From IMG/VR virus record IMGVR_UViG_3300021387_000147: a DNA stretch of 64,000 bases; one strand, written 5' to 3'. Positions 1 to 64,000 of the stretch are shown one piece after another. The DNA comes from a virus (lineage: Duplodnaviria > Caudoviricetes). Every line of letters begins with the position of its first letter. Positions within the stretch are counted from its first letter, which is position 1. Position numbers and translations under genes: made by a program. A model generated the notes under the pieces. That model saw only the letters and a list, made by a program, of their open reading frames with translations, was not told where the DNA came from and ran no database searches.

Positions 1-138
1 GTTTCTATATGAAGAAACCTTAAAATTCATATCCAATAGTGCCTTACCAGTAGTCTGATAACCAATTGCACCATTTTCAGTAACGGACTTTGCGTTGTCC
101 AAAATCTTCTTAACTTCAGCGAATAAATCTGCTGCCAT
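1..138 (-). CDS. N-terminal part of a DUF2828 (TROVE/VWA-like) protein, runs off the window edge
   Basis: Manual translation MAADLFAEVKKILDNAKSVTENGAIGYQTTGKALLDMNFK; TENGA..Y.TTG..LLD is the typical DUF2828 start; GGAG RBS upstream. Confidence 0.65.
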   Translation of the reverse strand, partial: MAADLFAEVKKILDNAKSVTENGAIGYQTTGKALLDMNFKVSSYRN

Positions 139-298
139 AATTTTCACTCCTATATAACTAGATTCTTTTTTATGTTGTTGTTAAAATCTAAAACAAGATA
201 CAATATTATTATTGAGCAAATAATGCGGTAAATTGCTGTGTGTATCTTATGTACTTGTTTTATATATTAAATTACTTCATTGATTTTTTGCAGTGCTA

Positions 299-327
299 AA
301 TGTAAGTAATTAAATTATCTTTGTCAA
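299..327 (-). promoter_or_regulatory. sigma70-type promoter TTGACA-N17-TACATT
   Basis: -35 at 322-327, -10 at 299-304; flanked by inverted repeat ttttttgcag/ctgcaaaaaa. Confidence 0.65.
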
Positions 328-357
328 CCCTGCAAAAAACATTTTATCCAAAAATTC

Positions 358-705
358 TTATCGACTTTGAGAAATGTTGATTGTGTAATCATCGCGGTCA
401 TAAATCATAGTGCCCGCTGGAGTACTTACAACAAGCTCATCGTAATAAATCTTATAATCTGGATTTATAAACGTATCACATGTATTCGTTTCCTTATTAC
501 AAACAACTAACTTTGTCTGCATTTGTGGAAGAACAATATACATTGGCTTCCTTGGACGGACATATTCAACATAACCATCTGGTGTGACAACTGTATAAGC
601 TGACACATACCTTGGTGGAGGTGGAGGCGGAACCCTCTTATGATGAGGTGGATGAGCAAATGCAATTCCAACCATCAATGCGAATGTAAGTAAAATCTTT
701 TTCAT
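358..705 (-). CDS. Exported proline-rich hypothetical protein
   Basis: Signal-peptide-like MKKILLTFALMVGIAFA then HPPHHKRVPPPPPPRY; start reassigned to 705. Confidence 0.6.
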   Translation of the reverse strand: MKKILLTFALMVGIAFAHPPHHKRVPPPPPPRYVSAYTVVTPDGYVEYVRPRKPMYIVLPQMQTKLVVCNKETNTCDTFINPDYKIYYDELVVSTPAGTMIYDRDDYTINISQSR

Positions 706-706
706 A

Positions 707-1135
707 TTAGTTTCCTGCAACAAATTCTTGTGCACCTTTAATTGCAATAAGTTTAATTTCTTCTTCTTTACGCTTCTTTCTAATTTTAGTACAATTCTTA
801 ATTGTCTGATTTAGAAGCTTATCAATTTTATGTACTTTCCACTTCCAAAACCAAGTCTGATTTAAAAGTGCATCATACCAATTCTTAGCTTCTCCACGAG
901 CATGACGGAAGAATTCCTTAACTTCAAAATGACCTGTTTCATCATAATGCCATTCTTTAGGAATCCAAAGTCTGACTGGACGTCCTTCACTATTAAATTC
1001 ATATCCAAAGAATTTATCTTTGCACAAATCATCATTTATAGTGTATACGTATTCCATGCTATTCAGCTTATGCAGAAGCAAACCATACTTATCTGCTAGC
1101 AATTTCAAATCATATACTTTATCGACAAAATCCAT
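707..1135 (-). CDS. Hypothetical protein, C-terminal K-x-x-I-K-x-I tail family
   Basis: ORF tiles with neighbours; KRKEEEIKLIAIKG near the end. Confidence 0.65.
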   Translation of the reverse strand: MDFVDKVYDLKLLADKYGLLLHKLNSMEYVYTINDDLCKDKFFGYEFNSEGRPVRLWIPKEWHYDETGHFEVKEFFRHARGEAKNWYDALLNQTWFWKWKVHKIDKLLNQTIKNCTKIRKKRKEEEIKLIAIKGAQEFVAGN

Positions 1136-1136
1136 A

Positions 1137-1391
1137 TTAGTCCTTTCTCGTATCTTCCGCGGAAATTTCTGCTAATTCTGCCTTAATTTCATTTGTAGTC
1201 TTAACATTCTGATATGTGCACCAACCAAATAAGCCAGCCCACAGAATATTGGCTACATGTGAGACTGCAAATGTGCCTGTTGCCAAAGCAAGACCTACAC
1301 ACAAAGCATTCAATACAAGCAAAACAAATTGGAGAATACGGAGCCACTTCGGCCACACATATCTATCTTCATATTCTTTAGGAATTTTCAT
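1137..1391 (-). CDS. Small membrane protein
   Basis: Two hydrophobic segments. Confidence 0.6.
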   Translation of the reverse strand: MKIPKEYEDRYVWPKWLRILQFVLLVLNALCVGLALATGTFAVSHVANILWAGLFGWCTYQNVKTTNEIKAELAEISAEDTRKD

Positions 1392-1392
1392 T

Positions 1393-2142
1393 TTAAACCT
1401 CCATCATAGTTTCAATTGCATTTGGAAGATGCGGATCAAAGTAAGGAATTCGAACAATATCCAGCTTAAACTTATTCTTTCGATACATATCCATAATCTT
1501 TTCAAAATGAGGACCCTTAATGCCCTTACGAATAAGTTCATTTACTTCATGATACGTAAATCCAAGTTTGTCTTCATCTGTCTTTGGCTGAAGACCATCA
1601 ATTGGAACCTTATGAACCAGTTCATAAGGAAGACCGAGGTCATCACCAATATCCATTATTTCTTCTGTAGTAAGTTTACTTAGAGCAGCGAACGAACCAG
1701 CATTATCGCCATACAAAGTTGCATAGCCAACGGTATCTTCACTCAAATTACAAGTATTTGCAACAAATCCACCAACAGTCTGAGCAACTGCATACAAAGT
1801 GCTCATACGAAGACGAGCAGGCAAATTAGTCAAAGTATCATAACTGAGTTCTACGCCCAAATTAATTGCATTGCAAAGGTCATTGAATGCATTTCCAATA
1901 TTGACTGTAGTGCTCTTAATTCCAAGAAAATCAATAAGCTTCTGACTGTCTCCAATATCCTTCTGAATACCACAGGGCATCATAACGCCAATTACGTTTT
2001 CTGGACCAATTGCTTTAGCGCAAATTGCAGCGACTACAGAACTATCCTTTCCACCAGAAATTCCAATAACTACCTTTGTCTGATGATTCTTTTCAAGAAT
2101 TGCCTTAGTCCAGTTAACACAATTACGAGTCAGAGTCTTCAT
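1393..2142 (-). CDS. nadE: NH3-dependent NAD+ synthetase
   Basis: GISGGKDS PP-loop, NLPARLRM, N.SE..VGY.TLYGD, P.DGL...TDE..LG motifs. Confidence 0.95.
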   Translation of the reverse strand: MKTLTRNCVNWTKAILEKNHQTKVVIGISGGKDSSVVAAICAKAIGPENVIGVMMPCGIQKDIGDSQKLIDFLGIKSTTVNIGNAFNDLCNAINLGVELSYDTLTNLPARLRMSTLYAVAQTVGGFVANTCNLSEDTVGYATLYGDNAGSFAALSKLTTEEIMDIGDDLGLPYELVHKVPIDGLQPKTDEDKLGFTYHEVNELIRKGIKGPHFEKIMDMYRKNKFKLDIVRIPYFDPHLPNAIETMMEV

Positions 2143-2158
2143 TTTTCTTCCTTTGTTA

Positions 2159-2695
2159 TTAAATTACTTCGATTTCCTGTGCACGAAGAACAGCGAGAGC
2201 ATGTTCCTTTGCTTCCTTTGTCACACCTTCGGTGAGCTTAGCGATAACCTTAATAGGCTTATCAGGGAACATTGCACGGAGAATTACAGCATTGGCGAGC
2301 ACACAAATTTCAGTGCAAAAACCAATCAAAACAATTTCTTCAGCCTGTGCAATAATACGCTGGAGACCTTCATTGTTCCAATCCGTATATCCAAATGTAG
2401 GCTTATCAATTACAGCCTGAACCTTTGCACCAGCAGCGTTTGCGACGTCCTGTCGAACCATCCAACCTTCAGTGCCATGAATACAATGCTTCAAGCCCTT
2501 ATCTGCAGGAAGATACTTACCTTCGAGCGAATTTTCATAAATTCCATCAACGTGAGTGTCACGAGTGAATACAACTGGACCTTGCCAATTCTTGATAAAT
2601 TCAACAATATCAGGGATAATTGCTTCAGCGTCCTTGTTTGCGAGTGCGCCTGTAATAAAATCAGGCTGAATATCAATACCAACTAGAGTCTTCAT
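2159..2695 (-). CDS. pncA: Nicotinamidase (isochorismatase family)
   Basis: IDIQPDF..GAL, TRDTH, HC..GT.G, DKPTFG, GFCTEICV; adjacent to nadE. Confidence 0.9.
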   Translation of the reverse strand: MKTLVGIDIQPDFITGALANKDAEAIIPDIVEFIKNWQGPVVFTRDTHVDGIYENSLEGKYLPADKGLKHCIHGTEGWMVRQDVANAAGAKVQAVIDKPTFGYTDWNNEGLQRIIAQAEEIVLIGFCTEICVLANAVILRAMFPDKPIKVIAKLTEGVTKEAKEHALAVLRAQEIEVI

Positions 2696-2718
2696 GTTTA
2701 TTTTCCTTTTTGACGTAA

Positions 2719-2763
2719 AAATTATTAAAAATTATGCATTTTGGCAACCCATTAAAATGTAAA
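2719..2763 (-). promoter_or_regulatory. Promoter of pncA-nadE, TTGCCA-N17-TAATTT, with an operator half-site
   Basis: -35 2742-2747, -10 2719-2724, tgtaaa half box at 2758-2763 at the same 10-bp offset as the full boxes. Confidence 0.5.
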
Positions 2764-2892
2764 ATTTTCTAAATGATCCAAGATTTTTAAAAATTTGACT
2801 GCCTTGACTTTTCTCCTTGTTAAACAGCGTCGCAGCAGTCATATCAAAGATTTCTTGGAAACATTCCTATTTGGAAGTCGTATAAGAAAGCA

Positions 2893-3063
2893 CTAAAATT
2901 CAAAATCCTTGTTAGAGTGCTTCTGCTTTCTCGTATACTTCTTCTTATTCGGAATGGAGCGAGTGCGAAGCGTCATGCCGTTATTAGTACCAGCAATTCG
3001 TTCATTACGCATACGTTCATTTTCCTTAGCAGAGTCTTTGATATTTTTCTTATTCTTAGCCAT
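2893..3063 (-). CDS. Small basic protein, ArfA-like ribosome rescue factor candidate
   Basis: 56 aa from ATG 3063; IKDSA and LRTRSIPNKKKYTRKQKH resemble ArfA IKDNA and FRQRVEKNKKGKGSY.RKGKH. Confidence 0.45.
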   Translation of the reverse strand: MAKNKKNIKDSAKENERMRNERIAGTNNGMTLRTRSIPNKKKYTRKQKHSNKDFEF

Positions 3064-3093
3064 AATTCTTAATCTCTTTTTTTTAACAAGTAA

Positions 3094-3150
3094 AATATAA
3101 GTAATTATGGACCTTTTGGAAACCCTTATTTTTGTAAAAAGATGTTTACA
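3094..3150 (-). promoter_or_regulatory. Conserved promoter + palindromic operator (copy 1)
   Basis: TTTCCA(3117-3122)-N17-TATATT(3094-3099); TGTAAA-N6-TTTACA 3133-3150. Confidence 0.85.
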
Positions 3151-3249
3151 AAACCAGGCCTCCAAGGAGCGCTCCAGGGCCTTTTTTGACAGGCCCCTAA
3201 CAATCTATCGTCCAATGGGCTAAAAATGCCCCAAAATAGCCCGTTTTCA

Positions 3250-6200
3250 TCAAGAAATAGATTTAATTTTGGCTTCCTTGAGTGCTTTTTTCATGTTCTG
3301 TAAATAAGAATTTACAAATGGGAGGATAGTGTCAAAATTTGACACTTCCTTAATATATTCCTTTTCTTTCACAATTGGAATGATTTTTTCACCAAATTCC
3401 CGGCCAAGCATTCTATTATTTTCCATTACATTTTTGTCAGGATTTGGAAATGAATAATAAATTAAATCATTTGCTTCACCAATTAAATTTTGAATAAATC
3501 GACTAGGCTTATAATTCAAAACCAAATTTTTATCTACACCATGACCATACGTATAAGCCTTATAAACAATTTCATAAATTGTATCGACTTTTTGTCTAAT
3601 CATGATAGGAGCAATAAATGCATCATGCCTAATCATAATAGTTGCAATTCCAGGCCAGGTTTCTCTATCAACTGTACATTCTGGTAAATTATCTTTTAAA
3701 TATTGCAATAATCTTTGTTCTGTTTTATAAAGATAATTAGCATAATTAGGATCATTTTGATTTGGTCCTTTTTCTACAATGAACATCCTATAACTCCAAT
3801 TGCTTTAATTTTAGCTTTTTTAATTGTTCTATGATAACCTTTATAGAGATCTGTAATAAATGGAATTACATCTTCAAAGTTTTCAAATGATTTCTTAATC
3901 ATTTTCTTTTCAACTACTTGAATATGATAATCTGAATTGACTGCGATTTCTGTTCCATTTAGTTCATCTTTAGGTTGAAGTCTATGTGCAAAAGATGAAA
4001 AACATTGAGCTAATTTAGCTAATTCAGATTTTGTATTAACTAACCTACTAAAATCCAAATCAGAATAGACAACTTCAAAATCAGTTGGATTTACATTTAT
4101 AAGAACCTTAAGATTGAAATTATCAGTTAATGAATAATTACAGACATTTCTATATCGTAAATCATATTCAGGAAATTCTTTAGCAATAGAATCAAAATAA
4201 TAAAAACGATCACCAAAGTATTTCTTTCTTCTATCTTCTATTGTTCCCATAACTTGTTCCTTTAAATGCTTATAATATTCAATATCTTCTTGTGTAGGAT
4301 TTACAATTGAAGGAGGTAGTAAATAACCACATAATCTAGTGACTGTCAATTCAGGAATATCAGTAATCATCTTCGTCTGCTCCAATTTGTTTAATTTGAA
4401 ATACTTTCATTTTAACTTTTAAATCATTAATATACTTAAAGAATGCTTCTTCAACTTCTTCAATAGAATGACATGGTTCAATCATCTGGGTAGATTTAAT
4501 ATTGCACATAATATCACGTTGTCCACTATTATGATTAGCTATAAGTTGATCATTCCATACATTAAACATTTGTCTTAATGTTGCAACTGAATATTCAACA
4601 TCTTGGAATCTACATTCATAAACAGTTCTTGTTGTTAAATCTATAGGACTTGTAATAGGAACTGGCTTAATAAAAAACTTTCCAGCAAGATAACTGTCAT
4701 AAAGCACTACATTATCACGATTATCACCAATGATATTAAAATGATAACCTTCACGTTGAAGCTTTCTAAAATGTTCAACAATCATCATCTTTTCTTGAGC
4801 AAATTTCATTCTATCAGTATAATTTGTCATCTTCTTTCTCTTTACAAATATGTTCAATTAAATATCTTTTTTCAATTCCATCAAGTTTATGCAACCAACA
4901 TGCAACATCTGTTATAACTTCATCTTCAGTATTAATTGAAGTCCAACCAGAAACAGGCACTACATAATAACCATATTTTTGTTGGCCAACATTACCATCA
5001 CCTTTATCATAGAAATATGGCATATCTAATGTTTTAACTAACATTGAATCTTTATGACAATCAAAATAATTAGGTTCACCAAAGATTTTGTAAGCAGTTC
5101 TATATTTGTTATGACAAACATAAAATGAATTTTGACTATTGCCAACAACTACAGATACCATAGGAACATCTTTATAAATTGCATTTAATCTATTATACAA
5201 GTTTTTACAATGACCTAAAAATTCATTAATTAACATAATATCTCCTTAGTTCATCCAAGTCATATAATCACTATAATAATCAGGTTCTTTTTTACCAATA
5301 GATTTAATTGCAATCAATTTTTCAACTTTAGCAATTTCTCTTTTATATTCTTGATACTTATCAAAAATAGAATCTACAGATGTTGTTAAAAATGCACGTT
5401 TTTGTCTATTATCCATTACATAACTATAACTATCTGCATTCTTATCATAAATTGGAAATTCATAATCTACTCTGAAAGAACTATAAGCTCTATCAAAAGA
5501 AATAATAAAATCATATTGCAATCTTGGATAACGAATAGTAATTAAATCACTAATGCAACTATAAGTGTCAACTAAAACTTGTTCACCTTTATTTTTATCA
5601 ATTAATTCATCAAATGCATTAAACAAATGAAATGCTAATGTATTCTGACTACCTTTGTTTTGTGATTTCAAATAATCATCAACTGCATTTTTCAAACCAT
5701 TCATATTGCTTCAATCCTTGCTTTTAAAATTTTCTTGTTTATTTCATTCATCCAAATTTGAACATCATTTTTAATTTCGTCAAATGAATTTAATGTTTTA
5801 TGATGTGAACAATTAATAGAATATAATCTTTTTTTGTTAATAGTTATTGGATGCATTTCATATTCATGAATCATATCATCACTTACTCTGTTCCAATATT
5901 CATATCTTAATGAGTCAAAATCAGTTGAAAATTTTATTGGCATATATGCATTAATTTCATACCAAGGTTTCTCACCAACATTAAAAAATTTCATTACAAT
6001 CTTATACATTACATTATTATACATAATGTTAGCACATTCTGATGCATAATGAGAAACTAAAACATCAGGAAATACTTTTGTAATATCAATTAAATCATCA
6101 CGGAATTTTTCATAAACATCGTATTCATACGTTTTACAAGTTATTGGAATAAGACTAATCATATTGCTTCAATCCTTGCCTTAAGTGCATCTTTTTTTAT

Positions 6201-7257
6201 TTTATCACGCCAATCTACAAAAGCCTTATATGCATCATCTCCATTATCATAAATACTCATTCTCTGAGTAATTGTCATATTCAGCTTTTTATTTTTAACA
6301 ACAATTGTCTTTCCAGAACTATCTGCTTCATATTCATAAAAAGCAGGTTCATCAAAATGAATCATAAATTTTGGCTGAATCATGCTTTTGTCTTTATATA
6401 AATCAATTTTATATTGAAAACAAGTCTTAGCCGAATTTCTATCTACTTCTTCAATCTCATTTGGATAATACCAAAGAAGAAATGCACCATCAGTACCAAC
6501 AGACATTCTAAATTCTGCATTAGGCGTCATAAAATAATTTTCTTCATTTAAATTAAATCTTTCAACAATATTGTTATACACGTCAATAAGCTCTTTCTTA
6601 TCGGCAGTAAACATATTCCAATGTGCTCTATTTCCAAAGTTAATCTTTGTCATCTTGCATACCTATCAATCTAAGTTTAGCCTTTTGTAATGCGATAGCA
6701 TGACTACGCATCCACTTGTTAATAAATTCTATTACTTCATCTTTATTATCAAATTCTTTATATTTTACTTCATAAGTAGAAGTAGGATTTAATACATAAT
6801 TTCCAATTACTATTGAACCAGAAACCATGCATAGAGTTTCACTATTTTCATAAATTTTATAATCTAAATCACTATAGTTGACATAATACTTTTTACATGG
6901 AGCATTAGCATATTCAAAACCATAACTAATAGATAATGGCTCAGAGAATTTGTAATCTCTAAAGTTTATTCTTTTATTAAAATCATAAGAAATACCAAAT
7001 CTATCTTCATCACAAAATGATTCCTTTAATTCTGCATACAAAGGATATAATTCACCTAACAAATCTTCAGCGATATTTTCATTTTGTAATTCATACGCCC
7101 AATAACTAGAGTCATCATCGTTATATTCTGGATCATCATGCCAATAACTATAATAGCGCTGATATTCTTCCTCTTCTTGCATTTCAAAATCCGCTTCCAA
7201 TAACTCGAAAGCGGATGTAAGGTGAGGTCTTCTATGATCGTAATGTTTTAAGCTCAT
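3250..7257 (-). other. Run of eight hypothetical CDSs (3250-3786, 3774-4385, 4360-4857, 4814-5236, 5246-5704, 5701-6162, 6159-6653, 6640-7257) sharing a C-terminal tail
   Basis: Overlapping start/stop tiling; ends KEAKIKSIS, KKAKIKAIG, KVFQIKQIG, KRYLIEHIC, KLIAIKSIG, KARIEAI, KARIEAI, KAKLRLIG. Confidence 0.8.
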
Positions 7258-7709
7258 TATCCAAATAATTTATTTTTAAATTTACTGAAGAAGGAATCAA
7301 TGTCGATATTACATTCAAATCCGCCTTCATAACCATGCCCAAGAGCAGGTCCTTCAACCCAATTGCCATTTTCATCTTGATGTTCGTAAGAACCACTAAA
7401 TGGATGAGAAAAAATATCTTCGCCAACATGACGATTGGGCTTTACAAATTTGAGTTCTTCAAGTGCAGTAAGAGGCTTTCCCTTCTTCTTTGCAATCAAC
7501 TTATTTACTGTTTCAAGTGACTCTACTGCATCAACAGGATGGTCCTTTTCATACTTTTCCTTGAGTTCTACGTCGCCGGCATGTGCTTCATTCATCTGAA
7601 TGCGATAAACAGCATTTTCATAGTCATACTGGTCATCTGGCTTGTCTCCAAAAATCCAGCTCATTATTGAATTGGTAGATTTAATTAACTTGTTTTTAAT
7701 TTTGCTCAT
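7257..7709 (-). CDS. Hypothetical protein
   Basis: AGGAG RBS, tiles with neighbours. Confidence 0.7.
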   Translation of the reverse strand: MSKIKNKLIKSTNSIMSWIFGDKPDDQYDYENAVYRIQMNEAHAGDVELKEKYEKDHPVDAVESLETVNKLIAKKKGKPLTALEELKFVKPNRHVGEDIFSHPFSGSYEHQDENGNWVEGPALGHGYEGGFECNIDIDSFFSKFKNKLFG

Positions 7710-7721
7710 TTTAAATTCTCC

Positions 7722-7982
7722 TTAATAGTAAGTGACAAATCCATGACAACCATCACGATAAGTAAGTTTATACAATCCACAAACGTCTCTATCGTAATAG
7801 TGTTCGTAATAATACTGCTTTTCTTCAGTCATAATTTCTTCTTTTATAATGAATTCCTCGCCACAGTCATTTTCAAAATGATAATTGCATCGAGTTTCTT
7901 CATAATAATCAGGTTCAGTCGTTTCTACAACAGTGCATCCGACCATTATCATTGCAATCAAAAGAAATAAAATCTTTTTCAT
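7722..7982 (-). CDS. Putative lipoprotein
   Basis: MKKILFLLIAMIMVGC lipobox-like N-terminus. Confidence 0.6.
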   Translation of the reverse strand: MKKILFLLIAMIMVGCTVVETTEPDYYEETRCNYHFENDCGEEFIIKEEIMTEEKQYYYEHYYDRDVCGLYKLTYRDGCHGFVTYY

Positions 7983-8158
7983 TAGCTCCCCATTTTGTTG
8001 AGTTTTTCAATAATAGCATGCACTTCAGACTGCAAACTATTATCGAACTTCTTTGAAAGCGCCTTACACTTGGCCCTCATTTCATAACTTGGACCCTTAT
8101 TTGAATACACATAAAGCGCAGTAGCAATTACTTGCTTTTCTTCTTCAGTCAATTCCAT
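7982..8158 (-). CDS. 58-aa hypothetical protein (not in ORF track)
   Basis: MELTEEEKQVIATALY...KLNKMGS; fills the gap with TAATG overlaps at both ends. Confidence 0.7.
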   Translation of the reverse strand: MELTEEEKQVIATALYVYSNKGPSYEMRAKCKALSKKFDNSLQSEVHAIIEKLNKMGS

Positions 8159-9468
8159 TACACATTCCTTCCATTTTCATACACATACTTGAGAGTCGGG
8201 AAGCGGAGGCTATATTCACCAGCCTTATTCTTCGTTTCTTCAAAGTACTTGATTGTCACAGTCTTACCGATAATCTTGGACGGCTTCTTCATCCATTCAA
8301 TTCGCTGTTCACGAGAAAGACCGCTACCAACATTCACCTTATTTCCCTTATGTTCAATGATAAGAGACTTAACACCAGTGAACTTCACATTGCCCTTACC
8401 AGGTTCAGAAGTAGTCATTTCAGCAATTTCAATATCCTTCACAACATATTCATCATCGAAGAACTTCTTAACCTTCAAGAGGTTCTTAGTACGACCAACT
8501 TCAAATTCAACGTCCTTACGAAGCATGAAGCCTTCCCAATCACCATCTTCCACATACTGAGACCAACGGTCAAAATCTTCCTGAGAAGTAATGCGTTCCT
8601 GTTCGAGCAACTTGATAGTAGTGAACTTGTTGCCCTTAAACATTTTCTGCATTTCCTTATAACGTTCAGAGAAGATAGCAGACTTTGTCTTCATTTCGAA
8701 TTCCTTCAACGTCACAAAGTCAAAAATCTGATAGCACGGATTTTCAATAGTCCAATTCTTCTTCTTAATTTCCTTCATGATCCAATCGAAGTGCTCATCG
8801 CCATTTTCGTCAACAATGCAAAGTTCACCATCGAAAACATAATTGCCAGTCGGAAGATTACGAACAAGCCATTCCACACCTTCCTTAACATTGTCGAGAG
8901 TAGTAAACGGCTTTCCCTGACGAGAAATAAAGTCAACAGAAACATTCTTAGAAGTCTTCTTAACCATTGCAACGCAACGACAACCATCACACTTACGAGA
9001 AGCAAAGAAAGTACCATCAATCGGATTTACACCCTTTACTTTGTCAAGAAGATGAGCAAGAGTGACAGTAAATTCAGCAGTGGCTTCCTCACCGATTAAC
9101 TTGTCGAAAGAAGCCTTAGAAAGACCAATCGTCAACTTACGCTGAAGAATTGCCTTCAAAATTTCATGGTCAGCCTTGACAAAACCACCAATAGTCTTTT
9201 CAACGAGAGCGATAGCATCATTGCCAGTCACTTCACGAGCATTCAGCTTATCCAACATTTTGTGGAATTTCTTATAGTCGTGGTCAATCGTATCCCAACC
9301 GCCCTTAGTAGGCATATCAAACTTCTTAACGCCGTAATTACGGTCCTTGTTGTAAGTGTCTTCGTAAATCTGCTTGATGGTATCATTGATATTGTCATTC
9401 ATAATGGCAGACTTTTCAGCAGTGCCAGCAGTAGAAGAAATCTTAGAGAAAAGCTTACGAATTTCCAT
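8158..9468 (-). CDS. lig: ATP-dependent DNA ligase
   Basis: SRKCDGCRC (KxDG), FDGEL, WEGFMLR, LLKVK, VGSG, SLRFP motifs; start at MEIRK after GAGG RBS and promoter. Confidence 0.93.
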   Translation of the reverse strand: MEIRKLFSKISSTAGTAEKSAIMNDNINDTIKQIYEDTYNKDRNYGVKKFDMPTKGGWDTIDHDYKKFHKMLDKLNAREVTGNDAIALVEKTIGGFVKADHEILKAILQRKLTIGLSKASFDKLIGEEATAEFTVTLAHLLDKVKGVNPIDGTFFASRKCDGCRCVAMVKKTSKNVSVDFISRQGKPFTTLDNVKEGVEWLVRNLPTGNYVFDGELCIVDENGDEHFDWIMKEIKKKNWTIENPCYQIFDFVTLKEFEMKTKSAIFSERYKEMQKMFKGNKFTTIKLLEQERITSQEDFDRWSQYVEDGDWEGFMLRKDVEFEVGRTKNLLKVKKFFDDEYVVKDIEIAEMTTSEPGKGNVKFTGVKSLIIEHKGNKVNVGSGLSREQRIEWMKKPSKIIGKTVTIKYFEETKNKAGEYSLRFPTLKYVYENGRNV

Positions 9469-9498
9469 ATTTAAACCTCTTTTAATTTTTACAAGTAT

Positions 9499-9605
9499 AA
9501 TATAAGTATTTTGGAATGTCCTGTCAACCCTAAAATGTGTAAAATATTGTTTACAATACCAAAAAAAGCGCCCTTGGAGACGCTTTTTGTAAATTTTTAT
9601 TAACA
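9499..9605 (-). promoter_or_regulatory. Conserved promoter + operator (copy 2, two boxes)
   Basis: TTGACA(9522-9527)-N17-TATATT(9499-9504); boxes at 9538-9555 and 9588-9605 (1 mismatch). Confidence 0.85.
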
Positions 9606-9621
9606 TTCTACGAACAATATG

Positions 9622-10089
9622 TTAACATTTTGTTAACACTATGCATTCCTTTTCATTTTCCTTAAAATTATGGAGAATTTTAAACATTTTGGATGCAATT
9701 TTAGCATAATCTCGATAGTTTTGAGAAATCCATATATCATTTCGTTTGTTAACGTATCTATACCATAAGTTATCCAAACATAAATTTTGTTTATAATGTT
9801 CCTCATTCACATCGATAATTTCAATTACTCCATCATCCCTTAGATAATTCTTTAGATTTTCAAACAACTTTTGGAGATTTGGAATGTGATGAATTACATT
9901 TCTCAATCTAAAAATAGATACAGAATTGTGTGGTAATTCTCCATCTTTGTTATAGATTTTGTAATCAATCACATTATAATCTAAACATGGATTTGTAGTA
10001 AAATCACATGTTTTATAACCTTTTTTAGGGTTATAACCAGAGCCATAATCAATGAATAGGCTTTGAGTCGATGAAGTCTTTGAGTGCAT
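9622..10089 (-). CDS. Class I SAM-dependent methyltransferase-like protein
   Basis: IDYGSG motif I, NVIHHI...LF..L...LRDDGVIEI. Confidence 0.65.
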   Translation of the reverse strand: MHSKTSSTQSLFIDYGSGYNPKKGYKTCDFTTNPCLDYNVIDYKIYNKDGELPHNSVSIFRLRNVIHHIPNLQKLFENLKNYLRDDGVIEIIDVNEEHYKQNLCLDNLWYRYVNKRNDIWISQNYRDYAKIASKMFKILHNFKENEKECIVLTKC

Positions 10090-10891
10090 CTAAATCTAAT
10101 TCCTCATAATCTGCAGAACTATAAGTCTTATTCAATGAACTATTACCAATCTTCTTACAGTATTGTTCCCATTTACAGAAATTGCCTACTGGAGTAATAA
10201 TAATATCGGTAGCATCGTAGCCTGTATAATTACCGAAAACACCAAATTGATGGCTATTTCCTTTTTCGTCTTTCCATATATAGTCATAAAAATTACAATT
10301 GTCATCCTTAACTTTTGAAGTTCCCATCTTTTCCTGGAAATCAAAATCAGAATATCTACCCATAAGGTCTTCACAGACAACTACATAGAAATTATCAGTC
10401 AAACATGCTTTTAACAATTCAACCAATTTGTCACCTGTAGATTCATTACATTTAGGAATATTCAATCTTGTATTAGGAATATACTTTTTACATAGAAGAG
10501 CTTGATCACGTCTTCTTGCATACTGTTCAATAGAAGATACAGAAATAGCAACTTCAGTTAAACCAGCCTCAGCGTAAGATTTAATACGTTCTTCATCTAA
10601 GAGAATTCCATTAGTGACAAGACAAACATCTTCAGATACATGTGCTTTAACAGCTCTAATAATATCAGGAAGGTCTTTTCTAATAGTTGATTCTCCACCC
10701 ATGATAGTTGCACGTTTAAGAATACCAACTTTATCCATAGTTGATATTGCTTTCTGCATATCTAATTGAAGAGGATCTTTTAAAGGTTGATAACAAAAAT
10801 AACAGTTTCCATGAGGTCCAGTGGATTCATTCATGTTGCAGTTAAGATTTGTTATCACTCTATATCTAAATATTGATTTTTTAACACCCAT
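10049..10891 (-). CDS. Radical SAM protein with atypical CX11CX2C motif
   Basis: ITNLNCN..GNCYFCYQ, MGGE, VTNGILL, ISV. Confidence 0.85.
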   Translation of the reverse strand: MGVKKSIFRYRVITNLNCNMNESTGPHGNCYFCYQPLKDPLQLDMQKAISTMDKVGILKRATIMGGESTIRKDLPDIIRAVKAHVSEDVCLVTNGILLDEERIKSYAEAGLTEVAISVSSIEQYARRRDQALLCKKYIPNTRLNIPKCNESTGDKLVELLKACLTDNFYVVVCEDLMGRYSDFDFQEKMGTSKVKDDNCNFYDYIWKDEKGNSHQFGVFGNYTGYDATDIIITPVGNFCKWEQYCKKIGNSSLNKTYSSADYEELDLDALKDFIDSKPIH

Positions 10892-11682
10892 TAGACTAAG
10901 TTAATTCCTTCAATGATTCCATCACCAAGATTATTGGCATCAGAGGTTTCATTCTTATTAATTGGAGACAATTTAATAAAGAAGTGGTCTTTATCAAAAT
11001 ACTTTTCTAATAGAGCTAAATCAAAATCATCTTCATTTACAAGAGTCATATTGATAGTAGTCTTCAAATTAGATTTTGTTCTAATTGCACCTAATTCCTC
11101 AAGAGTCATCTTATTCTTATATGGAATTAACCAATTTCTATGGTCTTCATCAAAAGAATGCAAAGAAATCTGTAATGTAGTATTACCTTCAATCCAAGAG
11201 AAATCTGTTCCCTTAATACCAATTGTAGATACGTAAATATGAACATTTGGATATTTGTCTCTTAAGATTTTTGCCGCTTTCTGAACATTATCCCAATTCA
11301 AAGCAGGTTCACCCATTCTAGTCATATTGACCTTAAATTCTTTACACTTATTTGTGTCAATTTCTGGATGAAGATTACGAATCCAATCTACTTGTTCAAC
11401 CATTTCTTCTGCAGTCAAATTACGATATTTTGCTTTCATTTGACCAGTTGCACAGAACTTACAATGAACTGGACAACCACTCATACAAGAAATACCAATC
11501 ATCCAACGTTCAGTTCTATCACCTAATTCATAATTATTAAGCTTATTTTGTTTCTTACCAATAGCATCCTTTGTATAGAATGGAAGGAATGTATCAGTAC
11601 TTTCAATTAGTTTACCGTCTGGAAGTGCAAAACAATATACACTACCATTTGCAAAGTGTCTTGCTTTCTTTTCTGTTAACAT
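10891..11682 (-). CDS. RlmN/Cfr-like radical SAM enzyme lacking the C-terminal AACGQL segment
   Basis: GCPVHCKFCATG, RNLTAEEMVEQV, MGEP..N, VSTIG, LQISLH....R..LIP. Confidence 0.9.
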   Translation of the reverse strand: MLTEKKARHFANGSVYCFALPDGKLIESTDTFLPFYTKDAIGKKQNKLNNYELGDRTERWMIGISCMSGCPVHCKFCATGQMKAKYRNLTAEEMVEQVDWIRNLHPEIDTNKCKEFKVNMTRMGEPALNWDNVQKAAKILRDKYPNVHIYVSTIGIKGTDFSWIEGNTTLQISLHSFDEDHRNWLIPYKNKMTLEELGAIRTKSNLKTTINMTLVNEDDFDLALLEKYFDKDHFFIKLSPINKNETSDANNLGDGIIEGINLV

Positions 11683-11694
11683 ATATCAAATCCT

Positions 11695-11725
11695 AAAACA
11701 ATGGAGAGGTTATCTCCATTGTTTT
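11695..11725 (-). terminator. 13-bp perfect hairpin between the peptide and enzyme genes
   Basis: aaaacaatggaga-ggtta-tctccattgtttt. Confidence 0.75.
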
Positions 11726-11740
11726 TATTTAAGTTTTTAT

Positions 11741-11875
11741 TTATTCTTCATCCTGAACTTCAAGGATTGTTGCTAGCTGTCCACATGCGGCCTGAGCTTT
11801 ACGTTCTGCTTCAGTTGCAATAGCGACTGCGTAATCATATCCTGCTTGTTCTAACTGTTCCTTAATCTTATTCAT
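11741..11875 (-). CDS. 44-aa peptide equivalent to the RlmN C-terminal methyl-carrier segment (not in ORF track)
   Basis: MNKIKEQLEQAGYDYAVAIATEAERKAQAACGQLATILEVQDEE; AAGGAG RBS within 11881-11888. Confidence 0.9.
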   Translation of the reverse strand: MNKIKEQLEQAGYDYAVAIATEAERKAQAACGQLATILEVQDEE

Positions 11876-11889
11876 CTTTTTACTCCTTA

Positions 11890-12777
11890 TTAGTTAAAAT
11901 ACTGACCGATAAAATCTACAACGCCTTCAATAGAGTCGACTGTATCATCTTCGATCACGTTTTTACCCTGCCATACCATAACATTGTATGCATCATCTAC
12001 TTTGTCTATCTGAACATAATGACCATCACCATCACAGAAACGTGCTGAGCCTTGTGATTCACCTTCATTATCTACAACGTAGTCCAATTCTGGATATGCA
12101 TCCTGAATAGCATCACGAATTGATGCTGATTCTCTCAAAACTACTGTATAACCATGTTCTGTCAATAATGACTTTGCGTATTCTACTTCCATTTTCTTCT
12201 CCTTAATTGCTTTGTTCATTTGTCCAGGACTTAAATATGATAAACCATAATCTCGTTTAGGACCTTGATATTTGTCTAATATATTTATGCACTTTTTCAA
12301 AATATCACATTGGTGCTCATTATAAATCCATCTTTTTCCAACATGTTTATTATACCAATCCATGCATTTTGTGCCTCTTTCTTCAGCTGTTGCCATCCAA
12401 TCAGCCGCCAGTTCATACATATATGTGTCTGGAGTCTTCGTGCAATCTATATTAGTACTAAATTGGTCATCAGAAGGAGCGCCCCAGAATTCACTGTGAT
12501 GCGGATTCTTCTTAATGTGTTCTCTAATTACATCATTAGCCGCGTCTTTCTGCTCTGGAGTCACTGTTCCAGTCTTTGTAAATCTACATGCCTGTCTTTT
12601 CAAATTATATGGCTCTAATTTGTCAGCATCATGCTTTGCAATTCTATCGAAATCAATATCCTTTTCTGGAATGACTCCTGCTTCTACCAATTTCTTATAA
12701 AAAAATTTAACACGTGCAATGTGGTCCATTACACGCTTTTTACAAATTTCAACAATTTCAGGATCTACGTCAATCAT
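11890..12777 (-). CDS. DUF5662-like HD-fold protein fused in frame to a leader-family protein (internal start 12192)
   Basis: H..RV, HDADK, NPHHSEFW, YELAADW motifs; internal AAGGAG-N6-ATG giving MEVEYAKSLLTEHGYTVVLRE. Confidence 0.65.
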   Translation of the reverse strand: MIDVDPEIVEICKKRVMDHIARVKFFYKKLVEAGVIPEKDIDFDRIAKHDADKLEPYNLKRQACRFTKTGTVTPEQKDAANDVIREHIKKNPHHSEFWGAPSDDQFSTNIDCTKTPDTYMYELAADWMATAEERGTKCMDWYNKHVGKRWIYNEHQCDILKKCINILDKYQGPKRDYGLSYLSPGQMNKAIKEKKMEVEYAKSLLTEHGYTVVLRESASIRDAIQDAYPELDYVVDNEGESQGSARFCDGDGHYVQIDKVDDAYNVMVWQGKNVIEDDTVDSIEGVVDFIGQYFN

Positions 12778-14284
12778 ATATTCAATAACTTAATCTTGGC
12801 TTTAATTGTTTTTAATAATTTCTTGAAATCTTCTAATCTATTTATTTCATTTTCAAGATCTGAGATAAATTCTACTGGATTTTCAGCCAAATGCAACAAA
12901 TCACTCTTACAATCTTTCATATTTAAATAAGAGTCAACTGCCTTATATGCAGGTTTTATTTGAAGATTTAATGCTTGAAATCTTAGACTAGAAATAAAAT
13001 CAAATTCCATCTTGTTAACAAAACATTTTAGATGAGAATTCTTTTCGTCTGTGATGAAAAATGCAATATCATACTTATAAGTGTCATTGTAATTTTCATT
13101 ACATTCTGAACGTAGAATATAAGACACAGAAATCAAATTTCTAAATGCCCATTTCTTAGTTGAAGGATCCAAAAAATTACCAGACTTCACTTCAAACGCG
13201 AATTGAAGATTTTTTGTATCAACATCGCGATTGAATGAACTCCATTCTGAATTATGATTATTGTCATCAAAATTATACTGATTCACTTCATTACAACCAA
13301 GTGAATGACTAAGTTTCACAAGTTCATCGTAATAAGGTGCAAATTCCTTTGTCAATGCTTCTGTATGAGCATCATTCAAAGAAAATTGACGTATAATTTG
13401 TTCTGCTGTTAACATTAATCTTCCTTCATTCCAATAGCCAGGATTTGTTCCTTCTTAGTAATACGAAGCAGTTTACGCTTAATCATATCTTCATAATCTT
13501 GGCGTGCTTGTTTCTTTGCCTTACGGTCAGTAGTCGTCTTGATAATATCCTTAAACTGCTTACCTTCCGCCTTAATTTCTGCTTTAATCTTGACAACTTC
13601 ATTTCCCTGTCTGATAAAGTAATCTTTCAGCTTTTCCATCTTGTCAAACCAAGCATTTACTTCATCAACAGAAGTCAGAGTCACATAGTTAAAATCACTT
13701 TCTGGATTCATCAGCTGACCAAGAATTCCAAAATGACGAGTATTCTTAAGGTTAAACAGATTTGCATCTGTAGAAGTCATTGCATTATATACAGACTTCA
13801 CAGCAATTGCAATTGGAGCCTTAATATACGTAGAGCTCATCTTATCAAGACGATGCCAATCCTTTTCAAAGTTAACATCGACTGCATCCAAATTAAGAGC
13901 AATTACACGCGGCTGAGTATTTCCACCAACCATCTTAAGGTCACTTCCATCCCAAGGACGAGAAGTATTCAAATCACATGCAAAAATCAGACTTCCATGA
14001 TATGGAACATCATGAGGCGTTCCACGCATTTCATCAGCAACAAGAACATTCTTAGGAAGTCCAAGATTATCGACTGGAACATCAAGCACATTTTCAGTCA
14101 TCCAACAGCTGATAAATTCACGATAACTGTTGTAGAAATCCTGCACAATCTTTGAGTCATACTGATAACGCTGCATTGAATTGCGTTCTTTTTCAGTAGA
14201 AGTGCGATTAGTTTCATAAGCAGTCCAATTCAGCTTATCTACACGAGCAGCGACTGCATCACGGAGTTCTTTATAAGTTGCCAT
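12774..14284 (-). other. Two hypothetical CDSs (12774-13415, 13415-14284) with the C-terminal tail motif
   Basis: End KAKIKLLNI and KKEQILAIGMKED. Confidence 0.7.
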
Positions 14285-14287
14285 TTT

Positions 14288-15328
14288 TTATTCTTCCTTT
14301 AAAAAGTCGTTAATAATTTGTTCATGATGGAATGCCAGTTTAGGCAGTTCATCGATTTGGAACCATCTTGCATCACACGCATCATCCAAACCCTTTACTT
14401 TGTCCATATCCTTTTTGGAGACACGCACACTAAATGCAACGTCAACAATCTTCATACGAGGATCAAAGTTATGGCCATAAGTCTTGATTTGTCTGAAATA
14501 CTTCGGATCAATATCAATTCCAGTTTCTTCTTTGAGCTCACGCTGAGCACCAAAATTCAAGTCTGCATCAGTCTTTTCAAAAAATCCACCAGGCAATGCC
14601 CAATAATTCTTATATGGATAATTTCCACGACGAATTAGCAAAATCTTATCACCATTGTAAGCAACCGTGTCTGTAGTCACACTCGGCTCACCCCAATGAT
14701 TCTTTTCCTTCTTAACTGCATATTCCTTAAGGAATTCCTTTTCCTTTTCATTGTAATCATTTTCATTCTGAAAATAAAGTGCATTGTCCTTAATATAACG
14801 GAATACAACATGTGTAATGTAATCTCGAACGTCACTGTAATGGCATTCAGGATTTTTAAACAAAATTTCACGAACTGCTGACGAAGAAATTCCATCAGTT
14901 GCATCTTCAGCACCAATGAAAGTCACATTTGGATTTATACCAGCCGGCAGTGTAATTTCATCATTATCTTCACGATAAAATACCAAAAATTCATAATGCT
15001 TCAAAAGCAAATCCCAATTTACCCATTTTCCAGCGCAAAGCGAATGCCATTCATCTTCACCCATACAAATCGTAATCTTTTCACCACGATAATGAGCATC
15101 AAGATATGCATAAGTTCTTTTGTCTTGAATTACAATTTCATGTGCATCCAAAGACTTCTTGACCATGTTTAGGCGGTCATTTACAGAAACATTATAATTC
15201 TTTTCATCATTTTTGACAATTCCAATAATTAACTTATCAGAATTTCTCATTTCTTTCTTAATAGTGCGGATAATTGCTTCATGCGCTTTCGTAATCGGAT
15301 CAAAAGTTCCACCGTAATAGTAAATCAT
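14288..15328 (-). CDS. nadD: Nicotinate/nicotinamide nucleotide adenylyltransferase fused to a Nudix (ADP-ribose pyrophosphatase-type) domain
   Basis: GGTFDPITKAH, MGED, ISSSAVRE; WALPGGF...RELKEETG Nudix box, DPR, GLDDA..ARWF..DELPKLAFHH. Confidence 0.88.
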   Translation of the reverse strand: MIYYYGGTFDPITKAHEAIIRTIKKEMRNSDKLIIGIVKNDEKNYNVSVNDRLNMVKKSLDAHEIVIQDKRTYAYLDAHYRGEKITICMGEDEWHSLCAGKWVNWDLLLKHYEFLVFYREDNDEITLPAGINPNVTFIGAEDATDGISSSAVREILFKNPECHYSDVRDYITHVVFRYIKDNALYFQNENDYNEKEKEFLKEYAVKKEKNHWGEPSVTTDTVAYNGDKILLIRRGNYPYKNYWALPGGFFEKTDADLNFGAQRELKEETGIDIDPKYFRQIKTYGHNFDPRMKIVDVAFSVRVSKKDMDKVKGLDDACDARWFQIDELPKLAFHHEQIINDFLKEE

Positions 15329-15329
15329 A

Positions 15330-15581
15330 TTACCAACCTTTCATTTCCAAAATGTTCTTCTTTTCTTGAGTTTCGTTTTCCATGTGAAGCAAAGTCACTT
15401 TGTCACCAAAACGATAAGCCCAAATACGTTCATCAGGCCAAACAGAATTATGTTTAGCAATATGGTCAAATGCTTCATCAACGTCATGGAATTCCTGGCA
15501 AATGTGATGAGTCACATTAGAGACTCGCCAAAAGTCAGCTTTTCTAGGGTTCCATTCAAGCAGATATTCAAACTGTGCCAT
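15330..15581 (-). CDS. Hypothetical early protein
   Basis: First gene after promoter copy 3; start reassigned to MAQFEY after GAGG. Confidence 0.7.
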   Translation of the reverse strand: MAQFEYLLEWNPRKADFWRVSNVTHHICQEFHDVDEAFDHIAKHNSVWPDERIWAYRFGDKVTLLHMENETQEKKNILEMKGW

Positions 15582-15610
15582 ATTTATACCTCTTTTATTT
15601 TTACAAGTAA

Positions 15611-15667
15611 AATATAGCAAAAAACAGGGCTTTTGGAAACCCTGTTTTATGTAAAATTATATTTACA
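15611..15667 (-). promoter_or_regulatory. Conserved promoter + operator (copy 3), -35 inside a terminator-like hairpin
   Basis: TTTCCA 15634-15639, TATATT 15611-15616, box 15650-15667, stem 15621-15629/15640-15648. Confidence 0.85.
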
Positions 15668-15672
15668 AAGTG

Positions 15673-16716
15673 CTATTTTTGCGCATTTTTTTGCGCTTTT
15701 TTATACTCTGTTATGCTCTTTTGTGTACCTGCTCCATATCGGAATGCATAAATTAGGCCTTTTACAGCACTAAATAGCATATCAATATTATCTTGTTCAA
15801 AATACATGTAAAAATTGGCCGATTTTCTTCCGCATATTCCACATGAGAATGAATACAATTTTGTCCTTGTATCATAATAGACATAAATGTTCTTGTAAGA
15901 ATCATCGTAAATTGTCTTAAAAGTAAATCGCCAATCAATTTGTTCATCAGTTGGATGCTTTTTAATCTTTAAGAAATCAAATTCTTCAAAATGGTCTTCA
16001 ATATTAAGTGTATTAATTACAATAGATTTAATTTCTTTTTTAGCTTCTAATGCTTTTTTCTGAACAGCCAATGTTGCAGATTTAGAACGACCAATAATTC
16101 TTAATGCGGCATTCTTAATTGTTTCATCATTCCAAGTAGTTAACTGAGCATCTTTCTTATAACAGAAATTATCAACGTTATTATAAAGGACATGATTGTT
16201 TGTTGCTAAAATAACAGCGGCCTTCTTATCTGTTTTGAAATTAGGCAATGACCATTCTTGAACCAATCCCCATGGTAAAGAATATCTAATTTCTCTGACA
16301 TATTCACCATTTTGATTAGGTTTCTTAATGCCCTTTTCAACATTAGCGTTTTCTTCCATAATTAGTGACACAACATCACGAATATAAGATGCTCTATGTG
16401 TCCATGGAAGAGAAAGACTACCTCTATTTGCTTTATAATTGTTGTAATCATCATCTGAGAAAATGATCAACATGTTATTTCTAAAATAATCTTGAAAAAC
16501 GTTTTCAGTTGCAAACTGTTTTTTGTCCATTCTTAGATTATAGACATGATAGTTTTCAACAAGTCCAAGATACTTTAAATCAGTTCTAATCATATCATGA
16601 TGCTCAGTACAACGCCAACCTTCTTTTTCAATCTGATATGAACTATTAAACAATCTACTTAATTTTCCCTGACTATCTGTTGAGTCAGTATAACCATACA
16701 CCACAATATCAACCAT
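15673..16716 (-). CDS. Hypothetical protein
   Basis: 347-aa ORF, no motif recognised. Confidence 0.75.
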   Translation of the reverse strand: MVDIVVYGYTDSTDSQGKLSRLFNSSYQIEKEGWRCTEHHDMIRTDLKYLGLVENYHVYNLRMDKKQFATENVFQDYFRNNMLIIFSDDDYNNYKANRGSLSLPWTHRASYIRDVVSLIMEENANVEKGIKKPNQNGEYVREIRYSLPWGLVQEWSLPNFKTDKKAAVILATNNHVLYNNVDNFCYKKDAQLTTWNDETIKNAALRIIGRSKSATLAVQKKALEAKKEIKSIVINTLNIEDHFEEFDFLKIKKHPTDEQIDWRFTFKTIYDDSYKNIYVYYDTRTKLYSFSCGICGRKSANFYMYFEQDNIDMLFSAVKGLIYAFRYGAGTQKSITEYKKAQKNAQK

Positions 16717-16961
16717 AAATTAAATCCTTGATAGACCGATATACGCTCCTGTTAAAATTAAACCAATAAAAGCAACCAAAGGAAGATATTCCTTAATCGC
16801 TTCAACTAACCATTTATATGCAATTTCTGTAGACTTATTCAAATCTTCAGAGTCTTCCTTAGGCATAACCATTTCAGGGCCAAAATACCTAAAGTATTCA
16901 ACTATTGACTGCGCATAAAGGAATTTCTTAATAATAAACTTAATCATCACACCTCATAAGA

Positions 16962-16987
16962 AAGACACGCTCTTTCGAACGTATCTT
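16962..16987 (-). terminator. Intrinsic terminator with GAAA tetraloop
   Basis: AAGATACGTTC-GAAA-GAGCGTGTCTT then TCTT, directly after the RNA ligase stop. Confidence 0.6.
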
Positions 16988-18236
16988 AAATAGAATAGTT
17001 AGGATTTTTCACCTTGAAAGAAACATTGTAATCATCTTTTAGACGCAATACAAATCCTTCTCTCTTGTGCTTCAAATTGTTTCCAAATACAGTATTCTTA
17101 TCAGACTGTTGCAACATAATATCTGCACCAGAGACAAATACTCCCTGTTCATTTGTATGACCTTCTGGAAGCTTGTAATGTTCATCCAGAACTGGAACAA
17201 ATGGCAAATCCCATTTCTTTGCGAAAGCGATACTTTCATCGAAGTTCAACTTTACCCACTTTCCTTCAACCTTCTTGTAGAAGTCGAAGAAATATACTTC
17301 TGTTCTCTTCAATTGGTAGATATTTCCCTGAATTCCTGGTCCAACATGTTCACCACGGCAGAACCATTCTCCAGGAATATTCTTAATCTTTTCATCCAAA
17401 TGAAGTCTCTTGACAGTGTCCCAGAAACCATGAGAATTACCATTAGGATTTAATTCACGAGTTCTAGAACATACGCCAATTCGCTTGGTCTTTCTTCCAA
17501 ACCAACCATTAACAATTTCAGAGTATACAGTGATATTCTGACCTTCAAGCTTTTCAGTTGCTACCCATTCCTTGTCTGCGTATTGAGCAAACATCTTAGT
17601 GTAAATCTTCTGCACATTTTCTTCATCAGACTTACTTGGGAATGTTGGATCCCATACTTCCGCAATATTATGACGCTTACGCCAATTACGGAACCACTTG
17701 TATTTCATCAACTTACGGACAAGCCATCCATCCTTCTTACCAGTATTCAATCCTGCTTCTTCTTCATCCTGCACAATTTCTGTAATATTGAACTGAATAG
17801 TGAAGTCCTGACCTTCCTTTACCTTGTCAGTAATTCCAAGATCAACAGGACGGAACAAAATACCCTGAGAAATTACACCAAACTTGGACAACTTCATACT
17901 CTTAATCTTGAACTTCTTATCACGTAAGAATTCAAAGTAAGGATATTTAGATTGTTCTTGAAGTGCCTTCAATGCATGTTCTCTTTCTTCATCGGTCATG
18001 TTCTTACCGATTTCATGATTTTTAAGCAAATTATACTTAATAGACAATTCACTATCAAGACCATCTGGAAGAAGAGAATCAACTTCAACATAAATTCCCA
18101 TATCACCAGGCTTGTATTCGCCCTTCTTTACAACAACAGTGTAGTCCATAACAGTTGCCAATTCAATTCTATCAGCACCTGGAATTTCACGGATTTCCTT
18201 AATCTTTACACCGTATGCCAATTTCTTTCCGTACAT
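16986..18236 (-). CDS. RNA ligase, Rnl2/DRB0094 family
   Basis: N-terminal I..IPGADRIELA.V....VVVKKGEY..GD...Y.EVDSLLP; TEKLEG, VCSR, GEHVGPGIQGN, FFDF, REGFV, SFKV.NP.Y. Confidence 0.9.
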   Translation of the reverse strand: MYGKKLAYGVKIKEIREIPGADRIELATVMDYTVVVKKGEYKPGDMGIYVEVDSLLPDGLDSELSIKYNLLKNHEIGKNMTDEEREHALKALQEQSKYPYFEFLRDKKFKIKSMKLSKFGVISQGILFRPVDLGITDKVKEGQDFTIQFNITEIVQDEEEAGLNTGKKDGWLVRKLMKYKWFRNWRKRHNIAEVWDPTFPSKSDEENVQKIYTKMFAQYADKEWVATEKLEGQNITVYSEIVNGWFGRKTKRIGVCSRTRELNPNGNSHGFWDTVKRLHLDEKIKNIPGEWFCRGEHVGPGIQGNIYQLKRTEVYFFDFYKKVEGKWVKLNFDESIAFAKKWDLPFVPVLDEHYKLPEGHTNEQGVFVSGADIMLQQSDKNTVFGNNLKHKREGFVLRLKDDYNVSFKVKNPNYSI

Positions 18237-18478
18237 TTTTTAATTCTCCTTTACTACTGGATGAGTTTTATCTTTTGCTACTGACAAAATAGTAATGTTA
18301 GTGTAGTATTCCTTTAATTCCTTTTCCAATTCTTTCTTTACTTCATCTTCAGACGAGCCATATCGCTTATAAAAGCATACATGACCATTAACACCAACTT
18401 CAGCCTTATAACGTTCACGTTTTGTTTCAGTCACAGCATCCATAATTAAACCTTTTATTTTCTTGAGTATTCTTTTCA

Positions 18479-19138
18479 TTAAATGCTCTTGATTAAAAAT
18501 TCCTTTTCAATTTTTGATTGTAAATGTTCTCCCAAATGATCTCTTTCTTCTCGAAGTGCAGACATTCTATTTTCAATATCTTGCACACCATCACGAAATT
18601 CTTTATTATACTTCTTTAACAAATCTATAGTCATTTGTTTTTGTGCTTCTAGATTTTGCGTATAATCAACAATAAAGTTTGCTAAATCTAATTCATCATA
18701 AAATGGACAATGCATAGCTGTAGGCTCATCCGCCATGGCTGGCAAATAGTATTTACTTGCTTGATGTGATTCTGCATTAGTATTTGGAATAGAGATTTGA
18801 TATATCTTTTGCATAGTCACTCTATCTTCCAATCTAGCGATAGAACAAACAGCATTTCTCAATTGATCTTTGACAGTTCGCTTTAAATAACCATACAAAG
18901 TAATATAATGAATTCCTTCAACATGCTTAAGTGGAATGAAACGAATTTCTCCCAAAACCATATCATTCTTATAAATTAAATCATAACAATTCAATTCACT
19001 AGAAGGAAGTGCAGAGCCACCATAAGAAATTGGGTAGCCATGCATGTAACTTCCAAAACCCTGACCATAAGAATTACGATGACGTTCAATCTTATAGTCA
19101 GAATTTAATGATGGGATAAGTTCTTCAATTTTAAGCAT
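18479..19138 (-). CDS. Hypothetical protein with the C-terminal tail motif
   Basis: Start reassigned to MLKIEEL; ends KEFLIKSI. Confidence 0.65.
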   Translation of the reverse strand: MLKIEELIPSLNSDYKIERHRNSYGQGFGSYMHGYPISYGGSALPSSELNCYDLIYKNDMVLGEIRFIPLKHVEGIHYITLYGYLKRTVKDQLRNAVCSIARLEDRVTMQKIYQISIPNTNAESHQASKYYLPAMADEPTAMHCPFYDELDLANFIVDYTQNLEAQKQMTIDLLKKYNKEFRDGVQDIENRMSALREERDHLGEHLQSKIEKEFLIKSI

Positions 19139-19868
19139 CTTTCTTACGCCAAATAATTGCTGCAGTCTTGAAGTAATCGCCACTCCATTCGAGAATTCCC
19201 TTATTGTAATCAAGGCACACATTGCGATAATGCGTCAAATCAATTACACGTTCAGGATAGCGCTTTTCAATCTTGCTCTGTTCTTGACCATTTTCGTCAA
19301 ATACACGCTTTTCCATTGCGTAGTTTTCAAAGTCATAACAGAAATAATCTTCCTCAATCGCAAGGTCATGAGTGTGACCATACAAATTAACGAAGTTTCC
19401 ACCCTTTGCAATATAGACAGGTTCATGCGAAAGAATGTATTTGTTTTCGATAATGACAGGAGTATCGTATACTTTGTCAAAACCAAGCGCATAGTAATAG
19501 TCAACACGAGACTTGCCTTCGAAATGCACATTGTCATGATTTCCGAGAACAAGGAACAAGCGACGACCATTTCCCTTCATACGCTTAACCATTTCTTTCA
19601 GTTCATTTATCTTGTCTTCATTCAAGTATTCATTGTGACGACCAGTTCCACAGAAAAAGCAGTCACCCAAATTCCAAATATCGCAGTTGTCAGGAAGATA
19701 GTCGAACATTTTCAAAATATCTTCATTCATGCGATTTACTTCCGGAATGTTTGCCGGATTTCTATTCGAACCTTCAACATGATAAGGACGTCCGCAATAT
19801 TTGATAATATTGGAATGACCCAAATGAAGGTCTGAAATAATAAAAGTCTGTCGAGTTCTTTGCAACAT
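19131..19868 (-). CDS. Calcineurin-like metallophosphoesterase
   Basis: SDLHLGH.NII, LGD, GNHD, SHEP, GHTH. Confidence 0.9.
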   Translation of the reverse strand: MLQRTRQTFIISDLHLGHSNIIKYCGRPYHVEGSNRNPANIPEVNRMNEDILKMFDYLPDNCDIWNLGDCFFCGTGRHNEYLNEDKINELKEMVKRMKGNGRRLFLVLGNHDNVHFEGKSRVDYYYALGFDKVYDTPVIIENKYILSHEPVYIAKGGNFVNLYGHTHDLAIEEDYFCYDFENYAMEKRVFDENGQEQSKIEKRYPERVIDLTHYRNVCLDYNKGILEWSGDYFKTAAIIWRKKDA

Positions 19869-19897
19869 TTAATAATTCCTTAATTTTTACAAGATAT

Positions 19898-19999
19898 AAT
19901 ATAATAAAAAAGGGCTTCATTGGAAACCCTTTTATTTGTAAAATTTTGTTTACGTAGCTGTTCGTAGATTGTTCGTAATATGTAAATAAAATGTTTACA
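19898..19999 (-). promoter_or_regulatory. Conserved promoter + operator (copy 4)
   Basis: TTTCCA 19921-19926, TATATT 19898-19903, box 19937-19954 (1 mismatch), N7 variant box 19981-19999. Confidence 0.8.
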
Positions 20000-20618
20000 A
20001 TGCTGTAATGCTAAATCCAAGACTACTTTTTAGTGAGACGTCGTCTATATTAGCGCCAAAATTTGGTGCTAATTTATCAAATGCTTCATTTATCTTTATT
20101 CCATTTTCAGATGAGCACCACATCCATCTTTTTAACATATTACAAGTATACATATTAGGAAATCTACATGGATTTTCCTTACGTGTTTCCCATTCTTTGT
20201 CAGGATAACAATCTTGAATATACTTAACAAAAGCTTGAGAACGAGACATTCCTGCATTACAATGAATGTAGAAATCACAATCAATATGTTTGTCTATAAA
20301 TTCACATGCACGAATGACTTGTCTTTTATTAATATTGTAAGCAGTATAATCACCACAATTTCTTACTGCTTCATTAATATCATCAAAATCAAGATTTAAT
20401 ACATTCTTAGCATCATAAAAATAATGTTCATCATGCTGACCTTGATAATGAGCAGAATGATAATTTTCTCTTACTGCCTTTGTGCAACAAATGGAGATTA
20501 TAGCCACATTATCTGGAATGTGACCATTAGTCCAACCATTTTCTTTCATTGCATTTATAAAGTCTTTACGTGAATAACAATAGAGTTTCATATTATTTTG
20601 CTGCGATTGACCAATCAA
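19995..20618 (-). CDS. CX5R (tyrosine/dual-specificity-type) phosphatase
   Basis: AIISI, L.LDFDDI, IHCNAGMSRSQA, PN. Confidence 0.88.
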   Translation of the reverse strand: MIGQSQQNNMKLYCYSRKDFINAMKENGWTNGHIPDNVAIISICCTKAVRENYHSAHYQGQHDEHYFYDAKNVLNLDFDDINEAVRNCGDYTAYNINKRQVIRACEFIDKHIDCDFYIHCNAGMSRSQAFVKYIQDCYPDKEWETRKENPCRFPNMYTCNMLKRWMWCSSENGIKINEAFDKLAPNFGANIDDVSLKSSLGFSITAL

Positions 20619-20936
20619 ACTTATCAGTCAAATCATTCTTGTTAAAGTAAATTATCCAATTTCTTGTTTTTATATCTTTATCCATGTGTTCAACAGCATC
20701 AATGATACCACCTTCTAAGACAAGACGGTTCTTATCAGAGAATGAAGTATTTAAGATATTCAATGCTGAATTTGTCACATAGAATGTATGACCCTTATAA
20801 GTCATAATTTCCTTATATTCAGTCTTTTCAAATTTCTTCTTGTCTGATGGATTTATACAGAATCCAATCATAAAGCCAAGAGCAAATCCAACCAATAAAC
20901 TAATAGCGATTACTAATGCCATTTTTCACTCCTTTT

Positions 20937-21845
20937 TTAAACATCAATTATAGCATCTTCAATTGTATATATTTTACCATTATAACCAAGTCTACCTTTA
21001 GTATCATCATAATTCCATTCAAATCCCTGTAAAGAGTTTTCTCCTGGATAACCATGAGGTCTTGCCATAATAGTTATTTTGTTTCCTTTGTCATTGATAT
21101 ATTCAGCAGTAGCAAACTGGTGAATATGACCACATATCCAAATAGAACCATCTGCCATTTCATCTAAGAATTTCTTTCCAGTGAAATAGAACATTGGATT
21201 TAGATAGTTATTTCTATATTCCCAACCAACACCTAATTCAACAGGACAAAAATGAGTCACCATGACTTTTGGCTGTTTCTTAACCAATTCCATCATAAGT
21301 TTTTCATAATGGTCCCAAATGACTAAAGGCATTTGATCAAAATACTTCCAATAACAACCATCAAACCATTGTCTTCTCCAAATTAGAGGCATTGTTCCAG
21401 CAAATGATGGCATGACTTCTGCTTTGAAGTCACTCATACCCATACATCCAGCAAATGGACCATAAGTATCACCTTCTAATAAATGGACATTTGGAATTTT
21501 ATTACAGAAATCAATTAAATGATTTATTTTCATTTCTGAATTAACAAAGTTTCTATTTGATTCTGAACAAGTTGCACCTTTGACAACCAAATCATGATTA
21601 CCAAGTGTTATAACAACTTCTTTATATTTGTCTTTAATGAAATTAACAAATTGTTTCCAAGATCGTGCATCATTAGATATATCACCAGCTATAACGATAC
21701 CTTCAGTCTGTGGAAGTTGTTTCATATTCCACCACTTTGTAAAAGTATCATTTGCTTGTTCATCTGACCAATCATTTTGTTGCTTCTTATTATAAAGCCT
21801 AAAATTAAAGTCAGCATGCATATCTGATAATACTAGATATTTCAT
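20937..21845 (-). CDS. Calcineurin-like metallophosphoesterase
   Basis: SDMH, AGDI, GNHD, VTH..P, WICGHIH. Confidence 0.88.
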   Translation of the reverse strand: MKYLVLSDMHADFNFRLYNKKQQNDWSDEQANDTFTKWWNMKQLPQTEGIVIAGDISNDARSWKQFVNFIKDKYKEVVITLGNHDLVVKGATCSESNRNFVNSEMKINHLIDFCNKIPNVHLLEGDTYGPFAGCMGMSDFKAEVMPSFAGTMPLIWRRQWFDGCYWKYFDQMPLVIWDHYEKLMMELVKKQPKVMVTHFCPVELGVGWEYRNNYLNPMFYFTGKKFLDEMADGSIWICGHIHQFATAEYINDKGNKITIMARPHGYPGENSLQGFEWNYDDTKGRLGYNGKIYTIEDAIIDV

Positions 21846-22030
21846 TTATTTTCCTTAACGTATTTTTCAACAATTTCTTTAAACTTTCCTGATTTAACAG
21901 CCTCAGAAATTAGATTTTGTAAGTAAGTTGGTATATCAACACCAGCTTCATCTGCTAATTTCTTATAAACTTCATACTCTTCTTGAGTCAATTCAATTTC
22001 AACTTCTTCCCAATCATTTTCCTGGCTCAT
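21842..22030 (-). CDS. Ribbon-helix-helix-like small protein
   Basis: VEIELTQEEYEVYKKLADEAGVDIPTYLQNLI pattern. Confidence 0.5.
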   Translation of the reverse strand: MSQENDWEEVEIELTQEEYEVYKKLADEAGVDIPTYLQNLISEAVKSGKFKEIVEKYVKENK

Positions 22031-22336
22031 CTTCTTTCTCCACCATTCTATATAAAGTATCTACTTGACGTTTTCTTTGATCTGTCACTTTAATCATTTG
22101 ACTAAGATAATCTAACACATACCAGAAAACAAAGACTCCAAAAATATACACTACATACATTGGAGCTGTTGCTGATAAAAATGATTCAATTAATAAGGCT
22201 AAACAAACTAAAAGAAGCAATATCATAAAATAACAAATAAAGTCAATAGCTTTATAACACCACTGATATACACCAATGAGTTCAAGCTTTTCTTTCTTGC
22301 TTTTATCTTGTATTTCTTTTTGAAGTTCTTTATCCA

Positions 22337-22843
22337 TTATCTTGTATTTAACCAATAAATTTTATTAACTGTATCAGTCAACATTTCTTTCAAATCATAA
22401 AAGACTTTCTTATTAATCATATCACATCTAATTTTGATATAATCATTCTTTGGTGCATCAATTGGAAAACCAATTACAGAATTAGGTTCTTTAAACCATT
22501 CACCAAATTCAATATTTGTTGTAAATGCTGGATGAGTTTTATCTCTTGCAATCCAAAATACAACAAACTGTGCATCATGCATTGCTTTGTATTCCCATTC
22601 AGTCTGTTTTCTTAATGTATCTGGATCATTCTTTCTATAATTTTGATAATCTGGATTGGATGGAGAAATTACTACACCATCAAAACCAAGATCTTCAAGT
22701 ATTTTAAATGCTTCAAATCTCCAATCATTATTAAAATCAATTCTTGGACATGGACCTGCTAAAAAGATACTTCTTTTATTCTTAATATCATCTAAACTTG
22801 TAAATTTGCCATCAACAATAGGTTTTCTAATCTCCATTACCAA
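22337..22843 (-). CDS. Nucleoside 2-deoxyribosyltransferase-like protein
   Basis: SIFLAGP, WR, QTEWE, VVFW, TTNIEFGEW. Confidence 0.8.
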   Translation of the reverse strand: MVMEIRKPIVDGKFTSLDDIKNKRSIFLAGPCPRIDFNNDWRFEAFKILEDLGFDGVVISPSNPDYQNYRKNDPDTLRKQTEWEYKAMHDAQFVVFWIARDKTHPAFTTNIEFGEWFKEPNSVIGFPIDAPKNDYIKIRCDMINKKVFYDLKEMLTDTVNKIYWLNTR

Positions 22844-23556
22844 CTCTCCGTATAAACTAATAATTCGTCATCAGTCATATCATTATAAACATTTTTGAAT
22901 GCTTCTAAATAATGCTTAATTGTATCTAATGAATAATTCCAATCTGGACGTGAATTAAAAATACAGTCATGCAAAATTGGAAATTCTTTATCCATCACTT
23001 TTCTATTTACTTCAGGAGCAACAGGCTTAAAATCATCAAAATAACTTACGACAATTGAGCTATTGATAACATTTTTCAATTTATCTATAATGACTTTAAC
23101 ATCTGACTTTTTAAGAATAAAATCATCACCATCAAATGTTTTAAAAGTATCGCCATCTTTCACAGACATTTGATCCATATTCAAACTATATAAGTATTGA
23201 ATGAACCAATAATGTTTTCTCATATATAAATTTTCAATTTCATAATAATTACAATTCGATTTAGCGCATTCTCTACGTGTCGCTAATTCATTGTCATTAT
23301 TTATTTCTTCTTCTGTAGCAAAAGTTTTAATACTATATGAATATGGGTTATCTTCATCTGCATAATTTTTATCACTTTGATGCTTTGATTCCCAATCACA
23401 ATATTTGTCATACGCTTCATTTACTTCTTTTTCATACTTTGTCCATAAGAAGGTATTATAATTGTTATAATTATATGAAGCAGTCAAATACTTATTATAC
23501 AAATCTAAATTCTTTGCTCTATGTGCATATACATCCAAACCCATTTTATCCCTCAA
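22837..23556 (-). CDS. Conserved phage hypothetical protein (MGLD family)
   Basis: MGLDVY start, Y.RK...., ends Y..SW. Confidence 0.6.
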   Translation of the reverse strand: MRDKMGLDVYAHRAKNLDLYNKYLTASYNYNNYNTFLWTKYEKEVNEAYDKYCDWESKHQSDKNYADEDNPYSYSIKTFATEEEINNDNELATRRECAKSNCNYYEIENLYMRKHYWFIQYLYSLNMDQMSVKDGDTFKTFDGDDFILKKSDVKVIIDKLKNVINSSIVVSYFDDFKPVAPEVNRKVMDKEFPILHDCIFNSRPDWNYSLDTIKHYLEAFKNVYNDMTDDELLVYTESW

Positions 23557-23811
23557 TATGATTTGTCATTAATTTATGTTCTTTTGCTAAAATAGTATAT
23601 GCTGCGGCTTTTACTGCCATATCATACTTATACTTTTCATCTATATTGACTAATTTGGCATTATAATCTGAGCGTAATTCTTTTGAATTTGTCTCAATTA
23701 AACCAAAGAAATATGAACGTGTCTTTTGTACAATATAGAAATTAACAACTTGAGCATCTATCACTCGAGTTTCCTTCTTTAGTATCTTCATTTCTGCACT
23801 GTAAAAAGGTT

Positions 23812-24438
23812 TCATTTTTCAATTTCCACTTTGTCAACTTCTAACCAACCGTCATCAGTTTCTTTGTAAGTGACTCTTTTATGTTCCTTACCAAACTGAG
23901 TATAACCAAATCTTGAATTGACTACTTTTTGTTTTTCCAATTCAACATCTAATTCTTCTTTTGTCCATTCAGGATGGTCAATTTCCATATACTTTCTAGC
24001 ACAATCCTGACAAAGATTTCTTATCCAACCAGAACTACTTGTCCATATTACTCGTTTACCATTTTCTCTTGGCTCTGCTCCACAATCTTCACAAATCCAT
24101 TCTGATAAACTTTCTGCAATAGATTCCAAACGGTCATCTGTTGTTGGACAATAAATTCTTAACTGTCCAAACTTTTCTTTTATATCCTCAAATCTAAAAG
24201 CCTTCTTGTCAGCTTTTGACATTTTGTCATATTCTTTAAAAAGTCTTGGAAGATAACGATTTTTCCATAAATCCTCCCAACCATTACCATCCCAATAATT
24301 GTAATAGTTAACTTCTAGATTTTTGGATTTTCCATGAAACATTTGTTGGCCCTTATAATTATGATACCTCAAAAACGGGTACTTTTTCATAAGTGCCAAT
24401 AAATCTTCATCTTTTATAGGATATTTTGCTTTCTTCAT
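23812..24438 (-). CDS. Conserved phage protein with KEKFG.LR.Y motif and Zn-finger
   Basis: IKEKFGQLRIY, CEDCG, GWIRNLCQDC. Confidence 0.7.
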   Translation of the reverse strand: MKKAKYPIKDEDLLALMKKYPFLRYHNYKGQQMFHGKSKNLEVNYYNYWDGNGWEDLWKNRYLPRLFKEYDKMSKADKKAFRFEDIKEKFGQLRIYCPTTDDRLESIAESLSEWICEDCGAEPRENGKRVIWTSSSGWIRNLCQDCARKYMEIDHPEWTKEELDVELEKQKVVNSRFGYTQFGKEHKRVTYKETDDGWLEVDKVEIEK

Positions 24439-24444
24439 AGTCTA

Positions 24445-24473
24445 AATATAATAAATCATGACTATTTTGTCAA
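24445..24473 (-). promoter_or_regulatory. TTGACA-N17-TATATT promoter, probably leaderless transcript
   Basis: -10 lies 6 nt before ATG 24438. Confidence 0.75.
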
Positions 24474-24502
24474 TCCTATAGAAAAATTAAGAACCAAGAT
24501 TT

Positions 24503-24940
24503 TTAATCTTCTCCAATCCACTTAATTTGATTTCTTTTGTATTCTCTACGAAGATGCCTCAAAATTTCCATCTGTTCATCAACAAAATTCTTGAGCTTTA
24601 CCTGCTTTGTAGTCTTAAACCAATAATTTTGCTCAGACCAATCATTATACGTATCCCATTCGCAAAGCTCACCTTCATGAAGGTCAGGTCCTTTAATAGT
24701 ATTGATACGCTTCAATGGATAAACAGTTGCTTGACCAAGAACATGAGAAGTAATTTGATATATCAAAGTCTTTGGATCACGTTCATAAATTGGCGTATCA
24801 GAAGTAAAATCTGCTAATTTTGCTTTACCATATACAGTTTGAATGTATACGTTTGCATCAGTCTGTTTATCTAGACTTAAAAACTCATTTATTTCAAGTC
24901 CATGCACTTCAAAAATTGATTTAAATTCTTCTAAAGTCAT
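24503..24940 (-). CDS. Hypothetical protein with the C-terminal tail motif
   Basis: Ends KRNQIKWIGED. Confidence 0.65.
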   Translation of the reverse strand: MTLEEFKSIFEVHGLEINEFLSLDKQTDANVYIQTVYGKAKLADFTSDTPIYERDPKTLIYQITSHVLGQATVYPLKRINTIKGPDLHEGELCEWDTYNDWSEQNYWFKTTKQVKLKNFVDEQMEILRHLRREYKRNQIKWIGED

Positions 24941-25607
24941 TTTTTTACTTATAATAGTCTTTACTCACAAAGTAAAGCCAATCGGTTAATTTGTTAATAT
25001 CATTTGTAATCGTTATATCACGCCACTTATCATAAATTGCTAATCTACCATCTTGAAGCAATGCCGCTTTGATATTGAAAATATCATCTCCACCGCGATA
25101 ACAACAAATTCCACATGTGCCTTTATCCTTAAAGACACAATCAGGAATGAAATTTCTGCAAATTGTTTTAAAATCTTTTTCTGTCATAATTAGTGAAAGT
25201 TAATTGTTCCAGTTCCAAATCCATATCCAAAGCGATGTGTGCGTAGACTATAACCAAATCCATAACCAAATCCACCATGAGCACGGTCTTTTATTGGTCG
25301 AGAATAGTGAACCTTCTCATCACAGTTAGTTTCACATTTACTATTTTCACTTTTTATGCCAAAAATGATTACTGTCGACATGACAATAATAATCAAGAAA
25401 ATAAATGCGCTAATGCTTGCGTCTGAATTGATAAAATCATTCCACCACTTCTTCATAGTTTAATTCCTTTGCTGATTTTGTGCATTAATCACCTTTGCGG
25501 CATTTACGATTTCTTTGTAATTTTCACTTGCAACATAGCTAAAATAACCACCTACTATAGTCACAACAATCACAAACAAAATATCTTTCCAAGTCCAATC
25601 TTCCATC

Positions 25608-25817
25608 TTACGCCTCCACAAAGGCAACGTCGCCATCAAGGATTTCGATTTCCTTCGCGCAATCCTCAACAGCAACGTCATTATTGTAATTCTTGACAAT
25701 CACGTCCTGATACTTGTAGGCCGTGTCTTCCGCATCATCGCAGTCCACGAAGATGTCGTTATAAAGACGGTTAATTACTTCATTCAGATACTTTTCCCAA
25801 ATCATTTTCGTATTCAT
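25608..25817 (-). CDS. Small acidic protein homologous to the body of 44685-44969
   Basis: YLNEV..RLY ... VEDCAKEI. Confidence 0.7.
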   Translation of the reverse strand: MNTKMIWEKYLNEVINRLYNDIFVDCDDAEDTAYKYQDVIVKNYNNDVAVEDCAKEIEILDGDVAFVEA

Positions 25818-25827
25818 TTTATTTCCT

Positions 25828-26512
25828 CTATGCTTTCAAAAGTGCAACAATAGTGTCATGTTCCATATCAGTTAAATTAGTGCGATGTTGACGATAAAAT
25901 CCATAAAGAACTCGCATCATAACAGAACCTTTAGTAGAACCTTCAATCCACTTCTTAAATTCTGGCATGTTTTCCCAAGAACCTTCATAGGCTTCAGGAA
26001 CATACATTTCTCCAATGATGCACACATTATGGCCTTCTGCATCTTTCTTAAAAGAGACCGTATGATTCGGTTCAATTCTGACCTTCATATCAAGTTCATT
26101 TGTTTTCACATCGAATGCTATATGCGCTTCCAGAGAATAACCGTTAGCAAAAAGCATTTTAGTTCTACGCATTTTCGTATTCATTTTATGCCTCCAAAAG
26201 AGCAACAATAGTGTCATGTTCAATATCAGTCAAAGCCTGACGATGCTGACGATAGAATTCATAAAGAACTCGTATCATAGCAGAACCTTTGACCCACTTC
26301 TGAAATTCAGGCATGTTTTCCCAAGTGCCTTCGTAATCTTCCGGCTTATACTTAGTTCTGATAACGACATGTTTACCATCTTTATAGTCGAATTCAGCAT
26401 GCATGCCAACATTCATTCTTACTCGCATATCAAGTTCATTCGTTTCTTCATTAAAGCTGAACTGAGCTTCAAGAGAATAACCATTAGCGGAAAGTGTCTT
26501 AGAACGATGCAT
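25828..26512 (-). repeat. Tandemly duplicated gene pair (25828-26184, 26186-26512)
   Basis: Shared ANGYSLEA, TNELDM.VR, YEG.WENMPEF.KW, RVLY.FYRQHR, EHDTIVALL at protein and DNA level. Confidence 0.9.
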
Positions 26513-26542
26513 TTCATTAACCTCTTTAATTTTTACATGTAT

Positions 26543-26599
26543 AATATAAGTATTTTTGGATTCGTTGGAAACCCCTATTTTTGTAAAAAGTTGTTTACA
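26543..26599 (-). promoter_or_regulatory. Conserved promoter + operator (copy 5)
   Basis: TTTCCA 26566-26571, TATATT 26543-26548, box 26582-26599; further perfect box at 26756-26773. Confidence 0.85.
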
Positions 26600-26763
26600 T
26601 TGGACAATTTTAGGCCCTCTAAGGCCCCAGGAGGCCATCCAATTTTGCTCCCAGGCGCATTCTGGGGCATTTTTTAAGGTTTCCCATGTAAATATGCGGC
26701 CATATAAAAAAGACGCCCAAAAGAGCGTCTGGAATATATGTCAATTTTTGACAATTGTAAACT

Positions 26764-27231
26764 TTAGTTTACAAAAGTGATGATGTCACCACATGTTTTT
26801 ACGTATATTTTTTCCAAATCCAAAATAGTTGATTTTGTGTCATCTAACTTTTCTATTGGAGCAATTACGCAAAATGCACCGATGCCATAAACAATAGTCA
26901 CTTCTGAAAAATGGTCTTTATATTTTAATTGAATATGGTAATTTTCCCATTCATCTTTTGGGTCTGTATAAATGAATTCTCTAAATTCTTTTTTCCATAA
27001 GTTCTGATAGAAGAATTCCATACATTCCCAAATTAGGTCTTTATCTTTACCTTTATAATTGTATTGTAATGATTCTTCTTCAAAGGATTTTCCATGCTTA
27101 ACAATATCAATCAATTTTGCAAACATTTGGTCACGTTTAACTTTTTGTTTAACTAATTGAGCTAAACCTTCTGGCCAAGATTTTCCTTTCAAATCAGTTA
27201 ATTCATTCTTTACAATTACTTTTCTATTCAT
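26764..27231 (-). CDS. Hypothetical protein preceded by TATAAATA (27236-27243)
   Basis: ORF plus T4-type late promoter consensus just upstream. Confidence 0.65.
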   Translation of the reverse strand: MNRKVIVKNELTDLKGKSWPEGLAQLVKQKVKRDQMFAKLIDIVKHGKSFEEESLQYNYKGKDKDLIWECMEFFYQNLWKKEFREFIYTDPKDEWENYHIQLKYKDHFSEVTIVYGIGAFCVIAPIEKLDDTKSTILDLEKIYVKTCGDIITFVN

Positions 27232-27321
27232 ATTATATTTATAGAGCCATCCACACTAGAACACCAACAATGCATGTGATTATCATAATAGTGGCTATTG
27301 TTTCATCAACTTTTTTATTCA

Positions 27322-30300
27322 TTACTTCTTCTTTGTTTTCTTAATTATGAAGTTATCATATTCACATGTCTTAAATGACTTTGTATCAATATCATCGATA
27401 AACTTCTTACTATCCTTAAATAAGTCTGTATGTTCTGCAATCCACTTGACCTTATATTCATAAAGTTCAATAGAATTCAATGAAATACGAGGATGATAAT
27501 CATCTAATGCTTCATTATAAGCACTTGATGCAAGATACTTTTCAAATTCTGTCTTTGCATATTCTCTATATGCATCCTTGATTTCCTTAGAAGCATCACT
27601 TGCTGTAAGATAAGGTTCAATATCAATTGGTGCTAATTCAACAACATCAATCATATCTAATAGAGCATTATAATGTGCATCCTTAAAATCAACGAACTGA
27701 ACTTCCTGAGAGAAATTACGATGCATACGCTTACCAAGCTTGTTAGTAATCAATTCACCATATTCTTTTTCTTTAATATGTGCATATTCATTGACTGCAA
27801 CTTGACGACAATCTGTTAGCTTATCAGCAAGCAAACTTCCAATATAAATATCGTCAATATCAAAGTAGCCAAACCACTTTTTCTTTACAGTTCCTTTTTT
27901 AACTCTCTCTGTTCCAGAATTTCTAGTAATTGTTTCGCCATTTGGAAATTTTACTGTATAATCAAATTGAATATATGGATTTTTAAAACCCTTTGTATAT
28001 ACAATATACACATTATCAATTGTTGCTACAGCGAATTCCTTTGAATTGCTATAAACATTATTCTGACCAACAAAATAATGTGATACAGGTAATTCAATGT
28101 TTCCTACAATCTTTAATTTTGTATCTAAACTACATCCAAAATCTGGAGCTACTTTTTCTGTTAAGATTTCCTTCATTTTATTCCTCATTATTATCCCATT
28201 CATCTGCTATAATGAATGCTGATTCTCTTGCATCGTTAATTATTTTTAATGCTTCTTCTTTTGTAATTGTCTTTACTTCTTCATCATCTTGAATATCGTA
28301 TGATGGAGATATATAAGCCTCTAATTGAACTTGTCCATATCCTTCTGAATTTAAACCTGCATTTAACCAATCATGTTCATTATTATACTTAATATGAATT
28401 ACATTAGCCTTGCATCTTACAAAGTTTCTTCCTTTAAAATCTACAGAAGTAATATGTGCAATTTTAATATCAGATTTATCTTCTCTTGAACCAGCTTTCA
28501 AATACTTTCTTCCATAAGTAATTACGTATTTTCCAGCCCAATCTTGCATGAACTTTTCACGTTCTTTTGCACGTTTTGCTTCTCTAACTTCCTCAAGCTT
28601 CTTATCAGCATCATCTCTTAATGCTTTCAATTCAGCTTCAGTGTTAAAATTCTTTAAAATTTCTTGATTATCCAAAACATCCTCCTGGATTGTCACCTTC
28701 CCATGTATCTTTACCATGTATTTTTTCCATGTCAGCCTTTAATTCTTTACTAAAATCATCTCTGACTAATATAGGATTTTCATCTTTCTTAATCTTGATT
28801 TCAATAAATCTTTCATTACTGTTATTCTTGATTTCATAAGCATTATGCCATGCATTCACATAATCAGTAATTGGAGAACCACACAAAGAAGACTTTACTG
28901 CTTTATCTTTCCATGGCATGTGATAACAAACACCATTAACATAAACATGACACAAGTCATTAGAATTTAATAGACGTTCAATACACTTTTCACCATCAGT
29001 AAAAATAGAGTCAGTTTGTCCCCATGTTGGAACCAATCTTGTTGTATGATGGAAATGCACTTTTTCAGCACAATTGACTTTTAAGAAAAATTCCTTTAAT
29101 ACATATTGCTTCATTAAGTTCTTATGGTGTTTATCCCAAATGAACTGTTCTGATTCAACTTCAAATTGTAAATTTTCAATTGCCCACATATCAATATTGA
29201 TACATTCACAATTGTTAAAAACCAATTCTATTTCTTGATTAGTTAGTGCTACGTCATTCATTATACAATCCTCGATGTACTATCAATACCAAATTTATAA
29301 AACTTTTCTCTTGTTGCATCATCATTTGGATAAACATAAAAACCATTTTCGTCTTTATGAACGGTTGATTTAAATGATTCAAACCATTTCGATCTATTTA
29401 ATAGATTTGTTGGATAAATTTTTTCTTCATCATAATTAATAAACCATCCCTTAAACCAAGCCTTTCCAAATACCCAACAGTGATAAATGATCATTCCTTC
29501 TTTTAGAGAGTCAGGATGATCAGTTAAAATATCTTCAACTCCATCATTATCATATTCATAGTTAGGTTGAACTTCTATAAGATGACCATTTTCATACTTA
29601 TACATTTTATCATTATCTGGAACAGAATCATCTATTGGATGACCATCGTCATCAGTTGGACCATCTGTAGTATCATCATAACTCATGCAATAATCTGAAA
29701 TTGGATCTTTTTCACATTGGCCTGCATATCTTTTAATAATCTTCATTTCTTCTTCAGAAATTGGTTTTGCAGAATTCAACATGTATACAATATCTTCTTT
29801 TGTGAAAATCTGTTCTTCATTAGAACCAATATATGTTGAATATTCATAATCTTTAGGAATCTTTCTTAAAGCTTCCTTTGTTGCGGCTAATTCTTCTTCG
29901 CTCATGAAAGTAAAACAATCAATGTCCATTTCATCAGCCCAATTATATGATGTGTCTAAAATGTAATATTGCATATTAAATGTCCTTAATGTCTAGAGAG
30001 AAACCACCTTCTTCTCCATCTGCTTCATCATCCCAATCACAATGATAACCAAAGTTATATTCGATTGATTTCTTATTCTTAATTGCATCTTTGATCCAAT
30101 CAATAAACATTTGTTTAATTTCTAGGCCAGTAAAACCAGTTGGTCTCTGCATGAATTCTTCAAATGTAGCTTCCTTCTTTCCAGTATAAGTATTATATGC
30201 TTCTTCATCATCCCATGGATAACCATAATCATCACGAGAATCATCAATATAATCTCTTACTTGACTATAACATTCTTTGAATGCTTTTTCTTCGTCTGTT

Positions 30301-30500
30301 CCTTGATATTCAAGACGATGTTCTACACCCATATCATGCTGATAAATTGCATTGACAGTAAAGACAGTTTTCTTCTGTCCTACTTTCATTTCAAGATAAT
30401 CAATGTAATCATAAATCTTATCTGGAACAAAGATATGATTGTTCTTCAGATATTCTTTATATTCTTTTAATTCTTCTGGTGTAGTAATCTTTTCTACCAT
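27322..30500 (-). other. Five hypothetical CDSs (27322-28203, 28178-28717, 28668-29261, 29261-29974, 29976-30500)
   Basis: Tiling ORFs, no recognised motifs; last two acidic. Confidence 0.7.
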
Positions 30501-30865
30501 TTGTTTTTCCTTTTATAATTCTTTCCTGGATTTAAACTATAAGGTTGTTTATTCTTTTTAACTGGAATTGGTGCAACCCATGTTTTTTGAGTAGGAAGTT
30601 CATCAAATTTTGGTACTGAGTCCCATGCTGCGGCTATAATATCATCATCTGCTTTATTATAAATTCTCTTTATTGTATTCTTTAAACCAACAGGACCTTT
30701 TGTAGGTTGAACTCCAACTATTTTATTTGCCATCAATTGTGGGAATACTCTTCTAATGAGTGGCATTCCATAACGAGCCCATTCATTAGGTTCCTCTGCA
30801 TCAATATTAACTAATTGATTGACAAATGTCAACCCTGGATTTTCTAATTCTTCCTCATTTTTCAT
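30494..30865 (-). CDS. Mini-protein carrying the T4 gp23 Gol-peptide-like capsid segment
   Basis: YGMPLIRRVFPQLMANKIVGVQPTKGPVG. Confidence 0.8.
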   Translation of the reverse strand: MKNEEELENPGLTFVNQLVNIDAEEPNEWARYGMPLIRRVFPQLMANKIVGVQPTKGPVGLKNTIKRIYNKADDDIIAAAWDSVPKFDELPTQKTWVAPIPVKKNKQPYSLNPGKNYKRKNKW

Positions 30866-31383
30866 ATATCCATCTTAATTAATTCTACAATTTGATCATA
30901 ACCAGCCTGAGATCCATCACAATCTACGTAAATGAATTTCTCATCATCCAACATTTTTCTAATTCTATTATCGATTTCAATTGCTTCTTCTTCAGTTTGA
31001 TTTCGACCATTAGGATTGTATGCTTTCTTTCGTCTTACAAATATATTTAAAGTTCTCTTATATTTGTGTGCAGTATATAACGCTGCATCTTGATATGGCT
31101 TCTCATCTGTATACATTGATCCAAGTGCAATTGGACTATCAGTAATAATTACATCCACTTTACCTAATAATCTTTCAATCTTTAAGCACTGTTTTCCAAT
31201 TACATATAGCTGACAATGTTGTAATGGGAATTGGTCATCTTGCCAAACTCTATCTTTAGCATATTCTGACACATATTCACAATCGATACCAGCCATTTTC
31301 AACTTTGCAAAAATATATGCAGCACCAGTAGACTTACCTGCTCCTGGTCCTGCAAACAAATTAACAATTAAAGTATTTTTCAT
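30862..31383 (-). CDS. P-loop kinase, NadR/Ttd14 (AAA_28)-like
   Basis: VNLFAGPGAGKST, EYAKD, ITDSP, GRNQTEEEA. Confidence 0.8.
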   Translation of the reverse strand: MKNTLIVNLFAGPGAGKSTGAAYIFAKLKMAGIDCEYVSEYAKDRVWQDDQFPLQHCQLYVIGKQCLKIERLLGKVDVIITDSPIALGSMYTDEKPYQDAALYTAHKYKRTLNIFVRRKKAYNPNGRNQTEEEAIEIDNRIRKMLDDEKFIYVDCDGSQAGYDQIVELIKMDI

Positions 31384-32129
31384 CTATATTCGTCCTTCCA
31401 CCAATCTAATGATAACGCTGCTTGTTCTTCTAACATTGCTAAACCATTTACGGACGCTACGCAATGTTTATTTCTTTTTGCTTTTTCTACTAATCTATCA
31501 TCAGCATAATTTAAATCAAAATAAATGAATTTTGACTTATTGTTAAAGTTAATATCTATATTTGCTTTAAATGGAATTGTATTTACTATCAATTCATAAT
31601 TCTTTGCATTAAATTCTTTTAATGGAAGTTGACCATCTTTAGGATTTCTTGCAAATATATCTACAACTTCTGCTTCATCTGCTAATTCTTTATAAATGAC
31701 TGGCATTACACCGCCATTTCCTAGAATTGCACATTTATTAGGATAACCAATATCCCAATCATCATTATCAATTAAATGAGAATAAGCTCTATAAAATGCA
31801 ATTCCATCAAATGACTTTCCCCATAAGGTTCCATCATCTAAAATTTTAACTGCATTTACAGAGTCTGATTCTACAATATCTAAATAATCAATAACTTCTT
31901 GTTTATAGGGAGTTGTCACATTAAACCCACTATAACCAAGTTTTCTGAAATAATCAATAGCTTTTTTTAAATCTGCTGTATCAAAGACTTCATAAGTTTC
32001 TCCATGATCATTAAACCATTTCTGAGATAAACTATAAGAAATATCTTTTCCAACTAAACCAAATTTAAAAATTTTATTGTTATTCTTCATCCTCATCTTG
32101 ATCTTCACCACATTCTGCTTCATACTCAC
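31380..32129 (-). CDS. aroE: Shikimate dehydrogenase
   Basis: G..ISYSLS, GFNVTTPYK, VN, ILGNGG, IVNTIP, DLNY, NGLAML.EQA. Confidence 0.85.
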   Translation of the reverse strand: MSMKQNVVKIKMRMKNNNKIFKFGLVGKDISYSLSQKWFNDHGETYEVFDTADLKKAIDYFRKLGYSGFNVTTPYKQEVIDYLDIVESDSVNAVKILDDGTLWGKSFDGIAFYRAYSHLIDNDDWDIGYPNKCAILGNGGVMPVIYKELADEAEVVDIFARNPKDGQLPLKEFNAKNYELIVNTIPFKANIDINFNNKSKFIYFDLNYADDRLVEKAKRNKHCVASVNGLAMLEEQAALSLDWWKDEYR

Positions 32130-32316
32130 TTTCTAGCTCATAGTATTCATCACTCGACATTCTGTCACAAATGAATTCATACTTGCCATAATTATCTTTC
32201 ATATAATTATATTCATGAAGCATATCGCAAATTTCAGACAGTTTTTCAACATCACAATCTTCTTTGTGAACTGTTTCCAATTCTTTACAGAATTTTATTG
32301 CTTCTTCTACTGTCAT

Positions 32317-32931
32317 TTATTCTTCATCCTCATTTTCGTCTTCTTCATCGTCATCAAGGCTTTCAAATGTTAGAATATCCTTATATGACTTTGCATCGTA
32401 ATTATAATCACACTGTTCCTGCTTTGTTCCAGCTGGAATTCTCTTGATTTCATAAGAGAATGAATGATTGTTATCACAATTATCCATCCATGGAAGTTGA
32501 TCACCAACTTCTTCCTCTAGTTCTTCCTTCCATTCATGGATTTTTTCCCATGCATCCTTATTTGGAGTAGAGTCAACTCCCTTAATGTGAGTTGGATCAT
32601 CATCGTCATCATCTTCCATTATGTCATCTTCATCCATATCTAGAAGGTCATCGAAGTTATCTAAATCCAATAGATAATCATAGTCCTTCCATGCATCACA
32701 TCTATCAGATGGCTTCAAACCAAACTTCTTTAAATCACTAACAAATGAGTCTAGATGGAAAACATGTTCACCATAGTCTTCTTCAAAATGTTCATATATA
32801 AGAACTTCAATTGCTAAGGCCTTCTGATCATTTTCATCTTCATCATCGTAAATACCCATACTGACTTCTTCATTGATGTCATCACCATCATTTGTATCTA
32901 CTTCAAGTCTTGCTGTATAGTCCCATTTCAT
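32317..32931 (-). CDS. Extremely acidic protein
   Basis: About 71 of 204 residues are D/E by hand count. Confidence 0.75.
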   Translation of the reverse strand: MKWDYTARLEVDTNDGDDINEEVSMGIYDDEDENDQKALAIEVLIYEHFEEDYGEHVFHLDSFVSDLKKFGLKPSDRCDAWKDYDYLLDLDNFDDLLDMDEDDIMEDDDDDDPTHIKGVDSTPNKDAWEKIHEWKEELEEEVGDQLPWMDNCDNNHSFSYEIKRIPAGTKQEQCDYNYDAKSYKDILTFESLDDDEEDENEDEE

Positions 32932-33146
32932 TTTTAGATTTCCTTTTTAGTGTAATAGTTTAGATGCGCCAAATATAGCCAATGCTCCAACAATCGCTGT
33001 AATAACTAGCTTTCTAATTGTGTGATTATCTGACTTAGGTGCTTGTTCCTTATTCTTAGATTTAAGCTCTTGAAATTCTTCCTTCGAGCCCACAAAACCG
33101 AAATTTGGAACGTCAAACATACTTTCATCACTTTCTGCTGTCATTT

Positions 33147-33551
33147 TTAGATTTCCTTTTCTTCAAAGTTTACTTTATAGTTAAGATTAATCATTTCTTT
33201 TTCTTTTGCCTTTGCCATTTTCCAATCAGTAAAGACAAATGGATAAATTTGTTTCTTGTCTGGAGAATAAGCTATAATTGAATATATCTTCTTTTTATTA
33301 AATTCCTTTGGAATATGAATTTTCTGCCAATACTTAATATCTTTTTGATTAAGTGCTCCAGTTTGATTATGTGGCTGACCATTTGCATCCATATATGAAT
33401 AAGTTCGCCAAATTCCTTCTCTTGCACTTCCTTCTGGAGGAACAAATGTAGCAATTTGAATATTGCCATCTGTATCACAAATTAAAACTGGTGTTCTACA
33501 TGGGAAAAATGTTTCAGGTTTAACTATTACCCAATTCTGTTCAAATTCCAT
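33147..33551 (-). CDS. DUF551-like phage protein
   Basis: W....P.....VL......I.IA...W....I.YW pattern. Confidence 0.4.
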   Translation of the reverse strand: MEFEQNWVIVKPETFFPCRTPVLICDTDGNIQIATFVPPEGSAREGIWRTYSYMDANGQPHNQTGALNQKDIKYWQKIHIPKEFNKKKIYSIIAYSPDKKQIYPFVFTDWKMAKAKEKEMINLNYKVNFEEKEI

Positions 33552-33990
33552 TATTTGCCTCTATTAGTTTTTGTTTAATTTCTTCCATTCTTTCATCATT
33601 ACTTAAAAGAAAACATGATAAATTGTTTAAATTATTCATTAAAGTTTTAATGTTAAATACTATATCTTGTTTCTTTCTAAGATTAGTTTCCTTTTTCAAT
33701 TTTTTCATATAATAAAGAATTTTTTTATCATATTTCCAAATGGAGCCATCATATAATTGATGCCACCAGGTTCCTTCTTCCCAAAAATATGATTTTGTTA
33801 TATTTCCATCTTTTGTAGAAATACCAGCATGCTGCCACAAAAACGGAAACAAATCTTCCACTTTTTTTATTTCGATTTCTTTGTGATCCAAATAAATTCG
33901 ATGATCATTTGTATCATAATCATCTAATAATGTTCCAAAAGAACATTTACCTAAATCACTAAAACCATTTAAACTAATCTTCATGGTCTA

Positions 33991-34028
33991 AATATAATAA
34001 AAGATGGTCAAATTGTCAACCATCTTTT
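33991..34028 (-). promoter_or_regulatory. TTGACA-N17-TATATT leaderless promoter overlapping a terminator hairpin
   Basis: -35 34014-34019, -10 33991-33996, ATG 33984; stem 33999-34008/34019-34028. Confidence 0.75.
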
Positions 34029-34204
34029 TAAACTATCACTCTAATTATTTCCTTCTTTGTAAATAACAATGATATAATCATTCGTTAAATTTACACTTTC
34101 AAGAGCTCTTCGATAACCATAAGCTCCAATAAAATTATTGACTAACTTATCCATCGTTTCTGCATCAAAATCAAGTTTTCTTTTAATAAAATGAACTTTT
34201 CTCA

Positions 34205-34549
34205 TTAATTTTCTCCACAATAACGTTTAATACAATCAACTTTTTCACTGTATAAAGAAAATCTTATTTTACAATCATCCATGCATTGATTGATTTCATT
34301 ATTATCCATAATACTATATGGATCTGTTGGAATTGCTTTCAAAGAACGACCATTAAGATGAGTAATTTCTATTTTCTTTGGAGTTTCAACTTTCTTAGCT
34401 TGAATTTGTTGTTTTTCTAATTTTTCCATTGAATTAGCAATTCTTTCCAAAGCATTAGCAATGCGTTCTAGTCTTTGATTACATTCATAACCACAACCAG
34501 CATTACTCATGACTGCAGCAATTCCAATCATAAGAAAAATCTTTTTCAT
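34205..34549 (-). CDS. Exported Cys-containing hypothetical protein
   Basis: MKKIFLMIGIAAVMSNAGC signal; LERIANALERIANSME repeat. Confidence 0.6.
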   Translation of the reverse strand: MKKIFLMIGIAAVMSNAGCGYECNQRLERIANALERIANSMEKLEKQQIQAKKVETPKKIEITHLNGRSLKAIPTDPYSIMDNNEINQCMDDCKIRFSLYSEKVDCIKRYCGEN

Positions 34550-36143
34550 TAGAGCCTCTCAAATTTAGCTGTTGCAACCTTCAACTTTGCATCAGGACAC
34601 TTTGCTTGAAGTTCCTCTTGCATTGCTTCAAGAGCATCAGCCTTAGACTTCCAACGTGGAATGTTAACCACGCAATTGATTTTGCCCTTACCCTTGCTCA
34701 AACTTTCGAATTCGCAAGTCAACTTGTATTCTACTGATAAAATTCCCATTATCTATAACTCCTTCCAAGAATCAACTGTTCTTGTAAAAAATTTCTGAAT
34801 GTTTCTTTTGTTACTCTTTTAATTTGAATGGATGTGTCTTTTACCTTAACAATCTTTCCAGATAGATTACGATAAAGCTGTCTATAATCAATGCATTTCT
34901 TTCGAATGACCATGTCCCAACGAAAACCATTTCCTTTCATTCGCATAGCCATTTCATCTGCATTCAATGGAATATACGCAATTGCTGTGCATGTAAAATC
35001 AGGCATTTCCTTATTATCATATTCCATAATCATTGACTTATCATCAATAAGTTCATTTACAATTTCAAGTGCTTCTTCGTATGTCATATATTATCCTTTA
35101 ATGTTGGAAGAAATGTCCAATAGTCAACATAAAACCAGCTCAAATGGTCACTGTCATTATCCCAGCATTCTTCATCGACCCAAGTGTAAATAAAGTAGCC
35201 ATATTCATTTTCTTGTACTTTGCATTCTGGACAAATCTTATAACAAAGTTCACCTTTGTTATTTTTAAATACAGCTTCTTCATATACTCTTAAACGACCA
35301 ACCCATCTGATTTCAATTTCACCATTGATTAAATGCACTAACAAAGGCTTATTCATCATATAAGGCTGAGGAAGAATATCTCTTTCAAACCAAGTTAGTG
35401 CATCTGAGTATTTCATTAAATTACCTTAACACCATCTGGAAAAGCCTTCATGACTTCATTGACTTCTGGCGAGACTTCCTTAACTGGATTTGTTTCTGCA
35501 CACTTATGAATTGCTTCGATAAATGCATTCATGTCATTAGAAATATAATTATCTGGACGAACAAGACAATTTTCCTTTCCCCAATTATCTGCATCCTTAT
35601 TTTCATAGATAATTGGATATTTGGATGTGTCATCTACACAGACAATGAGATATGCCATCTTAGATTTCTTTTCATAGAATACCAAAGAATAAACTTGATG
35701 GCCTTCCTTAACACTTACTTCGTATGTGCATACATACTTTTCAATGTATTTCTTAAAAGAAGCCAAAAGACGAGGCATTCTTTCAATTGTTGTATTTGTA
35801 TCAATCATTTTATAATTCCTTTGAAAAATTGTTTAACATTAAACCAAAATCTGGACCAAAAAGTGAAATACTTACGTTTAAAATCGTATTGGATATTTCC
35901 TTGTTTATTATACTTTCTTAAAGCCTCAATTTCTGTCATTATTTACCTGTCTTTCAATTCCATATTTAGCGATTGCTCCTCCAAATGCACTAAAGAATAA
36001 AACACCAAATAGAACCAATGGAACAGAGTCAATCATAATTCCAATAAAAATAGGAATTCCAAGAATACATGCACATAAAATCACAACCAACATAGTTGCA
36101 AGATAAAACAAACCATCTTTAATTACTTGTTTAAGAAATTGCA

Positions 36144-36635
36144 TTACAAATCCTTTGGGTTAAATAGTGCAATAGATACACCATCATTTAAACGTTCAAC
36201 TTGAAATGAATCTCTTTCAACTAAATCGTCAATCAAAATGCACTGAGTTCCAGAAATGAACTTTTCACACATCTTGAAAAACATCATTTGTTTAGTCAAT
36301 CCAAATTCATTCATCATTCCAGGAATAAGTGCCTCTTCCTTATCACACGAATGCAACCATCCAGCATGAATAGCATCATCAACACTGTTTTCCTTAATAA
36401 TCACATCACCACGCAAATCATCTCTTACTTCCAACTTGTCAAAAATCATCTTAACAAGTTCAGGCTCGATTTCTTCTGTTTTTGTCCAGCCCCAAGTAAA
36501 AAGACTTACACACAAAGTTTCATCTTCTAATTTCTTCAAACACTTCTTAATTCCTTCAATGTTTGAAGGCATCCAATTCCTATCAAACAAAGAGTCAATT
36601 ATAGTGTTTTCAATATCAATAAAAATCCTAATCAT
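36144..36635 (-). CDS. HAD-superfamily phosphatase-like protein
   Basis: IFIDIENTII motif I variant, LFTWG, ILIDD. Confidence 0.6.
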   Translation of the reverse strand: MIRIFIDIENTIIDSLFDRNWMPSNIEGIKKCLKKLEDETLCVSLFTWGWTKTEEIEPELVKMIFDKLEVRDDLRGDVIIKENSVDDAIHAGWLHSCDKEEALIPGMMNEFGLTKQMMFFKMCEKFISGTQCILIDDLVERDSFQVERLNDGVSIALFNPKDL

Positions 36636-36637
36636 AA

Positions 36638-37168
36638 TTAAGCCAAAATTACAAGTTCTGCCAGTTCTCGACAAGGCTGTGGAATATCCTTTCTCTTCAA
36701 AAGCATTTCACAAACATTCTGATACATACGCTTTTGAGCATTTTCCTTAGGCATATCCCAAGAATTGTAAACCATGTCGGCCAGCTTTATCAGCAGTGCT
36801 TCTTTAGAAATAGAGCACAGCTTTTCAGTCATATATTCAGTCTTTCCAAGTTCTTCAATCGTATGCTTATTATTAGTCAATTCCAATACAAGTTCTGCGA
36901 CTTCTTCACTTCCAGATACAACTGCAATTTCTTCATAACTTGTATCAGTATCTTCCAACAAGTCATGACCAAACGCTGCATTTATCTGAACAATGGAGCC
37001 GCCATATTTCTTAACCAACCATGCAACACCACGCGGATGCACAAAATATGGCATGCCACTTCCCTTACGTTCTTGATGAGCATGACGGCCTTTTGCAAAG
37101 TAATACATTGCTCTGCATTCTACTGGAAAATCCTGAGATTTTGCTTTCTTAAACATTGCTGAAAACAT
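36638..37168 (-). CDS. Stand-alone RelA/SpoT-type HD hydrolase (Mesh1/small alarmone hydrolase-like)
   Basis: H..Q.RK.SG.PY..HP..VA, HDLLEDT, IKLAD..YN. Confidence 0.88.
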   Translation of the reverse strand: MFSAMFKKAKSQDFPVECRAMYYFAKGRHAHQERKGSGMPYFVHPRGVAWLVKKYGGSIVQINAAFGHDLLEDTDTSYEEIAVVSGSEEVAELVLELTNNKHTIEELGKTEYMTEKLCSISKEALLIKLADMVYNSWDMPKENAQKRMYQNVCEMLLKRKDIPQPCRELAELVILA

Positions 37169-37169
37169 A

Positions 37170-37670
37170 TTACAGCTCCTTTATGTTAATCACATGAGAA
37201 GTTTTGTTATTCTTTGCCATTGCGCGTTCTTCTGCTCTTAATTTGTCTTCCTTAGCCGTCTTATAGGCCTTCAAAAATTTACGAACGCCTTCACAAGTCA
37301 AATAATAACCATTCTTTCCACGTGCCATTTCAAAATATGTATAGCGATTAAGCCAATTTTTACAATAACTATCTACATATCCATCGCGAGCATAGATATA
37401 TCCATTCTTCTGCAAATCTGCCCAGAAACGAGACCAATGACCAGAACGATAAGTCAAATTGAGAACATTTTCCATCATATAGCGACGAGTCGTCTTTTGA
37501 CTTCTGACAGAACCAAAAATCTTATTAGGCTGAATTCCAGCATCTTTAACAGCAGTGTTCATATCTGCAGCGAACGCATTGTTCATAATCATGTGTTCAA
37601 AAACCTTATACCAGCTGCGGGTATCAACCTTATATCCATTGCTCGTATTATATGCGTAGTAAGCACCCAT
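37170..37670 (-). CDS. Hypothetical protein, possibly winged-helix
   Basis: L...GYI ... GYYLT.EG pattern. Confidence 0.5.
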   Translation of the reverse strand: MGAYYAYNTSNGYKVDTRSWYKVFEHMIMNNAFAADMNTAVKDAGIQPNKIFGSVRSQKTTRRYMMENVLNLTYRSGHWSRFWADLQKNGYIYARDGYVDSYCKNWLNRYTYFEMARGKNGYYLTCEGVRKFLKAYKTAKEDKLRAEERAMAKNNKTSHVINIKEL

Positions 37671-37681
37671 TTTCTTACCTC

Positions 37682-38185
37682 TTACTTCAAATCCTCAATA
37701 GAAATTTCATGTTCTTCCATATACTTCTTCATACGAGCGATATGGTATTCCTTTGTCTGAAATTCTTCATGTTCATCAATAAATTCAAAATAATCATCTT
37801 CATCACAGTAAAGTTCACCAACACAACGGTCCCACTGGAGGAAGTTCTGAGTGCATTGACCAATTTCTTCATCAAAAACTACAATTCCATCATTCAAATC
37901 ATAAGAATAATCCAAACTCGGGAACATTTCAGATGCAGACGAATAACTTACACTGTTGTAGTCATCGAGAAATTCTTTGTCATCATCAGACAGTTTTTCA
38001 TAGTCATCTTCAAACTGTTCACGAAGGAATTCAGCGTCAAACTCAGCATCGTCCTTATCAAAGGAAACTACTTCACCAGTCTTTTCGCCAAAACCACCAA
38101 ATCCTTTCATTTCAAGGGTAATGCCATCTTTATGCATAGCCTTAACGAGTTCAAATTCATTAGTAGTGAAATAGTGCTTTGCCAT
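37682..38185 (-). CDS. Highly acidic early protein
   Basis: About 47 of 167 residues D/E; first gene after promoter copy 6. Confidence 0.75.
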   Translation of the reverse strand: MAKHYFTTNEFELVKAMHKDGITLEMKGFGGFGEKTGEVVSFDKDDAEFDAEFLREQFEDDYEKLSDDDKEFLDDYNSVSYSSASEMFPSLDYSYDLNDGIVVFDEEIGQCTQNFLQWDRCVGELYCDEDDYFEFIDEHEEFQTKEYHIARMKKYMEEHEISIEDLK

Positions 38186-38214
38186 AGTTTAACCTCTTTT
38201 TGATTACATAGTAT

Positions 38215-38324
38215 AATATACAAAAAAATATGGGTCTCGGAAACCCATATTTATGTAAAATAACGTTTACAATTGTACATTACAAGGCCTTCAGGAGACC
38301 TTTTTATGTAAATTTTTGTTTACA
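38215..38324 (-). promoter_or_regulatory. Conserved promoter + operator (copy 6, two boxes)
   Basis: TTTCCG 38238-38243, TATATT 38215-38220, boxes 38254-38271 and 38307-38324. Confidence 0.85.
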
Positions 38325-38397
38325 ATTAGTCGTGGTGGCCCCAAATTAGGTACCCTATAAAAATTCCAAGTAAAAGTCCACCCATTTTTATTTCTCC

Positions 38398-39582
38398 TTA
38401 AAATGCGGCCTTAAAATTATAAACCGGTTTAATGATTTTTTCAATTGTCACAGTTGGCTCAATCAAAGAAACGATTTCTTCCATTGGCTTATATGCCATA
38501 GGACTTTCATCCACAGTAGCAGAACTAACACAAGTCGTGTAAATTCCCTTCATTGCTTCCTTATAGTCCTTCATAGAAATAGAATTCTTTGCATCTGCTC
38601 TTGTCATCAATCGACCAGCACCATGAGGAGCACTATAATTCCAATCAGGATTTCCCTTACCAACACAAATCAAAGAACCATCTCTCATATTCATTGGAAT
38701 AATGACACGTTCTCCTTCCTGTGCAGAAATGGAACCTTTTCTCAAAATCATATTCTTCAAATCAATGTAATTATGGATAGTTTCAAACTGTTCTGTCACC
38801 TTGAAACCCATTTCCTTAACAATTACATCCAACATTGCGGCTCTATTCTGTGATGCAAATCCTTGGACAATTTCCATATCATGCAAATAACCTTCCAAAT
38901 GTTCACCAGTTAAATAAGACAATTCCTTTGGAACACTGAAATGGTCATAGTCCTTTAACAATTCCTTGATTTCAGCATCAGTTTTGCCTTGATTTTTGTA
39001 TTGTGCCACAATTGCGCCACGTTCATCTGTGAGCTTAGCACAATCCTTAATCGCAATGTTCTGCCAGTATTCACAAACGGCTACTCCAAGATGACGAGAA
39101 CCGCTATGGATAACGACGTAGAACTTTCCTTCATCATCCTTGTCAACTTCGATGAAATGATTACCTCCGCCAAGCGAACCAATTGAAAGCAATTCCTCTC
39201 CACGAACATCTGCAATCAAATCATCCAAAGAAAAATCCTTTGCATAACGATGCTTATATTGTCTATGTTCCTTTCCAGATGGAATCTTTTCCTTAATTAC
39301 CTTATCAAGTTTACCAAATTCAATAAACTTGTCTTTGAGCTTTGCAACAAGCATTCCACAGCCAATATCTACACCTACAAGATTTGGAACAACTTTATTA
39401 GTAATAGTCATTGTCGTTCCAACTGTGCAACCTTTTCCAGCATGCACGTCAGGCATAATACGGACATTAGAATCCTTAGCCCAACACTGACACATCATAT
39501 TTAAAATCTGTGAATATGCTGCGTTATCAATATTATCTGTAAACACTTTTGCTGTGTTATATTTTCCTTGAATATCTAACAT
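38398..39582 (-). CDS. rtcB: RtcB RNA ligase
   Basis: MPDVHAGKG, VGVDIGCG, GSLGGGNHFIE, HSGSR, HNY, RKG, SAPHGAGR, DESPMAYK. Confidence 0.96.
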   Translation of the reverse strand: MLDIQGKYNTAKVFTDNIDNAAYSQILNMMCQCWAKDSNVRIMPDVHAGKGCTVGTTMTITNKVVPNLVGVDIGCGMLVAKLKDKFIEFGKLDKVIKEKIPSGKEHRQYKHRYAKDFSLDDLIADVRGEELLSIGSLGGGNHFIEVDKDDEGKFYVVIHSGSRHLGVAVCEYWQNIAIKDCAKLTDERGAIVAQYKNQGKTDAEIKELLKDYDHFSVPKELSYLTGEHLEGYLHDMEIVQGFASQNRAAMLDVIVKEMGFKVTEQFETIHNYIDLKNMILRKGSISAQEGERVIIPMNMRDGSLICVGKGNPDWNYSAPHGAGRLMTRADAKNSISMKDYKEAMKGIYTTCVSSATVDESPMAYKPMEEIVSLIEPTVTIEKIIKPVYNFKAAF

Positions 39583-40926
39583 AACTTACCTCAAAAGAAA
39601 ATTTCACAATTCTTTTCACGTTCTTCCATTTCTTTCATATCTTTCTTATGCTGTTCCATTTCTTTTTTATAACAGTCAAAACAAAGATACGCTTTCATTG
39701 CTGGTAGGCCACTACCATAATCTTCGATTATGAAACCTACAGCAGTCTTTTCATTGATTATGTGTTTTTTACAGTTATAACAAATCATTTTTACCTTATA
39801 CATTCTTTTCTTTCGATACGATAATGACCGTCATTTACGTAAGTGTATATTTCTTTATGACTCCATACGCCATAAGAATTATATGCACTTTTGACTACAA
39901 TCGTATCAGGTTCAAGTCTAATAAAGACTTCATCATCACAAACTGTTTTTGTTATTAGTTCCTTGTCATGATATATCCATGCTTGAACGCCTTTGCTTTC
40001 ACAACCGCTGAATATTCCAGCAATAAAAATCAAAAAACAAAGGAATCCAACAAAATAAATTGTAAATTTAGCTTCTTTGCTCAAGATATGCATCTCCTTT
40101 AGGACAACCTAACATTTTCTTTAATTTTTCATAACATTTTTTGCATCGATAAATCTTTTTCCAACCTTTATTTGGTTTATCTACCCATGCTTCTTTTGCT
40201 TCATTCTTATGAAGCTTTTGTTTGCAGTCATAACAAATAATCATTAATCTTCCTTAACAAAGAAATGTTTGAAAATTCCAATTAAGATAGCAACTACGAT
40301 AAGGAAGATAACAAAGGCAACAGCAGCGTAAATAGCCGGTGCAGAAGCAACATAAATTCCTGTTGCTATATCTCCAGCATGTTGTGCCATCATAATCTGT
40401 GCCATTGTTGAAACTTCATTACCCATAATTACCTCTTACTTAAGATAGATATTGGTATCATGACCTTTCTTTTCTACCTTAACCTTTTCATTTTCATACG
40501 TAAAATCTTCACCGCAACGCTTCTGACCATCAATTGTCCAACAATTATTACTGTCAACAATCGACTGAATTTGAGCAGGAGAATACAATCTTGCAGTTCC
40601 AGTCAGAACAAGAATGCCCATACCAATCAAGAAACCTGCAGCAGCGGAATCAAACCATCCACCAACTACACAGACCTGTTCGTTGCGAATGCAAACGCCG
40701 ATAATCTTGAGAAGAAGGCCGGTCACGCCAAGAATAAAACCAATGAGAATTACTGCCATATTTATTTTTCCTTTTTATTTAGATTTCCATACGAGGTTTT
40801 TCTTTGGAAGAGCGTCCAAATCAACCTCGTAGATTTTGACGTCCTTTTTAGTATTATTATATTTTGCTACTGGATAATAAGTAAAAGGTTTACTCCATTT
40901 TCCATCTACATTTACAAACCAATAAG

Positions 40927-41621
40927 TCATGTTATTTCCTCTGCCCAAAATAGCCAATCTTCACGATACTTATTCCATCTTTCAACTAATTCTCTTGCTT
41001 TATCCAAATTAAATTTATGTGCTAAAGATTTTACATAAGTAAATGAAGTTTCAGTATCACTATATGTACATGCATAAGAAATTAAATCATATTGTTTATT
41101 CTTTTCATAATAACTTTTTAAACCAATTTCTGCACGTGCAACAGCATAATAAGTCATACATATTCCTCTACCCAATATACACAACCTTCAGAATGATCTA
41201 ATTCATTAAATCTGTCAACTATTTGTTGTGCTGTTTTTAGAGAAAACCTTTGAGCATTACGCTTAAGCGCAGTCATATCAATTTCACATGGAGAATAATC
41301 TCCAATATATGCAATTTCATTTTCATAGCATTTCTTATGAGCATTCCAAACACTAATTGATCGACAAACTCTATACAACATTCATTGTTCCTCTATCCAA
41401 AATAAAGCATCAGGTTCATTTCTTTTCCACTTATTCATTAAATCTATAGCTTCATTGAAAGAAAATCCTGGGTTATAATTTGTATTACGTGCATAATGTC
41501 TATCAAAAGTCCACATTGAAAATGAAGTATTATTAACCAACCATGAAATATCATTTACTTCACATTGTTTTCTGACACTCCATTTTGTAGCACATTTTCC
41601 AATAATATAACGCATTACCAA
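40927..41621 (-). repeat. Three tandem diverged paralogs (40927-41184, 41154-41381, 41382-41621)
   Basis: Shared A..F....A..++.+W/F ... (F/Y)W.EE C-terminus. Confidence 0.65.
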
Positions 41622-41837
41622 TCACCAACTTTCCAATCACCATTCAGATAATGCATAATATCATTCTTTACATTTCTGATAAGTGAATTCTGATATTTAA
41701 GATTTGTAATTCTACAATCTACTCGATTTTTAGAGACTTGCTTAGGCCATTCCAAAGTCATATTTGGAAATTTCTTTCTGAGCTTCCAAAACAAGTCATC
41801 CAATTCTTTAAATTCTTTTTCTGCTTGTGTCATAGTA

Positions 41838-42170
41838 TTAACCTTCGAAACAAGTCTTAATAAACTGTTCTCGCATGATTTTTAAAATACTGTTATCTTT
41901 GATATTGCACTTCCTTTCAAGCTCTTTTAAACCTTGCATAAACTGCATCTTTCTGATTTTATCATCGATAATAATTTCAGACCAAGTCGGAGGTAAGTCA
42001 AAAGAATGGCCTCCATCTTTAGATACAACATTAAAAGATTCAAAAGACAATTCCTGGCCACAATTCTTGCAGAAATTTTCACTTTGACAAACACTTTTAC
42101 CACAAGTCGGACAAATGCTACAAATCCACGGAAAACTATGCCTTACAAACGTTCTTACTTCCAATTTCAT
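41838..42170 (-). CDS. Zinc-ribbon protein
   Basis: CPTCG...NFCKNCGQ. Confidence 0.7.
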   Translation of the reverse strand: MKLEVRTFVRHSFPWICSICPTCGKSVCQSENFCKNCGQELSFESFNVVSKDGGHSFDLPPTWSEIIIDDKIRKMQFMQGLKELERKCNIKDNSILKIMREQFIKTCFEG

Positions 42171-43329
42171 GATAAATTCCTTATTCGATATTATAGATTA
42201 TTTTGTCTAAAAAGTTAATAAATTCAAGATAATTCATGCTCATCCACACGCTTTCGTAATTGAAAGAATGAAGATCACCTTGTTTGTAAAAATACATTGC
42301 ATGGATGCAAAGTTTTCCAATTTCCTTTCCATTATAGAATACATGCGTATCACTAAATTGGAAACTCTCAGGATTGTCATACGTAAATGTGCAACCCTTA
42401 GATTTCAGATAATCGCAAACTTCGCCGTAAGTCATAGTTAAAAATTAGAAATTACGAATGCAGTGAGGGCAAGAAAATCTGCCGGGATGGATGCAACCAT
42501 CATAGATGCCTTAATAAACATGTTCTTCATTAGTTAGTCTCCTTTGTAAAATGTTCTTTTATCATTAAAATGAGCAAAATATGCCAGCCAAAAATCCAGG
42601 CAAGTGCACAAAGAAAATTAAAGTACCAATTGCATAGTTTTCTCATTTTGTCTGTTTCCTTATTAAAATTCTGCTTCAGTAAAAAAGATTTCAACTTTGT
42701 CAGGTACCTTTGTCATCAGATAATTGTCATACTTACGAGTAAGTGCAACCTTAAAACCCTTAGACTTCAAATACTTCTTCAATTCATGACCACTCATAAT
42801 GTCGTTTTCACAATCGACTATCACAGAAGCCTTATGATTTCTCCATGCATTGATAATTGCACGCTCAATCGTATACAAATACCTGTCCAGCTTTTCCTGT
42901 TTTTCCTGTTCAGGCTTAATCTTAGGAATTGTGCGAAGTTGAGTCAGACTAATCATTTTTGTCTCCTTAGTCGTTATAAGTGTAAGCACAACGATGAGCA
43001 GCGAGCTGTTCAATCAGCCAATCATGGAATTCTTCAAACGGAATTTCCTTTTCAGTGCGGTCAAAACCAGCATGCGAGCGAGAAGATACCCATTCAAATT
43101 CAACAATCTTGTCAGTAGACTTAACCTTCTGTCGCAAATCATGACCAAGATAAAGAATGACTGTGACGTTTTTCTTTTCATGCATTTCGCCAGCATATTC
43201 CACATTCTCAGTATAAACTTCTTCACTGATGCCGACAATCTTAGGAATGATTACGGTATCTTTTGAACCAGCTGGATGACGAACTTGGAACATTTGCATT
43301 GTTTTAACCTCTTTTATTTTAACAAGTAA

Positions 43330-43438
43330 AATATACTAAATTTGGAACTACTCGGAAACCCCTTTTTATGTAAAAAGAAGTTTACAATAGAGCCCAGAAT
43401 GGTCCCTGGAAGCCATTTTTTGTAAAATTTAGTTTACA
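43330..43438 (-). promoter_or_regulatory. Conserved promoter + operator (copy 7, two boxes) at the strand switch
   Basis: TTTCCG 43353-43358, TATATT 43330-43335, boxes 43369-43386 and 43421-43438. Confidence 0.85.
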
Positions 43439-43472
43439 ATAGTATTCGACATAAATAATATAGGAGTGTAAA

Positions 43473-44114
43473 ATGAGTGAACCTAAATTGCCATCATGGA
43501 TGAATTATTCTGACTATGAAGATATTATGCATTATCTTCGTCTTTTTGGAGAAATAAAACCTTATTATTTGAAAGCTGAAGATGTATTTAATGCTGAACA
43601 AGAAGTCATGAAAAGAAAGATGGATGATGGTTTAAGACTTATTGACGTTGCTAAAGAAATGATTTGGAGCTATAAATATAAGGAAAGATGGCATCAATTA
43701 CCAAAGGATGAAAATATGGATTTAACAGAAGCAAAACAAGTATTAACAGACAATGGTTATCTGTTAAAAGAAAATACAAATGAATTGACTAAACAAGAAA
43801 AATATGCATTATTATACTTGTTATTAAAAGAACAAGGTGTAAAGTTAGTTGCAAATTTTAAAGATAGTGTAATTGATGACCAAGAAATTGATTTTGTTAT
43901 TGATAACAAATATCCAGCAAGTATCAAGAATGGTCAATTTGGTGGTATGAGTGATGATTTAGCTGATGATCCAGATACAATCTATTATGCAGTTTGGTTC
44001 TCTGATGATGAAGATGATTATAGAGAAGAAACCTATGATATAAACGAAATCATAGAATACGTTAAAGCTGGAAAATGGAATCAGTTCGTTAAAGAAGAAT
44101 TATTAAGTTGGTAA
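43473..44114 (+). CDS. Hypothetical protein with nested leader-family start at 43716
   Basis: Internal TATAAATA 43671-43678, AAGGA RBS, MDLTEAKQVLTDNGYLLKE. Confidence 0.75.
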   Translation: MSEPKLPSWMNYSDYEDIMHYLRLFGEIKPYYLKAEDVFNAEQEVMKRKMDDGLRLIDVAKEMIWSYKYKERWHQLPKDENMDLTEAKQVLTDNGYLLKENTNELTKQEKYALLYLLLKEQGVKLVANFKDSVIDDQEIDFVIDNKYPASIKNGQFGGMSDDLADDPDTIYYAVWFSDDEDDYREETYDINEIIEYVKAGKWNQFVKEELLSW

Positions 44115-44124
44115 GGAATAAAGT

Positions 44125-44673
44125 ATGAATTTAAATGAAGCAAAACAAATCCTAAAGAATGCTGGCTATATCATTGAAGATACTGAAACCAATGATGAAG
44201 AATATGATGCATTATATAATGAATGGGATAAAAAATGGGGTTCAGATCCAGCTATAAATACTCTTATTAAGAAAATGCATAAAGTTAGTAATAAGCGTAT
44301 GGATTTAAAAGATAAGATTGACAACGCAAAGAAGTTCAATTCTAATATTGATAGAATGAAGAAAGATGCAGTCAATATTTTCAAGCAAGCATTTCATGAA
44401 GATGAAGTGACTGACAATGGAGATGGTACGTATACAATAGTTCCTATGAGTGAATATGATATTGAAGCTATCTATAAGTGGGATGATAATGATACTTTGT
44501 CTTGTAAATTTAATTATTCAGACAATGTATTGACATTCAAGCATCTCAGCAAACACTTGAAATATGATCCTAAGGGTGGACCTTGGCAGGAAGGTCAATG
44601 GTCAGGCGATGAAGCACTTGAAAACTTCATTTCAGACTTGGCATTTGAATATCAAAATGCAATGAGTGTATAA
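44125..44673 (+). CDS. Leader-family protein (putative internal head protein)
   Basis: MNLNEAKQILKNAGYIIE. Confidence 0.75.
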   Translation: MNLNEAKQILKNAGYIIEDTETNDEEYDALYNEWDKKWGSDPAINTLIKKMHKVSNKRMDLKDKIDNAKKFNSNIDRMKKDAVNIFKQAFHEDEVTDNGDGTYTIVPMSEYDIEAIYKWDDNDTLSCKFNYSDNVLTFKHLSKHLKYDPKGGPWQEGQWSGDEALENFISDLAFEYQNAMSV

Positions 44674-44684
44674 AAGGTTATAAT

Positions 44685-44969
44685 ATGAATTTAAATGAAG
44701 CAAAACAGATTTTAAAGAATGCTGGATATATCATTGAAAGATATGATCTTGACTATGATTCAGTAAATTCTTCTTTTGATGAAGAAAAACGTCTTGAAAA
44801 GTTTGGTGAATATCTATATGAAGTAAGAGAATTATTATATCGTAAAGGCTTCAGTAGAGGTAAACAAGCTGATAATTATGATGAATTACATGATATAGCA
44901 CATAGATGTTGTAGATTAGGTAAATCTATTGAAGACTGTGCTAAAGAAATAATTTTTACAATAAAATAA
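44685..44969 (+). CDS. Leader-family protein (putative internal head protein)
   Basis: MNLNEAKQILKNAGYIIE. Confidence 0.75.
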   Translation: MNLNEAKQILKNAGYIIERYDLDYDSVNSSFDEEKRLEKFGEYLYEVRELLYRKGFSRGKQADNYDELHDIAHRCCRLGKSIEDCAKEIIFTIK

Positions 44970-44970
44970 A

Positions 44971-44998
44971 AAGAGGACTTTTAGTCCTCTTATAAATA
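44971..44998 (+). promoter_or_regulatory. Hairpin followed by T4-type late promoter TATAAATA
   Basis: aagaggact-ttt-agtcctctt 44971-44991; TATAAATA 44991-44998. Confidence 0.65.
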
Positions 44999-45007
44999 TG
45001 GTTAGAT

Positions 45008-45763
45008 ATGAGTGAACGTGAAGAATATACAGCAGAAACATACCCAAGTTTTGGTAAGAAATATAACGGTGAAAAAGCTATCATTAGTTTAACATCTTGG
45101 AAAGCTCGCATAAATACAGTTTCAAAAACTCTGTATAGCCTATTAACACAGTGTCCTGGTTTTCATATAGTTCTTGTGTTATCAGAAGAAGAATTTCCAA
45201 AGAAAATGAATGCTTTACCTAAGAATTTAAAATTATTAGTTGATAATGAATTAATTGAAATTTTTTGGGTATATAAGAACTATAAAGCATTTAAAAAAGT
45301 TCTTTTTACAATGAATAAGTATAAAGACGTTCCAATTATTTCTGCAGATGATGATTTAATTTATATTAAAAATTATGCAGATTTTTTATATAATAAATGG
45401 AAAGTATTAAATACTTATTGCATAGGTTTATCATCATCATACTATAAAAAAACAAATAATTTATGGATAGCTGGATTATGGGGATATGCACAATTATTTC
45501 CACCACATTTTATAGATTATTTAGATTTTAATATAATAAAACAAATTACAAATTTAGGTTGCATTGATGATGATACATTTTATGATATTTATAGACAAAA
45601 ATTTAATATAAATGCATTTAGTTTTCAAATACAATTTAATAAAAATAATTTTATTATTAATAATAATGTTAATCAAAATAATTGTATTACAAATCAACGT
45701 ATAAATCATAAATTAAATGATAAAAAAATATATGAGGGTTTATTAAATGTTAATAATCGGTAA
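45008..45763 (+). CDS. GT-A fold glycosyltransferase
   Basis: IISLTSW..RI, L.SLL.Q, FKK, IISADDDLIY (DxD), DDD.F. Confidence 0.8.
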   Translation: MSEREEYTAETYPSFGKKYNGEKAIISLTSWKARINTVSKTLYSLLTQCPGFHIVLVLSEEEFPKKMNALPKNLKLLVDNELIEIFWVYKNYKAFKKVLFTMNKYKDVPIISADDDLIYIKNYADFLYNKWKVLNTYCIGLSSSYYKKTNNLWIAGLWGYAQLFPPHFIDYLDFNIIKQITNLGCIDDDTFYDIYRQKFNINAFSFQIQFNKNNFIINNNVNQNNCITNQRINHKLNDKKIYEGLLNVNNR

Positions 45764-46283
45764 TAATTGTTGTGGAGCAGAAATTTATAAAAGTGTAATA
45801 AAACAGCAATATAATAATCCATTTATTTGGTGTAGAACTGATATTATATCATTAGCAAAATATTGGAATAATATAAATTTTAAAAATATTGACATTTTTA
45901 ATGAAAATAAATTATTAGGATTTTGGCATATATTAATAGATAATAAATGTGATTTACGATTTAGACATCATAAATTTGATCCTAAAGCTAAAATACCAAT
46001 AATAATTCAACCAACTGATACACAAGACGCTGAAATACGTTATTGTAAAATTTGGGAATTATTAGTAAATGACTATAACAAAAGATTAAATCGAATGGAT
46101 TTAAATGAAAAACCAATCTTCGTATTTTATGAAGATTGGCAAGATGGTCCAGAAAAATTAGAAGAGCTTAAAAAATATACAGACAGAATAATTATTATAC
46201 CAAAAATAAAAGGATGTGGTGTAGTAAAAACAGTTAGATTAAAAGCAGATTATATAAAAAAAGAATTAGAAAAATTTAAATAA
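45747..46283 (+). CDS. DUF1919-like (polysaccharide-locus) protein
   Basis: IIGNNCCG..IY....YNNPF, F.H, KRLNR. Confidence 0.6.
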   Translation: MLIIGNNCCGAEIYKSVIKQQYNNPFIWCRTDIISLAKYWNNINFKNIDIFNENKLLGFWHILIDNKCDLRFRHHKFDPKAKIPIIIQPTDTQDAEIRYCKIWELLVNDYNKRLNRMDLNEKPIFVFYEDWQDGPEKLEELKKYTDRIIIIPKIKGCGVVKTVRLKADYIKKELEKFK

Positions 46284-46869
46284 TCTTATTTTCTATGATA
46301 TAATCAGCAACAGTCCCAACATATTGAGATTTTGGATGTATAATTTTTAAATTTAAATTTGAAAATAATTTAGAATCAATATTATGTTTTGTTGCCCATA
46401 TAATTTCATATTTAAAATTTTTATCATTTAATTTTTGTAAAATTTCAATAGAATTATCATGTCGAACTGTATCAACTGTTGAATATGTATCATCATCTAC
46501 TATTAAAAATATAGGTTTTTCTTTTGTTTCAAACATTCTTTTGCATCGATTTTTATATTTTTCAAGCGCATATTCCCATGGTTTATAATAATAAACATCT
46601 ACAAAATTTTTAATTGGTTTAATAGCTTTTTTATCATATAAAATATGAATATATCTTATTATAATTTTTGAATCGATTATAATATCTATACCTTTTTTAG
46701 GTGTTTTATCAGGAAAATCGATTTTATCAAAATTTATATTATCCCAATTTAACATTAAACATAAAAATGAATCTGCTGGTATTAAATTCCACATAAATGG
46801 ATTATTATACATCATATTCATTTTTTTATATAAAAAACCACTAGCACAATTATTACAAATTATTTGCAT
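46276..46869 (-). CDS. DUF1919-like protein, paralog of 45747-46283
   Basis: IICNNCASGFLY....YNNPF, Y.H, KY..R..R. Confidence 0.6.
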   Translation of the reverse strand: MQIICNNCASGFLYKKMNMMYNNPFMWNLIPADSFLCLMLNWDNINFDKIDFPDKTPKKGIDIIIDSKIIIRYIHILYDKKAIKPIKNFVDVYYYKPWEYALEKYKNRCKRMFETKEKPIFLIVDDDTYSTVDTVRHDNSIEILQKLNDKNFKYEIIWATKHNIDSKLFSNLNLKIIHPKSQYVGTVADYIIENKII

Positions 46870-48350
46870 ATTTTAATTTCATCTAAAATTATTTTACATA
46901 ATTTATTTTCATGTTCATAATTATTTATATGAAAATTTTGTGATACTGCATAATGTTCATAATCTGGTAAATTTATAAAATTTGTACTATGAGGTTTATC
47001 ATTAATAATTATCCATTCCATTCTTCTTTGTTTTGCTAAACAACCATAATAGAAGTCATCATGTTTTGTATCAATAATAGCTTGTGTAAGTTTATAATTT
47101 TTAAAACAGCCTGGAGGAAATAGGATTCCACTTCCGCCACCACCAAATACAATATTTTCTCTAAAGAAATTATTAAATGAGACTATATAATCTTTATCTT
47201 TTTCCCATAGTCCATACAAAATATCTGCATAATTTCTATAATAAACACATCCATCATCTGCAGTAATAATTGGCACATCAGGATATTTGTCCATAGTTGG
47301 CAACATCTTCTTAAATGAATATGTATTTTCCTTAACCCACAATAATTCAAAATATCCATTATAAAGTAATGACCTCAAATTTTCAGGTAATTCCTTTTCT
47401 TTTTGAGGAAATTCATCTTCTGATAATACCAATACAATATGATACCCAGGACACTGAGTAATTAATGAATTCAATGTATAATATACACTTCCAATACGCT
47501 TCTTCCAAGAAGTCATTGAAATAATTGCTTTTTCACCATTGTATTTCTTTATCTTGCTTGCATCTTCTGTATAATTCAAATAAAGCTTATACAAATCTTC
47601 TTGCTTACAATAAACCCAACCTTTATCTTTTATACAGAATTGATTAAATGGAATTGGTCTAACTGTATTATGCAAATTCCAAGTCATAAATTCACTTTGT
47701 AGAACTTGTTGAGACATTGGAAATACTTTAGGTTTAAATTCATTCTTAAACATATTCAATGCAAAAGAATAAACTGTCTGATCTAGACGTTCAATTTCAT
47801 TTGTTCCTAAAGTCTTTAATAAATTAAATACTGTATTATCAATATGCTTTATTTTATCAGTATTCTTTTCAATACGGATAGTTCCTTGATATAGGCCTTT
47901 ATAATCAAAGTTATATCCATTAGCTTCCATAAAGCCAATACATCTATTTGTATTAGCAGCAGGATAATTTCTAAATCTCATCCATGCAAGATATTCTACA
48001 TCTATTCTGTCTCTTTCTGGATGGATATTTAGACCAAGTTCACAATCAGACTTCATAAAGTCATCATATAATTTACGTAATGATTTATTGATTTGAACTG
48101 AACCATCTAGATAAATGCAAACAGGAGTAGTTGCATAATTGAATAGATTAAATCTTACTTTATAACATTTCTCAAATACAGAAAGACCATCCAGAGAATG
48201 GTCTACAATAACATTCCAAACATTTGATTTTAGATTTTCATCATCGGTAATATAAATGTATTCACAATTAGGATCTATTTCTTTTGGGTCTCGCATAATT
48301 TCATAATTATTGAAATTATACATCAATATACTATATAATTTTTCACTCAT
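46860..48350 (-). CDS. Two-domain glycosyltransferase (DUF616-like N-domain + GT-A domain paralogous to 45008-45763)
   Basis: NNYE...P......EYIYITDD, YLDGS, HPERD, RLDQ; then KKYNGEKAIISMTSW...ITADDG. Confidence 0.8.
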   Translation of the reverse strand: MSEKLYSILMYNFNNYEIMRDPKEIDPNCEYIYITDDENLKSNVWNVIVDHSLDGLSVFEKCYKVRFNLFNYATTPVCIYLDGSVQINKSLRKLYDDFMKSDCELGLNIHPERDRIDVEYLAWMRFRNYPAANTNRCIGFMEANGYNFDYKGLYQGTIRIEKNTDKIKHIDNTVFNLLKTLGTNEIERLDQTVYSFALNMFKNEFKPKVFPMSQQVLQSEFMTWNLHNTVRPIPFNQFCIKDKGWVYCKQEDLYKLYLNYTEDASKIKKYNGEKAIISMTSWKKRIGSVYYTLNSLITQCPGYHIVLVLSEDEFPQKEKELPENLRSLLYNGYFELLWVKENTYSFKKMLPTMDKYPDVPIITADDGCVYYRNYADILYGLWEKDKDYIVSFNNFFRENIVFGGGGSGILFPPGCFKNYKLTQAIIDTKHDDFYYGCLAKQRRMEWIIINDKPHSTNFINLPDYEHYAVSQNFHINNYEHENKLCKIILDEIKICK

Positions 48351-48360
48351 ATCTTATATA

Positions 48361-48573
48361 TTACCTTGTACAATATATTTTGCATTTACAATGTGGACAC
48401 CATGTTTGAATGACTTTATACATAGTGCACCAATCTTTTTCATCTTGCATACGTCTTTCTTCAGGTTTTACATAATGCCATTCATTAGGTCCTGCCATAA
48501 AGACAGTTTTACAATGTTTACATTGAAATGCTTGTTTTTCAAATTCTTTAATATCTTTTGGAAATAAACTCAT
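48361..48573 (-). CDS. Zinc-ribbon protein
   Basis: CKHC ... CPHC. Confidence 0.6.
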   Translation of the reverse strand: MSLFPKDIKEFEKQAFQCKHCKTVFMAGPNEWHYVKPEERRMQDEKDWCTMYKVIQTWCPHCKCKIYCTR

Positions 48574-49540
48574 ATTTTACCTTACATAAAAATCCATGTT
48601 CCAGCATCTAGACGTTCTGTTGCTTCTTCTATAGATTTGCCTTCATCATAAAACTGTTTTAAATCATCACCAAAATCAAAATCATTATAAATGCTTTCTT
48701 TTAAATCTTCAAAAGACCAATTTTTAAATTGTTCACATTCATTAAGATTTTGTAATACAGCTGTTTCATATTCTGAAAAAGTCATATTTACCCATTATCA
48801 GGTTGAATTTTTACATCAATTTTTAGACCATGTTCTCCACAAGAATGGCACCAACTAGCGATATTAGCAATATCTTGAGCTTTTAATGTTTTTGTATCAT
48901 AGATTTTAACATCTTGTGGGTCAAAATCTTCTGGAGTCATATCCTCTATTTCATCTCTATCATATTCATCTTCTGCATAACTAATTATTGCTATCTTTGC
49001 CATCTTTATCCTCTGCTATATTGAAAGGTTCTATATTACGATTATATAAGGCTCTAATTTGGTCAGAATCATCAATCAATTTAGAAGCTATTTGAAGATC
49101 AGGTAAAATCTGTATAAAATGCCACATATCAGACTTTTCTATCATTCTCTTTTGAAAATCTTTTTCTTGTTTAATTGATAATTCTAAATTAGTCATGCCT
49201 ATAATCCCAAAGAAATCCTTTTGAACCTTCGTTTTCTTTTATTTGTTTAATGATATTCTTGACTAATTTTATTTCTTCTGGAGTTGCATCACAACCAGCA
49301 TCACCTATATTATCATACTCATATTTAATATCTAATGAAATACAATTATTTTTGATAATAGGCTTTATTTCAAAAGTCACTTCAATAGAATACCATTCAC
49401 AATCATCAGTTCTATTCTTTTGGATAAAGCCTAAAACTAAATCATTATCTTCTATAGAATCTTTAGTTAATTTATCTAATCTTAAAGTTGAATTTTTAAG
49501 CATTAAATTGATAGATTTTATTACTTCATTGAATTTTTCA

Positions 49541-49825
49541 CTAGTCATTCTTTTCCTCTATCTTACGTGTTTCTTCCATAATGACTTTGTATATACGTCT
49601 AATTGATTCTTCACTATAAGGACATTTCGTAAGCTTAGCTACTGTAACAATATCATTTAGAATAAAATTTTCTCTATCTTCATCAATAATCTTTAGTCCT
49701 TCTTTCTTTTTGAGTTTGCCAATTTCTTTAGCATAAGAACCTCTACGATTCAATCCAGATAGAATTTCACAATCTATTTGAGTCACACATGCACGTAATT
49801 CGTTAATTATATTATTACTAGTCAT
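49541..49825 (-). CDS. Monofunctional chorismate mutase (AroQ type)
   Basis: INELR...ID.EI...L..R...A.EIG.LK......I.D..RE..IL. Confidence 0.85.
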   Translation of the reverse strand: MTSNNIINELRACVTQIDCEILSGLNRRGSYAKEIGKLKKKEGLKIIDEDRENFILNDIVTVAKLTKCPYSEESIRRIYKVIMEETRKIEEKND

Positions 49826-52800
49826 AATCTATTATCCACTATACCTAATTCTTTAAATGCTTCTAACATATCATCAACAGAATATGTTATAAGTGTCGCA
49901 AGTTTCCAAATATGTTTGCTACCATCAGAATATATTGCATCTTCAAATAAACTCGCATAATACTTACATGCATCAGGAAAACGTTCGTGATATGGACAAT
50001 CACGACTTAAATGAAGCTTCTTTACTGAACCATCTTCATTAAACAAACGTTTCTTAATAATTTCATTCTTTTTCAAATCTTCAATGTGATTAAAATCTAC
50101 AGATGGTCCGTTTGCATATAATTCAAATGTTTTCATTAGACTTTACCTTATCACTAGTCATCTACATATCCTTTTAAATCAATTACAAGTTTCTTAATTT
50201 CAGCTTTAGACAATATCTCTTTTAGATAAATTTCTGATCCATATCTTGGATTAACATTTTTAAAATTTTCAATAGTAGCTGCAGCACCTTGCTTAAAAGG
50301 ATATTTTATTGCTTCTGTAACATCGTCTGTTAGATAGTCATTTGGACTATTAGCATAAGAGGTCATTTTAAAATACTTATTCATGTATTTTAAGACATAT
50401 ACACTTTGGTGTTTTTCAAATAACATTATAATACCTTTGCTTCTTTAAATTGCCATTCAACTAAATTTCTATATGAGTAATGTTCTTTTTCGACTAAAAC
50501 ATTATTGTTAACAATTTCACCTAATACACAAACATGACCATATCCTTTATATTCATGCCTTAATTTAGATGGAAATTTATGAATAGCATCTTTAGCATCT
50601 TTTGCTTCTACAATAAAAGAATCAGTCAAGCTAGGTATTCCTTCCATACCTTGATCTAAAAAATACCAACAAATTAAATACTTTTTCATTAGACTTTACC
50701 CATATCCTTTTCTAAATAGTTTACAATATTCTGAACTGATGCTGAAGTCACATTCTTATAATTTGTTGCAATACGTCTCTGATTTGGATAAAAGATTCTC
50801 CATTGTTCTTCTTGCAAAATGATTTCATAAATGTGTCTTCCATTTCTATAGACTTTTACACCAGCATAATTTTCTGTTTGTCCAACATACGTATCTGTTG
50901 AAATAAAATAAAGTGCTTTTAATTGCAATTTTTCTCTAATTTGTTTAGCCAATTCATGGACTAAATCTACTTGTTGTGTTGTTATCATGTGAGTTTCCAT
51001 ATTTTTACCAACTTATCCAAAAACCAAAATCTTCTTCTTCCCAAGTATTACCAAATCCATTTCTTACTGTATATTTAGTTTTATCATCTTTAATAGTAAA
51101 TCCTTCGGCTTTAAGTCTATCTTTTACACGATATGAAATTACATCATTAAATACATAAGATTCATCATAATATAATGACCTGCTTCCAGATTTTGCTTCA
51201 TTTGCAATCAATTTCTTTAACATTTTATAATGACGTTCATCTTCTTTATATTCTTTTTCTATTAATTTATCAAGTCTTTCTTTATTCTTTTTTAATGTTT
51301 TTGGTGACACCATATTAGAAGCATCTTTTGCGTTAAAAGATACATCTTGTTTATTTCTATATAAAAATAAACTAATCATACCAAAAACAAATAAAATTGC
51401 TATAAGTATCATTCTTCATTCCATTCATGAGGTTTAACAGATAATAATCTATTTTCTATATCATTAACAAGGTCAAGCAATCGTTTTTCGTCTTCGGTGT
51501 CTGTCATTTTCTTTACCCATCCTTCCATAGAGGTAGCAACCATATATGGGTCATTACCCAATACCTCAACCATATCTTGACAAAGTTTTTTCCAAAAGTT
51601 TATATCGTGTGTCATATTTACCACCCACAATCACACTCGGTTATTCCTTGCAATGCATTGATTTTAGCATTATATGCTTCTGTACTATCACGCATAACAA
51701 GAATCGCTTTTGTCACTTTATCCTTATCACCAGAATACGTAATATGATATTCATATCGTTTACTGAACCATCCAGTCTGTATAACTTCCCTATCTATCTT
51801 ACAATCTATTTGAAACCTATCAGCAAATTGATATGCTGTTCGTGATAGACCATTGACTTCATGGTCACTTGTTATTGAAAATGTACGTCTAAAATCACTC
51901 ATAGTATGCCTCTTTATGTTATATCCCAATCTTCTTCATAATCAAAGTTTTCAGGTCTATATTTCTTATCCCAATTCCAGTTAACTTCTTTAAATACTTG
52001 TTTTTCTACCATAATTGGTAAAATACTAAAAAGTGTTAATTCGCCATTCCAACTATACATTTTAAATTCGGAATCAGGTTCATCCTTTTGCATATCAGCA
52101 ACAATCTGTTCCATTTTTCGTGTGTCAATTCCAGACCAACAACATTTAATAAATTCACCATTTTTTGTCACAAAAAATTTATTCATATTTCTTTATCCTA
52201 ATCTTGATTTCTCATTTCTTCAGCAAAGTCAATACCATCAGTAAGACCTATAAGATAATTTCTAACAGATGCAAGAATAGATGCATCAGGATAACCTTCA
52301 TCCCTTAGTTCATCAATTCTGTTAACTAACTTATCTGAAATTTCACGGACTTTTTCTTCTGCTACTGTCATATTAGTCTCCTAATTAGCTGGTTTAAAAT
52401 CAATTATAATCTTCTTAATTTGATTATCATCTTGACGGTCAATTGTAATACCTTTTACTGCACACAAATTTATTCCTAATTGATTTACAATAAACTGTTC
52501 AATCAATTCTTCTGTTGTTGGTGTCACTTTATTATTCATTCTTTTACCTCATAAATTGAATCAATATTTGTATCAATTGGTAATTTAACACTTGATGGAG
52601 CTACATAAGTTTTATGCTCATTCAACAATCCAACTGGTGCATGTAATTTACCAAACATCAATCTACATAATATACCTTCACCTTGTTCATTATTGATATA
52701 CAATAATCTTGGATATAATTTTACATTTCCAAAGTCCTTATAACTTTTCAAATGAGGACATTCAGGAGTATTATATGGATATACTTTAGACAATAGATAA

Positions 52801-54654
52801 TCAATTGTTGAATATCCTAAACAAACTCCATCTTTATGTTGCTTTAATTCATCTAACGTCATTAGTCTGGTTCTCCTGAATAAGATTTTCCATTTACATA
52901 AAAATCACAATTATGTGTTGCATATAAACGAATTTGTTCAACAAATTCATCTAACTGGTCAGGTAAAGTAAATACCTGTTCACCTTCTTCAGAATCTGCA
53001 CCTTCAAATGTCACTTTAAATTTATTCATTATTTACTTCTCCAAACTACTTCTTTTTTAGGTTTTTTAATTGGATCCCAATTGTGCTCGATGAATTGTTT
53101 AGCTTCTTCTAAGTTGGTATAATATACCTCCATGCAATACTCTCCGCCACCGTCCCATACCGAATGCCACCAAATAAACCATACTTGAGGATAATATATT
53201 TTATTTTCAAGAAGCACTCTCTTTGGCAACTTTCTAATAAAAGCTCTCCATAGATTTTTCATATTTAAATTTCCTTAATTTGGACTTCATCATCTATTTC
53301 ACCAATGAAAATTTTATCATCTGGTGTTACACCATACCAATCACTTCTCTCATTACATATATTTTTAACAAGTGTCAATTTACTTTTTGCTGCATTAAAA
53401 GTAGCATAATGCGTTGCTTGACTAAGTTCATCAATCCAATTACCACAAAAACCCTTTGAACCCCAATATTTAATATCAGTAAATCTTTTATTATTTTCAC
53501 TAGGTTCTAAACATAAAACCCATGTTTTTATTTTTCCATTAAAGATTTTATTCATTATAGTCCACCTAATTCCTTAATTCTCTTCTGAAATTCACTTACA
53601 CTTATTGTACAATCTTCATACTTCTCAGGAGGTTTTTCTCCTGTCATATCAGCAATCTTCTTATAAAAATCCAAAACATCTTGCTTTGTCTTTTCTTCTA
53701 TTGCTTTTATTTCTGCTTCTTCTGCTTCTTCATCATATTCTGAATCATCATCACAATATGGTGATTCAAACTTCTTAGCCCACTTTCCTTTCAATGCATC
53801 GCTTACATCAGTATATTTTGCTTTTACTTTACCATCATAAGGATCTTTTTCATGATAATCAAAATCTGCAGCTAAATAAATTGTATTATCATCTGGAAAT
53901 TCTACAATATGATCAACATCTGCATATTCCCATGCACCACATGCATGAGAATTATCATAGAACATTGTTACTTCTGTATCTTCTCCATTATGTTCTTTTG
54001 CAATTGCATCTAAAATTGCTCTTAATTCTTTAATCTTCATCTTCAATCTCCACTATTTCTTCTAAAAATGGTTTATCCTTTAAATTTAATGGAACATAAG
54101 CATCTTCAAATAATTTTCGAATTCCTTTTGACAATGGATCAGATGAAACTGCACCAGTAAATCCTGAATAATTAGCATTACTCTTCCATGGTTCCATTAG
54201 TTTATCATCATAACATCGCTTTACATAATCAGCAACAAAATCACTCATCTTACTCATCTTTCAAATCCCTAACGTAATCAATATCTACAAAAACTATAGC
54301 ATTACTTAAATCATATTGAATACCAATATCAAATAAACGTATTACATATTCTCTTTTTTCACTATTAACAAAATTTATAATTGCTTTTGTTGCTTCTTTA
54401 GCAATCTTCTTTCCTAACATTAATACTGGCAAATATCTATCATCCATATCCATAAGAACTGTAATATGATGTGTTGCAACATTATCAACATCTTTAATAA
54501 ATGTTACACCAGTCTCTTTACAAACAGTTGCTGCTACTGCCAAAGATAATGGATTTTGTAAACAATTAGAATTTGCAGACTTAGAAACTTCATAAATAAA
54601 TCTTTGTTTTTCTTCATCTTTCATTTGAGCAAGTGTTTCTTTTACTTCATCCAT
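49822..54654 (-). other. Dense run of small hypothetical CDSs
   Basis: Tiling ORFs with overlapping start/stop codons, none assignable. Confidence 0.65.
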
Positions 54655-55043
54655 TCAGTGACTGCTCCTAAATAAACATCTCTCTTTTCTTCACGATAAT
54701 TATTCAACCAATCTGCAACTAAATGACGATGACAAAAATCACCAGGCTTCTCATAACACAATAAAATAATCTTATCTGAACTTACTCCAGTAAATCCTTC
54801 TAATTCTTTTATTACTTGTGCAGGGTCTAATTTATCTAAAACCATTTCATAGAAATTCTTTGTATAATAATCATTATCACCTTTATGTGAACCATTCTTC
54901 CATTCAGAGAAAAATGACCACTTTGGTGCCAACTTCTTATACTCTGCTCCATGGTACCAATCAGGACACTTTCCTGCAATTGATACTGGATATAAACCAT
55001 CTGCCAAATATTTCTTTAATTGTGAATAATAACCTGTATACAT
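54642..55043 (-). CDS. DUF488-family protein
   Basis: YTGYY, VSIA...P.W, KKLAP, LLCYEKPGDFCHRHLVADWL. Confidence 0.85.
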   Translation of the reverse strand: MYTGYYSQLKKYLADGLYPVSIAGKCPDWYHGAEYKKLAPKWSFFSEWKNGSHKGDNDYYTKNFYEMVLDKLDPAQVIKELEGFTGVSSDKIILLCYEKPGDFCHRHLVADWLNNYREEKRDVYLGAVTEWMK

Positions 55044-55166
55044 TTTGTTATCCTAATAATGAAAATAGAAATGCGTATGTGCCTATCCATAAACAGGCAT
55101 AAATAAATATACCAATTCTCCTACACAATGGGCGGTTTTCCCAGTCAAATAAATCTGAAAATTTCA

Positions 55167-55442
55167 TTATTTTTCCTCTTTTTTTGGATCTTTTGTAAAA
55201 ACTTGGGACACGTATGGACAAAAGATGACTCCACTATTTCCATTCTTTTTCTTAATTTGTTCTGCCAAAAATTCATATAATGGGTCACCAGGTTCACACC
55301 ATTTTGGAATCTCATTTGCTATCAATTCTTCATCTGGAATTTTATAACTTCCTTTAAATGGAAGTAAAATACCATCTAAATCCTGACTATAAAGATCTCT
55401 GTAAATCTTCACATCTTTTTTGCCTTTCTTTGATGAACTCAT
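55167..55442 (-). CDS. Mini-protein resembling a C-terminal segment of T4-type major capsid protein
   Basis: VKIYRDLY...ILLPFKGS and SGVIFCPYV. Confidence 0.45.
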   Translation of the reverse strand: MSSSKKGKKDVKIYRDLYSQDLDGILLPFKGSYKIPDEELIANEIPKWCEPGDPLYEFLAEQIKKKNGNSGVIFCPYVSQVFTKDPKKEEK

Positions 55443-55780
55443 CTAATGCCTCACTACTCTTATGCATTGCTTCGTCTTTCTTTATATGATAATTATCATA
55501 TTCTTCTGCTGCACCTTTTCTATCCAAATTATACCATTTTATCATAGCTTCCAATGGAACTATTTCATCTCTCCAATCATTATCATCTGATTCAAACCAA
55601 CCATGAAATAATTTTTCTTTATCATTATATGAAAAATGTTCAAAATTCCATTCATTTCCCATAATTTCACCACGATTACTATGGTCAGGTCTTAATTTAC
55701 AACACCATTCAAAGCATTGCTCAACCATATCATCTAAATCAGAAATCCATTGTTTTATTTCATTATAATTTTCAAAAAAG

Positions 55781-58700
55781 TTAAAACTCATCTTTCATTA
55801 TTCCTTCCCAACACGATTGTCTATAATCTAAAATCTTTCTAAGTTTAGATAATTGCTCTGGACTATTTCCATAATAGATATAACCTTCATATACAATCCA
55901 AAAATTCATTGTTCCATCTGGACCACCAAATCCAAATGCTCCTTTAAAGTCAGCATATAAAGATTGCCATTTCTTATATTCATGCACAGTAATTTTATCA
56001 GGTGGTCCAAAAGGATTGAAGAAACCAACTGTCATTTCACTCATTCAATAACCTCTTTTACTGTTGGTCTTTTAGAAACAAGCTGAGTAATTTGTATTCT
56101 CTGTGCTTTATCTGGTAAGTAATAACAAAATCCTTGATATTCAACAATAGCATCTATACCAAACATCATGATACTTCTCATAGTGTCCCAAAATTCATTT
56201 TTATCATGTTTAGGGTCACCTTCATAGTAAACAACTATATTAGGATTCTTTCCTCTACCCCATGTTATTGTTCCAATATAATCACCTATCACTTTGCATT
56301 CCTTTGTAATTAAATTCACATAGAAAATCCATCCAATCTGGATTATATTTCAAATTATACAAATGACTATGATAAGAAGCAACTAAAATAGATTTTCTAT
56401 ATTGATTATTATCAAACATTTTTAAAAAATCTAAATTACTTCTATACTTACGTAATGCAGTAAAGATTTCTTCTTTATCAAAATAATCATCTTTATAAGA
56501 TGCTGCATACATATTAGAACGTGATTTGGTAATATCAGTAAATACAACTGCTATACTATCTGGGCGATGGTCTGCACCAATATCTAAAAATTCATCTAAT
56601 GAAGTTCTCATAAATCTGGACATCCTTGATAATTTAAAGCATGTATAAATTCTTGCCAATCAGAATCAAATTTTACATTATAAAGTTTATCATGATAAAG
56701 TATTAAAAATATAGAATCTTCATATAATTCAAAATTGAAAGTTTTTAAAAAACCTAAATTTCTATGATAACGCAGCGCACAATTAAAAATTGCTTCTTTA
56801 GTCTTATAATTATCTTCATAATTAGCCATACTTATATCATTTAAAGATGTTATATCAGTATACAACATAATTGCTTCATCTGGTCTTTGATCTGATATAG
56901 GATGTGAAAATACTTCCATAGTACTCATACTTTTAATTCCTTAATTAAGCGCTGTTTAACTTGTCTTAATCTATTAATGTCAGTGCAATCCCAAATATAA
57001 CCATCATATTCAACAAAGAAAATTTCATCGCCAACTGTAGGATAGTAATCAAATTCATGTTCAACATTAGAAATCTTAGTCCATAACGAATATGGGCTTA
57101 AACACTCATGAAATTTAATTTCATCATCATAATCAGGTACTTTGTAAATTACTGCGTATTTCTTCATGGTTCCATTCCATTTGCAATCATTGCTCTAATC
57201 AATTCCATTGCATTTTCACCATTAGGTTCTGTTAAATTGTAAATATATCCATCAAATTCAATTAACAAATATTGCAAATTATAGACATAAGATTGGATTT
57301 TTGTAATCATGTTTATAATTTCTTGTTCAGAAGAAACTTCAGCACACATAGGTCTTTCATTTGTTGATTTTGGAATTGGTCCTGACCAAACTAATGTTGC
57401 TTTCATTTTGTTTGCATCCTTTCTTCTTGTATTTTCTTTCTATATGAATACAATTCTTCATATAATATAGCATTATCTTTTCTTGCTTTTGTTGTTCCAA
57501 AATCTGTAGCATTATAAATTGTTCCATTAAATTCAACAATAATATAATTAGGGTTATACAACATATTTTGCAAATGAGTTAAATTATCAATTATATCATC
57601 AATATCATTATATTCTTTATAACGAGGCGGAAGATTTGAATATGTTCCCGCCTTATTATTATATGCATCCCATACAATTGTCCCTAACATATATAAAGCT
57701 CTCTTAGTTCCTTTAATAACCATTCATTTGCTGCTTCTAATTTTTCATGATTTAAGAAATCATTAAATTTATCCATATTATCTTCATCTGTCACATTAAA
57801 TACATATCCATGATATTCAACTAAAATATAATCAGGTTCAACAAATGGACGATGCTGTAATCTTTTAATTTCATTCAACATTGTTTCTAAATTTTCATAT
57901 TCTTTATACATAGCATGTGTACATTTATCTTCTTCATTACAAATTATTACACAGTTATGAAAATGCCAAGTTATAGTTCCTATCATATTTTCCTTTATCT
58001 GAGCCAATCATCAATTTTTCTTAATAATTCTTTTGATTCTTCTGAATTAAAATTTGTTGCATCATAAATCATTCCATCAAATTCAACAAGAATATAATCA
58101 GGTCTATATAAAAAATATTGTAAATCTATTATCTTATAACGTAAATTTTGAATATTATTAAATTCGCAAACATTTGGATAAGGAGACTGTATACATCTAG
58201 GTTGATCCTCATGTGCTGTATTTGTATAAATTATTGTTGCTGTCATAAAATACTTTCCTTCATGTAATGTATATCAATCCAATCATCAATAATTTGTATT
58301 ACTTTTGGATCTGTGCCATTATAAATCTTACCATCAAATTCAACCAAAAGATAATCAGGTGAATATAACAAATATTGAAAGCTTTTCAATTTATTTCGTA
58401 ATTTCTCCATATCAGTGAATTCCATAACTCGCGGTTTTTCTATTTTAAAATTTTGCAAATTACGATTATGCACAACATTAAAAACTTGTTGTATAGATTC
58501 ATTTGAAAAAACTATTGTTCCTATCATTAATAAATCCTTAATTCAAAATCATGTAAAAAATTTCTATAAGCTTTATAATCAGTCAAATTGTAAATATATC
58601 CATCTAATTCAACAAGCAAACTATTTCCATCTAAACTTCCATATAATGTTCTTAAATATTCTGCTACCTTTTGAATAATTGCATAAAATTTTAATGGATC

Positions 58701-58847
58701 ATCAAATTCAATCCAAATATAATTTTCTTTACTAACACCTGATTTTATAACACCTGAACCACCAAATGGATAATAATTCTTTGAAAGAACATCAGATCTT
58801 TGATATATTTCACAAGTATATGCTATTGTTGCATTAAAAGGTTTCAT
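55781..58847 (-). repeat. Tandem array of 11 diverged small paralogous CDSs
   Basis: Shared (Y)(I/L)(L/I)VE(F/Y)DG.IY(N/D).T(D/N)-type motif in every ORF from 55781-56044 to 58527-58847 (most diverged in the four distal copies). Confidence 0.85.
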
Positions 58848-58853
58848 ATAAAC

Positions 58854-58891
58854 AATATACAAAAAAAGCAGGGCTTTGTCAACCCTGCTTT
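58854..58891 (-). promoter_or_regulatory. TTGACA-N17-TATATT leaderless promoter inside a terminator hairpin, heading the paralog array
   Basis: -35 58877-58882, -10 58854-58859, ATG 58847; stem 58865-58873/58883-58891. Confidence 0.8.
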
Positions 58892-59095
58892 AAAATATAT
58901 GGAATTAAATTAGTCTATTAACTTTTTACAAACTGCATTTATAACATCTTCATCAATCCATTTAAAGTTTTTTTGAATATAAAGTTTCAAATTTTCTATA
59001 TCTTTATTATCCAAATATTCTTGTATTTCTTTAAGATAGAAAGATTGAATTCGTCCAAAAAGTGCAATTACTTGGTCATTAAAACTCATTATATA

Positions 59096-59449
59096 CTACC
59101 TGTAATTCTTCACAGATTCATTTGTTGGACAAATATTCTTAATGATGAACTGCATTGCAGGATCATAGTCAGTATGTTCATTGTAGAATGCTCTTTCATC
59201 GCCGCCTGCTTCAACATAAAGCATCGGGTCTTCGTCTTCATCAAATTGTTCTAGGGTTACCTTTGCCACATTATTCATGAACTTGACCGTGATGCTGTTT
59301 TCATAACCTTTAATTTTAAGATCATAACCAGTCTTTGGTGCCTCTACCTTTAGGTATCTGTAAAAGTCATACAGTCCAGAATACATTGATGTGTATTCAA
59401 CAAGATACCCAGCATTCTTCAAGATCTGTTTTGCTTCATTTAAATTCAT
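59096..59449 (-). CDS. Leader-family protein
   Basis: MNLNEAKQILKNAGYLVE; start reassigned to 59449. Confidence 0.75.
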   Translation of the reverse strand: MNLNEAKQILKNAGYLVEYTSMYSGLYDFYRYLKVEAPKTGYDLKIKGYENSITVKFMNNVAKVTLEQFDEDEDPMLYVEAGGDERAFYNEHTDYDPAMQFIIKNICPTNESVKNYR

Positions 59450-59457
59450 GTTATACC

Positions 59458-59943
59458 TTATGCTTCGTAATCTTCCATTGTTGAGTAAATCCAATTATAG
59501 ACTTCTTCAATATTTTTATCTACTCTAGTCAATTTGAATTTTTTAGCTTCAATTACTCCATTATCTTCTAAAGATACTTGAATAAAACCAGCTTCATCAA
59601 AATACTTTACAACAAACATTAAACTATTAAAGAAATACTCTACTGGCTGGCATGCTCTTTTTAAATCATAATCATAAGCATGACGTTTCCAATTCATTAA
59701 GTATTCATCAAACTTTTCTTCCAAACCAGTAAAGAAACTTTTAATGTTATAATTCTGTGCATTTAGAACTTTCTTTTCTACTGAATTGTCATAAACACGA
59801 TCGATTGTATCATACATTTTCTTTTTAGCTTTCTTAGTATTTTGTCTTGACAAATCATAAAGCTCATCATCTAATGTTTCAGTATCTTCTGCAATGATAT
59901 AACCATGTTCAATCAATTCTTGTTTAGCTTCATTTAAATCCAT
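59458..59943 (-). CDS. Leader-family protein
   Basis: MDLNEAKQELIEHGYIIAEDTET; AAGGAG RBS. Confidence 0.75.
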   Translation of the reverse strand: MDLNEAKQELIEHGYIIAEDTETLDDELYDLSRQNTKKAKKKMYDTIDRVYDNSVEKKVLNAQNYNIKSFFTGLEEKFDEYLMNWKRHAYDYDLKRACQPVEYFFNSLMFVVKYFDEAGFIQVSLEDNGVIEAKKFKLTRVDKNIEEVYNWIYSTMEDYEA

Positions 59944-59959
59944 ATTTTTCTCCTTTCTT

Positions 59960-59967
59960 TATTTATA
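59960..59967 (-). promoter_or_regulatory. T4-type late promoter TATAAATA
   Basis: Exact consensus between terminator and RBS. Confidence 0.7.
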
Positions 59968-59976
59968 TAAAAGAAA

Positions 59977-59999
59977 AGACGCTTAAGTCTTAAGCGTCT
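59977..59999 (-). terminator. Intrinsic terminator
   Basis: agacgcttaa-gtc-ttaagcgtct, followed on the minus strand by TTTCTTTT. Confidence 0.7.
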
Positions 60000-60655
60000 A
60001 TAATATGTGGTCTTTTAAATGAATTTGCACCTTCGTTTGCTCTTTCATATATCACTGTAAATGGCTTTGGAATATCTAAATTATTAGATAATATCAATTG
60101 ACTTAAATGTTTTGATCCTTGACTCCATAAAACTGGAAACATACATTGCATAAAATCTTCAATGTTTGCATCAGACATCATACTACAATTATCTAATATA
60201 GTCAAATTTGTAGAATATCCTCTGCATTCATTAGTATTCGATGCTGTACAAATCCTATTTCCTGATTCTAATGTTCTACCCCAAGCTACTTTTTCTTTAT
60301 AATCTTCTTTTAGATATGTTGGTAAATTATCTTTGATAGTATCAATCAGTTTTAAGAATTCTTTACCTGACTTATTTGTCTGTGTATAATATAAAGTATT
60401 AAAACCATACTTAAATATAGAATTCCATAATGCATATAATGCATAAACAGTCGTTATTCCACATTTTGGTCTAGCGCTAACTAAATGATTTCTTGTATCA
60501 CAATTTACTTTTAAATTTTTATGGAATGCTTCAAGTAGTTCTTTTTGCCAATCATATAATTCCATATTATTACACATGCAAGCAATCTCTGCAAATAAAA
60601 CAGGATCATCTTCACATGCTAATACAATTTTTGCTTCTTCTATTTTCTTAATCAT
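59990..60655 (-). CDS. Truncated T4 gp17-like terminase ATPase domain with degenerate catalytic motifs
   Basis: C.DDPV.FAE, LYDWQ, RPKCGITT, LP.YL, LESG, RGYS.NL.ILDN; no nuclease domain. Confidence 0.8.
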   Translation of the reverse strand: MIKKIEEAKIVLACEDDPVLFAEIACMCNNMELYDWQKELLEAFHKNLKVNCDTRNHLVSARPKCGITTVYALYALWNSIFKYGFNTLYYTQTNKSGKEFLKLIDTIKDNLPTYLKEDYKEKVAWGRTLESGNRICTASNTNECRGYSTNLTILDNCSMMSDANIEDFMQCMFPVLWSQGSKHLSQLILSNNLDIPKPFTVIYERANEGANSFKRPHIIDA

Positions 60656-63600
60656 GAATTATGCACACTCTTAATATATTCTAAACAAAGTTCTTCATTC
60701 TTCTCAGTAAAAATCGACATAACCTTACTGAACCATGGATCAAATGCGCCAGAATTAACCCTGGCATAATTATATAGTAAGTCTGATATTCTCCTACCAT
60801 AAATGTCCCAAATGACCTCAGGAGCGCTTGTGCGCGATTCTAAATTAACAATTTTAAAGTCATTCAATAGTTTAGCATCTTGAGTATTTGCAATCATTGT
60901 ATTTACTACTATATTAAAATTTCTCATCGCTGCATATCCTCCTCATCGTAAGCTTCATCATAAACATCCAAAATCCAATCATCTTCTGCTTTGATTTCTG
61001 CTTCTCCATTTGGGTTATCATTCATATCACTTCTATCTATATCATGATACATATCACGTAATGTTTTCTTACGTTGAATACGCTTTGTCTTTTTCAATCC
61101 ATTTTCATCAGCTGTCCATGATTTAGTCAAACGAATTGCCTTATGCCATTCTTCATCTGTGAAACCATATTTCTTATAAAGAGTTGCACTGAATTCTTGC
61201 CAATCAGACATAGAAATAGGATGTTTCTTATCCCACTCTCTAATGAAACGAATTAGCTTCTTTTCAAATCTGTCTTTTTGTGTATTTTTCATACCATATT
61301 ATTCACTTTCTTAACAAATTCACCACATATCTTTTGTCTTTTTTCTTCCTCAGTAATTTCCTTATACTGTGCACTAAATAAATCTTTAGGGTATATATTT
61401 ACTTCAGGTTCCAAGGTTGTACACTTATATGGATTTGCATAAGAATTATGTCTATTCAATTCTCTAATTTTATTAGCAAACATATTTGCAATATAATCTT
61501 CATATAAGTCTAAATACTTCTTTTCATGATCCTTATATTTAATTCTAACTGCATCCAAATATTGAGCGGCCTTTACAGGATTTAATTTTAACCAAATTTC
61601 AGAACAACCAATATCAATAGTATCACTCATTCTTAAATCTTCCATTTCTTTGAAGAAGTCTAAATCTTTAGTACTATTAAATCTATTGATACATGACCTT
61701 GCAAAATAACAAATACCATCAATGAATTCATTAATTTCATTAATATCATTTGTTTCAATAGTAAGCTTAAACCATTGCTTATCTACTCCAATTCCATATT
61801 CGCCTTTATTCATGATAGTCTTAACAGCATCATAAAATGATGGCCAATGAGAAAGCTTAGGACTATATAAATTTACATTATAATTTGGATGATTTACAAC
61901 TTTCTGAAGTAATTCACCGATAACTTTAGATTCAGTTTTAATCAATGCAGTAATTTCACAAACTTGATACTTTGTATTAACATCCTTTGTTGTAAACCAA
62001 AGACCTACATTATCTTCAGTCAAATTTTTATCTTTTAATCTATTACGAAACTTTGTTAACTCTGCACTGATTTGATCTCTTGCAAGACCAAGTCTATCAT
62101 TCTTTTCTACTTGTTCTTCAGTATCTTCTTTTTTCTTAGTAAAAGGCCACATTAGTCTTCTCCTTGTTTCCATTCATTTCTTATTTCAGTGAAAACATCA
62201 TCATTTTCATTCTTATGGTCATGCTCAAATGGAATTCCTGCACCAAGTTTAATCTTATCTTTGTATTTGTCTGCACAATGTTTCATAAAATCTTTATAGA
62301 ATTCTTTTTCTTCTTGAGTCATTGGACCATCATCCCTTGTTTTTGCCATATCTAATCTCCTGCATTTTTCTGATAAATCCACCTGGATCCTTTAACTCAT
62401 CCAATTCATCTCTCCATTCCTGAACCTTCTTTTCTGAAGCTTTATCTAACTTCAATCCAAAGACTGCCATCAATGCATTTGCACAATCTACAGACTTTAA
62501 CTTTGTTTCTACTGCTTTTATTTTTGCCTGTTCTTCATCATATTGCTTCTGTAGCCTTTCAACCTCTTCTTCCAATTCAGGCAATCTTAATTTATAGATT
62601 TCATTGTAAAGAGCAATACTTGCAAATTCTACTTTTGGGAAGATTTCATCAAATTCCTTTTCAGACAATTTCATGAACCACATTTCAGTTCCACAACCAG
62701 TCACAATTGCAATTGAGTAATTCTTTCCACCAGCACTGATATAATAATGATGTGTATAATCATCATCGTATTCTACTGGTACAACTAACTTACTATTCTT
62801 TCCTGCACTTGAAAATGTAGAATGATTTAACCACTTAAATAATTCAGGATATTTCCATTGTTCGACAATTCCCTTTTTTTCAGTCTCAGCTAATTCACAT
62901 AACTTTTGAAATGCTGATGGAAAAGTCTTAAAATCTTCTAATTCTTTTTTTGCAGTATCTAGAAAAAACTTAATACTCATTGAAACCCCACTTCTTTATT
63001 ATCTTCATAAATGGACGTTCTAAATCTCGAGCATCACCTCTTTTAATGATTTCCTTCTTTAAATTCCTTGAGCTCTTTTGCATGCCAAAAAAAGAACATC
63101 AGCATTAGGATCGCTAAAAATCCAAATACAAATCCTCCTCCTGTTGCCAAACAAAGAACATCAAAGATAAAGAATAATACATCCCATACAATCCAAAATT
63201 TGCAACCAAACAATGTTCTTGATGTGACAATATCTATAAGCTTTTCCTTCATTATTTTACCACCTTTTTATAAAAATCATTTTCTTCAGTCATTAGCTCT
63301 ATTTCATGAGCTTTCCATTCTGTTCCATCTTGTTTCTTCTTAACTTCACAGAACTTATCAGCCAATTCCTTTGTAGAAGCATAATAAGTTTTAACTGGCA
63401 TTCCTGGAGTTCTAATTCCAGTGTATAATGTTATTTGATAAATCTTTTTCATTTCTTAGGCTTCCTTACTTTATGTGTAATACCACAACAAACTACTTCT
63501 TCCTCAACATAATCTTCTTCTGCCTGCTTTGGATGAATAGGAACTGAATGAGGGAAGATCTGTGAATTTGCAGTTGGTCCACAACTACTTACATAATCAC

Positions 63601-63856
63601 TCAAACGAGTTGGCTTATAAACATAAGGTTTATTCCAAGGATATTCATCTGGAGGTGTTCCTGTTCCATACATCATAATTGTGTGGTCTTTCAATTGAGG
63701 CCATGTTTTATCATTGTCTGTTTGAATTGTTAAGTCAGGATATTCTTCTTCAAAGGCCTCTTTTAGAGACTTTAAACCAAACCAACCACGAGCAACCATA
63801 TCTTCAAATTCATCTATGGTGCATTCAATTTCTACTTGTTTCCATTTAATTTTCAT
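60652..63856 (-). other. Run of hypothetical CDSs including a small membrane protein (63043-63252)
   Basis: Tiling ORFs, no recognised motifs. Confidence 0.65.
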
Positions 63857-64000
63857 ATATTACCACTATATTTCTTTTTTAATTCATTATAAGTATAACC
63901 ATAATAGCACAATTTATCAAGATACTTTTCACAACGTGTTAAATTTTGATGGAATTCATCTTTTAAAACATCATCTTTTGCTTGACAATACCAATTTAAC

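Follow-up and report, generated by a model that had tools for sequence, protein, structure and literature searches.

A phage RlmN/Cfr-type radical SAM core with its putative methyl-carrier cysteine encoded by a separate small peptide gene

We analysed a phage DNA window (the whole stretch of 64,000 nucleotides) for the gene parts of an RlmN/Cfr-type radical SAM enzyme and for the genes next to it. The locus comprises the following features, given by decreasing coordinate.

11883..11888, minus strand: AAGGAG ribosome-binding site, read from the sequence, 7 nt ahead of the ATG of the peptide gene
11741..11875, minus strand: gene of a 44-aa peptide, equivalent of the C-terminal helix, strand and Cys355 loop of RlmN; the Cys31 codon lies at 11783-11785
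11695..11725, no strand assigned: 13-bp perfect hairpin, terminator-like in both directions, inside the 58 nt that separate the peptide gene from the enzyme gene
10891..11682, minus strand: rSAM1, a 263-aa RlmN/Cfr-type radical SAM core with cluster cysteines C70, C74 and C77; Gly63 (11494-11496) occupies the RlmN Cys118 position
10049..10891, minus strand: rSAM2, a 280-aa second radical SAM enzyme with a CX11CX2C motif, described from family matches, an AF2 model, Foldseek, co-occurrence and the fusion P0131
9622..10089, minus strand: MT155, a 155-aa small class-I methyltransferase-like protein (Methyltransf_23, E 6.5e-7; phrog_5399, E 7e-31)

The start of rSAM2 overlaps the stop of rSAM1 (TAATG). 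On the shared strand, the peptide gene precedes the enzyme gene, as the sequence-only reading had stated, and the coordinates bear this out; neither frameshifting nor readthrough is therefore able to join the two. The 13-bp hairpin that had been described between the genes is likewise real, and folding of 11695-11725 gave a perfect stem of -17.7 kcal/mol with a z of -5.0. The idea that the hairpin is a sign of peptide made in excess failed, since in the closest relative (L012, 90% identical) the hairpin is absent and the spacer between peptide and enzyme measures 18 nt. The hairpin is thus not conserved and provides no evidence for peptide excess, and we rejected it as a general feature indicating such excess. 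A link to tRNA was also rejected, as no tRNA gene was found within the window; one unsplit relative does lie in a tRNA cluster, but it comes from the other clade.

The 263-aa open reading frame contains all of the RlmN hallmarks that had been noticed in it, namely GC-x3-C-x2-C-ATG, MGEP and ISLH. Its best family match was the RlmN model TIGR00048 (E 5.5e-21, model positions 102-245 of 355), although at 74.9 bits this match is far under the 290-bit family cut-off, and the radical SAM domain PF04055 was matched with E 1.3e-12. Sequence search against the PDB returned RlmN (E 1.4e-11), with Cfr as a weaker match. The AF2 model of rSAM1 had a pLDDT of 93.8, and Foldseek placed RlmN/Cfr structures at all of ranks 1-11, followed by an E-value gap of about three orders of magnitude. 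The CX3CX2C cluster cysteines C70, C74 and C77 are invariant among rSAM1 relatives and no other cysteine is; from motif and fold, the core is predicted to bind a [4Fe-4S] cluster and SAM. The N-terminal helical (HhH-like) RNA-binding domain is missing, with matches beginning at RlmN model position 102 and at chain residue ~113, and the first 57 residues of the rSAM1 model form three strands and a loop. The defining feature of class A radical SAM methylases is a pair of conserved cysteines within a single chain, of which the first carries the methyl group (Cys355 in RlmN, Cys338 in Cfr) and the second (Cys118 in RlmN, Cys105 in Cfr) is needed to free the product from the covalent enzyme-substrate intermediate. 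The phage chain indeed stops short of the Cys355 segment and lacks the methyl-carrier cysteine; the cysteine of the AACGQL loop is Cys31 of the peptide, so that this part of the class A definition applies only in trans.

That an unannotated 44-aa open reading frame with an AAGGAG ribosome-binding site supplies the AACGQL segment was corroborated by profile-profile comparison (hhalign), in which peptide residues 1-40 aligned to residues 326-364 of E. coli RlmN (probability 94.2%, E 1.2e-7). The homology is visible only by this kind of comparison, and the peptide alone gave no match in Pfam, NCBIfam, PHROG or the PDB. The split is seamless, the last residues of the core and the first residues of the peptide aligning to consecutive segments of unsplit phage relatives. 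Codon differences between the peptide genes of the window and L012 were synonymous in 19 cases and non-synonymous in 1. Stand-alone homologues formed 164 clusters, and 55 peptide homologues shared 13 invariant residues, were nearly invariant along their length and had no leader/core pattern of variation. Judged by these comparisons, the peptide is evidently a real gene under selection and a detached C-terminal element of RlmN, and the selection together with the homologue clusters upholds the view that the putative methyl-carrier cysteine sits on a separate, translated and conserved peptide. Vibrio phage D479 has two tandem copies of the peptide module within one open reading frame, an arrangement that a strict 1:1 structural subunit would not need and that counts against a two-chain reading.

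The conserved pairing that the sequence-only reading had proposed to look for in phage genomes was found in about 100 of 106 related phage loci, where the peptide lies beside rSAM1, in phages of Bacteroides, Moorella, Vibrio, Pectobacterium and Yersinia. Two deep-branching representatives, P0255 and P0134, contributed no peptide position, their contigs being too short or without DNA. Throughout the 106 loci, core and peptide either have a gene each or are joined in novel orders. The split clade had 275 matches in IMG/VR and includes phages of at least five host genera, and the two-piece design is common to hundreds of phages; isolated relatives include Kehishuvirus 'tikkala' and Pectobacterium phage Arno18. 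The peptide gene is mostly downstream of rSAM1, with further positions upstream, 1 kb away and fused at the N-terminus, and the swapped order of the window recurs in L012, in L108 and in the natural N-terminal fusions. At many loci the two genes are tightly coupled in translation, with gaps of 9 nt or with a stop codon overlapping the next start, which suggests equimolar synthesis of core and peptide. The rare fused forms came from a search of rSAM1 representatives, which yielded a peptide-rSAM1 fusion (P0129) on two contigs, L092 and L093, and a peptide-rSAM1-rSAM2 fusion (P0131) on L094; a search for longer peptide homologues gave one match, which was irrelevant. No rSAM2-peptide fusion turned up in 120 rSAM2 homologues. 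By their sequences, P0129 and P0131 are to be regarded as true single-chain circular permutants of the RlmN-type fold. The window has two separate chains, and so only its gene order is permuted and not one polypeptide. That its two open reading frames could be what is left of a formerly intact RlmN-like gene, through decay, breakage or an assembly artefact, is scarcely credible and already contradicted by the comparative data. Intact phage RlmN-like genes with both cysteines do exist (L006, L007, L008, L010), but about 100 independent contigs and isolate genomes repeat the two-gene layout, purifying selection acts on both genes, L012 has the gene order of the window, and the homologue P0128 has an intein inserted in its cluster motif, inteins typically sitting in functional genes.

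Co-folding of rSAM1 with the peptide gave 0.81 in three runs and 0.00, 0.37 and 0.01 for the controls; the 0.81 was obtained with small molecules and custom alignments, jobs of a kind that the calibration, in which 58 of 80 solved complexes and 2 of 110 mismatched pairs reached the mark, did not cover. The runs shared at least 84% of contacts and the partner pLDDT was at least 72. In the predicted complex, the peptide strand (YDYAV) pairs with the last strand of the core (residues 234-238) and the AACGQL loop lies over the cluster motif (residues 76-79). Because the same elements touch within one chain in solved RlmN, a pass in the co-fold indicates likeness rather than binding. The co-fold supports binding of the peptide by the core, though the score may reflect memory of solved RlmN in the model. 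The option of a two-chain enzyme, which had been raised from the letters alone, gains from the passed co-fold (0.81 against a best control of 0.37) and from the natural fusions.

The replacement of Cys118 by glycine proved correct, as in the HMMER alignment Gly63 falls on the residue that is mutated in 4pl1, a C118A structure. Glycine occupies this position in all 24 split-clade rows of the tree, and the branch parting the glycine group from the cysteine group had 99% support. Among 87 near-full-length relatives, glycine at the 118 position never occurred with a C-terminal CGQ (23 had none and 1 was fused at the N-terminus), and of the 32 relatives with cysteine there, 26 have the CGQ motif on that chain as well. 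The cysteine reported three residues after the glycine is present as C66, but it is Thr or Val in most relatives and is not a conserved substitute for Cys118, 21 of the 48 distinct systems having no second cysteine at that position or in the peptide. We therefore rejected a second cysteine as a general replacement, even though one occurs in 23 of the 48 distinct peptides (e.g. as CGQMC or in a C-terminal IICE). The absence of a conserved replacement across the clade, with only the three cluster cysteines invariant in rSAM1, counts against the two-chain reading. Cys118 is reported to be indispensable for resolving the RlmN/Cfr cross-link (PMC9692996), which is a further point against it; with this residue lost clade-wide, the RlmN cycle cannot run unchanged, and release of the adduct must use other means.

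We hold it rather probable that the two gene products together form a radical SAM enzyme of two chains, within the RlmN/Cfr (class A methylase) lineage, which has its Cys loop provided in trans and acts on an adenine-containing target without Cys118. By analogy with RlmN, Cys31 of the peptide would be methylated by one SAM, the 5'-deoxyadenosyl radical from a second SAM would take a hydrogen off the Cys31 methyl, and the methylene radical on Cys31 would add to an sp2 carbon of the adenine-type substrate. In place of Cys118, a different base, a further thiol or a partner enzyme could release the adduct. The gene order is free, as would be expected if the peptide docks in trans.

Loss of the resolving thiol also bears on a different role, in which the peptide is a consumable co-substrate or tag whose Cys31-adenine methylene bridge is not resolved by the enzyme, one peptide being used per reaction; the peptide might then stay on the nucleotide or nucleic acid, or be freed only by a second thiol or a partner such as rSAM2. 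Taken jointly, these variants are possible but unlikely. The C118A variant of RlmN builds up a covalent protein-RNA adduct (PMC9692996), and covalent RlmN adduct structures (PDB 5hr6/5hr7, by title) were among the Foldseek matches of the rSAM1 model, which together with the glycine in every split-clade member fits a tag. The fusions P0129 and P0131 speak otherwise, as a consumable peptide would leave the whole enzyme single-turnover or self-cross-linking, and the close spacing and overlaps at many loci suggest equimolar production. The tandem module of D479 and the retention of a free-standing peptide gene across hundreds of loci are again in keeping with consumption, and a second cysteine in the peptide could permit thiol-based release inside it, but the hairpin behind the idea of peptide excess is not conserved and the predicted strand pairing resembles a stable structural interface.

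The putative two-chain enzyme is often accompanied by further genes. rSAM2 is linked to rSAM1 and the peptide in many phages, as seen from co-occurrence and from the fusion P0131; its AF2 model (pLDDT 94) gave MoaA/viperin-like Foldseek matches that are only slightly ahead of other radical SAM folds and do not pinpoint a substrate. MT155 is a recurrent fourth member of the module, found with the core/peptide pair in distant lineages, and Nudix/NAD-salvage genes are often linked to the split system. Given the absence of the N-terminal RNA-binding domain and the repeated linkage to rSAM2, a small methyltransferase and Nudix/NAD-salvage genes, rRNA or tRNA is no likelier as the substrate than a nucleotide-type molecule. 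The peptide could even be a mobile cysteine carrier, which would be loaded with methyl, dock on rSAM1, become methylene-coupled to the adenine of NAD, ADP-ribose, an NTP or a nucleic-acid end, and then be handed to rSAM2 or other partners for release or further chemistry, or be left attached; we regard this as rather improbable. The locus also looks like a RiPP cluster, with a small peptide gene adjoining those of two radical SAM enzymes and of a methyltransferase; in such a cluster the peptide would be the final substrate and be matured by these enzymes into a bioactive product. Such a role is very improbable, as the entire peptide is homologous to a part of RlmN with structural and catalytic functions and is almost invariant, with no leader/core variation; no RRE or SPASM family match was obtained for rSAM1 or rSAM2, no protease or exporter belongs to the conserved set, over half of the loci hold rSAM1 and the peptide only, and the system is found in lytic phage genomes.

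The best sequence and structure match among known systems is RlmN, the C2-methyltransferase of 23S rRNA A2503 and tRNA A37 (PDB 3RFA, 4PL1, 5HR6/5HR7, 6FZ6), with which the phage system has in common the radical SAM core fold, CX3CX2C, the MGEP and SLH motifs, the N-terminal beta extension and the helix-strand-AACGQL loop bearing the methyl-carrier cysteine. Unlike RlmN, the phage system has the Cys355 segment on its own 44-aa gene upstream, glycine for Cys118 and no N-terminal RNA-binding domain, and it is phage-borne, often with a second radical SAM enzyme, a small methyltransferase and Nudix/NAD genes. Cfr, the C8-methyltransferase of 23S rRNA A2503 (PDB 9P0P), has the same class A architecture and two-step methyl transfer via cysteine; the differences are the same as for RlmN, and the phage system gave no sign of an antibiotic-resistance function. 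Unsplit RlmN-like enzymes of Vibrio phage 166E36-1, Salmonella phage Arash and Stenotrophomonas phage BUCTxx99 are also phage-borne, likewise without the N-terminal helical domain, and can be aligned over the full core, but they have a cysteine at the 118 position and a C-terminal GGGCGQLW in one chain and form a separate, well-supported clade. The C118A/S mutants of RlmN resemble the split clade in having no thiol at 118; they are stalling laboratory constructs, whereas the split clade occurs naturally, is conserved and presumably carries a useful reaction through to its end. In RiPP radical SAM maturation systems (SuiB/SuiA, PqqE/PqqA), a small peptide gene is likewise found by radical SAM genes and its product docks on the enzyme, but the phage peptide is a piece of the enzyme's own fold with a catalytic residue, without RRE/SPASM and without a leader/core division. 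A full-text literature search, with subscription journals outside its coverage, returned no paper on a split or phage RlmN-like system.

Our analysis points to a large natural clade in which the first cysteine was moved to a detachable peptide of 40-60 residues and the second was dropped. This leaves either an alternative release chemistry or a deliberate covalent peptide adduct, and either outcome would be of interest to enzymologists. How a catalytic loop can be supplied in trans could readily be studied in this system, with its free gene order, circular permutants and fusions. Furthermore, a phage pathway that is as yet unexplored is suggested by the recurrent linkage to MoaA/viperin-like radical SAM, mini-methyltransferase, Nudix and NAD-salvage genes; it may act on nucleotides or NAD-derived molecules that are central to current work on anti-phage defence. 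If the peptide were indeed a mobile carrier, it would represent a phage peptide-nucleotide conjugation or carrier system used in conflict with host defences.

Four minus-strand genes of the window lie head to tail in the order peptide, rSAM1, rSAM2, MT155:

11741-11875, minus strand: peptide ORF, 44 aa, with AAGGAG 7 nt ahead of the ATG
11695-11725: perfect 13-bp hairpin in the 58-nt spacer between peptide and rSAM1
10891-11682, minus strand: rSAM1 ORF, 263 aa
10049-10891, minus strand: rSAM2 ORF (second radical SAM enzyme), 280 aa, its start overlapping the rSAM1 stop as TAATG
9622-10089, minus strand: MT155 ORF (small methyltransferase-like protein), 155 aa

Pfam assigned only the generic Radical_SAM domain to rSAM1, and the top eight NCBIfam models were all RlmN/Cfr. 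The best of these, TIGR00048 (E 5.5e-21), aligned over model positions 102-245 of 355 only, with 74.9 bits against a cut-off of 290 bits. Top PDB sequence matches were RlmN (6fz6, 1.4e-11) and Cfr. Using the AlphaFold2 model (pLDDT 93.8), Foldseek placed RlmN and Cfr at ranks 1-11 (E 6.6e-13 to 3e-7), followed by TYW1 and PFL activase at ~1e-4. Sequence and predicted fold thus mark rSAM1 as an RlmN/Cfr-type core; unlike RlmN, it lacks the N-terminal helical domain and its chain stops just short of the last helix-strand-loop element.

The peptide alone matched nothing in family and structure databases. Profile-profile comparison of 55 peptide homologues with 25 unsplit RlmN-type proteins, E. 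coli RlmN included, aligned peptide residues 1-40 with RlmN 326-364 (probability 94.2%, E 1.2e-7) and superimposed the two AACGQL motifs, so that peptide Cys31 is the counterpart of the methyl-carrier Cys355. By this alignment the peptide is the RlmN element missing from rSAM1, as the sequence-only reading had proposed in claiming a split enzyme with its methyl-carrier cysteine on a separate upstream peptide. Since the rSAM1 end and peptide start align as consecutive segments with unsplit phage relatives, the split is seamless, with nothing lost. Against L012, the closest relative (rSAM1 90% identical), the first 40 peptide codons comprised 20 identical codons, 19 synonymous changes and 1 non-synonymous change. 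Stand-alone homologues of 38-77 aa form 164 clusters in the protein database, and 13 positions, including G12, Y13, E24 and AACGQL, are invariant across the 55 homologues. The peptide gene is therefore real and under selection; gene decay is an explanation hardly credible beside this codon pattern. In some peptide variants AACGQL is replaced by AACSQL or AACGMM (L088/L089, L106), and at one locus, L101, the peptide match ends ahead of the cysteine.

Several unrelated annotated phage genomes carry the pair. The peptide lies directly downstream in Kehishuvirus 'tikkala' (crAss-like, Bacteroides) and Moorella phage MTATph1, and one gene further downstream of rSAM1 in Pectobacterium phage Arno18 and Yersinia phage P778. 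Two IMG/VR scans, from 275 and 17 confirmed matches, added 97 loci, and 106 were compared. The layout was rSAM1-peptide in 52/106 and rSAM1-rSAM2-MT155-peptide in 42/106, rSAM1-peptide-rSAM2-MT155 in L091 and L107, peptide-rSAM2-rSAM1-MT155 in L108, and peptide-rSAM1-rSAM2-MT155, as in the window, in L012; the remaining loci were cut off or rearranged. Gene order in the module is thus free, and the upstream peptide, which recurs in L012 and L108, is one of its genuine though rare arrangements. The original observation is confirmed. The spacer hairpin (-17.7 kcal/mol, z -5.0 against shuffles) is missing in L012, whose spacer is 18 nt, so it is no general feature and cannot serve as an argument for excess peptide. 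In Vibrio phage D479 (L003 3782-4063) a single ORF holds two tandem copies of the peptide module, as AGFDAGLAIATDAEV-x-AGAACGQMAIL units; its relative L097 (72% identical) has one module and a long C-terminal tail. A thioredoxin (WCGPC) gene follows the rSAM1-peptide pair ~240 nt downstream in one case only, at L115 3673-4038 on a viral contig of 169 kb.

An exhaustive search of representatives (2881 matches at E up to 1e-3) revealed natural fusions. P0129 (315 aa), a single chain of peptide module, ~20-residue linker and rSAM1, is a true circular permutant, found on two contigs and followed on both by an rSAM2-like gene. P0131 (695 aa, on a 25-kb contig) is a triple peptide-rSAM1-rSAM2 fusion. 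Such fusions are an argument for the peptide acting on rSAM1 and for rSAM2 taking part in the same process. A RiPP-like fate, which a small separate gene might suggest, seems quite improbable. In P0128, a metagenomic rSAM1 homologue, the CX3CX2C cluster-binding motif itself is interrupted by a LAGLIDADG intein.

Co-folding with both alignments, the 4Fe-4S cluster and SAM scored 0.81 for rSAM1 and peptide (runs 0.81, 0.80, 0.82) versus 0.37 for the best control, passing a mark that 58/80 solved complexes and 2/110 mismatched pairs reached in the tool's calibration. Runs shared at least 84% of contacts, with peptide pLDDT of at least 72. In the predicted complex core strand 234-238 pairs with peptide residues 13-17, while peptide 23-41, including Cys31, touches cluster-motif residues 76-79 as well as 82-84 and 121-123. 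As this is RlmN's own arrangement within one chain, the pass may reflect memory of the RlmN fold; the model supports, but does not prove, binding of the two chains.

The review PMC9692996 states that class A enzymes 'use two conserved cysteine residues' and that the covalent intermediate is not resolved without the second of them, RlmN Cys118 (Cfr Cys105), probably the base triggering fragmentation. In the HMMER alignment with the C118A structure of RlmN, rSAM1 Gly63 falls on residue 118. We sorted 87 near-full-length relatives by this residue and the C-terminal CGQ motif:

Cys at position 118: same-chain CGQ 26, CGQ absent 6
Gly at position 118: same-chain CGQ 0, CGQ absent 23, other 1 (N-terminal fusion)
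Other residues: same-chain CGQ 2, CGQ absent 29

By a quick maximum-likelihood tree, a single change of state suffices for each group, Gly and Cys, and the branch between them has 99% SH-aLRT support. The glycine noticed in the sequence-only reading thus stands; the cysteine three residues on, C66, does not hold as a conserved feature, being Thr or Val in most relatives and Cys in 4/48 distinct enzyme-peptide pairs. A second peptide cysteine occurs in 23/48 pairs and neither in 21/48, and only the three cluster cysteines of rSAM1 are invariant. Given that Cys118/Cys105 is indispensable, the textbook cycle cannot run unchanged in the split clade. The peptide might then be consumed or left attached, the main rival, which we hold to be less likely; the P0129 chain joins the same module to its enzyme. 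A third RlmN-like clade (P0184-P0267 group, ~300 aa; e.g. L095 and Bacteroides phage Versailles, L009) has neither a Cys118 equivalent nor a same-chain CGQ.

The rSAM2 fold, predicted with high confidence (pLDDT 94), is nearest to MoaA and viperin-like folds, with only a slight lead over other radical SAM folds. Its first-loop motif is expanded to CX11CX2C; among homologues the spacing is CX11 in 50, CX5 in 28 and CX3 in 33. One homologue, P0396, is fused to a metallophosphatase. MT155, a minimal class-I methyltransferase-like protein (phrog_5399), accompanies the pair in distant lineages (L091, L106, L107, L108) and might pre-load or process the peptide or product. Genes of NAD metabolism flank the cassette on the same strand:

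1393-2142, minus strand: NadE (NAD synthase)
2159-2695, minus strand: PncA-like isochorismatase
14288-15328, minus strand: NMNAT-Nudix fusion

In L012, PncA immediately precedes the peptide and NadE lies downstream of the cassette, and at nine loci representing five or more lineages a Nudix hydrolase gene is found upstream of rSAM1. No tRNA genes were found in the window. The Nudix/NAD linkage and the missing RNA-binding domain make a substrate of nucleotide or NAD type a reasonable, if circumstantial, lead. Two ligase genes also lie near the cassette on the minus strand, one for an RNA ligase (PF09414; 16986-18236) and one for a DNA ligase that is ATP-dependent (8158-9606). Distant unsplit RlmN-like proteins P0193, P0260, P0272 and P0199 carry C-terminal isochorismatase, HD/dGTPase-like and NUDIX fusions, a hint at action on nucleotides by some RlmN-like enzymes of phages or metagenomes.

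We favour, as the likelier account though by no means a settled one, a two-chain class-A-like radical SAM enzyme, in which the peptide would provide the methyl-carrier loop in trans and the reaction would be finished without Cys118 on an adenine-type target. No publications on this two-piece system were found in full-text searches of non-subscription journals. The window contributes the order-swapped layout, natural permuted fusions, a four-gene module of shuffled order and the Nudix/NAD linkage.

Follow-up and report, generated by a model that had tools for sequence, protein, structure and literature searches.

A stand-alone gene for a capsid-derived mini-protein spanning the Gol region, and its relatives on giant-phage contigs

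The window, that is, the whole stretch of viral DNA analysed here (Caudoviricetes; IMG/VR record IMGVR_UViG_3300021387_000147), is 64,000 nucleotides long, and the GC content is about 0.31. It contains a long run of minus-strand genes, among them those for a DNA ligase, an RNA ligase, RtcB, a NadD/Nudix fusion and phosphoesterases. Within this run lies a 123-aa open reading frame (ORF) whose middle part is related to the major capsid proteins (MCPs) of T4-type phages. The gene, its parts and its neighbours are arranged as follows.

30862..31383, minus strand: upstream gene for a 173-aa P-loop kinase (Pfam AAA_28), joined to the start of the mini-gene by an ATGA overlap.
30494..30865, minus strand: gene of the capsid-derived mini-protein, the 123-aa ORF of the ORF list, stop codon included.
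30824..30865, minus strand: codons 1-14, the acidic N-terminus MKNEEELENPGLTF, nucleotide-identical in 15 of 15 distinct alleles.
30602..30796, minus strand: residues 24-88, homologous to residues ~71-137 of T4-type MCPs (BLASTP, MCP profile and alignments).
30686..30766, minus strand: residues 34-60, the Gol core, aligned to T4 gp23 residues 96-122 (Pfam and PDB alignment).
30569..30709, minus strand: residues 53-99, all or part of which is missing from 49 of 70 relative clusters owing to in-frame deletions.
30497..30568, minus strand: residues 100-123, the basic C-terminal tail IPVKKNKQPYSLNPGKNYKRKNKW, nearly invariant.
29976..30500, minus strand: downstream gene for a 174-aa acidic protein, which shares 7 nt at its start with the end of the mini-gene.

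The 123-aa ORF is a real gene, kept by selection. It is complete and internal to the contig, lies outside a structural module, and its Gol core is flanked by sequence that is not of capsid type. Its family is marked by a tail of its own, QP[FY]SLNPGKNYKRKNKW, and by a fixed position after the P-loop kinase gene, for which searches of NCBIfam and the PDB gave no sharper function. The next gene has its ribosome-binding site and its start within the last codons of the ORF, and the gene found at this downstream position varies among related contigs. The tail motif and the N-terminal motif have no other copy within the window, so they are not a multi-copy tag here. A search of the window with our own MCP profile, built from 12 related MCPs, found no full capsid gene. 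The mini-gene is a stand-alone gene, distinct from the capsid gene.

Two further observations concern other parts of the window. On the minus strand at 55167-55442, a 91-aa ORF without a Pfam match scores 18 bits (E 1.7e-4) against our MCP profile and ends in ...VIFCPYVSQVF, which resembles the conserved C-terminal FCPYV motif of T4-type capsid proteins; by its sequence, it is a candidate for a second mini-gene made from a capsid fragment. At 56980-58620, small paralogous genes follow one another in tandem with a period of ~250-285 nt (repeat families D3-D5).

The mini-protein originates from a capsid protein. The Pfam Gp23 profile (PF07068) matches the 123-aa ORF significantly, with an E-value of 8.3e-10 and 39 bits against a cut-off of 24.4, over profile positions 3-51 of 376. 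PHROG 138 (major head protein) matches with an E-value of 8.8e-9, and our own MCP profile with 81.5 bits (E 1e-23) over residues 24-88, at profile positions 71-137. Judged by these sequence scores, the match is far beyond chance. The original prediction had singled out residues 32-60, at 30686-30772, as a Gol-like capsid fragment, and reading the ORF confirms both the residues and their place. The T4 Gol sequence given with that prediction agrees with the gp23 chains in the PDB. Residues 96-139 of one such chain (6uzc_a) align to ORF residues 34-79, and a recount of the ungapped alignment again gives 13 identities among the 29 Gol residues. The homology thus includes gp23 residues ~94-122, the Gol peptide.

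The capsid-like part of the ORF is considerably larger than this peptide. BLASTP aligns ORF residues 29-88 to residues 81-141 of the MCP P0076 at 51% identity, and against some MCPs the alignment spans from ORF residue 11 to residues 87-101. In the multiple alignment, the mini-protein tracks MCP residues ~60-150, including the conserved AW.SVP block that follows the Gol core. The gene therefore represents roughly the first part of the mature MCP, not merely a 29-residue peptide, and the view that precisely the Gol segment had been kept has to be replaced: ~65-90 residues of the N-terminal region of the MCP are retained. The flanks, which were thought not to look like capsid, are indeed not capsid-like at residues ~1-10 and 100-123 taken alone, but between these ends the homology covers residues 24-88 and, at its widest, residues 11-101. 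The closest MCP in the set that was compared directly is at most ~52% identical, and an exhaustive search of representatives gave nothing closer over the full piece. With no higher identity than this to any MCP retrieved, the mini-gene is not a recent copy. The cognate MCP is probably of the 443-aa class that is found on contigs of 218-421 kb.

A database-wide search gave 72 short homologues, which lie on contigs of up to 494 kb. They form ~70 clusters with an intact frame, on giant-phage contigs from the gut of sheep and other ruminants, and the DNA of the window is found in public runs from sheep-gut samples. At every locus that was examined, the kinase gene is the immediate upstream neighbour of the mini-gene, again with the 4-nt ATGA overlap. 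Among the 70 aligned clusters, 21 are of full length (122-124 aa) and 49 have internal deletions, and forms of 76-78 aa are the commonest among the relatives. The deletions have six extents: residues 53-99 (34 clusters), 53-97 (9), 53-85 (3), 55-81 (1), 55-90 (1) and 50-99 (1). All six are in frame, and all of them spare the N-terminus, the tail and the first half of the Gol core. As the full form is collinear with the MCPs, it is the ancestral one, and the short forms are derived from it.

A few relatives are disrupted. P0075 and P0126 look frameshifted, and in P0073 the N-terminal 44 residues are joined to unrelated sequence. The diverged relatives at L022 433-697 and L023 1459-1717 have a common frameshift in the middle of the Gol core. 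Both frames, before and after the frameshift, show coding-type substitutions there and the tail is conserved, so the gene may be split into two ORFs at these loci, or a ribosomal frameshift may be needed to read it.

Longer, fused forms were not found at the strict E-value of the database-wide search, which is weak evidence against them. A scan of GTDB genome contigs gave no relative, and the ESM Atlas gave sub-threshold neighbours only. In a collection of cultured phages, none resembles the phage of the window at the DNA level. At the protein level there are 178 matches, each with one matching place per record; every listed match in an annotated record lies in a capsid gene, and the top match, in an unannotated record, falls within a 491-aa MCP-like ORF.

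The minus-strand run is punctuated by seven copies of an intergenic cassette of ~75-96 nt.

3056-3151, minus strand: cassette copy.
9481-9555, minus strand: cassette copy.
15573-15668, minus strand: cassette copy.
19860-19955, minus strand: cassette copy.
26505-26600, minus strand: cassette copy, by its sequence probably the downstream end of the transcription unit of the mini-gene.
38177-38272, minus strand: cassette copy, likewise probably the upstream limit of that unit.
43292-43387, minus strand: cassette copy.

On the minus strand, each cassette has an inverted TGTAAA/TTTACA pair and a GC-rich hairpin with a T-run, which resembles a terminator. A promoter-like stretch rich in A and T comes next, before the ribosome-binding site and the start codon. 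We take the cassettes to resemble the "promoter-early stem-loop" shuffling cassettes of T4-type phages. No late-promoter motif TATAAATA is present in the unit between the cassettes at 38177-38272 and 26505-26600, and the nearest upstream motif on the same strand is 14.7 kb away from the mini-gene, beyond a terminator. The gene content and the lack of a late promoter nearby suggest that the operon is of the early type, from which we infer the time of its expression. The placement of a stand-alone gene in an early-gene region, as originally predicted, agrees with this picture. The region is present as contigs in sheep-gut metatranscriptome runs, a presence that does not show transcription.

Two further features of the DNA near a cassette or near late-promoter motifs may be recorded. 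At 25820-26514, segments of the repeat families D7, D10 and D14 are duplicated next to each other, at 72-82% identity and a distance of ~340-360 nt, which points to two small paralogous genes in tandem immediately upstream of the cassette at 26505. Three genes share a leader of ~18 residues, MNLNEAKQ..L....GY, at 43710-43769, 44119-44178 and 44679-44738, behind plus-strand TATAAATA motifs.

The selection that acts on the parts of the mini-gene was estimated from the 15 distinct DNA alleles by pairwise Nei-Gojobori-type counts with a codon bootstrap. With the reservation that the pairwise sums are non-independent and that recombination among the alleles is likely, pN/pS is 0.76 for residues 15-33, 0.52 for the Gol core at residues 34-60 (95% CI 0.28-1.05), 0.73 for residues 61-88 and 0.67 for the whole capsid-like part, residues 24-88 (95% CI 0.43-1.08), against 0.18 for the tail, residues 100-123, and 0.16 for the neighbouring kinase gene at nine of the same loci (pS 0.133). 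The mini-protein shares 22 positions that show at least 95% invariance among related MCPs, and even for these pN/pS is 0.41 (CI 0.10-1.27). In codons 1-14, pS is 0 and pN is 0.011. The capsid-like part is thus much less constrained than the tail, the neighbouring gene and the same positions in real MCPs, a pattern that fits relaxed or diversifying selection. The constraint on the Gol core within the clade appears to be weak.

Absence of purifying selection on the segment, or its absence from relatives, had been named beforehand as a mark of random capsid debris. A part of this is what the alleles display, as the pN/pS of the Gol core (0.52) indicates weak constraint and the second half of the core is missing in 49 of the 70 clusters. 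Random debris is nevertheless excluded: the deletions are in frame, the tail is constrained, and distant homologues have the same layout.

A gradual decay is a different matter. The mini-gene might be an old partial duplicate of a capsid gene that is being whittled away, with selection preserving only its two ends, DNA signals within it, or the translational coupling of the kinase gene to the next gene. The difference in pN/pS between residues 24-88 and the tail or the neighbouring gene would be expected in this case, as would the progressive series of deletions with its predominance of 76-78-aa forms and the occurrence of frameshifted and replaced alleles. The two conserved ends of the ORF could also be explained. 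At the 3' end, the final codons contain both the start codon of the next gene and its ribosome-binding site. Codons 1-14, which are without any synonymous change, overlap a perfect TTGACA-17-TAATAT promoter-like site at 30832-30804 on the minus strand (codons 12-21), in which both hexamers are invariant in all alleles and the spacer is variable. This site could be an internal promoter, and this could account for the missing synonymous change at the 5' end; promoter-like matches, however, occur in the AT-rich DNA of the window at no more than chance frequency. In addition, all in-frame short forms keep the first half of the core, of the PLVRRVFPQLMANK type, which speaks against a relic, and the distant homologues point in the same direction.

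Two of these homologues, which came from the exhaustive search of representatives, have the same layout as the mini-protein. P0083 (107 aa) is encoded on a 266-kb contig by a gene that has an ATGA overlap with the preceding gene, and two adjacent Cpn10 (GroES-like) genes are found 3 kb downstream of it (L024 8338-8954). P0078 (102 aa) is encoded near a gene for a gp44-type clamp loader. Both proteins are 36-46% identical to the ORF overall and have kept a Gol core as well as a basic tail. AWxSVP is also present in P0078, and the tail motif QP[FY]SLNP in P0083. The Gol core is intact in them and is their best-conserved block, which argues against decay. The exhaustive search of representatives gave ~25 further ones (50%-identity clusters) that are short, start with Met and carry the Gol core among their first ~45 residues. 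In at least 11 of these, the tail is clearly not of capsid type, and some tails have an ending of their own that recurs, such as ...DWKTEGF; a few of the ~25 may be N-terminally truncated MCPs. In a low-resolution tree built from 66 shared columns, the stand-alone cores are scattered among different MCP lineages. This suggests repeated capture, or co-evolution with the resident capsid gene. The capture of one and the same stretch by many unrelated mini-proteins also speaks against a relic. Decay of an old duplicate is less likely than not, but it is the main rival of the account preferred below.

Structure predictions give some indication of how a free copy of this stretch might behave. An AF2 prediction of the mini-protein with the family alignment (mean pLDDT 56.5) contains low-confidence helices only and no confident fold. 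In the model of a related 443-aa MCP (mean pLDDT 70), the equivalent stretch has a disordered arm, from which a short helix that covers the RR motif and a turn lead to a long strand, which pairs with distant parts of the fold. The sequence of the strand after the core, hydrophobic GLAFALRYIY in the MCPs, has become polar GLKNTIKRIY in the mini-protein family. The two models suggest that a free copy is unlikely to fold alone and that, if it acts, it would act as a peptide-type ligand.

The Lit exclusion system is that of the e14 prophage. In T4, Gol is defined by 29 residues of gp23 and binds domains II-III of EF-Tu-GDP, making EF-Tu cleavable by Lit; scanning mutagenesis has found 13 critical residues within a 20-residue core (PMC3014915). 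With a longer piece of gp23, ~100 residues of its first quarter, the binding to EF-Tu is more stable than with the 29 residues of Gol. Gol is also the most conserved part of gp23 across the T4-like phages, which has led to the suggestion that all these MCPs bind the EF-Tu of the host (PMC3014915). More generally, Lit and CapRel detect MCPs via short motifs, the MCP sensor Avs7 has EF-Tu as a structural cofactor, and EF-Tu is a cofactor or target in Lit, Avs7 and type IV Thoeris (10.64898/2026.01.04.697583).

By combining these results, we arrive tentatively at the following description, which we put ahead of the alternatives. The mini-protein may be an accessory peptide which the phage can do without; by mimicking the Gol region of the MCP, it would bind the partner of that region, most likely EF-Tu. 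The gene arose from the N-terminal region of a T4-type MCP, ~residues 60-150, which comprises the start of the mature protein and the Gol peptide, and its product now has a short acidic stretch at the N-terminus and a basic tail at the C-terminus. The protein would be produced from its early-type operon well ahead of the capsid protein. The product might then serve as a free Gol-type peptide ligand for the same cellular partner that is contacted by the Gol region of the nascent capsid protein. In T4, this partner is EF-Tu, by its domains II and III, and the mini-protein would pre-occupy or modulate it. A possible purpose is counter-defence against sensing that is linked to EF-Tu or directed at capsid motifs. 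In the sheep-gut clade, the function would be dispensable or under fluctuating selection, with a Gol part that evolves fast and is often shortened.

The recurrent capture of the stretch and its conservation in distant stand-alone homologues argue for a portable binding function, and the precedent of T4 makes EF-Tu the best candidate for the partner, which we infer on this basis. The weak constraint on the core, the loss of half of the core in most alleles and the disruption of some alleles all speak against a Gol-type ligand, as does the effect of free Gol on Lit in T4, which is described below.

A more specific possibility, and the main idea of the original prediction, is that the mini-protein is a decoy, which occupies a Gol-motif sensor or EF-Tu without activating it before the real capsid protein appears. 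Sensing of MCPs by short motifs is known from Lit and CapRel, and EF-Tu is a cofactor or target in several systems (10.64898/2026.01.04.697583). Fast evolution, variation in presence and absence, and an early accessory neighbourhood are typical of counter-defence genes. A precedent for countering a sensor of a structural protein is the phage protein DSAD1, which is reported to counteract DSR2, a sensor that is triggered by the tail tube (PMC11087589). In T4, however, the free Gol peptide activates the Lit defence rather than blocking it (PMC3014915), so an early copy of Gol could be a liability to the phage. The pattern of losses could equally represent selection to discard a trigger. We therefore regard a decoy as unlikely. 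A broader version of the same idea is slightly less likely still, namely that T4-like giant phages have repeatedly turned the Gol stretch of their MCP into an early free peptide, which occupies EF-Tu or the Gol sensor and blunts capsid-triggered abortive infection, the deletions and the rapid change being the trace of an arms race.

An improbable alternative is a capsid-assembly or folding factor, in which the free N-terminal piece would bind the MCP, the scaffold or a chaperonin and so tune folding and assembly or poison a competing T4-like phage: the piece comprises the end of the N-arm and the first strands of the MCP, which normally pair with other parts or with neighbouring subunits, the gp23 N-terminus is reported to direct proteins to GroEL, and P0083 is close to two Cpn10 co-chaperonin genes, but the mini-gene is in an early operon outside the late structural module, no Cpn10 gene is seen near it in the window, and the change from hydrophobic to polar residues argues against pairing of the strand inside a capsid.

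Gol is the classic example of a phage peptide that is read by a bacterial suicide system, and why it binds EF-Tu is a question that has stood for decades. A natural, separate copy would offer a handle on this question. Copies of the Gol core recur in many uncultured giant phages, and the clade described here contains a ready-made natural series of deletion variants. Should it prevent capsid sensing, the copy would represent a novel kind of counter-defence, made from the molecular pattern of the phage itself; if it is only a relic, it documents the recycling and loss of capsid-gene debris in the genomes of giant phages. A search of the literature gave no description of separately encoded, stand-alone genes for capsid fragments, an absence that is not proof.

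The mini-protein shares significant sequence homology with the T4-type MCP family. The MCPs of the Gp23 family (PF07068) have the whole HK97-type fold, which corresponds to ~376 profile positions and ~400-520 aa, and a genuine relative, P0203, matches profile positions 3-355; the mini-protein matches positions 3-51 and has 123 aa, so that it has about a quarter of the length and the rest of the fold is missing. MCP genes lie in the late structural module beside the genes for the scaffold and the prohead protease and behind a late promoter, as at the real MCP locus L015, where a scaffold gene is adjacent, whereas the mini-gene lies outside such a module, between the P-loop kinase gene and genes without an assigned function.

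With regard to systems that counter a structural-protein sensor, DSAD1 is said to compete with the tail tube for the DSR2 sensor, and to our knowledge it is not a fragment of its trigger protein. It represents the type of mechanism that a decoy would need.

The closest comparison is with the Gol region of T4 gp23 itself. The stretches are homologous, and the mini-protein spans about the same first-quarter region with which T4 gp23 binds EF-Tu stably. In the mini-protein, the strand that follows the core is polar instead of hydrophobic. In T4, Gol is a part of the late capsid gene, whereas here it is encoded by a separate, early-type gene of 123 aa, with an acidic start and a basic tail of its own.

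Follow-up and report, generated by a model that had tools for sequence, protein, structure and literature searches.

The window, a stretch of 64,000 nucleotides of tailed-phage DNA, carries on its minus strand a 221-amino-acid protein gene, for which we use the working name P0001. P0001 is a dead, stand-alone paralogue of the ATPase domain of the large terminase (TerL), encoded by a large T4-like phage of the sheep and cattle rumen. The ORF listing and the translation both confirmed that this open reading frame is real and intact, as had been claimed in a reading made earlier from the letters alone (the sequence-only reading). P0001 and the features at either end of it are as follows:

60652-60927, minus strand: 91-aa ORF, very conserved, upstream of P0001; its stop codon overlaps the P0001 start codon (ATGA)
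59990-60655, minus strand: coding sequence of P0001, a dead paralogue with the TerL ATPase fold, 221 aa, stop codon included
59967-59999, minus strand: intrinsic terminator with a 10-bp stem (59999-59977), a 3-nt loop and a T-run; the stem includes the P0001 stop codon
59960-59967, minus strand: TATAAATA, a T4-type late-promoter motif directly past the terminator; the gene it serves is the next one (59458-59943), and the transcription unit has its boundary here

Because a hairpin lies at its stop codon and is followed by TATAAATA before the next gene, P0001 is the last gene of a multi-gene unit. The sequence-only reading had assigned P0001 a terminator of its own; the terminator is real, with its 10-bp stem and T-run, but it ends a multi-gene operon and not P0001 alone. 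Hairpin and TATAAATA are kept in all eight of the eight variant loci inspected, with one change to a G-U wobble. The motif occurs as a single copy in the 20.7-kb locus L003 and is absent from the 10 kb upstream. A scan for sigma-70 promoters found 45, against 60 expected, which is not above chance. The label "early" for this operon may be apt; it draws on the best intergenic match (L003 5838-5866) and the lack of TATAAATA. Contigs of four sheep-gut metatranscriptome runs span P0001 and its operon, although contigs of this kind prove neither transcription, nor strand, nor ends. Contigs from three of these four runs (X2-X4) end at 60044, for which strain variation is a possible explanation.

The accessory region around P0001 encodes RtcB, an RNA ligase, NMNAT/NUDIX and NAPRTase, that is, functions of RNA repair and NAD salvage. 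The ORFs neighbouring P0001, the 91-aa ORF among them, matched no Pfam or PHROG family. Over 14 kb the window matches, at 100% identity, a 299-kb metagenome contig (NODE_17) that carries P0001. Relatives of P0001 come from rumen, gut and sludge metagenomes; a search of IMG/VR returned none, and a megablast search with the P0001 region against cultured phages gave no match.

Several lines of comparison place P0001 among large terminases. It matches the PHROG family 5989, "terminase large subunit", with an E value of 9.8e-16, while the Pfam terminase models (Terminase_6N) were not reached even at E up to 10. In a tblastn search against cultured phages, 939 records were matched, all of them at TerL, over 91-95% of the query and at 25-29% identity, and the TerL genes concerned belong to T4-like, cyano- and jumbo phages. 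In a phmmer search against the PDB, P0001 residues 13-214 align to residues 137-334 of T4 gp17 (2o0h, 3cpe), which bears out the earlier claim of collinearity with the gp17 N-terminal domain. Judged by these matches, the homology of P0001 to T4-type TerL ATPase domains lies far beyond chance. An AF2 model, computed from a 139-sequence alignment that is itself made up of TerL relatives, reached a pLDDT of 94.9 and a pTM of 0.92; with only 21 close relatives as input the pLDDT was 33.6, so that the deep alignment is needed. The best PDB matches of the model in Foldseek are the T4 gp17 ATPase domain structures 2o0j and 2o0h (TMq 0.82, rmsd 2.0 A, E 8e-12), and the best BFVD matches are large terminases. 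P0001 thus has the ASCE/RecA-like TerL ATPase fold, collinear with gp17 N-subdomain I. Its C terminus falls at about gp17 residue 340, so that N-subdomain II is mostly missing and the nuclease domain entirely; the absence of the latter had been noticed before.

The motifs were read from the ungapped HMMER alignment to gp17 and verified by translation:

60545-60547, minus strand: adenine-recognition Gln, kept, Q37 (gp17 Q143 in the alignment)
60449-60478, minus strand: degenerate Walker A or P-loop, SARPKCGITT (gp17 LSRQLGKTT), with R162 replaced by P63 and K166 by I67
60185-60223, minus strand: Arg-Gly, kept (R145-G146, gp17 R245-G246), and degenerate Walker B, LTILDNC, with D255 kept as D155 and E256 replaced by N156
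60080-60094, minus strand: degenerate C (coupling) motif, ILSNN (gp17 IITTT), with T285-T287 replaced by S190, N191 and N192

In this alignment gp17 SRQLGKTT stands opposite P0001 RPKCGITT, IDE opposite LDN, and TTT opposite SNN. The sequence-only reading was therefore right about the change from DE to DN in Walker B, where the Asp is kept, and about the change from TTT to SNN in the coupling motif. It was also right that the Walker A Lys is lost; the insertion it had introduced in Walker A is unnecessary, however, and the additional loss of the P-loop Arg had escaped it. At the positions of P63 and I67, all of the 86 active relatives have the P-loop R and K, and where the C motif of P0001 reads SNN the active relatives carry S/T-T. 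The retained Arg-Gly lies ten residues before Walker B, and its Arg (gp17 R245) would correspond to the trans-acting finger R139 of P74-26 TerL. K64, two residues ahead of the P-loop Gly, is invariant in the P0001 family and is a candidate substitute for the Walker lysine, so that P0001 may have residual nucleotide binding. Hydrolysis of ATP by P0001 is very unlikely because the catalytic Glu is lost.

As compared with the T4 gp17 ATPase domain (2o0h, 2o0j, 3cpe; PHROG 5989), P0001 therefore shares the fold, the collinearity, the adenine Gln, the Walker B Asp and the Arg-Gly. It differs in the loss of R162, K166, E256 and TTT and in the missing nuclease domain and most of N-subdomain II, and, unlike the gp17 TerL gene, it stands in an accessory operon that is not late.

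These replacements are not peculiar to the window. The protein database holds 63 relatives of P0001 at 80-91% identity, nearly all exactly 221 amino acids long. All 67 full-length relatives from rumen metagenomes are intact at exactly 221 amino acids, with 106 of 221 sites invariant, and the motif substitutions are invariant or nearly so among them. GITT, ILDNCSM, SNN and the C terminus do not vary in the family, and the first 40 residues hardly do. Loci that encode an identical P0001 protein differ from one another at five to seven positions each, all of them synonymous. The overall pN/pS of P0001, calculated here and below as summed pairwise values, is 0.36, next to 0.04 and 0.35 for the two genes upstream that served for comparison, the 91-aa ORF being the one with 0.04. 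Along the protein the ratio is distributed as follows:

Residues 1-115: pN/pS 0.21
Residues 116-148: pN/pS 0.86, a fast patch
Residues 149-175: pN/pS 0.07, the former Walker B segment
Residues 176-186: pN/pS 1.64 from few sites, a fast patch
Residues 187-221: pN/pS 0.45

The two hypervariable patches (pN/pS 0.9-1.6) correspond to a beta-hairpin and to the loop ahead of the former C-motif strand. P0001 is thus a tightly held scaffold with two fast patches, under purifying selection and not in neutral decay; the neutral evolution that would have spoken against the sequence-only reading is not seen, with a core at 0.07-0.21.

The same phage genome evidently encodes an intact TerL, split into two genes and separate from P0001. 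A search of IMG/VR with the junction peptide of the split TerL identified two contigs, L023 and L024. In L023, two head-to-head genes encode the TerL ATPase half and the nuclease half, which are assigned to Terminase_6N and Terminase_6C in Pfam. The ATPase half has 359 amino acids with RQTGKTT, VDEF and STP intact, followed by an intein-like N-fragment; the nuclease half has 348 amino acids and consists of an intein-like C-fragment ending in HN|C and an RNase H-like nuclease. A sequence index places in the same genome, 86,725 nt before the start of the window, a stretch that has 84 of 87 short words in common with the L023 ATPase half. This places TerL about 146 kb from the P0001 gene, a link within one genome that rests on the index words, on matching lengths and on the junction peptide. 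Among the assembly contigs that were fetched, the 299-kb NODE_17 carries P0001, while the TerL ATPase half is found on others, including the 494-kb JAPZCB010000009.1. The 64-kb window itself contains no further terminase or nuclease piece.

That P0001 might be the sole terminase ATPase of the phage, as one piece of a split gene, was the circumstance named beforehand as fatal to the idea of an inactive look-alike, and a truly split TerL in this phage group lends it a certain appeal. It is refuted by the intact split TerL, whose ATPase half has intact Walker A, Walker B and C motifs as well as the intein N-fragment. P0001 stops short of the ATPase/nuclease junction and has no intein fragment, and because it has none it cannot be spliced to the nuclease half. 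We attach next to no probability to this explanation. The inactive copy proposed by the sequence-only reading thus stands as far as the sequence goes: the catalytic residues are lost, their replacements are fixed in 67 relatives, the gene is under purifying selection, and an intact TerL is encoded separately. In sum, P0001 can be described as a predicted stand-alone pseudo-ATPase, a nuclease-less paralogue of the T4-type TerL ATPase domain that is kept by selection.

Some evidence on the descent of P0001 comes from its closest relatives, which are ATPase-only genes of a phage group with TerL split into ATPase and nuclease halves. The nearest relative outside the P0001 family is P0066, a protein of 263 amino acids (33% identical, E 5e-29), which carries GITT and DD and whose end coincides exactly with the ATPase/nuclease junction. 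P0066 has 38% identity to the true TerL ATPase half of the lineage (E 3e-59) and, by BLASTP, 47% identity to P0094, a stand-alone copy of 310 amino acids with intact motifs and a tail that resembles the intein N-fragment minus its Cys. In related phages, the genes for P0066 and P0094 are each found by themselves among accessory genes, on the opposite strand. P0068, a relative that is likewise short but active, is encoded within a structural module and probably represents a genuine half of a split TerL. Compared with the 33% identity of P0001 to P0066, other genes common to both phages are 60-91% identical. The simplest reading of these data is that the ATPase half was duplicated and that catalysis would then have been lost stepwise, from a P0094-like through a P0066-like form to P0001. 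A quick tree had grouped the P0001 family with P0073, P0117 and P0089; this grouping is unsupported, perhaps reflects long-branch attraction, and was set aside.

The same series, from P0094 (intact) to P0066 (K and E lost) to P0001 (RQ and the C motif also lost, and shorter), could also be taken for the slow decay of a functionless duplicate, and an overall pN/pS of 0.36 is not very low. Such decay is already disfavoured and we regard it as improbable, given that every full-length relative is intact over its 221 residues with 106 sites invariant, that the former Walker B segment is so strongly constrained, that loci for identical proteins differ by synonymous changes only, and that dead copies have repeatedly arisen and been kept.

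This last observation derives from a HMMER scan of 1.8 billion representatives, which returned 1066 relatives at E up to 0.001. Among the best 139 aligned relatives, the Walker A Lys and the catalytic Glu are both missing from 27 proteins that do not belong to the P0001 family. All but one of these 27 are shorter than 400 amino acids, as compared with 27 of the 86 proteins that have both residues (Fisher p 7e-10). The adenine Gln is kept in 26 of the 27 dead proteins, the P-loop Arg likewise in 26, Arg/Lys-Gly in 24 and the Walker B Asp in 22. In the tree, the dead state arose at least three times on supported branches. The genomic context was examined for seven dead paralogues: six (XaC1_353 and, from the aligned set, P0073, P0101, P0202, P0149 and P0091) lie directly upstream of an intact TerL gene, some overlapping it, and P0066 is the stand-alone exception. 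The copies adjacent to TerL occupy the slot of the small terminase gene in T4 and are closest to their own TerL, at up to 58% identity; dead copies diverge far faster than TerLs (30% vs 83% identity in one comparison, 41% vs 81% in another). Among large phages, dead TerL paralogues without a nuclease domain thus recur by convergence, most often in the slot of the small terminase. P0001 is part of this class, which is a barely described kind of protein; in its case an abundant lineage of rumen phages has fixed the dead version and keeps it under selection, alongside an intact split TerL in the same genome.

Stand-alone terminase-like ATPases were noticed only recently, with T4 vs.8 in 2026, and in the literature searched T4 vs.8 is the sole one described, with no other terminase paralogue, pseudoenzyme or decoy found. 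T4 vs.8 is reported to be similar to the ATPase of gp17, to have retained Walker A and B and to be toxic together with EcAvs2, and an anti-defence role was raised by the authors (Evans et al. 2026, PMC13601566). We confirmed its motifs as RQSGKS for Walker A and IIDE for Walker B. Like P0001, T4 vs.8 (NP_049732, PHROG 1488) has about 220 amino acids, consists of the ATPase domain only, is unlinked from gene 17 and lies in an accessory region of a T4-like genome. By contrast, its Walker motifs are intact, and P0001 has neither. No sequence relationship between the two proteins was detected (BLASTP E 58; hhalign probability 0.05): T4 vs.8 matches PHROG 1488 at 1.3e-78, P0001 does not match it, and P0001 is much closer to true TerLs than to T4 vs.8.

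As catalysis is gone and the scaffold conserved, we infer that P0001 must act by binding. Our leading, if tentative, interpretation is that P0001 assists or regulates the packaging machinery as a non-catalytic partner. It would occupy surfaces used by the true ATPase domain, namely those of neighbouring TerL subunits, of the free nuclease half, or of the portal or small-terminase equivalent. Alternatively, P0001 might be a dead subunit of the motor, by analogy with other ring ATPases that contain inactive paralogue subunits, such as clamp-loader delta-prime. Delta-prime and the Phytophthora protein XLP1, a dead-paralogue decoy, resemble P0001 as dead paralogues kept for binding, a likeness that is one of analogy only. 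We rank the packaging partner highest because dead paralogues of independent origin in other phages show a tight coupling to TerL, with six directly upstream of it, because the N-terminal helices are conserved and the Arg-Gly is kept (as are the adenine Gln and the Walker B Asp), and because the active relatives are the usual target of a dead paralogue of an oligomeric enzyme. Against a role in packaging, P0001 is not obviously co-regulated with the packaging genes, since it lies about 146 kb from TerL and no TATAAATA occurs in the 10 kb upstream. In addition, P0001 evolves fast relative to the other genes shared with the nearest out-family phage, its fast patches fit a conflict interface at least as well, and, unlike the dead copies adjacent to TerL, it has also lost the P-loop RQ and the C-motif S-T. 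A complex prediction for P0001 with the TerL ATPase half scored 0.09 against a mark of 0.32, and was tallied on neither side of the binding question. If P0001 is indeed a packaging partner, a TerL-derived non-catalytic terminase subunit would change the view of large-phage packaging motors.

No protein of tailed phages is more conserved than the large terminase, which is a main target of bacterial pattern-recognition immunity. P0001 could act on the sensors instead of the motor. As an inactive look-alike made early, it might bind sensors of the TerL fold (Avs1-3, Upx) without firing them, or soak them up before the real TerL appears. An operon that is not late, neighbours of a counter-defence type (RtcB, RNA ligase, NMNAT/NUDIX and NAPRTase), hypervariable patches on an otherwise invariant scaffold and the rapid divergence of dead paralogues relative to TerLs are all consistent with such a decoy or antagonist, as is the precedent of T4 vs.8, an early TerL-like protein that stands alone and activates EcAvs2 when the two are co-expressed (PMC13601566). 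Nevertheless, binding to Avs or Upx sensors normally activates them, and Upx is activated by the ATPase domain alone, independently of catalysis (PMC13601566), for which reason a mimic should be a liability. Furthermore, EcAvs2 contacts terminase-bound ATP via a bridging ATP (PMC13601566), so that a mimic with the P-loop of P0001, which probably cannot hold ATP, would probably lack part of the EcAvs2 interface. SeAvs3 also binds the nuclease domain, which P0001 lacks, and no terminase-mimic inhibitor is described in the literature searched. On balance we consider a decoy unlikely for P0001, and we give less credence again to the general proposition that large phages repeatedly evolved dead TerL-ATPase copies as mimics in a conflict over terminase recognition, with P0001 as the antagonist or decoy of Avs1-3 and Upx. 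Interference with sensing by such a mimic would constitute a new class of anti-defence, and with a true decoy a phage would, for the first time, be seen to use a dead paralogue as a shield for a conserved "pattern" protein.

About as probable as a decoy, in our estimation, is that P0001 is a TerL-derived accessory protein that has taken on a new early function, as T4 vs.8 may have, one that involves neither terminase partners nor sensors; its ATP site would have been lost as a by-product or in escape from Avs-type recognition. Unlinked stand-alone copies include intact (P0094, T4 vs.8) as well as dead ones (P0066, P0001), all in accessory regions, which fits a function of this kind. Escape is also conceivable: as EcAvs2 contacts bound ATP and SeAvs3 is described as recognising immutable features of the terminase, loss of the ATP site would hide a dispensable paralogue. 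Against this reading, the almost invariant N-terminal 40 residues and Q-motif, common to true TerLs, suggest that a TerL-like contact has been kept. Far less probable is a weapon against co-infecting relatives, in which P0001 as a dominant-negative dead subunit would poison the packaging motors of competitors and spare the diverged split TerL of its own phage. Timing that is not late and the hypervariable patches would suit such poisoning, and the retained Arg-Gly could insert into the site of a neighbouring subunit, but the proposal is purely inferential, we found no precedent for it, and the TerL-adjacent copies of other phages would poison their own motor.

The role of dead paralogues can be approached most directly in the Xanthomonas jumbo phage XaC1, which is cultivable and thus makes that role testable. 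Its protein XaC1_353, annotated as "large terminase protein", and the metagenomic counterparts of XaC1_353 are, like P0001, short (228-271 amino acids), nuclease-less and without the Walker A Lys and the catalytic Glu, and they also evolve fast. A small terminase of the T4 gp16 type (PF11053) was not found in XaC1, an observation too weak to argue that TerS has been replaced. In contrast to P0001, with its distance of about 146 kb, these copies adjoin TerL on the upstream side, often overlapping it, and they keep the P-loop RQ and mostly the C-motif S-T, both of which P0001 has lost. They represent separate duplications, each closest to its own TerL.

The true large terminase (TerL) of this phage is encoded in the same genome, 86.7 kb before the start of the window, on an IMG/VR contig (L023):

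L023 3508-5740, two head-to-head genes, true TerL

The ATPase half carries at its C terminus FAQEYA followed by CLYGDEKV..., an intein-like N-fragment, and the nuclease half opens with about 101 amino acids that contain TPDH and end in HN|C. In L025 (one 494-kb contig, NCBI assembly), a 454-aa DUF7487 gene sits between the TerL halves. A further split TerL is present at L041:

L041 4779-7662, Terminase_6N (298 aa) and Terminase_6C (365 aa) genes separated by a 294-aa ORF, split TerL

This locus is adjoined by a gene for a 702-aa Gp23-type capsid protein, and P0202, a dead TerL-ATPase paralogue, lies upstream of the split TerL.

Nine full-length TerLs (P0078, P0171-P0173, P0184, P0197, P0198, P0205 and P0206) lack the canonical Walker A Lys and contain K-x-R-Q-x-G-(I/L/A/S)-(S/T)-T, in which a Lys is positioned five residues ahead of the Gly instead. 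Their Walker B DE is intact. Lambda gpA also has a deviant Walker A, which the motif of these nine proteins resembles.

The 182-aa metagenomic variant P0064 joins the N-terminal part of the 91-aa ORF located upstream of the window's dead paralogue to the last 115 aa of that paralogue, and represents a deletion allele or else a chimera produced by assembly.

Beyond the terminator that follows the dead paralogue, the window contains two genes with a shared leader and an array of small genes:

59458-59943, minus strand, first gene past the terminator
59096-59494, minus strand, second gene past the terminator
56925-58862, minus strand, array of seven small paralogues of 80-111 aa encoded in tandem

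The leader, M(D/N)LNEAKQ.L...GY, is found at the start of or within the first two genes. The first of these is preceded by a TATAAATA motif and is missing or substituted in some relatives (L018, L016). All seven array paralogues have the C-terminal motif (L/I)VE(F/Y)(D/N/H)G.(I/V)(Y/F/W)(N/D).TD in common, and several of their genes overlap by 4 bases.

The region also encodes an RNA-repair plus NAD-salvage repertoire, of a kind linked to counter-defence, of which the NAPRTase gene falls just outside the window, on the 20.7-kb locus L003:

8158-9606, DNA ligase
14288-15328, cytidylyltransferase/NUDIX fusion
16986-18236, RNA ligase
38398-39582, RtcB
L003 3791-5047, NAPRTase

An HD-domain protein encoded at 36638-37168 of the window is 91% identical to that encoded at 17619-18149 of L020, whereas the remaining genes common to the two phages are 33-60% identical, which suggests that the HD-domain gene was exchanged recently.
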